From the NCBI GenBank assembly GCA_016933055.1, contig JAFGBS010000034.1, forward strand, positions 90,001 through 122,000: 32,000 nucleotides of DNA, read 5' to 3'. Numbering within the stretch: the first letter of the stretch is position 1; every line of letters starts with the position of its first letter. Positions 1-32,000 of the stretch are shown here, one piece after another. The DNA is from Promethearchaeota archaeon (GTDB lineage Archaea > Asgardarchaeota > Lokiarchaeia > Sigyniarchaeales > Promethearchaeaceae). The position numbers and the translations under genes were made by a program. The notes below the pieces were generated by a model. It was not told the origin of the DNA. It saw only the letters and a program-made list of their open reading frames with translations, and searched no databases.

Positions 1-479
1 TTCTGGATTAGAATGGGTCTTCGGTCAAATTCATCAGGAATTTTCTCCATCAGGGACACTATTTTTGCAATTACCCATTCTGGTTTTGAATAAGGGGTTA
101 CATTAATTGATTCTTCATCGTTGGTATTCTGAAACATCCCTTTCACACTACTTTTTGGTAGTACGGGTTCATTGTTTGTCACAATAATAGTGTGTTTGTG
201 AACTACATGAAAATTACGTAGTAACTCTAATGGTTCCAAAGCAAGGACGATGTCAGCTGACATAGGCGGGATTTCTGGACTAAAAATATATTGAGGTTCG
301 TGATTTGTTTGAATGCGGACTGTTGCTATCACAGATCCCTCTCGTTGAGATACTCCTCGACTTTCTGTTCCTAAAATAATGGCTTTTGGGTACTGATTTA
401 AAAAATAGTTACGCAAAAAAGAACCGAGAAATACTCCTCCTTGTCCACCAAGACCGCAAATAAGTACATTTAAGTCCAT
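1..479 (-). CDS. iorB: Indolepyruvate:ferredoxin oxidoreductase beta subunit (partial, runs off the left edge; not in ORF track)
   Basis: Manual translation from ATG at 479: MDLNVLICGLGGQGGVFLGSFL...GTESRGVSQREGSVIATVRI...ADIVLALEPLELLR, open to the window edge. GxGGQG and (G)xSQRxGSV motifs of IorB/PorG family. Start overlaps the iorA stop (TAATG). Confidence 0.9.
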   Translation of the reverse strand, partial: MDLNVLICGLGGQGGVFLGSFLRNYFLNQYPKAIILGTESRGVSQREGSVIATVRIQTNHEPQYIFSPEIPPMSADIVLALEPLELLRNFHVVHKHTIIVTNNEPVLPKSSVKGMFQNTNDEESINVTPYSKPEWVIAKIVSLMEKIPDEFDRRPILIQ

Positions 480-2536
480 TATTTATCTCCTTTCTCCGGA
501 TTGATGATAGTTTTTTCTATACAGTGATTCGGACATACATCAAGACAAGCTTGACAATATTCCCTCATGCATGAAGATTCATCAATATAATATACTAAAC
601 GTCCATCCTTCCTAGTCAGTCTTATAGCCGTACATCCGAACTCTCGATAACACTTATGACACATAGGACAGGATTCGTTAATCTGAATGTATAATTCCTC
701 TCCCCTTTTGGGTCCTCTAGGCTTATTCCATTTTATTTGAGCCTTTTTTTTTTCCACAAGTGCACATTCTGCATTTACTACAACAATTCGTGTTCCATGG
801 TAATTTTGCGTGAATACGTTAGTGAATGTTTTTTTCATTTGGGGAATATCATATCCCCCTACTACATGTAATTGGGAGGTCCCTAGATTTCTTAAAAAAT
901 CTTCAATACGCAATTGGGAGCCTTGAAAACCCGCATCCGGATGCTCTGTACCCGGGCAACCACTTAAACTGGGTTGATGCCCTGTCATAGCAACATAGTA
1001 ATTATTAAGAACTAGTAGGGTGATATTGAGATTTTGTTTTAGGGCATTTAGTAGGGGTTGAATTCCCGAATGGAAAAAAGTACTGTCTCCAATCAGCGCC
1101 ACTACATGTTGATTCTTGTTTTGATAGGTATCTAGAACCTTACCTACCCCATTGGCGATTCCAATACCCGCACCCATACAAATTAACCAATCCATAACTG
1201 ACCATGGAGGGGACATACCCAATGTGTAACACCCAATATCTCCACCAAAAATCAGATCTAAGCTGTGGTCCTTCTTGATTTGGTCTGCTACTTGACGTAA
1301 GGCATAAAAAACATTGCGGTGAGAGCATCCCGGACAAAATGTAGGTTCTCGCTGAGGTATTTGTCTTACTATTTGTTCTAATGTGTTTTGATAAGTATTA
1401 ACTGCCTTCAGAGTCCCTTTTTCGAAAACATTCCGTAGGACTATTTCAATATAACTGTGAGTTAGTTCACCTGGTAAATTTTCTGGCATGAATTTTTTAT
1501 GAAATTGCCAAATTCCCTTTACAGGGATTATTTTACCAGAGTCGTATAGAATTTTTTTTACCTCGGTCTCGATCATAGGTTCGAGTTCCTCAACCACAAG
1601 GATTTCTTTAGGCTTGGATTTCTTAACAAATTCTAATATAGATGCTGGCGAAATCGGATATACCATATTCAATTTAAGAAGGGACACTCCTTCATGTAAT
1701 TCTAATGTCTGCAATACATCTTTCAAAATTAAATAAGGATATCCCCCCGAAATTATTGCTAATCCACTATTGTTTGAAGATTTGACTAGTTCTACCGAAT
1801 CGTGGAGAATTGGTTGGTTTTGAAGGTCTTCTATTGCCAATTTTAATTTGTGTTTGTTCATCAAAGCAAAATGGCGTGCATTAACAAATTGCTCAAAATC
1901 CCGTTTAAAGGCGGGTGGATCCTGTTTAATCGGAATTTTCTCAGGAATTTTGTCTATATTAATAACTCCACTCATAAAACTAAGCTTTGGGGTGGTATAT
2001 AACATAACAGGAATTCCCAACTGCTCAGAAATTTTGAGTGCTAATTTTGTAAATATATGACACTCTTCAACGGAGGAAGGGAATACTATAGGTAAATGAG
2101 TGTGATATGCATACAGACGAACATCTTCTGCGTTTGTAGAGGAACTTGCTTGGGGATCTCCTCCCACAATCAGTACTAATCCTCCACCTTGAGTTTTCTT
2201 TCCGATTCCTGAATACATTATGGTATGTAAAGCATCAGATGCAACATTCATTCCTAAATGCTTGAAAATAACTACTGATCTTATTCCCATCCAAGAGGCC
2301 CCTATTGCTTCCTCTAATGCTACTTTCTCATTTAGGGCATAGTCGAAAATGAAATGGTCCCCATCCTCAGTTTGAGAATATTGATGCAGAATATCCCCTA
2401 CATCACTAACTGGCGTACCAGGATAGGTAGAACCAAACCCAACTCCCGATTCTAAGATTGCTCGAGCAATAGCTTCATTCCCGGATACAAGCATTTTCGC
2501 ATGTTTTTCCGGATTTGCTGAAAAAAACTCAGTCAC
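479..2536 (-). CDS. iorA: Indolepyruvate:ferredoxin oxidoreductase alpha subunit (TPP-dependent, C-terminal ferredoxin domain)
   Basis: SGNEAIARA, YPGTP, NEKVALE, KHLGMNVASD, REPTFCPGCSHR, GDIGCYTLG, GDSTFFHSG (TPP motif), C-terminal CxxCxxC..C clusters. Likely start is GTG at 2536 (MTEFFSANPEK...), not the track start at 2623, which overlaps the divergent gene; ATG at 2494 is an alternative. Confidence 0.93.
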   Translation of the reverse strand: MTEFFSANPEKHAKMLVSGNEAIARAILESGVGFGSTYPGTPVSDVGDILHQYSQTEDGDHFIFDYALNEKVALEEAIGASWMGIRSVVIFKHLGMNVASDALHTIMYSGIGKKTQGGGLVLIVGGDPQASSSTNAEDVRLYAYHTHLPIVFPSSVEECHIFTKLALKISEQLGIPVMLYTTPKLSFMSGVINIDKIPEKIPIKQDPPAFKRDFEQFVNARHFALMNKHKLKLAIEDLQNQPILHDSVELVKSSNNSGLAIISGGYPYLILKDVLQTLELHEGVSLLKLNMVYPISPASILEFVKKSKPKEILVVEELEPMIETEVKKILYDSGKIIPVKGIWQFHKKFMPENLPGELTHSYIEIVLRNVFEKGTLKAVNTYQNTLEQIVRQIPQREPTFCPGCSHRNVFYALRQVADQIKKDHSLDLIFGGDIGCYTLGMSPPWSVMDWLICMGAGIGIANGVGKVLDTYQNKNQHVVALIGDSTFFHSGIQPLLNALKQNLNITLLVLNNYYVAMTGHQPSLSGCPGTEHPDAGFQGSQLRIEDFLRNLGTSQLHVVGGYDIPQMKKTFTNVFTQNYHGTRIVVVNAECALVEKKKAQIKWNKPRGPKRGEELYIQINESCPMCHKCYREFGCTAIRLTRKDGRLVYYIDESSCMREYCQACLDVCPNHCIEKTIINPEKGDK

Positions 2537-2609
2537 AATGATTTTATAGAATAACTGAAAACTAAAATTATTTGTTCCAATTATCAAAAAACAAAAAAAT
2601 TGATTCCCC

Positions 2610-4007
2610 ATGAGTGAAATCAAAGAAAAACTCCCATTATCTCAGAAAATACATTATGCGTTAGCTAATATGAGTTTGAATAGCTTAAATGGAATTATCG
2701 GTTCAGGGATGATATTTTTTTATACAAATAAGCTCCTATTAGATCCCGATCTGGTAGGAATTGCATGGCTTATCTTTGGAATATGGAATGCGATTAACGA
2801 TCCCCTTTTAGGAACCTTACAAGATAGAACTAAAACCCGAATGGGGAGACGTATTCCCTATCTTCGGTTTGGATCCTTTGTGTATGGGGCACTGTTTATT
2901 TTATGCTGGTACCCACTGGGCAATATCGCTAATGAATTAGTATTATTTTTCAATCTTCTACTTGCTTTGTGTGCATTTGATACTTTATTTACCATGTTGG
3001 GATGCATTTTATATCCTCTGCCGGCAGAGATCGCGATTAAAAGTAGCAACAGAAGTACCCTTATGGTTTGGTCTAATATCATTGGAGGAATATTTGGATT
3101 AGTCACCAATGTATTAGTCACTTATCTTCTTATTGGAGACGAATCTACCGAAATTCATCCCTTATTTAAACCAGCAATGATCGCGATCGGTATTCTAATG
3201 AGTTCGATAATGTTTATTAGCAGTTTCTTTCTGAAAGAAAACCTCTACACCGTAGAAGAAGAGCCACTTGGTTTTATTGAGAGTTTTAAAGAGACTTTTA
3301 AGAACCGTCCTTTCATCATTTATGAAGCAGGTGTTTTTTTGTTTCTGATTGCTCAAACAATGCTTACTACAGGATTGCTTTATTATATTAATGACGTGCT
3401 TAACCTAAGTGGGATTCAAGTGGTCATTCCCTACGTTTTACTTGCCCTCTCGCAAGTTGGTTTCTCCATACTGGCAAATCGGTTGGTTCCTATTTATGGA
3501 TTAAAAAAACTGTTGATAGGGGGGGCAATATGGGTTTGTGGATCTCTTATTCTGATGTTTGGAATAGGATGGTGGTTTATTGGTGCTCTTATAGGACTTC
3601 TTATTGCAAGTTTTGGCATTGCGGTTGTTTCTCTTACATCATCCCCCTTATTTGCGGATATTATTGACTATGATGAAATTCAGACAGGAAAGAGAAGAGA
3701 AGCTAGTTATTCAGGTATTCAAGCATTCCTGACCAAATTTTGCATATCTATTGGAAACTGGCTATTTTTATTTATTATTAAGAGATTTGGTTACGAAGCG
3801 AATCAAACAAGCCAATCTCAATTTGCGCAACTCGGGATCATGCTCTCTATGTTTGTAATACCCGCAATAATAGCTATATCCACGCTTTTAATTGTAAGTT
3901 ATTATCCGTTATATGGACCGGAATGGGAGCAACAAAAACTCGAACTAGCAAAAATCCACCATGAAAAAGAAATAGAATTCTTAAAAAAGCATAAGGGTTT
4001 AACCTAA
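2610..4007 (+). CDS. MFS transporter, glycoside-pentoside-hexuronide (MelB/GPH) family
   Basis: About 12 hydrophobic segments; WNAINDPLLGTLQDRTKTRMGRRIPY and ADIIDYDEIQTGKRREASYSG motifs typical of GPH symporters. Confidence 0.9.
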   Translation: MSEIKEKLPLSQKIHYALANMSLNSLNGIIGSGMIFFYTNKLLLDPDLVGIAWLIFGIWNAINDPLLGTLQDRTKTRMGRRIPYLRFGSFVYGALFILCWYPLGNIANELVLFFNLLLALCAFDTLFTMLGCILYPLPAEIAIKSSNRSTLMVWSNIIGGIFGLVTNVLVTYLLIGDESTEIHPLFKPAMIAIGILMSSIMFISSFFLKENLYTVEEEPLGFIESFKETFKNRPFIIYEAGVFLFLIAQTMLTTGLLYYINDVLNLSGIQVVIPYVLLALSQVGFSILANRLVPIYGLKKLLIGGAIWVCGSLILMFGIGWWFIGALIGLLIASFGIAVVSLTSSPLFADIIDYDEIQTGKRREASYSGIQAFLTKFCISIGNWLFLFIIKRFGYEANQTSQSQFAQLGIMLSMFVIPAIIAISTLLIVSYYPLYGPEWEQQKLELAKIHHEKEIEFLKKHKGLT

Positions 4008-4038
4008 TTGTTAGGGATATTCCAAAAGGTTCGGTAGA

Positions 4039-4731
4039 ATGTCGAAAACAAATCCGACTCGAAAGAAAGAGAAGAAAAAGATAAACAAGGAAGATATCTA
4101 CGAAGTAATTATCTTTCTGGTGATAATATTTACCCTTACTTTCGGCACTTTTGCTGTACTTAGGATCGGACTTGATACAAAATTACCTATGGTTGTGGTC
4201 ATAAGCGATTCAATGGAACCTACCATTTATCGAGGAGATTTGCTTTTTCTCTTTGGAAAGGATCCCGTGGATATTCAGAATGGATCTGGTCAGGGAGATC
4301 CCGTGGGTGATATTATTGTTTTTGATGCAAGTTGGAGTTATTCTGGTGAACCCATAGTGCACCGGGTAATAGACAAGCGATCCACTGTTGTTAACGGTGA
4401 ACCTATTTGGGAGTTTCAAACCCAAGGAGATAATGTAATTACTAATCCCATTCCGGATCCAGGATGGGTGTCTGAAGAAAATATCTATGGTGTTGTCATC
4501 GGAAAAGTTCCAAAAATCGGATTTGTGAAAATTTGGTTAGCAAGATCTGGTGCAACCATTCCGCTTATAGTAGGGTTGAGTTTGATATTAATCATTAGTA
4601 TTGCATGGGATCTGACTCATCCTGAGGAAGAAGAACAAGATAAGAAGAAAAAATCTAAGAAAAGAAAAGATAAACAGCTTCCCGAATCAGAAAGCGGTAA
4701 CAACGATTCCTCTGTTAATTTGGGAATTTAG
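4039..4731 (+). CDS. sec11: Signal peptidase I, archaeal/ER-type (Sec11, S26B)
   Basis: N-terminal TM, VVVISDSMEPTIYRGDL (catalytic Ser), PIVHRVI (catalytic His), TQGDN, second C-terminal TM. Confidence 0.92.
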   Translation: MSKTNPTRKKEKKKINKEDIYEVIIFLVIIFTLTFGTFAVLRIGLDTKLPMVVVISDSMEPTIYRGDLLFLFGKDPVDIQNGSGQGDPVGDIIVFDASWSYSGEPIVHRVIDKRSTVVNGEPIWEFQTQGDNVITNPIPDPGWVSEENIYGVVIGKVPKIGFVKIWLARSGATIPLIVGLSLILIISIAWDLTHPEEEEQDKKKKSKKRKDKQLPESESGNNDSSVNLGI

Positions 4732-4740
4732 AAGTACTCG

Positions 4741-5196
4741 TTATAATTTCGATCTTCTTTCCCCTTCACCCGTTATATTATTCAACACACTTTCATATTG
4801 CTTTATCACTGCATTATAGTGATTCTTACTGATATTTCCTAAAATGAATAATTGTTCTTCATTTTCAATTCGTTCATTGTACTCCGCTTCCACAGCGCTT
4901 CGAAAATTATCCGCTGTATCTAAAAGGCTGCGAACCAATTCTCGTGTATATTCTGGAATATAATAAAGATAATGAAGGTTGGGAATGGTTTCCGCTCGTC
5001 GTTCAATTAACCCAAACTCCATCATTTGTTTTATATGTTTTTCCAATGCCGGTCGTGATATACTTAATTTCTCTGCTAAGGTATCAGCTGTCAGTTCATT
5101 TTTTTCCAATAACCAGAGAATAGTTCTTCGTTTAGGATCTCGAAAAACATTAAATACCATATCCAAAAATTTATGCTGAACGAATGCTTCATCCAT
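4741..5196 (-). CDS. ArsR/SmtB-like winged-helix transcriptional regulator with C-terminal SHOCT-like helical hairpin
   Basis: FRDPKRRTILWLL...LTADTLAEKLSISRPALEKHIKQMMEFGLIE is an ArsR-type HTH. ATG at 5196 is preferred over TTG at 5211 because a TATA-like element lies about 23 nt upstream. Confidence 0.85.
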   Translation of the reverse strand: MDEAFVQHKFLDMVFNVFRDPKRRTILWLLEKNELTADTLAEKLSISRPALEKHIKQMMEFGLIERRAETIPNLHYLYYIPEYTRELVRSLLDTADNFRSAVEAEYNERIENEEQLFILGNISKNHYNAVIKQYESVLNNITGEGERRSKL

Positions 5197-5203
5197 AATA
5201 TTA

Positions 5204-5226
5204 AGTTGCAACTCTTGGTTATAACC
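5204..5226 (-). promoter_or_regulatory. TATA-like element (TTATAA, 5219-5224) and palindromic operator candidate AGTTGCAACT (5204-5213) for the ArsR gene
   Basis: Two perfect 10-bp palindromes read directly: AGTTGCAACT and GGTTATAACC. Spacing to ATG 5196 fits a leaderless archaeal promoter with an operator between TATA and start. Confidence 0.5.
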
Positions 5227-5289
5227 TTGACGTTCGCTTAAGCTAAATGGTTAAAGACATTAATTGCTTAGTTTAATCATATCATCAAA

Positions 5290-5351
5290 ATCTGCAACGA
5301 AAAACCATCCAGCGTAACCCAAAAGACAACTGGTGCAATTTGCTTTAAATA
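5290..5351 (+). promoter_or_regulatory. TATA-like element (TTTAAATA, 5344-5351) of the bactofilin-like gene with two degenerate TGCAA-core sites
   Basis: ATCTGCAACG (5290-5299) and TGGTGCAATT (5331-5340) each match AGTTGCAACT at 7/10 positions; the second lies just upstream of the TATA box. Confidence 0.4.
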
Positions 5352-5403
5352 GATTCATTCAATCTTACACTTACAAATAAAACAATAATAGTGATAAAAC
5401 AAC

Positions 5404-6426
5404 ATGACACAATATGATGATAGTGTATATGAAGAAATCTTGAAGGAACTAGAAAATTCTTTCAAGGAGGGAAAAATTGATGAATCCTCTTATCAGGATT
5501 TGAAACAAAGATATGTTAAGAAATTGGAGGAGGCAAAAGCCCGAAGAGAGGAAACACGAACCATTATGAATTTTCAAGTATCCGGTTCACAGAGAGTAAC
5601 GGATGATGCGGTTAAAATATCAGGGTCTGCGAATTTACCCGGAGGAGTCATACCAAAAATAATCAAAATCGCTGGATCGGGAAGAATCGAGTCGGATATT
5701 GAGTGTAATGGATTGAGATGTGCAGGAAGCTTGCATGCAGGTGGTAGAATCTTGAGTCATGGTGATATCCATGTAAGTGGGTCATTCCATGGAAACAATT
5801 CTGTTTTGGTCGAAGGTGATGTCGACGTTTCTGGGTCCGCCAAAGTGGACGGAGATTTTGATGCATCGGGTATCATTACGGTTTCAGGTTCTATGAAAGC
5901 AGATGGAGATGTAAATGCAAAAGGTGGAATTCGAGTGTTTGGTTCAGGTAAAGTCGATGGAAACATGTACTCAGATAAAGAAGTTGATATAAAAGGATCC
6001 GTCAAAATTGATGGATCAGTAGTAGCAGAGACTGTTAAATTCACAACACCTCATGTATTCAAAAGATTGATTCGCCGTCGAGGAAGATCCCAAGTAGATG
6101 GAGATATTCTAGGAAAAGAACTGGTAGAAATTGAGAATATCGAAGTGGATGGGGATGTACGTGGTAAAATAGTGAAAATCGGACCAAATTCGAAAATTTC
6201 AGGAAATATCGAATTTGTTGAGGATCTAATAATAGCTGAAGATGCTGAATTGGAGAATCAACCCATGAAAGTTAGTCCGCATTCCATTGGGGTACCTACG
6301 AATTCCTCCAAAGAATATAAAGACGAATCTCCCAATGCGGTTCCAAAATTCTGCCCGAAATGTGGGCAAGAAGTCGGAAAAGGGTTGAAATTTTGCCCAG
6401 CTTGCGGTTCAGAACTAAGTTCCTAA
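5404..6426 (+). CDS. Polymer-forming cytoskeletal (bactofilin-like) beta-helix protein with N-terminal SHOCT-like motif and C-terminal double zinc ribbon
   Basis: Central repeats such as VSGSAKVDGDFDASGIIT / VSGSMKADGDVNAKGGIR; tail GDVRGKIVKIGPNSKISGNIEF resembles Firmicute bactofilin-like proteins; C-terminal FCPKCG-x8-FCPACG. Confidence 0.8.
   Translation: MTQYDDSVYEEILKELENSFKEGKIDESSYQDLKQRYVKKLEEAKARREETRTIMNFQVSGSQRVTDDAVKISGSANLPGGVIPKIIKIAGSGRIESDIECNGLRCAGSLHAGGRILSHGDIHVSGSFHGNNSVLVEGDVDVSGSAKVDGDFDASGIITVSGSMKADGDVNAKGGIRVFGSGKVDGNMYSDKEVDIKGSVKIDGSVVAETVKFTTPHVFKRLIRRRGRSQVDGDILGKELVEIENIEVDGDVRGKIVKIGPNSKISGNIEFVEDLIIAEDAELENQPMKVSPHSIGVPTNSSKEYKDESPNAVPKFCPKCGQEVGKGLKFCPACGSELSS
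5572..6042 (+). repeat. Protein-level ~18-aa tandem repeat (three 6-residue beta strands per coil)
   Basis: [IV]xGS recurs at about 17-18 aa spacing roughly 7 times in the translation (IAGS, CAGS, VSGS x3, VFGS, IKGS). Confidence 0.75.
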
Positions 6427-7539
6427 ACTTCTTTTCTTTTTCCACCTAATACCTATGAGAACACTGACTATTGTGACTATCCCCACTCCACTTATAGAAC
6501 CGATAATCATCCATACGGTCCAATTTTTTTTCCAATTGGATTTTCCATGGTAGGTGTACATGAAGGATTCTACCGTTCTTCCTGTGACTTTTAAACTATC
6601 TATATCAATATTATCTAAATTATCCTCATGTGTATGATGGTGTGTCCAAGGACCCTCCACAAAATCGATAATCAAATCAAGAGTGGGCATAATAGGGCGA
6701 AAATAGATATGATCATCTGTTATGTATCTCTTAGTGGGATTCTTTGGAAATTGAAATAAATAACCTAACTCTCTCCCTTCGCTGAACACAGCTTGCTGAA
6801 GATCATTATTGGAGTATAATTCATCCATAAACTGAAGACTGTGTCCCCCAACCATGTCGAGCAATAAGAAAAAAGAAAAAGTCTCGGTAGAATTATCAAA
6901 AAAATCATGAATTGTGCTGCTGAATTCGCGAGCTCCTTCTGCCCAATACCAATCTGCTATCCCACCTCCTCCTTGATCCTCTGCATCTAAAAATAAGAAC
7001 CAGATCTGACTATTAAACTCCTCTCGATGGTTGTAAAAAACTCTAGCTAATTCTAAAGTAACTGCAACTCCCGAACCCCCATCATTTGCACCAGGAATTG
7101 GTTGAGTTGTATTGATTGTATCTTTCTCAGCAATTGCACGGGAGTCCCAATGTGCTCCAATGATAATAATATTGGATTTATTTGTATTCAATTTTCCCAA
7201 AATGTTCTGACAATAAATCGGTTCCCCTTGTGGTCCTGGTAGAGAAAATTGATGGGTTACCACTTCGTCAGTAACGGCGTAAAGTTGACTTCTAATCCAC
7301 TCAGCGCATGCATTGTGTTCAATCGTACCAGGAACTCGGTATCCAAATTCTAGCTGTGTACGAATGTCTTCATATGCATGTGTTGCATTGAATTCGGTTG
7401 GAAGGTGTACCGAGGAAATTGGATGGGTAGAATCATCAGAAAAAATTACTGGGGCTATTATAGACAAACTAGCTAAAGCTGCTAAAAATAAAACTATTAC
7501 TAACTTTTTTAGATGCTTTGAAGATTTCATACGATTCAA
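6415..7539 (-). CDS. Secreted, C-terminally membrane-anchored M28 zinc protein, type-II glutaminyl-peptide cyclotransferase-like
   Basis: Signal-peptide-like N-terminus; GAHWDSR, PGANDGGSGVAVTLELAR, FLDAED, LLDMVG, TDDH, HHHTHED; C-terminal TM followed by a basic tail. Start may be ATG at 7530. Confidence 0.8.
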   Translation of the reverse strand: MNRMKSSKHLKKLVIVLFLAALASLSIIAPVIFSDDSTHPISSVHLPTEFNATHAYEDIRTQLEFGYRVPGTIEHNACAEWIRSQLYAVTDEVVTHQFSLPGPQGEPIYCQNILGKLNTNKSNIIIIGAHWDSRAIAEKDTINTTQPIPGANDGGSGVAVTLELARVFYNHREEFNSQIWFLFLDAEDQGGGGIADWYWAEGAREFSSTIHDFFDNSTETFSFFLLLDMVGGHSLQFMDELYSNNDLQQAVFSEGRELGYLFQFPKNPTKRYITDDHIYFRPIMPTLDLIIDFVEGPWTHHHTHEDNLDNIDIDSLKVTGRTVESFMYTYHGKSNWKKNWTVWMIIGSISGVGIVTIVSVLIGIRWKKKRSLGT

Positions 7540-7759
7540 GATCCAATGATTTTTCTAATGTTGTTACTTTAATATATATAAGAATTGTTTTTTCCATATC
7601 CCTAACGAATTAATGAATTACACATAGATCATATGAGTGCACTAACTTACCTAAAAATTTTGATCAATGCAATAAATTGGTTGATTTCCGCAAACCTCTA
7701 GAGTAGATATTATAAAAGGGCTTTGGAAAAAAGCAATCATCGCCAAATAATGGAGGGAT

Positions 7760-8239
7760 TTGCTCATTAATAAAGATATTTTGAAACATTTAGAAAAAAT
7801 GGGAAAAGTAAAGATTTACAAAAAACCTAATTTTAATCATAAATTCACGCAAGATGAATATGATGAAGCACTCGCACAAGTGAATGGAAATTTAACCGAA
7901 ATTAAAGACACTCTAAATAAAAAAGTTAACATCGTGCGTCAACGTATCCTTAATATCTGTATAGGAAATCTAGAACATGCCTTCAAACATTATTATAATA
8001 CATTTACCTATAGCAGGGATCCTTCAGAAGAAAAAGCATTCAAACGTTCAATTATTGAGTTAAATAGTTTTATTCGAGCTTGCCCATTAGACGATTCTAA
8101 TAAAGAGGAAACCGAGAAGAAAATCACTTGGTTGAAAAATGAATTCATAAAGCAAACTCAATATATACAACAAGTAGAAAAACAAATTCGAGAAAAAAAT
8201 ATTGATCCATTCACCGAAATTGTTGAGAATATTACGTAA
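7760..8239 (+). CDS. Hypothetical all-helical soluble protein
   Basis: 159-aa ORF filling the gap between two minus-strand genes; GGAGG just upstream of the TTG start; no recognisable motif. Confidence 0.65.
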   Translation: MLINKDILKHLEKMGKVKIYKKPNFNHKFTQDEYDEALAQVNGNLTEIKDTLNKKVNIVRQRILNICIGNLEHAFKHYYNTFTYSRDPSEEKAFKRSIIELNSFIRACPLDDSNKEETEKKITWLKNEFIKQTQYIQQVEKQIREKNIDPFTEIVENIT

Positions 8240-8267
8240 AATCAAATAAAAACTCTCTTTTTTGTCT

Positions 8268-9269
8268 CTAAATATAACACGCATAATCTAACGATTGAGT
8301 CCATAGTTTAGTTGTTTTGACCAGCTCTGGAAACCATTTCTGGCATTCCGCGATTGCAGCTAATGCACCAGTGAGAATATGGGAATTACTATATTCTTTA
8401 AAAAAGAACTCCTCGTTATTGAAAATATAGGACGCGGTTTCAAGGTACCGACACACCGATTGTATCACCTCTTCTTTCCGATACCAATTGGCATTTCGGC
8501 TACTGCGTATCATACTGTATAATCCATCAAGATCGATACAATAGGTCACATCCTTATGCCACAATCCATTTTCATGCTGTAATCGTATGCATTGATCCAC
8601 AATTTTCTCTGCATGTGGCCATTTCCGATTGAACCATTCATATATATATAACATATGAAATACACCTCCTAATTCACGCATCGTGGGATTTCGGATTAGA
8701 CCTAATCGATGAGGAATACCACGAAGATAAAATCCTGAATGGGGATCGGCTTGTTTATCCAACCAGTTAAAATACCAGTTAAAAAATTCATCCTCCGCTT
8801 GTTTTGTCATTGCAAGCATTGCAGGGATTCCGGATATTACATGAGAACCTGGCCAGATAAATGTCCATATTAATCTCCAGTCTCCCGATATCCAGCCTTT
8901 TCTTGCTTTTTCTGATTGTATAATTTTATTTTTCCATGAAAATGCATATTTAGGTGAACGATTGATAAGATGCAAACCAGCGACCGCATATGCACTCGTA
9001 TGTTCTTTATAATGCATTGTATAAGTTTTTTTATACCAACCAGTGATCGGATCTTGGAAACTGTTAATGATCCCAGCCCATTCGTCTTTTTCAATTTCAG
9101 TTAAATTTAAGTGACCAACGATAAATTTCGAAATCAGCATATCCGTGGTTCCATATAAACTGGTGGAGCCATTTTTTTTCCAACTAAAATCTCCAATTCC
9201 CTCACCCGATTTGAACTGCTGCATCCATCGATTTAAAAGTTCTCGTTCGAATTCTCTGAAATCATACAT
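8268..9269 (-). CDS. Hypothetical protein, probable alpha/alpha-toroid (prenyltransferase/terpene-cyclase-like repeats)
   Basis: Spaced QW-like repeats FQDPITGWY, QADPHSGFY, LQHENGLW; STSLYGTTD near the N-terminus; no signal peptide. Confidence 0.55.
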   Translation of the reverse strand: MYDFREFERELLNRWMQQFKSGEGIGDFSWKKNGSTSLYGTTDMLISKFIVGHLNLTEIEKDEWAGIINSFQDPITGWYKKTYTMHYKEHTSAYAVAGLHLINRSPKYAFSWKNKIIQSEKARKGWISGDWRLIWTFIWPGSHVISGIPAMLAMTKQAEDEFFNWYFNWLDKQADPHSGFYLRGIPHRLGLIRNPTMRELGGVFHMLYIYEWFNRKWPHAEKIVDQCIRLQHENGLWHKDVTYCIDLDGLYSMIRSSRNANWYRKEEVIQSVCRYLETASYIFNNEEFFFKEYSNSHILTGALAAIAECQKWFPELVKTTKLWTQSLDYACYI

Positions 9270-9392
9270 AGTTATGGAATTACAATCGTATGTTACAATT
9301 TAGACTTTTTTTTAAAAATTCATAAGAGAAGTCATTTTAAATGTCTTAAAGTAGAGTGTGTTAATAGTGCATTATTATAAGTTGGTGTTAAT

Positions 9393-12185
9393 ATGATGAA
9401 AAGAATAACTCCACGAAAGTTAACGATACTTAGCGTTGCGATGATAATTTCTATGTTAGTATTGTTTAGTAATGGAAATTTATTCGCTAACGCCCAATCC
9501 CTCAATAAAACAGATGTTCTCTATATAGGTGGAACCCAAGGGAACTATATGGGAGACGTTGTCGGGATTGACAAAGAAAATATCGCGGTCACTATGGGTT
9601 CGGCATCCGATTTAACGAGCGCGGGTCTAACAGGAATTGATGTTGTAGTATTAAATGATGTGAACCTAACTACTGATCAAATCACTAACTTGACAACTTG
9701 GGCAGCTGTTGCGGGACATGGAGTATTTATAATATTGGGGAATGATACTCTGCAAAATAATTATCTTACAGCGTTTGGATTCACGGACAAGACCAGTTTT
9801 TCAGACAATACAGACCATACAGTTGTTGATCCTTTAAATCCTTACCACGGTCTATCCAATACAGAGGGATCCCTTGATAATACTCCCTTTAGAGATATAG
9901 TATGGAACACCGCGCCTGAAATTTATAATTTCTCTCAAGTATCGCTTTTAGCGGGAGCAACCTCGTTTGTGAATATGAGTTGGTCAGATGATCCCTCAAT
10001 TGTTACGAATGAGACCTTAATTGCGGGTGTACAATACGGTGCTAGTTCAAATACTAATGTTTACTTGTTTACCGGTTGGTTCCAAGACGATTTCAAATCC
10101 ACATCCGCCAACGAACATTTCATGCTATGGCCGTATTTTAACTACATGGTGTTCAATACCATACAGATGTCTACTGGCTTAGATCACACCGAATATGAGG
10201 ATTGGAAATATAGTCCTGTTCCTCATTTGATTTCCCAAATTGTGTTAGGTGGTGTTGTCGCGATCGCTGCCATTGTTGCAATTACTTTTTTCGTCCGTGC
10301 ACGAAAGAGGAAAAGTGAAGCAAGTAACCTATTAGTTTCAGAAGACTTATCCAATGTGAAGGTATTAGAAGTCGAAGAAAGTACGCACCAAGAAGTGATT
10401 GTAGAACGCAGAATTACAGAAGCAGAAGTTCATATTTCCAAGGAAAACAGATGGGAAGTTGTCGGATTTCACCGACAGATAAGTGGCTTTTTCAAGTTGT
10501 TCTTCGTCATGATTCTATTATTGATCCCCCAACTGCTAGTTACCTCAATTGTAATGCCAAATTGGATACAACCTTATCCCCAAGCAAGTGGATGGTATAG
10601 TTATACACTCAGATTCTTTGAAGCAATATGGTTAGTATTCGATCTGGGCTTTAACTACGCTATAACGAAGAAGTTCGCTGAACACCGTATTGAAAATCCC
10701 CGAAAGGCCTATCACTACGTCCAACTTTTTGTGTGGTGGGAGATCCTTTCTGGAGTCGTTCAACTTCTGATGTTTACATTTATTGGTGCCATAATATTCC
10801 CACAGACGGACTTTTCTTATCTTTCGTGGATGTTCATCGTTCATAGCTTGATTCAATTTCCGGGGATTTTCCTAGTCTTCCAATACTTTTTCTCTGGATT
10901 ACAGCGCTCGGATCTCGAGATGATCGCATTCGCACTTCAATATTTTGTGCTACGTCTTGTTCTCCAAGTTGCGACCGTTCCATTATTCAAATGGATCTTC
11001 GGGAATTTCATAATGTACGGAGAAGCCTTTGGTGCCGGAGTAGGGCTCCTTATCGGGCAGTTACTAGGCGATGTAGTCTTATTTGGTATAACTATGAAAA
11101 TGTATAAGAAACTTGGATTACCTATAGGACCCGTTTTTGCTGCAGAATTCTCGAAAGAGGAATTCAAGGAAACAGCATGGTTTGGATTTAAGATGGTGAT
11201 CGGTAATATGTGGGTTCCTCTGGTATGGATGCTCCAAGTATTCTGGGTTGGAAGATTACTACCGAATAGTTCTGCTGAGCAAGGTTATTTTGAGCTTGCA
11301 TTTACAATCTCCACGGTCCCCCAAGCAATCTCACTTCTAATGAATGCAATGATTGGAGGTCTGACCGAGGCACACACCTACAAAAAGAAGAACCTTCTTA
11401 ACTATGTCTCGTATTCTGGTACTAGGTGGGGGAGTATTTGGACGTTTTTCCTGGCTAGTACATTCCTTGCGATAGGGCAGCCTTTTATATTAGGTGCCAG
11501 TGGTCCGAACTGGGCACGAGCTGCTGCATTAATGCCATGGTTGATGGTGTATCGTATGTTAGGTCCAATATCTTGGCAAATGGATTTTGAGTTTGCTGCG
11601 GCAGATAAACCCGCACTAGCTGGTCTTGCATGGATTGTTGAGCAAAGTATTAGGGGAGTATTAACGTGGACTTTATTGTTTTACATGCGTACCATGGAGG
11701 CAGTAATAATAGCCTATATAATTAGCCTTGGAACTAAAGATATTTTAGTCATCATACTAGTTCGACTGAAGATCCACAAATGGGATTGGAATTTATGGAC
11801 TGCATTTATTGCCCCCATTCTTGCAGCTGGTGTGAATTTTGCAATTTTGTACTTTGGGGTTGTATACCTATTTGTGGATATTCTTTTCGGAATTGGAATC
11901 CTATCGGCAATGCTGCTATTTGTTGTGGGAATGTTTATGATGGAATTCGTATACTCGTTCTTCCTAGGGTTATTAGGGGGGTTCGATGACAACACACTCA
12001 AAGAACTTGATATGGCAACAGATATGGTTACTGGGGTTCGTTTCTTCGCACGAACCTATTATTGGATGGCTTACGCTGGATGCAAGATTTCACCATTACA
12101 TAATCAATTCCCGGTAAAAGTATACGAAGCTGCACAAAAAGAGGCGGAAGAATTAACCCAAATCAAAAAGAAGATCGTTCTATAG
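9393..12185 (+). CDS. Fusion: signal peptide + extracellular GATase-like/flavodoxin-fold domain + TM + MOP-superfamily (Wzx/MurJ/Rft1-like) flippase
   Basis: Signal peptide ending ANA; DVVVLNDVNLTTDQITNLTTW...GHGVFIILG pattern; 7 N-x-S/T sequons in the ectodomain; C-terminal ~570 aa highly hydrophobic with FDLGFNYAITKKFAE (Wzx-like DLG motif). Confidence 0.72.
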   Translation: MMKRITPRKLTILSVAMIISMLVLFSNGNLFANAQSLNKTDVLYIGGTQGNYMGDVVGIDKENIAVTMGSASDLTSAGLTGIDVVVLNDVNLTTDQITNLTTWAAVAGHGVFIILGNDTLQNNYLTAFGFTDKTSFSDNTDHTVVDPLNPYHGLSNTEGSLDNTPFRDIVWNTAPEIYNFSQVSLLAGATSFVNMSWSDDPSIVTNETLIAGVQYGASSNTNVYLFTGWFQDDFKSTSANEHFMLWPYFNYMVFNTIQMSTGLDHTEYEDWKYSPVPHLISQIVLGGVVAIAAIVAITFFVRARKRKSEASNLLVSEDLSNVKVLEVEESTHQEVIVERRITEAEVHISKENRWEVVGFHRQISGFFKLFFVMILLLIPQLLVTSIVMPNWIQPYPQASGWYSYTLRFFEAIWLVFDLGFNYAITKKFAEHRIENPRKAYHYVQLFVWWEILSGVVQLLMFTFIGAIIFPQTDFSYLSWMFIVHSLIQFPGIFLVFQYFFSGLQRSDLEMIAFALQYFVLRLVLQVATVPLFKWIFGNFIMYGEAFGAGVGLLIGQLLGDVVLFGITMKMYKKLGLPIGPVFAAEFSKEEFKETAWFGFKMVIGNMWVPLVWMLQVFWVGRLLPNSSAEQGYFELAFTISTVPQAISLLMNAMIGGLTEAHTYKKKNLLNYVSYSGTRWGSIWTFFLASTFLAIGQPFILGASGPNWARAAALMPWLMVYRMLGPISWQMDFEFAAADKPALAGLAWIVEQSIRGVLTWTLLFYMRTMEAVIIAYIISLGTKDILVIILVRLKIHKWDWNLWTAFIAPILAAGVNFAILYFGVVYLFVDILFGIGILSAMLLFVVGMFMMEFVYSFFLGLLGGFDDNTLKELDMATDMVTGVRFFARTYYWMAYAGCKISPLHNQFPVKVYEAAQKEAEELTQIKKKIVL

Positions 12186-12199
12186 GATTCAACCATTCA

Positions 12200-12218
12200 T
12201 TTTTTTCTCTTTTTTCTT
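12200..12218 (+). terminator. Oligo-T archaeal terminator candidate after the flippase fusion
   Basis: TTTTTTTCTCTTTTTTCTT beginning 15 nt after the stop codon. Confidence 0.55.
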
Positions 12219-12305
12219 CATAGAATTCATAAGCTAGATTTAATTATAAAAAACTCAAACTATATTGTAGTTCAACTCTTCTATTTTACCGTTCGGGTTT
12301 GTTTC

Positions 12306-14081
12306 ATGAGACGTGATCCCTATTTGATAAAAAAATCAGTGTATTTATTTCCTGCAATAGAAGTCTCTGTAGATGTAAATGCACTTAAGCTATTACATAT
12401 AATAATTGACCTCAGAACTCAACCGACTGTATATTTCAACGGAAAAGAAATTTTGAGGGTAAAAACTCAAGGATTACGTTATAAATCTGAATGGTACGGA
12501 GATTGCATTGAATTTATGGATCCTATCGAAAACACCTCTTTTTTTCTCGGAATGTATAACAATTGCTTAGTGTGCAAGGGAAGCTTTGATTGTATCCTTA
12601 ACCAGAAAAACTTGCAAAGATTGAAAATAACCAATTATGAATTCCCAAACGGTAATATTCTTATACTACCGGTAAAAAAATACGAACCAAGCTACGACAT
12701 CAAAGAATTAATTACAGTTTTTGATAAAATCGAAGATTTTTTTCAACCCTCCTATAAATGGAAACATAATGCTCCAATATTGAAATTAGAAGGATTTAAT
12801 TACCTATGGGCTGATTCGTGGGTATTACATCGTATTAACACATTTTATCCTGAAAGACATCTATCAACGAAATGGATATGTGCATGCCGAAATTCCTCCG
12901 AATTGTCGAATAAGATATCTGTTTGGGATACGGTGCATATAATAGAGGATCTGAAATTCTATGATTTAAAAAGGGCTGAAGAGCAATTACGCATTCTAAC
13001 CGATCTATATAAATCCAAACCAGAAGAAGTATTTCCCCCCATAATCAGTTATAGCATTATTGAATTATCCAAACTCGTTGGAGATAAGAACATCTGTAGT
13101 AATTCCATGCAATGGATGGATGAAAACCTTATGTGGTGGGAGAAATATCGTTATTTTTCCGACGTAGGACTTTTTGGATATAAAGACATGCGAGTGGAAG
13201 ACATTGCGCAAGAAACTGAGCAAATAAATTCACCACGCTGGCATTACCAATATAATGGTGAAAAATGGAGGAAGTTGCCATCCAAAAAAACCCGAAATCT
13301 GGTATCTGTTGATTTAAATGCACTTATGGCAGACTATTATCAAAATCTTGGAGTGATTGCATTAAGCAAGGAAGATGAGTCTTTAGCACGTGATTATTTT
13401 GATACGGCAGAAAGATTGATTAACGCAATGCATGAAGTCCTATGGGATGATACTGAGAAATTTTATTTTGATTATGACTTGGAAACCAATTGTATTCAAC
13501 CCATCTATACTTCTTCTAGTTTCTGGAGTCTATTTGGAGGGTGTGTATTCAAACAAGATTTGAATTCTTACATTAAACACTTAACCAATCCTGCGAAATT
13601 TTGGGGCTTATCCATCCCGAGCATTGCGTTTGATTCTCCATTTTATTCGCAAAATTTTTGGGCTGGACCCTCATGGATCTCTTTAAATTATTTTATTATT
13701 GTAGGTTTAAAGAGATATAACTTAGGTTCCCTGGCATCTCAAATAGGACTAAAAGTTCTTAAGTATTTAGAAAATTCCTACTATAACTACAATAAGCTTT
13801 TTGAATTCTATAATCCATTAACGATTTCTCAGCAACCTTTGAAACGGATCTATCGACATACAAGTCCCTATCCCAATTACTTAGGACATGTTCCCATTCA
13901 CGCAATATTTTATTACGGGTTAATGAAGGGTACTCTTTTAGAAGATGATTTCCATATGATACCAGATTGGACCCAAATCAAATCTCAATTGGAATTTGAA
14001 TTATATTATAATAATAATAAAATAATGTTCAAACCCGAACGACTAAAAACCAAAATATTGGAACTCTCACGAGAGCAATAA
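12306..14081 (+). CDS. GH63/GH37-like (MGH1/trehalase-like) (alpha/alpha)6 glycoside hydrolase homologue, catalytic acid apparently substituted
   Basis: YLWADSW, NSPRW, VDLNALM, LWDDTEKFYFDYD, FWAGPSWISLNYFIIVGLKRY, FEFYNP motifs. Confidence 0.8.
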   Translation: MRRDPYLIKKSVYLFPAIEVSVDVNALKLLHIIIDLRTQPTVYFNGKEILRVKTQGLRYKSEWYGDCIEFMDPIENTSFFLGMYNNCLVCKGSFDCILNQKNLQRLKITNYEFPNGNILILPVKKYEPSYDIKELITVFDKIEDFFQPSYKWKHNAPILKLEGFNYLWADSWVLHRINTFYPERHLSTKWICACRNSSELSNKISVWDTVHIIEDLKFYDLKRAEEQLRILTDLYKSKPEEVFPPIISYSIIELSKLVGDKNICSNSMQWMDENLMWWEKYRYFSDVGLFGYKDMRVEDIAQETEQINSPRWHYQYNGEKWRKLPSKKTRNLVSVDLNALMADYYQNLGVIALSKEDESLARDYFDTAERLINAMHEVLWDDTEKFYFDYDLETNCIQPIYTSSSFWSLFGGCVFKQDLNSYIKHLTNPAKFWGLSIPSIAFDSPFYSQNFWAGPSWISLNYFIIVGLKRYNLGSLASQIGLKVLKYLENSYYNYNKLFEFYNPLTISQQPLKRIYRHTSPYPNYLGHVPIHAIFYYGLMKGTLLEDDFHMIPDWTQIKSQLEFELYYNNNKIMFKPERLKTKILELSREQ

Positions 14082-14239
14082 ACCCACTTTCTACCCATTT
14101 AGATAGCACAAATTTAACCGTTTTTTATACTTAAGAATATGAATCCTTTTTAATAATCCGTTACTGGATTTTATGTAACATAATTGTTAAAATAGAGGTT
14201 ATTCAAATTTCTGAATCCAATAGGAAAAAATATCCATAT

Positions 14240-14500
14240 TTGATTATTCATCTTGATATGATGTTTAATATGGGTATTCTTGCTGCTGTGCTTTGGTTAA
14301 ATATCCCCGGTATTGGTGGTCCTATTGCTGGAATATCGATCTTAACACTTATCTTTCTATATCCCTTTATCGCCCTCAATAAAAGATCCCGATTGAACAT
14401 GTGGTTAGATGAAATTGCTCATAAAATTAACATGTGGTCGTTAACATGGTTTAAAAGAAGAAAAGAAAAAACTCCACTCAAAATCTCAGAAACTGAATAA
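14240..14500 (+). CDS. Small hypothetical membrane protein (about 2 TM)
   Basis: Hydrophobic N-half and basic C-tail; fills an otherwise empty gap; ATG at 14258 is an alternative start; 3' end overlaps the ATPase gene by 15 bp. Confidence 0.4.
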   Translation: MIIHLDMMFNMGILAAVLWLNIPGIGGPIAGISILTLIFLYPFIALNKRSRLNMWLDEIAHKINMWSLTWFKRRKEKTPLKISETE

Positions 14501-16219
14501 ATTTGTATCTCCAAAGTGTTCCTTTAATAGTTCTTCCGCTAAAATTTGAGATTTTAATAATGTTCTTACTTTTTCGATAGGGATGGATAATTCATAGAGA
14601 TGCTCATAGGATGTAAGCATTTTTTGGTATTTTTCTCCTTGCGGCTTATCTGGTACAATCAATATTCCATAATCAATAATTGAAGATTCTAAAGCATCAA
14701 TTAATCGCTTCATTGCAAAATTAGCAGCATTACCTGCTTGTTTTTCAAAAGAACGAATGGTTGGAATTTCAAATCCAATAACTTTATGCTTTAAACCGCC
14801 GTATTTTAGAATGGCTCCGATTTTTTTCGTTTTCTCATTCTGTTTAAAGCTGAAATCAATAATAAAATCATACTTGATCTTCTTATCATTGAATTTCTTG
14901 GTAATATAATCGAAAAATACCTTGAATACATTTCCCGGTGAAGGTTCAAGTTCTTCTTCATCCCCTGTATCGACTGACTCATGGGGAATATCAACCAACT
15001 CAAGTTGATTAGTTTCCGGATTAATTACATAGGTTTGATCTAAGTGAGTGTTGGGCGGTTTGTATGTGTAGATGTACCCAGGTCGATTTTTTTGTAGTGT
15101 ATCATAGTATTCATCTAGTTGAGCCTCAATTGAAAAATTAATTTGTTTGATACATTCTCTTTGATTGCCTTCAGTTAAATCATAAATTTCTTTAAGGATG
15201 GACTCAGATAATGGAAAATATATGTCTTTTGGTGAAAGTTTACCGAGAGATGTCCAGAAATGACTCATTCCTCGAATAAAGAACACTTTGAGATCCTCAA
15301 ATGTGAATTTATCAAGATATAACTCCGGTTCCATTCGTTGAAGTGTTGGTCTATCCGCAGACTTCAGTACTTCTGCCCAAACGGGTTTCAAACATGCAGA
15401 AACTATGATAGAATTTCGAGTTTCATTATACATCCGCTTAATATATTCGAAAAATTTCTGCTGTGCTTCAGGTCCAAAGGAACGTAAGGGAGATTCCATT
15501 TCATCAAAATAGAAAATGAGTACTTTCTCGCTAAGATCACAGATAATTTTAATCATCGCTAAGCAAACATCATCTTGCTCGAGAATGGAATGAACTTGCA
15601 GTTGTTTTTGTTCTTCCTCTGTCAAACCCTCACCCAGTAGCCAGCGTAAAGCAAGAGCTCCCTGATAATTTCGAATTCCTTTCAAGCGGAGATAAACTAG
15701 GGCTTTAATGCAATCGGAAAATACTCCGGGAAACGTTGGTAAAATTTTTGCGATTAAGAAGGATGGATTTTCGGTATAATTAGTTTCGCTTAAATCGATA
15801 TTCAATTCCTCAAGGAGTATATCCATAATCTGAATAAAAAAACGTTCATCTGCAATCTCTTCCACTAAACAAGTATAAATGTGGTGAAAAAGGCGATAGG
15901 GGACTGCGGGACTACTTACATACACGGTTTTATAGGGAATTTTGGTTTCCTTGGATTCCTCACGTGATTTTAAAACCCAGTAATAATGCGTTTTACCACA
16001 TCCCGCGTCAGCGACAATGGGGAGGAATCGTGCGGTTTGGTCAATATTCGTGGTTCGAATCAAGCGACTGATATTATAATCTACCACTTTACGATTCATG
16101 GTGATAATATCCAGATTAGGGTCTTCTTCTATGTTATATTTCGAAACCGCACGATTAAATGGCAAAATAGCTATATTTTCCGCAAGCAAAGCTACATTTG
16201 GATCTTCAGCAATCTCCAT
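14486..16219 (-). CDS. AAA+/P-loop NTPase (BrxD/DUF2791-like by motif) with an uncharacterised C-terminal alpha/beta domain
   Basis: Walker A ADAGCGKT, Walker B IFYFDE, ALRWLLGE, putative Arg finger LQRM and sensor-II-like GNQRE. Confidence 0.72.
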   Translation of the reverse strand: MEIAEDPNVALLAENIAILPFNRAVSKYNIEEDPNLDIITMNRKVVDYNISRLIRTTNIDQTARFLPIVADAGCGKTHYYWVLKSREESKETKIPYKTVYVSSPAVPYRLFHHIYTCLVEEIADERFFIQIMDILLEELNIDLSETNYTENPSFLIAKILPTFPGVFSDCIKALVYLRLKGIRNYQGALALRWLLGEGLTEEEQKQLQVHSILEQDDVCLAMIKIICDLSEKVLIFYFDEMESPLRSFGPEAQQKFFEYIKRMYNETRNSIIVSACLKPVWAEVLKSADRPTLQRMEPELYLDKFTFEDLKVFFIRGMSHFWTSLGKLSPKDIYFPLSESILKEIYDLTEGNQRECIKQINFSIEAQLDEYYDTLQKNRPGYIYTYKPPNTHLDQTYVINPETNQLELVDIPHESVDTGDEEELEPSPGNVFKVFFDYITKKFNDKKIKYDFIIDFSFKQNEKTKKIGAILKYGGLKHKVIGFEIPTIRSFEKQAGNAANFAMKRLIDALESSIIDYGILIVPDKPQGEKYQKMLTSYEHLYELSIPIEKVRTLLKSQILAEELLKEHFGDTNLFSF

Positions 16220-16310
16220 GGAAATCGAGTTTTTTAGTTTCCTAGGATTTTAAACGTCACGTAATATGCAGATATATAAAATAAAAGAACACTTCTGGAA
16301 TTACAGAGGA

Positions 16311-17546
16311 TCAACCCTCGGCTTCAGAAGCAATATTGATTAATTTTTTTGTCTCTTCTGCCAGTTCCTTTGGTAAATGGGATGTATCAGCTTCTAGGAA
16401 ACCTCCTATAATTAAGTCTCGGGCTTCATCTTCATTCAATCCCCTACTCATTAAATACATGATTTGTTCCTCAGCTATCTTTCCTACTGCGGCTTCATGC
16501 GTTAATGTGACATTAGGATTAGTAGCATCTATTTCGGGGATAGCATGAATTCGTGCATTGGGTGAAAGTACTAATCCTTGACATTCTAAATGTCCTGTAG
16601 CACCTGATGCGTTACCTTGGATTAAAGCTCGTGCAATTACATGCGATTTTCCTGTTGCAATTATCCGACTTATCATTTCAGATTTTGAATTTTTACCATT
16701 CAAAACAGCTCTGCTACCCACATCAATATAGGAATCTTGTTTTGCATAAACTAAGGTCTGAAAATAGGACTTTGCCCCATCTCCGTTAAGATAGGCAATA
16801 GGATTAGATTGTAACGACCGTACAGGAGACATTACAATATAATTGCTATTGTATACAGATCCTTCCTCTTGAATAATAGCCGTACGTGGCCGTACTTCTG
16901 ATTTGTCCGACCAATAATGAATCATTGTGAACGATATTTTACTATTCTTTTTTAGATAAAATTCGGATACTCCTAAATGTAGAGCTTTTCGGACGTTCGG
17001 ATGAACAGTACATCCGGTGATTAAATTGAGTTCACTTTCTTCTTCTGCAATTATTATATTATGTACAATTTGCTTCATTCCTTCAATGTCCAGAAACAGG
17101 CATGATTGTAACGGAAAAATATCCTTTGCCCCTTTTTTTGCATGAATAAAATATCCCTGCAAATTTTCGGTGAGCTCAGTTTCCGCTGTATATCTATCTG
17201 TATCAACCGACACTGCTTTCCAATAGTAATCTTGTAGCCACTCGTATTTTTCAAGCGCAACGGCGATAGGGAGTACTTCAACTTTATCACTTTTAGTCTT
17301 ACAGAACGCTACTTGATTCCCTGTTTGAATATAGGTACCTGATCTTTCTTTTTGTTGTGGATCTACTCCCACATTAAGAAGAATTTTCTTAAATTCTTCA
17401 TCAACTTGTTCTAGGTCCGAGATTTCAATTTCAGATTGTTGTTCTGCTGAGAATTTACTAAGATCTACGTCCATTTGAGGCGTTCCACTTTTTTTAATCG
17501 TTTTCATGGCTTCTTTTTTGAATTTTTCCCGCAGTTCCTTTGTCAT
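16311..17546 (-). CDS. sufB: Fe-S cluster assembly scaffold SufB/SufD family (SmsB of the archaeal SUF-like minimal system)
   Basis: PLQSCLF, QIVHNIIIAEE, LITGCT, GHLECQGL, AIPEI, LTHEAAVGKIAEEQIMYLMSRGLNEDEARDLIIGGFL; AGGAGG RBS at 17554-17559. Confidence 0.93.
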   Translation of the reverse strand: MTKELREKFKKEAMKTIKKSGTPQMDVDLSKFSAEQQSEIEISDLEQVDEEFKKILLNVGVDPQQKERSGTYIQTGNQVAFCKTKSDKVEVLPIAVALEKYEWLQDYYWKAVSVDTDRYTAETELTENLQGYFIHAKKGAKDIFPLQSCLFLDIEGMKQIVHNIIIAEEESELNLITGCTVHPNVRKALHLGVSEFYLKKNSKISFTMIHYWSDKSEVRPRTAIIQEEGSVYNSNYIVMSPVRSLQSNPIAYLNGDGAKSYFQTLVYAKQDSYIDVGSRAVLNGKNSKSEMISRIIATGKSHVIARALIQGNASGATGHLECQGLVLSPNARIHAIPEIDATNPNVTLTHEAAVGKIAEEQIMYLMSRGLNEDEARDLIIGGFLEADTSHLPKELAEETKKLINIASEAEG

Positions 17547-17558
17547 CTCTTTTCCTCC

Positions 17559-18392
17559 TTAATCTCGACATTCTAATGAAATTTGATTTGCTTCACAGAT
17601 TTTGCATTCATCAAATCCAAATTTCTTCACAGATTCAATTATAATTTGCGGATTACCTGAGCAAATTATACGACCGTTTAAAAGAATATGTGCTCGATCC
17701 AATGTCCCCAAATATTGTAATATATACCCTAAATGGGTAATAATTAATCCCGCTTTTGTTTGACGAGAAGGAATTTCATCCCGTTGTAAAAGTTTACGCA
17801 AAACCTTTCCTATTAGTACAAGATTCTCGACATCTACTCCACTATCAGGTTCATCAATAAGCAGTAGATCGGGTTTTAACGCCATCATTTGCATAATCTC
17901 ACTCCGTTTTATTTCACCACCGGAAAATCCTACGTTTACGTCTCTTTCCAGAAATTCTAAAGGAAAATTCAAATCTTTGGCAATTTTTCTAGTTTGTTCA
18001 TCAAGATCCTCACACCCATCTTCTAGGGCAGATTCTTCGTTTGCCCCTTTTTGTGTTCGTTCTCCTCTTTTCTCTCCACATACATTCATCAAATTTTTAA
18101 GTTTAACCCCTGGAACTTTCGGAGCATGCTGAAAAAGAGTACCTATTCCCAAATCTACTCTCTGATTGGTAGGAAGATTGGTTATATTTTTCCCTTTAAA
18201 GAAAATCGAACCGCTTTCTATTATATATCCAGGATACCCAAGGATCGTGTATATTAAAGTTGATTTACCACTTCCATTGGGTCCTAATAACACATGGGTT
18301 TCTCCCTCATCTATATTGAGATTGAAATCACGTAATATTTTTCTGCCATTTCCGTGGTTTACACTGACAGTAAGGTTTTGAATTCTTAACAT
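17559..18392 (-). CDS. sufC: Fe-S cluster assembly ABC ATPase SufC (SmsC)
   Basis: GPNGSGKST, NVGFSGGEIKRSE, LLLIDEPDSGVD, IITHLG; C-terminal C-x18-CxxC; GGTGA RBS at 18397-18401. Confidence 0.95.
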   Translation of the reverse strand: MLRIQNLTVSVNHGNGRKILRDFNLNIDEGETHVLLGPNGSGKSTLIYTILGYPGYIIESGSIFFKGKNITNLPTNQRVDLGIGTLFQHAPKVPGVKLKNLMNVCGEKRGERTQKGANEESALEDGCEDLDEQTRKIAKDLNFPLEFLERDVNVGFSGGEIKRSEIMQMMALKPDLLLIDEPDSGVDVENLVLIGKVLRKLLQRDEIPSRQTKAGLIITHLGYILQYLGTLDRAHILLNGRIICSGNPQIIIESVKKFGFDECKICEANQISLECRD

Positions 18393-18877
18393 GTTCTCAC
18401 CTTAAAGAATTGGAAATATTTTTAGCTAATAACAAGCGGTATTAATGTTTACTTATTGAGTTTTTCACCAATTCTTAAAATTCTATTTTCTGATAATTCT
18501 TAAACGGATATTCATTAGTTAAAATTTATCCTATAACCAACTTAACTAAAAACAGCAATAAATACCTGCAGTTATCGGTAAATCTTATTAGATATCTATG
18601 AAGAAGCCCATTCAAAATTTCTGCATACCATGAAAACTTAGTGGGTTTATGAACCCTTACACAAAATGAATTTCAATGGTTTTTTAAAAAATTCCAGTGT
18701 AAGTTGTTTGCGTAGTTCTCAAGGGATAAATAAGAATTAGGAGGAAGGATTAGAATTTATTTTCCCAGTTTAAACCTTCTATTGCACCTTGATCCTTTAT
18801 CGTTTAAAATCGTAAATAAATATATACTTATAAAAGATAGAAACACTAAATTCAATAATACAATCTTCGTGATTAGG

Positions 18878-19675
18878 ATGACATTATTAGAATTCTTAGA
18901 CTTTACAAATGAAGAAATAATATTGTTGGTATTAGAAGGCATATTTTTGTTCCTATGGTGTTTAAATATTATCCATTTTAGCAGGAGAAGAAAAAAGGAC
19001 AAAAGCAAAGTTGTGCTTTACATATTACTCACATCAATTTTTTATGCTTGTGCTGTTATACAAGCAGTTGATATAGTAGGATTAGATCAGTGGTCTGAAC
19101 CAAAATATGGTTTTAAATTATCAGCAGGATATGGTGCTGCAGTAGTTTTCAGCACTTTTGCCTCTTATTTCTTTTATGCATTTGGTTTGGAAGTATTTGG
19201 CAAAAAACCCAAAAAAGCTATGAGGAATAAATTCATTTTCGGGTTATTTGATTTTCCTGCCGGTATACTGGTATTTCTGGGGAAAATCATGCGTCCTTAT
19301 TGGACCCAAATGGTCTTTGGAATTATGCCATTATTTGATGTCTTATTCTTTCTGGGATTTGGAATCCATTTCGTTGCATCCTTATTTTTAGGTATTTTTC
19401 TGTTTATTAATACATCAAAACTCGCAAAATATTCTGACGAGCGAATTGATCGGGTATCATTCCGATTAATGTCATTGTCGGGAGTATCTATTGTTGTCTC
19501 ATATCTTCTATGGATATTAGAAGGCGGCATATTTAGCCCAACAGAAGTAAGCGTCTGGGGACTTGCTGGTTGGGCTTTCGCGATACTTATTTCATTTTTC
19601 ATGTACTTGGGTTATGCTCAACCGAAGTTCTTTAGAGACTGGTTTAAAGAAAGAGAGATCCACATAAGAACATAA
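18878..19675 (+). CDS. Stand-alone 7-TM membrane protein, unknown function
   Basis: Seven hydrophobic segments; ends YLGYAQPKFF; ATG at 18878 preferred over the track start because the extra 32 codons are AT-rich and promoter-like. Confidence 0.75.
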   Translation: MTLLEFLDFTNEEIILLVLEGIFLFLWCLNIIHFSRRRKKDKSKVVLYILLTSIFYACAVIQAVDIVGLDQWSEPKYGFKLSAGYGAAVVFSTFASYFFYAFGLEVFGKKPKKAMRNKFIFGLFDFPAGILVFLGKIMRPYWTQMVFGIMPLFDVLFFLGFGIHFVASLFLGIFLFINTSKLAKYSDERIDRVSFRLMSLSGVSIVVSYLLWILEGGIFSPTEVSVWGLAGWAFAILISFFMYLGYAQPKFFRDWFKEREIHIRT

Positions 19676-19708
19676 CCTATTTATCCTTATTTTAGTACAA
19701 TCCCCTCA

Positions 19709-20650
19709 ATGGCAGACACCCACATCCCCCAGAATAAAAAATGGAAATATGTTCCTGAACTACTATTAGTACTTGTTACTATTTTGTGGGGAACAACATT
19801 TATATTAACCAAAAATACCATTCAAAGTATTCCCTCGTTTCTTTATTTAGCTATTAGGTTTGGAATCGCCTTTATTGCTATGGTCCCCTTTCTTTTTCGT
19901 TATAGAAATTTTTTTACATCAATTAATAACTGGAAAATCTCTGTGGTGGCTGGAACCTTATATTTTGTTTCAATTATGTCCCAAACTATAGGATTACAAT
20001 TCACATCTGCGTCCAAGACAAGTTTTATAACCGCTCTTGGGGTGATTTTTGTACCTTTATTTGTGAGCATATTCTATAAACAAAAAATTCACTATTTATT
20101 ATGGATTGCAGTGATTCTTGCAATTATTGGGGTGGGGCTTCTATCGTTACCCAAAGTTGAACGTATTTCCATTGGGGACCCTTTAGTATTGATATGTGCT
20201 ATAACCTACGCCTTTTATGTAATATACATTGGAAGACACCTTCATGAAATACAGATTATTCCATTTACTGTGGTTCAATTGTTTATCATTTCTTTTTTTT
20301 CCCTTATTTTTTCTTTGGTGATTGATTTCGGGATAATGTCAGAACCACTTGAGATTACATCCATCTTTTCTCTGCAAAATACTATAGTGCTTCTTTATTT
20401 GGGATTAATAGCGACCACTTTAACTTTCATTCTGCAAAGTTATGGTCAAAGATTTGTATCTTCTACGCGAGCTTCTCTTATTTTTGCCTTTGAGCCTTTT
20501 TTTGCGACTTTGTTCGCAATATTGGGTGGAGAACTGTTAAATTGGCTTATTGGGATTGGGATGGTTTTAATTTTTATCGCAGTTATATTATCTATATTTT
20601 CTCCTCAAAAGTCGTTACAAGAATCCCTCACAGAGTCGAAAATTCCATAA
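19709..20650 (+). CDS. DMT superfamily / EamA transporter
   Basis: TILWGTTFILTK, LAIRFGIA, GLQFTSASKTSFI, GDPLVLICAITYAFY, STRASLIFAFEPFFA; two 5-TM repeats. Confidence 0.93.
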   Translation: MADTHIPQNKKWKYVPELLLVLVTILWGTTFILTKNTIQSIPSFLYLAIRFGIAFIAMVPFLFRYRNFFTSINNWKISVVAGTLYFVSIMSQTIGLQFTSASKTSFITALGVIFVPLFVSIFYKQKIHYLLWIAVILAIIGVGLLSLPKVERISIGDPLVLICAITYAFYVIYIGRHLHEIQIIPFTVVQLFIISFFSLIFSLVIDFGIMSEPLEITSIFSLQNTIVLLYLGLIATTLTFILQSYGQRFVSSTRASLIFAFEPFFATLFAILGGELLNWLIGIGMVLIFIAVILSIFSPQKSLQESLTESKIP

Positions 20651-20679
20651 ATATCAAGTTATGAAAAATGGGGGTATTT

Positions 20680-22101
20680 TTACTGGATAAAATCGTATGT
20701 GTCCATTAGGATCTTTGCAACCGCGTCGATATTTTTATGAGTTGTCTTGATATCTATGGTTGATTCACCCTCAACTCGTAAAATGGGTGAAGTTCCTGAA
20801 CGCCGAATTAAGATCCAGCCTTTTTCGAAATCCATTCGTAGTCCATCTATATGATTGTACCTAATTTCAGTAAAACCTTGATCATGCAACCATGGCTCGA
20901 TCATCGTCCCCATTTCCTTGTATTCTTCACTGGTGATGGATTTATCATAAGTTAATGGATATTCTTTTTTCACAAAGGGAAAATTCGGGATCTCTGAAAT
21001 TAGCTCGGTAAAGGATTTCTTTTCATATGATAGTATTTCAATAAGTTTGGCAATTGTCACTAACGAATCTGGTCCCATATGAAAAGTAGGCCAAATATAG
21101 GTTCCCGAATTTTCTCCCCCGATAAACCCTCCTTGCTTTTGGATCTCAATAGCTACCCTGATATCACCTACGGGAGTGCGTACTACCTTGCATCCCAAAG
21201 GTTCAAGAGTGCGTTCGATCACGTTAGATGAATTAATAGGGGTCATGACATGACTGGCAGTTCCCTTTTTTGTTGGATGTCGTTCTAGTTCTTTTTTTGC
21301 TAAGAAAGTCAGCATCCGAATGGATTCAATAATCTCACCATTAGCATCAATGAAAATTACTCGATCCGCATCTCCATCTAATGCCATCCCCAAATCGATA
21401 TTCGGAGAGTTCTTTATAATATTAGACACAATTTGCAGATTCTCAATGGATGGTTCACTTAAACGTCCTGGAAAATGCCCATCGGGCTGTGAATTTAATG
21501 TTACATATTTACATCTCAGTCTCTTCAATAAGAGAGGTGCAATTTCACAAGAAGAACCGTTCCCAGGATCAATGATAACTTGACGTATTCCATTTTTGGG
21601 ATTACATTTGATTTGTTTAAGAATCTCATCCACATGAAGAGTATTTATGTCATTTATATGGGTAAAAGTCCCTACTTCGTCCCATTTGATCTTTCGGAAT
21701 GCTTTTTTCTTATAGATGTTTTCAACATCCAACTCTTGTTCGGGAGTGAATCCTAAACCACTGGGATTCCATAACTTAATACCAATATACTCGGGAGTGT
21801 TGTGACTGGCTGTAATCATTACTCCACAATCTCCTCCAAGAAATTTCATAGACATCGCAAGCGTAGGAGTGGTGACCATGCCCAAAGTCAGCACTTTGCA
21901 CCCTGCACTGATCAAACCGGAATTCAATGCCAACTCAATAGGGATAGCGGTGGTCCTAATATCACGACCGATTACTACGGTCTTTCCCTTTATATATGAC
22001 CCAATAGCCAACCCAATTTTCAAAGCGGTAGATGGAGTAAATTGTTTTATGTCATTCCCATATGGAGAAAATACTTTTCGAATTCCCGATGTACCGAACA
22101 T
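20680..22101 (-). CDS. Alpha-D-phosphohexomutase (phosphoglucosamine mutase or PMM/PGM)
   Basis: MFGTSGIR, TASHN (phospho-Ser loop), DGDADR (metal loop), GGENSG (sugar loop), IRRSGTSPILRV. Substrate cannot be fixed from motifs. Confidence 0.92.
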   Translation of the reverse strand: MFGTSGIRKVFSPYGNDIKQFTPSTALKIGLAIGSYIKGKTVVIGRDIRTTAIPIELALNSGLISAGCKVLTLGMVTTPTLAMSMKFLGGDCGVMITASHNTPEYIGIKLWNPSGLGFTPEQELDVENIYKKKAFRKIKWDEVGTFTHINDINTLHVDEILKQIKCNPKNGIRQVIIDPGNGSSCEIAPLLLKRLRCKYVTLNSQPDGHFPGRLSEPSIENLQIVSNIIKNSPNIDLGMALDGDADRVIFIDANGEIIESIRMLTFLAKKELERHPTKKGTASHVMTPINSSNVIERTLEPLGCKVVRTPVGDIRVAIEIQKQGGFIGGENSGTYIWPTFHMGPDSLVTIAKLIEILSYEKKSFTELISEIPNFPFVKKEYPLTYDKSITSEEYKEMGTMIEPWLHDQGFTEIRYNHIDGLRMDFEKGWILIRRSGTSPILRVEGESTIDIKTTHKNIDAVAKILMDTYDFIQ

Positions 22102-22269
22102 TTTAACTTATCTATGACGAATTGTTCATCACACAAAAATATGGGCAATTCATTCAAAAATTTAGTCTTCGTGAATACTGAAAGTTTGAGTAGCAAAAAT
22201 AAATTTATATACTCATAAATTCACTCCTATTTTATACATGGGCTAATTGGATAACATTGGAGAAATCAC

Positions 22270-23223
22270 ATGTCAGAAGCGGAATCTAATATCGAGAAGC
22301 ACCCAAAACAAAAAAGTAAAGTGAGTCAATTTATCGCCAAATGGGGAGGATTGACTTTTTTAATTATAATGATTGCTCTCATCATTATTTTAGCCGTAAT
22401 GAAAATATCTTTCGGACAATGGCTCGCCAATCTAGTTATTACATTTTACGAACGATATGGTAATTGGGGAATATATCTCGGGGTGAGTATTATTTCAGTG
22501 TTTGCAAATTTTACTGTAATTTTTCCTGTTCCATATGTGGTGGCATTAGTGGTGATTGGCGCATTTATTCCGGGAGTCCGTCCGATTCTTGTTGGACTTG
22601 CGGCTGGATTTGGCGCTGGTGTTGGTGAAGTTTCTGCATGGTTGGTTGGTAGAGGGGGTCAAGAATTTATTAAATCTGAAAAGACGGAGCGAATGAAAAA
22701 ATACATCGAAAAAGGTTGGGCGCCGGTGCTGATTTTCATATTTGCAGCTACTCCCTTACCAGATGATGCGTTTTTAGTTGTGGTTGGATATACTGGTTAT
22801 AGTATATTTAAAACACTTTTTTGGTGTTTCTTAGGAAAATTTGTATTATGCACCTTCACTGCTGCTATACCTGTATGGATCCAAAATTCTACCGCTTTTC
22901 CTGACCTTGCTCCTTTTCTTTACAGACTTTTTGGTATCAATTATGAGGATGCTGTAATTGGAATTGTGTCCGAAAGCCCTCCCACATGGCAAGACATAGT
23001 TATCAGTACGAGTGTGTGGGTCGGAATCATCGTTATCACCTTTATTTTGATCTCAATTGATTGGGATAAAGCATTTCATCGGGTAAAAGAAACACGCAAT
23101 TCACAACCGCATCATGCGTTAAAAAAAGGAGTGGATTTTAAGAACCATATTTTGGAGGAATTTGAGGAAGACCTTCCTAAGGAGGCACAGACAACTAAAA
23201 ACGAGCAAAAAAAACGTATATAG
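22270..23223 (+). CDS. DedA/VTT-domain (SNARE_assoc) membrane protein
   Basis: FANFTVIFPVPY re-entrant motif, GFGAGVGEVSAWLVGRGG, FAATPLPDD, FLGKFV. Confidence 0.85.
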   Translation: MSEAESNIEKHPKQKSKVSQFIAKWGGLTFLIIMIALIIILAVMKISFGQWLANLVITFYERYGNWGIYLGVSIISVFANFTVIFPVPYVVALVVIGAFIPGVRPILVGLAAGFGAGVGEVSAWLVGRGGQEFIKSEKTERMKKYIEKGWAPVLIFIFAATPLPDDAFLVVVGYTGYSIFKTLFWCFLGKFVLCTFTAAIPVWIQNSTAFPDLAPFLYRLFGINYEDAVIGIVSESPPTWQDIVISTSVWVGIIVITFILISIDWDKAFHRVKETRNSQPHHALKKGVDFKNHILEEFEEDLPKEAQTTKNEQKKRI

Positions 23224-23307
23224 TTAGTTAATTTTTCATTATTTCAAAATCATGTTTAGCTATCTTTTTATTTTTCGCATAGAAGAGAATTTTATATCTT
23301 TAATTGG

Positions 23308-24084
23308 ATGAATCCGTATATGTTTCCAAAGACGAATAAGCAAATCAATCAAATGAGCTACAAATTCGGTTTAAAGTTCTTACAGAAGCAAATGGAAATT
23401 TCCTTAGACCGCGCTAAATGCGTTGGCTGTGGAACTTGCGCCATTGTATGTCCCAAAGAAGCTATTGTGAGTGGTCCAAAAACGAAAGGAAAGGATGAGC
23501 ATCTGCACTCGGTGATGGATGATGCTATCATATTGGATGTTTCAGATCCTCAAAAATGTGTATATTGTGGAACTTGTGTCTATTTCTGTCCGTTTGATGC
23601 TCTGAAACTAACTATTGATGGAAGAATTATTCCAAAAGATGAAATTGACATCGTTAGGCGAGAGGTTGTGCCCAAACTTGAGGGTAGTCACCAAATGATG
23701 AAAAATGCCAAGATCGAAGCCCATGTGTATATGAAAGGCTCTATAGAGATTAAAAAGACTGATAATTCTAATGAACGAGAATTTCAATTGGAATACGTAA
23801 ATAATTGTCCAGGAGAATGCCATAAATGTATTGATATTTGCCCCAACGGTGCTTTGGAGCGAATGCCCTTTGATGAAGCATTGAGAACTGGAATCACTAT
23901 TAAAGTGGATGATAAAGCGTGTATTGTATGTGGTTCTTGTGTGATGGCATGTCCCTCTGATAAGATCCTAATGAAAAGGACGGAAATAGATACATCTGGG
24001 CCTTATAGTACGATGTTTATGGAGACCATTTGTGAGAAATTAGGAGTGCCCCTTCCCCCGAACCCAAAGGAAAAATCAAAATAA
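23308..24084 (+). CDS. Polyferredoxin with four [4Fe-4S] motifs, FwdF-like
   Basis: CVGCGTCAIVCP, CVYCGTCVYFCPFDALKLTIDG, CPGECHKCIDICP, CIVCGSCVMACP. Confidence 0.85.
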   Translation: MNPYMFPKTNKQINQMSYKFGLKFLQKQMEISLDRAKCVGCGTCAIVCPKEAIVSGPKTKGKDEHLHSVMDDAIILDVSDPQKCVYCGTCVYFCPFDALKLTIDGRIIPKDEIDIVRREVVPKLEGSHQMMKNAKIEAHVYMKGSIEIKKTDNSNEREFQLEYVNNCPGECHKCIDICPNGALERMPFDEALRTGITIKVDDKACIVCGSCVMACPSDKILMKRTEIDTSGPYSTMFMETICEKLGVPLPPNPKEKSK

Positions 24085-24112
24085 ATCCAATTTTCCAATT
24101 CTTATGAAGTAT

Positions 24113-24211
24113 CACGCAAAAACTTATATTTTTTAAAAACATGTTAAAATTACTAATCAATACCTGACGTGATAGGACGACGTTAGGTGAACTGATCTGA
24201 TCTTCTTATCA
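24113..24211 (+). promoter_or_regulatory. BRE/TATA-like element followed by a 42-nt hairpin in the predicted aCPSF1 5' leader
   Basis: CGCAAAAA-CTTATATT near 24115-24130; stem TGATAGGA/TCTTATCA (24170-24177 with 24204-24211) and inner stem GTTAGGT/ATCTGAT (24182-24188 with 24195-24201), with G-U pairs. Confidence 0.4.
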
Positions 24212-24297
24212 GTACCATAATTTCCAAGATATATCATTAATTTCTAACAAAACTCAAATTTAACAATCAATTTTAAGCACCCAATGGAGTTTTTGCA

Positions 24298-26205
24298 ATG
24301 CAATCGATGTCTATAGAACGTGTGAAAAAAGAAATACTAGAGAGTTTACCCAGTAAAATCAAAATTTCAAAAATAGAGTACGAAGGTCCCGAAGTCGCAA
24401 TTTATACGAAAGATTCTAAAGTACTAGTAGATGATTCTAATATTCTACGAGTCTTGGCCAAAAAGATGAGAATGCGCATTGTTATCCGTTCTGACGAAGA
24501 AGTCAGAATGGAAATGGGTCAAGCAGTGGAATTCATCCAAAATCTCGTACCTTCTGAAGCAGAAGTGACAAAAATCTTCTTTGATGAAACATTAGGAGAA
24601 GTTACCATAGAAGGACGTAAACCTGGTTTAATTATTGGAAAACAAGGCATTAATTTGAAAGAGATTCGAAGCGAGACATTATGGAGACCTAAAGTAGTTA
24701 GGACACCTCCCATCCAAAGTAAAACGATCGAAACTATTCGAAACCTTTTGAAAAATGAAAGTAAAAAACAAAAAGATATTTTATTAAAGATAGGTGCTCG
24801 AATCCATCGACCCCTTTTAATCAAAGATCTAAACATTCGAATGACACCATTGGGTGGATCTCGGGAAGTGGGTCGCTCTGCTGTATTACTTCAAACAAAT
24901 GAAAGTAGTGTGTTATTGGATTGCGGAATGAACGTTGGTAATCCACGATATCTTTTCCCTTCCTTTAATACTCCCGGATTCGAAATTGATAACTTGGATG
25001 CTGTTGTGGTCAGTCATGCACACATGGATCATTCAGGTTTAGTCCCTTTCCTCTATAAATATGGATATGAAGGTCCCGTGTATTGCACAGCACCCACCCG
25101 TAATCTTATGACAATGCTCCAACTTGATTATGTAGCTTTAACCCAGCGTGAAGGTAGGGTAGCATGTTACAGTAAAAGTGATATTAAAGCAGAAGTGTTA
25201 CATACTATTCCATTATCTTGGGGAAAAGTAACAGATATCGCACCAGATATAAAATTAACTCTGCATAATGCCGGACACATTTTAGGATCTTCTTTATGTC
25301 ATTTACACTTTGGAAATGGGGATCATAATCTTGTTTATACCGGGGATTATAAATTTCAACGAACTCGATTACTCGAACCCGCTTTATGCCGTTTTCCCCG
25401 CTTAGAAACCCTAATCACTGAAGCTACTTACGGAGGAGTACAAGATATCATACCCTCACGTCACGAATCTGAGCGTAATTTAGCAAATATTATTAATACT
25501 ACCATGCAAGCAGGTGGAAAACTCCTTATTCCTGTGTTGGCTGTAGGTCGTGCTCAAGAAATCATGATTGTATTGGAAGAGTTGGTAAATAATGAAATCA
25601 TTCCAAAAGTGCCAGTATTCGTGGATGGAATGATATCAGAGGCGACTGCTATACATACAGCCCATCCAGAGTTTTTAAGTGTAGAACTACGCGAAAAAAT
25701 CTTTCACCAAGGAAAAAATCCTTTCTTATCCGAGATTTTTCAAACTGTAAATGGAATAGACGATGCTAGACGTGACATTGTTGAAGGAGACCCATGCATT
25801 ATTATGGCTACAAGTGGTATGCTATCGGGCGGTCCAAGTGTGCAATATCTAAAGTTATTAGCAGATTCTGATAAGAATACCTTATTGTTTGTTAGCTACC
25901 AAGTTGAGGGAACATTGGGTCGTCGTATCCAGAAGGGATTTCGAGACATCCAATTCGAAAACCGCCATGGTCAATCAAATGTTGTGAAGATGCAGATGAA
26001 TGTATACACTCTTTCTGGTTTTTCAGGTCATAGTTCTCGTAGCCAAATAATAAGTTTCATCCGGAAAGTGAAACCAAAACCAGATCGGATCATTACGAAC
26101 CATGGGGAGTCATCGAAATGTATTTCTCTCGCATCTACAATTCACAAACGCTTGAAAGCAGATACTCGCTCCTTATCTAATGGGGAGTCTATCGTTCTTA
26201 AATAG
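24298..26205 (+). CDS. cpsf1: Archaeal CPSF1 / FttA beta-CASP ribonuclease with two N-terminal KH domains (transcription termination factor)
   Basis: IEYEGPE, KPGLIIGKQG (KH), GGSREVGRS, SHAHMDHSG, NAGHILGS, YTGD, TEATYGG, GFSGHS, NHGE; 635 aa. Confidence 0.97.
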   Translation: MQSMSIERVKKEILESLPSKIKISKIEYEGPEVAIYTKDSKVLVDDSNILRVLAKKMRMRIVIRSDEEVRMEMGQAVEFIQNLVPSEAEVTKIFFDETLGEVTIEGRKPGLIIGKQGINLKEIRSETLWRPKVVRTPPIQSKTIETIRNLLKNESKKQKDILLKIGARIHRPLLIKDLNIRMTPLGGSREVGRSAVLLQTNESSVLLDCGMNVGNPRYLFPSFNTPGFEIDNLDAVVVSHAHMDHSGLVPFLYKYGYEGPVYCTAPTRNLMTMLQLDYVALTQREGRVACYSKSDIKAEVLHTIPLSWGKVTDIAPDIKLTLHNAGHILGSSLCHLHFGNGDHNLVYTGDYKFQRTRLLEPALCRFPRLETLITEATYGGVQDIIPSRHESERNLANIINTTMQAGGKLLIPVLAVGRAQEIMIVLEELVNNEIIPKVPVFVDGMISEATAIHTAHPEFLSVELREKIFHQGKNPFLSEIFQTVNGIDDARRDIVEGDPCIIMATSGMLSGGPSVQYLKLLADSDKNTLLFVSYQVEGTLGRRIQKGFRDIQFENRHGQSNVVKMQMNVYTLSGFSGHSSRSQIISFIRKVKPKPDRIITNHGESSKCISLASTIHKRLKADTRSLSNGESIVLK

Positions 26206-26220
26206 ATAAAATATTATTCC

Positions 26221-26233
26221 TTTTTTTTTGTTT
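26221..26233 (+). terminator. Oligo-T terminator candidate after aCPSF1
   Basis: T9-G-TTT starting 16 nt after the stop codon. Confidence 0.6.
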
Positions 26234-26347
26234 CCTTGCATTCATTCCCGCATCATAAAGAGATAGACCACAATCTTTTTAGTTAGTGGTTATAATTAAC
26301 AACCATCACATACAGACATACGTCCATTTGATTAAACATTCGGTTAA

Positions 26348-27316
26348 GTGAGACTCTTGAGTGAAGCAGAGAAAAAGAAATTTCCATTGGTTTCGATCAT
26401 TCGCAAAGCTGTACAAGTTCTTAGTTTTCTTGCGATTAATTATATCATATTCGAAACTATCTTTAACATAGATTTATCCATAATTACAAATCTTCACCTG
26501 CCTTATCCATTCATACAAACCCCTCGAAATCTATTATTTGATGGAAAAGGCGGGGCAGGGTTATTAGAGAATATATTGTTTGGGATCGGACATGGTGACA
26601 TTCCTTTTTTCTTAATTGGGATCCTTATATTAATTTCCTTAGTACTAGGTAGATTTACATGTGGTTGGATATGTCCAATCGGTTTGTTTCAAGACATTTT
26701 ATATGTGTTCCAACGTAAAAGTCATCGACGAAAATTTTCTATCCAAGTAGATGCAGCACTAAAACAAGTAAAGAAATGGATATTAGGAATATTATTAGTG
26801 ATGATGATTTTTCTTTATGGAGTTTATCACATCAATCAAGTACAATATGGAGAATGGCGGGAATCTATAGGTACTTTCATACAAAGACCCATGGCAGGAT
26901 TCTCATTGTCAGAATTTTTATTTTATACGCTACCTCGAATGATTGGAATTGCTGTGGATCAACTGAGTTTTACGGCTATGTTCGAAAACGGATGGATGGT
27001 ATTTCTCTTTCTTTTTTACTTGATTGTCATTGCAGTTAGTGTGTTTTACCCTCGATTTTATTGCCGAACACTTTGTTTATATGGAGCTGCTTCAGCAACG
27101 TTTTCTAGGTATGCTATGCTCAAATTCTCCCGAAATCCCGTAAAATGTGTTGGACGTCGTGATTGCGGAATTTGTGAAGATGTTTGTCCAAAACAAATTC
27201 GAATTTTGGACGAACCATTTGAAGGTTATACGGGAAACGGTGAATGTAACCTTTGTAGTAAATGCGTTGAAGCTTGCCCCTATGGAGCAATTAAACTTTC
27301 CTTTAATTTCCAATAA
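26348..27316 (+). CDS. Membrane 4Fe-4S protein, NapH/MauN/YccM family
   Basis: GRFTCGWICPIG and RFYCRTLCLYG (CxxxCP-type), TM helices, C-terminal CxxxxxCxxCxxxCP and CxxCxxCxxxCP; GTG start. Confidence 0.85.
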   Translation: MRLLSEAEKKKFPLVSIIRKAVQVLSFLAINYIIFETIFNIDLSIITNLHLPYPFIQTPRNLLFDGKGGAGLLENILFGIGHGDIPFFLIGILILISLVLGRFTCGWICPIGLFQDILYVFQRKSHRRKFSIQVDAALKQVKKWILGILLVMMIFLYGVYHINQVQYGEWRESIGTFIQRPMAGFSLSEFLFYTLPRMIGIAVDQLSFTAMFENGWMVFLFLFYLIVIAVSVFYPRFYCRTLCLYGAASATFSRYAMLKFSRNPVKCVGRRDCGICEDVCPKQIRILDEPFEGYTGNGECNLCSKCVEACPYGAIKLSFNFQ

Positions 27317-27328
27317 AATCCTTATATA

Positions 27329-28669
27329 CTATTCAATTTTTTTTCGTCTTTCCTTATGGAGTTCTTTTAGTGTTTCTTGCATCACCTTAAATTTTTTTAA
27401 ATTAATCGGAAAAAATACGAAAACTATCGCAGTTATCCCGATAGTCACTACAGGCACGATGGTAATCAGTGATCTTAAACCATTTAAAGCACGGGGGAAC
27501 TGAATGATATTATCAGGATCAAATCCCGTAAAATATTTGACAATAATTAAAGTTAATCCTGTGAATACGATAGATAATCTGGCTACTAACGTTAAAATTC
27601 CATTATAGGAAGCCTCTCGTCGTTTTCCCGTTCGGAGTTCATCATAATCGATTGCTGTGCTGATTGCTGGCTCTGTCATAAGCATTCCGCTTGCTCCAAA
27701 GCCAGGGAAAATAGATATAACTAATAAATGGCTGAAATTAGTCCCAAAAAAAACCAACCAAATTGTGGATCCGAACAAAATTATCGCTAACATTAGACCA
27801 AATTTAGGTCCCCTTTTGGTGTAGATCCATCTCCAAAATGGAATGGCAACAATAATACCAATTGCGACTCCCGCTGCAGAAAGTCCTACCAAACCTTCTT
27901 CAAGTTCCAAAATAAAGGTCGCATATAATGGAAGAACAGTCATCGTTAGACCAAAAATATAATCGATTAACGCATAAGTAAGAGTAATAATTACAAATGG
28001 TACATTCGTGAATGTTGCTTTTAAGGCGGGAAAAAGAGATAAAGGCTCATCAATTTGATATTCTTCCCTTTCTTTGGATCCTAATAAAGAAAGTAACATC
28101 GTGATTGGAATAAGACTTCCCAGAATAAGCCCTGCATATCCCCATCCTAATGCATCTGCTATCATAGTCGGAATCAGTATTCCTATCATCGACGATAAGA
28201 ACGCAACAAAATCTTTAATTGCTACGACGGTTGCTCGTTCTCCTTCATCTTCATACATTTCGGTGTATAATGCTGACCAAGCCGTCATTGCAAATGTGAA
28301 CCCTAAATCAAATAGAAAAAGCATTATTAATCCATGGATAAAAATAAGATTGGTTGATTTCCATGGGACAATCCAAAGTAAAATAAATCCTATTGTTAGG
28401 GGAATTGTACCCACAATTATGTATGGAATCCTTCTACCCCAACGAGTTTTTTTCTTATCCATTAGATATCCTATCAATGGATCATTGATTGCATTCCAAA
28501 CTCCATAAATAATCAGCATAATCCCTGCTAATTCCAAATCTAATCCCAGTTTAGTTGTATAAAACAGAACAAAATAGCTTTGAATCATATTGTATGGAAG
28601 TGCGGAGGGTACTGCCCCAAGTGAATACAGCAGATATCCTTTATAGGAGTGAACTTTTTTTTCTTTCAT
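27329..28669 (-). CDS. MFS transporter, GPH (MelB) family, paralogue of 2610..4007
   Basis: WNAINDPLIGYLMDKKKTRWGRRIPY; AIDYDELRTGKRREASYNG. Confidence 0.9.
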   Translation of the reverse strand: MKEKKVHSYKGYLLYSLGAVPSALPYNMIQSYFVLFYTTKLGLDLELAGIMLIIYGVWNAINDPLIGYLMDKKKTRWGRRIPYIIVGTIPLTIGFILLWIVPWKSTNLIFIHGLIMLFLFDLGFTFAMTAWSALYTEMYEDEGERATVVAIKDFVAFLSSMIGILIPTMIADALGWGYAGLILGSLIPITMLLSLLGSKEREEYQIDEPLSLFPALKATFTNVPFVIITLTYALIDYIFGLTMTVLPLYATFILELEEGLVGLSAAGVAIGIIVAIPFWRWIYTKRGPKFGLMLAIILFGSTIWLVFFGTNFSHLLVISIFPGFGASGMLMTEPAISTAIDYDELRTGKRREASYNGILTLVARLSIVFTGLTLIIVKYFTGFDPDNIIQFPRALNGLRSLITIVPVVTIGITAIVFVFFPINLKKFKVMQETLKELHKERRKKIE

Positions 28670-28715
28670 CTTTCTAGAAACATGTGGATCCTAACTTAAG
28701 ATAAAAGTATTGAAT

Positions 28716-29462
28716 TTAATACGGACCATTAAAACATAACCAGTTGATTATATTGAAGAACAATTTGGAGTTATCCATGACGGAACTACCAAATTGTTCA
28801 TTTCTAGACATAAATAAGGTAGAACCTATAACAAGACAAATGCCCCTCCCGAATTGGTGTGTGGTTATTATTGGTACTCTGTCCACTCGCTCCTCTGAAT
28901 CGTCTACATAATATCGAAACTTAGTCCCAATAGACGTAGTTAATAGTGCTTTGGGAACATGCACTTTCGACGGTTCGAGAAAAGTGGTATCAGCCAGCAT
29001 TACTTGATTAATACCTTGAAATATTGGGTGAGAGGGAAAATGAGATAACACTAAATTTTCAGGTGATTTATAATGCAGTGCTTTGGATGGATGAAATAAC
29101 TCTCCCCACCAATATCGTTTAATACCCGTAATGTGCTTTAATGCGCGAATGGAACCATAATCCTCAATATCCGCATCTTCTTTCTTATATTCAAAATCCC
29201 CGCCTGAACTTGTTGAGAGAAACAATTTTCCCCCTTCGCGAATATATTTCTCCAACATATCAATTTCAGTTTTTAAGAATAAGTGGTCAATCTCATTTTC
29301 TGCAGGAAGAATCTCCCCGATTATTATTAAATCGTATTGATTCAAGTGAGCAAAGTGCATGCCGGGATATAAAAATTCAAAAGTAAAGTCAAAATCAAAA
29401 ATTCCACTCGGTATTTGAGTATATCTCTCATTATGGCTAAGGTCAAGTAAAATTCGAGCCAT
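28716..29462 (-). CDS. Stand-alone GATase-like GIFT-type (GldG/IFT52/DUF4350-like) domain protein
   Basis: ILLDLSHNE, YDLIIIG, EIDMLEKYIREGGKLFL, HPIFQGI, GRGICLVIGS...DNSKLFFNIINWL; no signal peptide or TM. Confidence 0.7.
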   Translation of the reverse strand: MARILLDLSHNERYTQIPSGIFDFDFTFEFLYPGMHFAHLNQYDLIIIGEILPAENEIDHLFLKTEIDMLEKYIREGGKLFLSTSSGGDFEYKKEDADIEDYGSIRALKHITGIKRYWWGELFHPSKALHYKSPENLVLSHFPSHPIFQGINQVMLADTTFLEPSKVHVPKALLTTSIGTKFRYYVDDSEERVDRVPIITTHQFGRGICLVIGSTLFMSRNEQFGSSVMDNSKLFFNIINWLCFNGPY

Positions 29463-29496
29463 TTATTAAAAAAAGCGGGAAATAGGTATATATTTT

Positions 29497-30231
29497 TTAT
29501 GTTTTATTTTCCGGAGAATTTAGGATTGTTAATGGATCTGTTTCTATACCAAAAAATTTTTGCTCGTAACTGTCTTTTCTAATAGCTACCACATCGATAC
29601 CATTACCAGTAAACACATCTCGAATTATCGATGATCGTACAGCAGCTGCTGCAATTTTTATACCTTCATCTACTGTTAAATTCTCATGCCATTGAGCTTC
29701 TAACAACCCAATTGCATATGGACTTCCTGAACCAATCGCTGTTATTTTTTCTGGTATTATCGATCCATAAGCACCCAACTGGAATAGAGCTGGACCTTCC
29801 GATCCATATCCACCTATAATTAACCCTACTTGGAAATAACCTTTATAATAGTTTAAAATTCGTGACAAATAAGTTGCTATTGCCTTTGCGGTCATGGGTT
29901 TCTCACTTGTCAGTTTAAATACATTGGATTCAGCCCGGAGTATTTCTATCAAATATTGCGCATCAGCCACTGATCCTGCAATTGTCATCCATACATGAGA
30001 TTGAATCAAATGAAGTTTTTCTGCATTTTTATTCGCAACAAACAATCCCATTGTTGCACGCTTATCTGCTGCGAGAACAACCCCATCTTTACAAACTAAC
30101 CCTACAGTAGTAGTACCAGTTTTTAGTTTTTTCTCGATCTCCATCTTTCGCTTTTCAATTAGTTCTTCATTGATGACTTGAACATCGATGTCAAATTGGG
30201 AACGATATGGTCGGAAATCTCCTTGTTTCAT
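29497..30231 (-). CDS. psmB: 20S proteasome beta subunit
   Basis: KTG|TTTVGLVCKDGVVLAADKRAT, GSVADAQ, GSGS, RDVFTGNG. ATG at 30231 preferred over the track start; a downstream ATG (MEIEKKLKTG) is also possible. Confidence 0.97.
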   Translation of the reverse strand: MKQGDFRPYRSQFDIDVQVINEELIEKRKMEIEKKLKTGTTTVGLVCKDGVVLAADKRATMGLFVANKNAEKLHLIQSHVWMTIAGSVADAQYLIEILRAESNVFKLTSEKPMTAKAIATYLSRILNYYKGYFQVGLIIGGYGSEGPALFQLGAYGSIIPEKITAIGSGSPYAIGLLEAQWHENLTVDEGIKIAAAAVRSSIIRDVFTGNGIDVVAIRKDSYEQKFFGIETDPLTILNSPENKT

Positions 30232-30356
30232 ACTTAACTGTAACAATATAATGGATAAAAATTTTGGTAAAATAGAAAATATCCACATACGCAATTTTTA
30301 GCATATGTCGTAATAAAACAATCCTTAACTATTATGGTGGATTTTATGATGTTAAA

Positions 30357-30818
30357 ATGGTTAAATCTGAGATTATCACCTTTGTTAGCAAGTCTTATGG
30401 GAAAACTGGATTTAAGTTTTTTTTCTATAAACCACGGACTGACATTTGTCCAGAGTCTTGCCGCTTTTATAATCCATGCATGAATAATCTCGTACCAAAT
30501 ACCATTTATAACATAATCTCCACAACTGATATCGAGCATAAATGTCCCTATGATTATCATACAGAGCCCATGCGATTGGTAAAGGTAAAAGAAAGCGAAA
30601 TTCTAATTTTGATTGAATCTCGACATGCATACTTAGGAGCTCAAATTGAATATCAACCATTGGATTGCGATTTCCCCGATTGTCCTTATTCTAAGTATTG
30701 TTCCCCAGTGGAGGGTCTAGCTCCGGGTACGAAGGTAAAGATAAGAGAAATTGTGCAAAAGATCAAAGATCAAAAATGCCCGAATAGTTTGACTTTGGTA
30801 AAAATAGAAAAAGTGTAA
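30357..30818 (+). CDS. UPF0179 family Cys-rich archaeal protein
   Basis: IITFV...GFKFFF...CPESCRFYNPCMNNLVPNTIYNI...HKCP.H..PMRLVKV...CDFPDCPYSKYCSP.EGL.PGTKVKI. Confidence 0.82.
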   Translation: MVKSEIITFVSKSYGKTGFKFFFYKPRTDICPESCRFYNPCMNNLVPNTIYNIISTTDIEHKCPYDYHTEPMRLVKVKESEILILIESRHAYLGAQIEYQPLDCDFPDCPYSKYCSPVEGLAPGTKVKIREIVQKIKDQKCPNSLTLVKIEKV

Positions 30819-30829
30819 AATAATTAGTT

Positions 30830-31933
30830 TTATGTAGATGCACGACTTTTCGTGAATCTTGCGCGATATTCATCCTTAAGGGTATCGATATACTCCAAAG
30901 CAGCTTGTAAACTGATTGCTTTTAATGAATATTGTTCTCGAATGAGATTTAATGCGTATTCTGGAAAAATTTTTTCGATTTGGACATTCGATTGCAATGC
31001 ATAATATTCATTTCCGGCTTCATCCCGTAAAACAACGATCATCTGAACATCCCATAAATTCTTGAGTACTGCATCTATATCATTGACCCCTTTTTTTTGT
31101 AGTTTCTCCAGATCATCCCGTGTGACGATTGCTTGTCGCAATAGCTTTAAAGTCTCATATGTGGCAGGATCGAGTAAAGTATTCAACAGTTTCAAATTAT
31201 CTTCTTCCGTATTTTCATATTCACGGAAAAAGGATGTTACTTCGCTCTTGTAATCTTCAGCTAATTTCTGCGGTAATCCACGACTGACAGATTCACGAAT
31301 TAACTCTGTAGGAGGGACACGCGTGATGAAAATATCATTTATTAAGTAGAGCATTTCACTGGGGCTTCCTTTTACAGAACGTGTCTTAATAATTGAATCT
31401 TTAATCAAACTCTGCATCAACCCTTCTACGTCAGCGAATCCATCTCGATATTGATCCTTCAACCACACGGTAACTTCGGATTTCAATAGAGACCCTTCTT
31501 CTTGTAAGCGTTTAATCACCATTCTTCTTGCTTTATCTGTGTACAACATTGCAGTTTTGAGTTCTTCTGTAAGCTTTGGATACACGGACAATCTTTGAAA
31601 AATACTCGGTATTAATAATCGGTAGGCGTCATTTTCTAAATTTTGAATAACTAATCGTGTGGCGTCACTTAATCCGTCCTCAAACACCTCTGGATCCTCA
31701 TCTAGTGTCAATGCTAGAATCATATACACTCCAATATCTGGTCCAGTATAATAGGATACTAAATTCATAGAACCGACATTGAGAGAAATTAACCCGGATT
31801 CTCCAGAGTATTCATGAGTTGAATAGATTTGCATTAAGGTTTTATTTGTTACATCGATAGATTCAGGATATTTTGCAAGAATCGACACACCAAGCCGTTC
31901 GTCCCATTTCATTAGTACTAAACCTGTAGGCAT
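30830..31933 (-). CDS. Longin/uDENN-like N-terminal domain plus two winged-helix domains (NPRL2-like architecture)
   Basis: LVLMKWDERLGVSILAKYPE N-terminal signature; two similar helix-strand-helix-helix-hairpin blocks (about aa 133-200 and 255-320); GGAGGAGGT RBS upstream. Confidence 0.6.
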   Translation of the reverse strand: MPTGLVLMKWDERLGVSILAKYPESIDVTNKTLMQIYSTHEYSGESGLISLNVGSMNLVSYYTGPDIGVYMILALTLDEDPEVFEDGLSDATRLVIQNLENDAYRLLIPSIFQRLSVYPKLTEELKTAMLYTDKARRMVIKRLQEEGSLLKSEVTVWLKDQYRDGFADVEGLMQSLIKDSIIKTRSVKGSPSEMLYLINDIFITRVPPTELIRESVSRGLPQKLAEDYKSEVTSFFREYENTEEDNLKLLNTLLDPATYETLKLLRQAIVTRDDLEKLQKKGVNDIDAVLKNLWDVQMIVVLRDEAGNEYYALQSNVQIEKIFPEYALNLIREQYSLKAISLQAALEYIDTLKDEYRARFTKSRAST

Positions 31934-31934
31934 A

Positions 31935-32000
31935 TTACATTACCTCCTCCGATGGCTGCTTTTCAGCGGGTTCTTTTGATTTTGTACCAATTGCCTTTCG
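31935..32000 (-). CDS. C-terminal end of an upstream co-oriented gene (partial)
   Basis: Open frame RKAIGTKSKEPAEKQPSEEVM* ending TAA at 31937-31935, 1 bp before the next ATG; too short to identify. Confidence 0.45.
   Translation of the reverse strand, partial: RKAIGTKSKEPAEKQPSEEVM

Follow-up and report, generated by a model that had tools for sequence, protein, structure and literature searches.

A conserved divergent gene pair of ArsR-type regulator and bactofilin in Asgard archaea, with matching terminal hairpins as candidate docking elements

In the 32,000-nucleotide stretch of Promethearchaeota archaeon DNA analysed here (the window), we found a gene for an ArsR-type winged-helix regulator (4741–5196, minus strand) and a gene for a bactofilin-family protein (5404–6426, plus strand) arranged head-to-head, with 207 bp separating their start codons and with similar bihelical hairpins at the C-terminus of the regulator and the N-terminus of the bactofilin. 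A first-pass annotation had drawn attention to this divergent arrangement across about 207 bp, and its coordinates and sequences were confirmed. The evidence supports a conserved functional pairing of the two genes. Beyond this, we put at about 0.4 the probability that the pair is an Asgard version of a dedicated bactofilin/regulator module, in which the hairpins let the bactofilin polymer capture the regulator. If the hairpins dock, Asgard archaea would possess a simple two-gene feedback device: by means of a portable tag of two helices, a polymer of the cytoskeleton would govern the very transcription factor that belongs to it. The partner switch known from Bacillus would then be extended to archaea, in a form in which the regulator has another fold and the interface is defined and transplantable. 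Because the pair is small and soluble-looking and a candidate operator is available, the hypothesis can be put to a direct test in vitro, with no need to culture the organism.

The regulator comprises 151 residues from the ATG at 5196; its orthologues open with MDE(D/E), and the TTG at 5211 chosen by the ORF finder lies upstream of the orthologues' start point. The winged helix-turn-helix of ArsR type (aa 25–70; 4987–5124, minus strand) was matched by Pfam HTH_5 and HTH_20, was modelled by AlphaFold2 at pLDDT >90, and gave Foldseek matches to SmtB, CzrA, HlyU, PH1932 and Phr; membership in the ArsR/SmtB family is indicated by the HTH_5 winged-helix profile, at 36.2 bits against a cut-off of 22. 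The metal-sensing sites of that family (Cys-rich alpha3/alpha3N; His/Asp/Glu alpha5) were not found in the regulator, the sequence of which has no cysteine, and the NCBIfam profile HTH_metalloreg reached 43.9 bits, under its cut-off of 55. In the AlphaFold2 model, a helix (aa 82–118) is followed by a turn (119–123) and a second helix (124–142), and the predicted C-terminal bihelical hairpin at aa 106–142 (4771–4881, minus strand) takes in the end of the first, long helix, the turn L119-G120-N-I-S, where the motif lies, and the second helix. Residues E111, Q115, L119, G120, K124 and Y127 are invariant among orthologues.

The bactofilin-family protein has 340 residues and matches Pfam Bactofilin (PF04519) in two stretches, above the gathering score (E 5e-13; 49.5 bits against a cut-off of 27.9). 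Its N-terminal bihelical hairpin (aa 6–54; 5419–5565, plus strand) consists, in the AlphaFold2 model, of helix 6–21, turn 22–26 and helix 27–54, again with the motif at the turn (E22-G23-K-I-D). A beta-helix follows (aa 58–277; 5575–6234, plus strand; pLDDT 95–98), broken at aa 217–223 by a short helix of basic character; its regular strands of 3–4 residues form the right-handed, short-winding helix of bactofilins. The C-terminal zinc ribbon (CPKC...CPAC; 6343–6417, plus strand; Pfam Zn_Ribbon_1 at 29 bits against a cut-off of 25) is confined to Lokiarchaeial orthologues and is missing in the families f7, f24 and f16. Among bactofilin orthologues, which are 47–70% identical, L13, I25, Y30 and Y37 show no variation and G23 and K34 almost none. 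Compared with the PDB by Foldseek, the model matched nothing more specific than generic beta-helices (E ≥ 0.05). The halofilins HalA and HalB are likewise archaeal bactofilin-family proteins with extra helices, and HalA homologues have been reported in Asgard archaea (PMC11459167). In HalA, a helical hairpin connects two bactofilin subdomains that face each other head-to-head (PMC11459167), whereas the window protein carries its hairpin at the N-terminus and is modelled as a single beta-helix that continues beyond its short basic insertion helix; an architecture of HalA type was ruled out by the AlphaFold2 model and Pfam scores. Unlike here, the halofilin paper has no paired regulator (PMC11459167).

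The shared intergenic region contains an operator-like pseudo-palindrome, TTAAGCTAAATGGTTAA (5238–5254), read as TTAACC-N-AGCTTAA on the minus strand and placed just upstream of the regulator's TATA-like box (5219–5224, minus strand). Across intergenic regions the consensus is TTAACC-N3-6-RGYTWA, and the strict pattern, which was defined only after the sequences had been inspected, occurs in 17 of 23 orthologous intergenic regions against 0.04 ± 0.19 in shuffles; the window has a single match and the 3.76-Mb genome has 17. A second AACCATNNAGC half-site (5303–5313, plus strand) is inverted relative to 5242–5252, and this half-site has two matches in the whole window against 0.28 expected. The TATA-like box of the regulator, which stands out as a conserved block when four f1 intergenic regions are aligned, lies about 25 nt upstream of the ATG, and the regulator transcript is probably leaderless. 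The TATA-like box of the bactofilin gene, TTTAAATA (5344–5351, plus strand), lies about 55 nt upstream of its ATG and is kept in all four f1 intergenic regions. Both boxes presumably act as promoter elements.

Absence of synteny and loss of the motif in orthologues had been named beforehand as findings that would speak against a link between the two genes; in the event, four Asgard families were found to have the divergent pair, and the motif is kept in orthologues of both proteins. The families are the own genus, where adjacency was seen at 4 of 4 loci; a Heimdallarchaeaceae-type family (f7), with 18 of 27 genomes and 2 more at contig ends; a Hodarchaeales-type family (f24), with all 19 genomes that have the regulator; and a fourth (f16), with at least 4 of 11 genomes. 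Regulator identity falls to 27–47% across lineages with conserved adjacency, and both hairpins are kept in all of these lineages despite the sequence change. The more distant locus L061, on a metagenome contig, carries the pair too, and its SHOCT-like motifs are more canonical. Some Promethearchaeota bactofilins have no hairpin, and the lineages from which they come yielded few regulator matches, all of them weak (in f2, 4 of 69, at about 1e-6). Vertical descent from a single ancestral event could also account for the co-occurrence.

The two hairpins resemble each other in sequence. The first-pass annotation had aligned the regulator motif (F117–L138; 4783–4848, minus strand) without gaps to the bactofilin motif (F20–L41; 5461–5526, plus strand), and profile–profile alignment returned the same register, which was identical in four lineages taken separately. 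With profiles from f1 and f7, hhalign gave E 7.6e-4 and a score of 21 (column shuffles 10.1 ± 2.6); with pooled lineages, it gave a probability of 79%, E 1.6e-5 and a score of 26.5, about 9 standard deviations over column shuffles (8.2 ± 2.0, maximum 16). Judged from these sequence profiles, the similarity exceeds compositional chance. At the level of single-sequence HMM searches it is weak: among the 7352 ORFs of the own genome, the bactofilin-hairpin HMM placed the regulator at rank 13 (E 1.9) and the reverse search placed the bactofilin at rank 169, neither with genome-wide significance. A complex prediction for regulator aa 80–151 and bactofilin aa 1–58, run as a single job on custom alignments without controls, had a median of 0.22 against a mark of 0.32 and counts neither for nor against docking.

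In the mechanism that we propose, the metal-site-free regulator would bind TTAACC-N3-6-RGYTWA in the 207-bp region and, when bound, would control the divergent bactofilin gene as well as its own, with a sign of regulation that we infer. The SHOCT-like or steadiness-box-like hairpins would act as tags for protein–protein assembly and so allow the bactofilin polymer to capture the regulator, and free regulator, hence transcription, would report the state or amount of bactofilin. By analogy, the logic would be the same as that of BacR and BacE/BacF in Bacillus subtilis. The points that we counted for capture are the conserved adjacency, the retention of both hairpins, the profile match, a third hairpin family (described below), locus L061, the BacR-type relatives and the operator-like site, together with the origin of the hairpin-less Promethearchaeota bactofilins in lineages with few and weak regulator matches. 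Counted against it are hairpins without a partner next door, the missing sign of co-evolution, the homodimer helices of Phr and PH1932, and the predicted bactofilin interface of BacR near the HTH, with no hairpin in BacR or its BacE/F partner.

BacR (YhbD, DUF4004) and BacE/BacF were described in Bacillus subtilis and Geobacillus by Velten et al. 2026 (PMC13649987), and it was demonstrated experimentally that BacE/BacF bind BacR, prevent it from binding DNA and relocate it to the membrane. The likeness lies in a small HTH regulator encoded beside long bactofilins that it regulates (PMC13649987), and the conserved regulator–bactofilin adjacency of that system is also found in the Asgard pair. 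The closest bacterial relatives of the window bactofilin (P0057 and P0049; E 1e-9 to 1e-11) are of BacE/BacF type and are encoded directly downstream of DUF4004 (BacR-family) genes. The systems differ in that the Asgard regulator is an ArsR-type winged-helix protein, DUF4004 genes being found only beside the bacterial relatives; the Asgard genes are divergent, whereas BacR-type genes form an operon; and both Asgard partners bear a bihelical hairpin, which BacR-type and BacE/F-type proteins lack, the predicted bactofilin interface of BacR being near its HTH (PMC13649987). The BacR switch was established by experiment (PMC13649987); that of the Asgard pair is predicted from genes and models. The novelty claimed in the first-pass annotation needs qualifying, since a bactofilin/regulator partner switch was already demonstrated for Bacillus subtilis in 2026 (PMC13649987); of the archaeal hairpin pair itself, our literature search found no published description.

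A realistic alternative, to which we give less than even odds, is that the genes are an ordinary divergent regulator–target pair without physical coupling, in which the regulator hairpin is a homodimerisation bundle, the bactofilin uses its hairpin to dimerise, bundle or cap itself, and the motif is shared because a generic hairpin module has a common ancestry. Phr and PH1932, archaeal wHTH regulators that homodimerise via their long C-terminal helices, are the closest structural neighbours of the regulator. These two (2p4w and 1uly), the best whole-chain Foldseek matches, share a winged helix followed by a long helix, with low full-length TM-scores (0.41–0.45); unlike the regulator, they have extra C-terminal domains, and no bactofilin link is known for them. 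The conserved operator-like site also fits such a pair, as do the wide occurrence of the hairpin class on unrelated Asgard proteins and the absence of within-lineage covariation: the lineage-by-lineage hhalign matrix had no diagonal excess, and hairpin pairs within a lineage, being no more alike than those across lineages, gave no sign of co-evolution. Moreover, each hairpin also occurs without the partner adjoining, as in hairpin-bearing regulators without a hairpin-bearing neighbour (seven f7 genomes, 3 of 3 f27 genomes and locus L062) and in bactofilin paralogues such as G000:C28 and f7 paralogue B. Neighbours of the bactofilin-less regulators in the f7 subset and f27 lack the hairpin motif, so that evidence for a partner swap is absent there. 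What an uncoupled pair leaves unexplained is that one hairpin class is kept on both partners in four Asgard families and beyond, and that the examined hairpin-less bactofilins come from lineages where the regulator is rarely found; in addition, binding of the regulator by bactofilins is established in the related bacterial subfamily (BacR, PMC13649987).

Both hairpins might instead be membrane-proximal anchors that co-localise the proteins at the inner membrane face without hairpin contact, with release of the regulator from the membrane as the switch. This would fit the role proposed for SHOCT-like domains in tethering a variety of domains to the inner leaflet, the placing of HTH + SHOCT-like (DUF2089) genes beside SHOCT-like + Toastrack genes (PMC11237479), the recruitment of BacR to the membrane (PMC13649987), and the related locus L062, where the regulator is coupled to a LiaF-TM miniprotein and an ABC transporter. 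However, the anchor role of SHOCT-like domains is itself a prediction only, both hairpins read as highly charged with a single narrow hydrophobic stripe per helix, and no transmembrane or lipid-binding feature was detected in them; we regard the anchor explanation as improbable.

The bacterial parallel drawn in the first-pass annotation, an HTH + SHOCT-like gene beside a SHOCT-like + beta-helix gene, is documented (PMC11237479): in operons of DUF2089 (ZnR-HTH-SHOCT-like) with SHOCT-like-Toastrack proteins of YvlB/LiaX type, an HTH protein with a terminal SHOCT-like hairpin lies beside a beta-helical protein that starts with one, and a zinc ribbon is present there as in the Asgard pair. Unlike in those systems, the beta-helix here is a bactofilin, the HTH is of ArsR type, the host is an archaeon, and the zinc ribbon is on the filament protein, in the Lokiarchaeial lineage only. 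Profiles of DUF2089 or Toastrack (DUF4097/DUF2807/DUF2154) had no match to the window proteins; DUF2807 gave no better than E 0.002 in an f24 orthologue, and in L061 it scored 23.8 bits, short of its cut-off of 24.2. Membership of the window bactofilin among Toastrack proteins was ruled out by the AlphaFold2 model and Pfam scores.

The label SHOCT-like, also from the first-pass annotation, refers to motif and fold and not to the Pfam family. Both AlphaFold2 models have a hairpin of SHOCT type in terminal position, with the pattern G-x-I-[STD]-x3-[YF]-x3-K, and the SHOCT motif G-x-I-[ST]-x2-E-[YF] is matched in part by G-K-I-D-E-S-S-Y in the bactofilin and G-N-I-S-K-N-H-Y in the regulator; unlike in SHOCT, the second helices are longer, with a second conserved Tyr. 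Scans with Pfam and NCBIfam profiles found no SHOCT domain on the window proteins or their cut segments; Pfam SHOCT (PF09851) had no match to either even at E ≤ 10, nor at the hairpin positions in a six-frame genome search, and was sub-threshold on orthologues in f16 and at L061 (E 3e-4 to 0.1; orthologues 11.6–20.9 bits against a cut-off of 27). A third family of hairpins, at the C-termini of Asgard proteins, was matched by the profile of the bactofilin hairpin at 98.2% (E 3e-14) and by that of the regulator hairpin at 89.5% (E 2e-6); it includes a protein with UEV and Vps23 core encoded beside VPS28 and EAP30. The C-terminal hairpin of this Asgard UEV-Vps23 protein, matched by the bactofilin-hairpin HMM at E 1.7e-8 and sharing with the bactofilin the motif L-L-x2-L-E-x5-G-x-I-[SD]-x3-Y-x2-L-K-x-K-Y, is an ESCRT-I steadiness box. 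Steadiness boxes, the helical hairpins of Vps23, Vps28 and Vps37, assemble with one another (PMC10936438, PMC9192718), and the window hairpins resemble them through the Asgard steadiness-box sequences only. SHOCT-like and steadiness-box hairpins may be homologous. A Vps23_core or VPS28 match and an ESCRT gene context were not found for the window pair, Vps23_core did not match the window proteins, and it had no solid match in the own genome. We consider it unlikely, though worth stating, that the pair's hairpins belong to the same module family as the ESCRT-I steadiness box and act as a hetero-assembling headpiece, and that in these archaea, the nearest to eukaryotes, the bactofilin polymer docks its own transcription factor via a hairpin bundle, as a cytoskeleton-tethered transcription switch. 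The steadiness-box link suggests one hairpin type as a general assembly tag in Asgard archaea and bears on the building of eukaryote-like complexes; if true, bacterial SHOCT, archaeal CdvA/steadiness-box and eukaryotic ESCRT-I hairpins would be one ancient assembly tag.

A chance resemblance of two amphipathic helical segments without common function, which the single-sequence HMM ranks and the missing Pfam SHOCT match would allow, is very improbable because of the profile and conservation evidence, namely the margin over column shuffles, the common register, the third family that ties both hairpins transitively, and the retention of both motifs under deep divergence. Against PDB sequences, the hairpin profiles gave marginal matches only, such as the N-terminal hairpin of the TFIIA large subunit (E 0.011). 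Among the best 150 of 10,001 representative regulator-profile matches, lengths and matched ranges revealed no apparent regulator–bactofilin fusion, and several longer proteins with 2–11 matched stretches suggest repeated wHTH units. The GvpG C-terminal profile gave sub-threshold matches on both hairpin types (E 1e-3 to 0.1).

The source assembly of the window (contig C11, 90001-122000) is a 3.76-Mb Asgard genome (Promethearchaeota-type), in which an ArsR-type regulator gene (4741-5196, minus strand, 151 aa) and a bactofilin gene (5404-6426, plus strand, 340 aa) stand head-to-head with 207 bp between the two start codons. We consider it highly probable (roughly 85%) that the two genes form a dedicated regulator/bactofilin module, which works through their shared promoter. 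Residues 25-70 of the regulator form an ArsR-type winged helix (Pfam HTH_5, 36.2 bits vs. a cut-off of 22); its sequence contains no cysteine and scores 43.9 against the NCBIfam metalloregulator cut-off of 55, and hence, it is not a classical metal sensor. The bactofilin scores 49.5 bits with the Bactofilin profile (cut-off 27.9); its C-terminus carries a zinc ribbon (29 bits, cut-off 25). The 3' ends of its gene and of an M28 peptidase gene in convergent orientation (6415-7539, minus strand) overlap by 12 nt (6415-6426). Two related contigs (L057 and L058) share the gene order MFS transporter, 230-aa protein, regulator, bactofilin and M28 peptidase; the 230-aa protein gave only weak signal-peptidase (S24/S26) matches.

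The intergenic regions are unalignable across lineages, yet they have in common a pseudo-palindrome, TTA(A)ACC-N3-6-RGYT[AT]A, present in 17 of 23 loci from the window's own family (f1) and families f7 and f24 versus 0.04 +/- 0.19 in shuffles, statistics that are generous because these same sequences served to define the pattern and the loci are in many cases related. The genome as a whole has 17 matches to it and the 32-kb window a single one (5238-5254). The window holds only two copies of AACCATNNAGC, which form an inverted pair (5242-5252 and 5303-5313) flanked by two conserved TATA-like boxes. That families whose spacers cannot otherwise be aligned have this candidate operator in common is an argument for action of the winged-helix protein at the shared promoter. 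Five further intergenic copies of TTAACC-N3-6-RGYTWA in the genome (contig positions C30:103307, C30:99621, C19:10420, C24:24662 and C35:4104) may be other targets of the regulator; the copy at C30:103307, TTAACCATCTAGCTAA, is very close to the window's site. A second hairpin-bearing bactofilin of the same genome, 54% identical and also with a zinc ribbon, lies on contig C28 (19083-20153; L055:3084-4154, plus strand) after a 621-aa ORF that is possibly FeoB-like. It has no regulator beside it and no copy of the operator-like pattern upstream, and it may be another client of the single regulator.

We queried 301 Asgard genomes with the two proteins separately and also with the hairpin profile, taking lineage names from named database matches. 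The regulator was found in both genomes of the window's own genus (none of five from other f1 genera), 27 of 28 genomes of f7 (Heimdallarchaeaceae-type), 19 of 21 of f24 (Hodarchaeales-type), all 11 of f16 and all three of f27. A divergent bactofilin adjoined it in both own-genus genomes, plus two further metagenome contigs, in 18 of the 27 f7 genomes (two regulators lie at contig ends and seven have other neighbours), in all 19 of f24 and in at least 4 of 11 of f16, and at none of three fetched loci of f27, whose regulators are more distant. Matches in family f2 were few and weak (4/69, about 1e-6). The adjacency and motif conservation that the first-pass annotation had proposed to check across Asgard genomes were thus borne out: the divergent pair recurs in the own genus, f7, f24 and f16, and both hairpins are retained in every lineage, even at a regulator identity of 27-30%. 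Promethearchaeota bactofilins of 225-253 aa do not have the hairpin. In the seven f7 genomes where the regulator has lost its adjacent bactofilin (G142, G145, G151, G154, G157, G196 and G208; loci L025 and L028-L033), a hairpin-bearing paralogue is encoded elsewhere, and the regulator's neighbour is a 436-aa acidic-tailed or a 445-aa protein. A 163-aa gene follows the regulator in all f7 loci with neighbours listed.

The motif F-x2-G-x-I-x4-Y-x2-[LV]-x3-Y-x3-L was reported earlier in the regulator C-terminus (4783-4848) and the bactofilin N-terminus (5461-5526); both segments translate exactly as quoted. AlphaFold2, run with our own alignments, modelled the regulator (pLDDT 90.5) as a winged helix followed by two helices, the first of 37 residues (82-118) and the other at 124-142, joined by the turn L119-G120-N-I-S. 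The bactofilin model (87.8) begins with helix 6-21, a turn E22-G23-K-I-D and helix 27-54, and continues with beta-helix 58-213, a short basic helix (217-223), beta-helix 229-277, a disordered linker and the zinc ribbon. In both models, the motif therefore falls on the turn between the two helices of a hairpin. With Gly taken as 0, the conserved positions common to both are -10 (I/L), -6 (E), -3 (F), 0 (G), +2 (I), +7 (Y), +11 (K), +14 (Y) and +18 (L). The closest-lineage profiles aligned in the originally described ungapped register (E 7.6e-4, score 21 vs. 10.1 +/- 2.6 for column-shuffled controls), as did the pooled ones with a probability of 79% (E 1.6e-5, score 26.5 vs. 8.2 +/- 2.0 for shuffles, maximum 16). 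The single-sequence signal was weak: among the 7352 ORFs of the window's genome, the regulator came 13th for the bactofilin-hairpin HMM (E 1.9), and the bactofilin came 169th in the reverse search. Pfam SHOCT matched neither window protein and was sub-threshold in orthologues from f16 and a more distantly related metagenome locus, so we take the SHOCT-like label given at first to describe motif and fold without implying family membership. Both hairpin types also matched, below threshold, the same C-terminal stretch of the GvpG profile.

Elsewhere among Asgard families, the HMM of the bactofilin hairpin found C-terminal hairpins with a nearly identical motif in unrelated 160-270-aa proteins (E 1e-8 to 1e-11 per genome), about a dozen (including those at L064-L073) besides the one at L074. 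By hhalign, this third family matched the bactofilin hairpin at 98.2% (E 3e-14) and the regulator hairpin at 89.5% (E 2e-6) in the same register, a transitive link that strengthens the case for one module. The L074 protein (L074:2920-3633, minus strand, genome G017) combines a UEV/E2-variant domain with a sub-threshold match to Vps23_core, and its gene lies directly upstream of VPS28 and EAP30 genes, which identifies it as an Asgard ESCRT-I Vps23 and its hairpin as the steadiness box. The ESCRT-I headpiece is built from steadiness boxes, homologous helical hairpins that pack against each other (PMC10936438; PMC9192718), which provides a known case of mutual assembly among hairpins of this class. 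The profile similarity suggests that SHOCT-like and steadiness-box hairpins are homologous and form one module family. The Asgard module is clean and testable, with an unexpected link to ESCRT-I hairpins. The hairpin profile's only other match in the window's genome (E 0.03) was a 310-aa protein on contig C17 (L006:1441-2373, minus strand) with an N-terminal zinc ribbon, acidic linker, coiled coil and two SHOCT-like motifs, an architecture reminiscent of the Znr-CC-...-SB proteins reported from Asgard ESCRT systems. Marginal, non-significant matches fell on the G-E-I-[ST]-x-x-E-F motifs of the phycobilisome linker ApcE and on the Toa1 N-terminal helices of the TFIIA large subunit (PDB 1nh2_B / 6gyk_U; E 0.011), which form a four-helix bundle with the small subunit.

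The partner-switch idea already has a published bacterial precedent (PMC13649987). Working on B. subtilis and Geobacillus, Velten et al. (2026) demonstrated that the yhbDEF bactofilin operon is under the control of the DUF4004 protein BacR, and that in pull-downs this regulator is bound by BacE and BacF, which also abolish DNA binding by BacR in EMSA and hold it at the membrane (PMC13649987), essentially the mechanism proposed for the Asgard pair. Among bacterial proteins, the Asgard bactofilin is closest to P0057 (Bacillus) and P0049 (Clostridium) (E 1e-9 to 1e-11), whose genes lie directly downstream of DUF4004 genes; this places it in the broad BacE/F-like branch. However, the archaeal regulator belongs to an unrelated fold family, and the bacterial proteins lack the hairpin that both archaeal partners carry. 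A second precedent is DUF2089 (ZnR-HTH-SHOCT-like) adjoining SHOCT-like-Toastrack proteins (PMC11237479); our literature search found no paper mentioning SHOCT together with bactofilin.

The original observation was confirmed and extended, and its interpretation was supported in part. In the decisive step, the bactofilin would capture its regulator via hairpin-hairpin contact, which we propose tentatively: the retention of one module class by both partners through deep divergence, the BacR precedent and the hetero-assembling steadiness-box relatives count for it, whereas the lack of lineage-specific covariation between the two hairpins and the occurrence of each without its partner next door count against it. 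C-terminal helices commonly serve homodimerisation in related archaeal winged-helix proteins, which also counts against such binding, and independent roles, in regulator homodimerisation and bactofilin self-assembly, are a doubtful but serious alternative. Joint membrane anchoring of both hairpins is unlikely; SHOCT-like domains have been proposed to anchor proteins under the membrane (PMC11237479). Chance resemblance is very improbable, with four lineages independently giving the same register.

A profile search over 1.84 billion representatives recovered more full-length regulator relatives, with canonical G-x-I-[STD]-E-E-x-Y endings. Three neighbourhoods were readable. One (L061) has the relative divergent to a bactofilin with a SHOCT-like hairpin at its N-terminus, and another has no such neighbour. 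At the third (L062, a metagenome contig; 1961-2823 and 358-1948), the relative is divergent to a hairpin-less bactofilin-like protein, with a 61-aa LiaF-TM miniprotein and an ABC transporter alongside, a Lia/Psp-like envelope-stress arrangement around the same regulator family.
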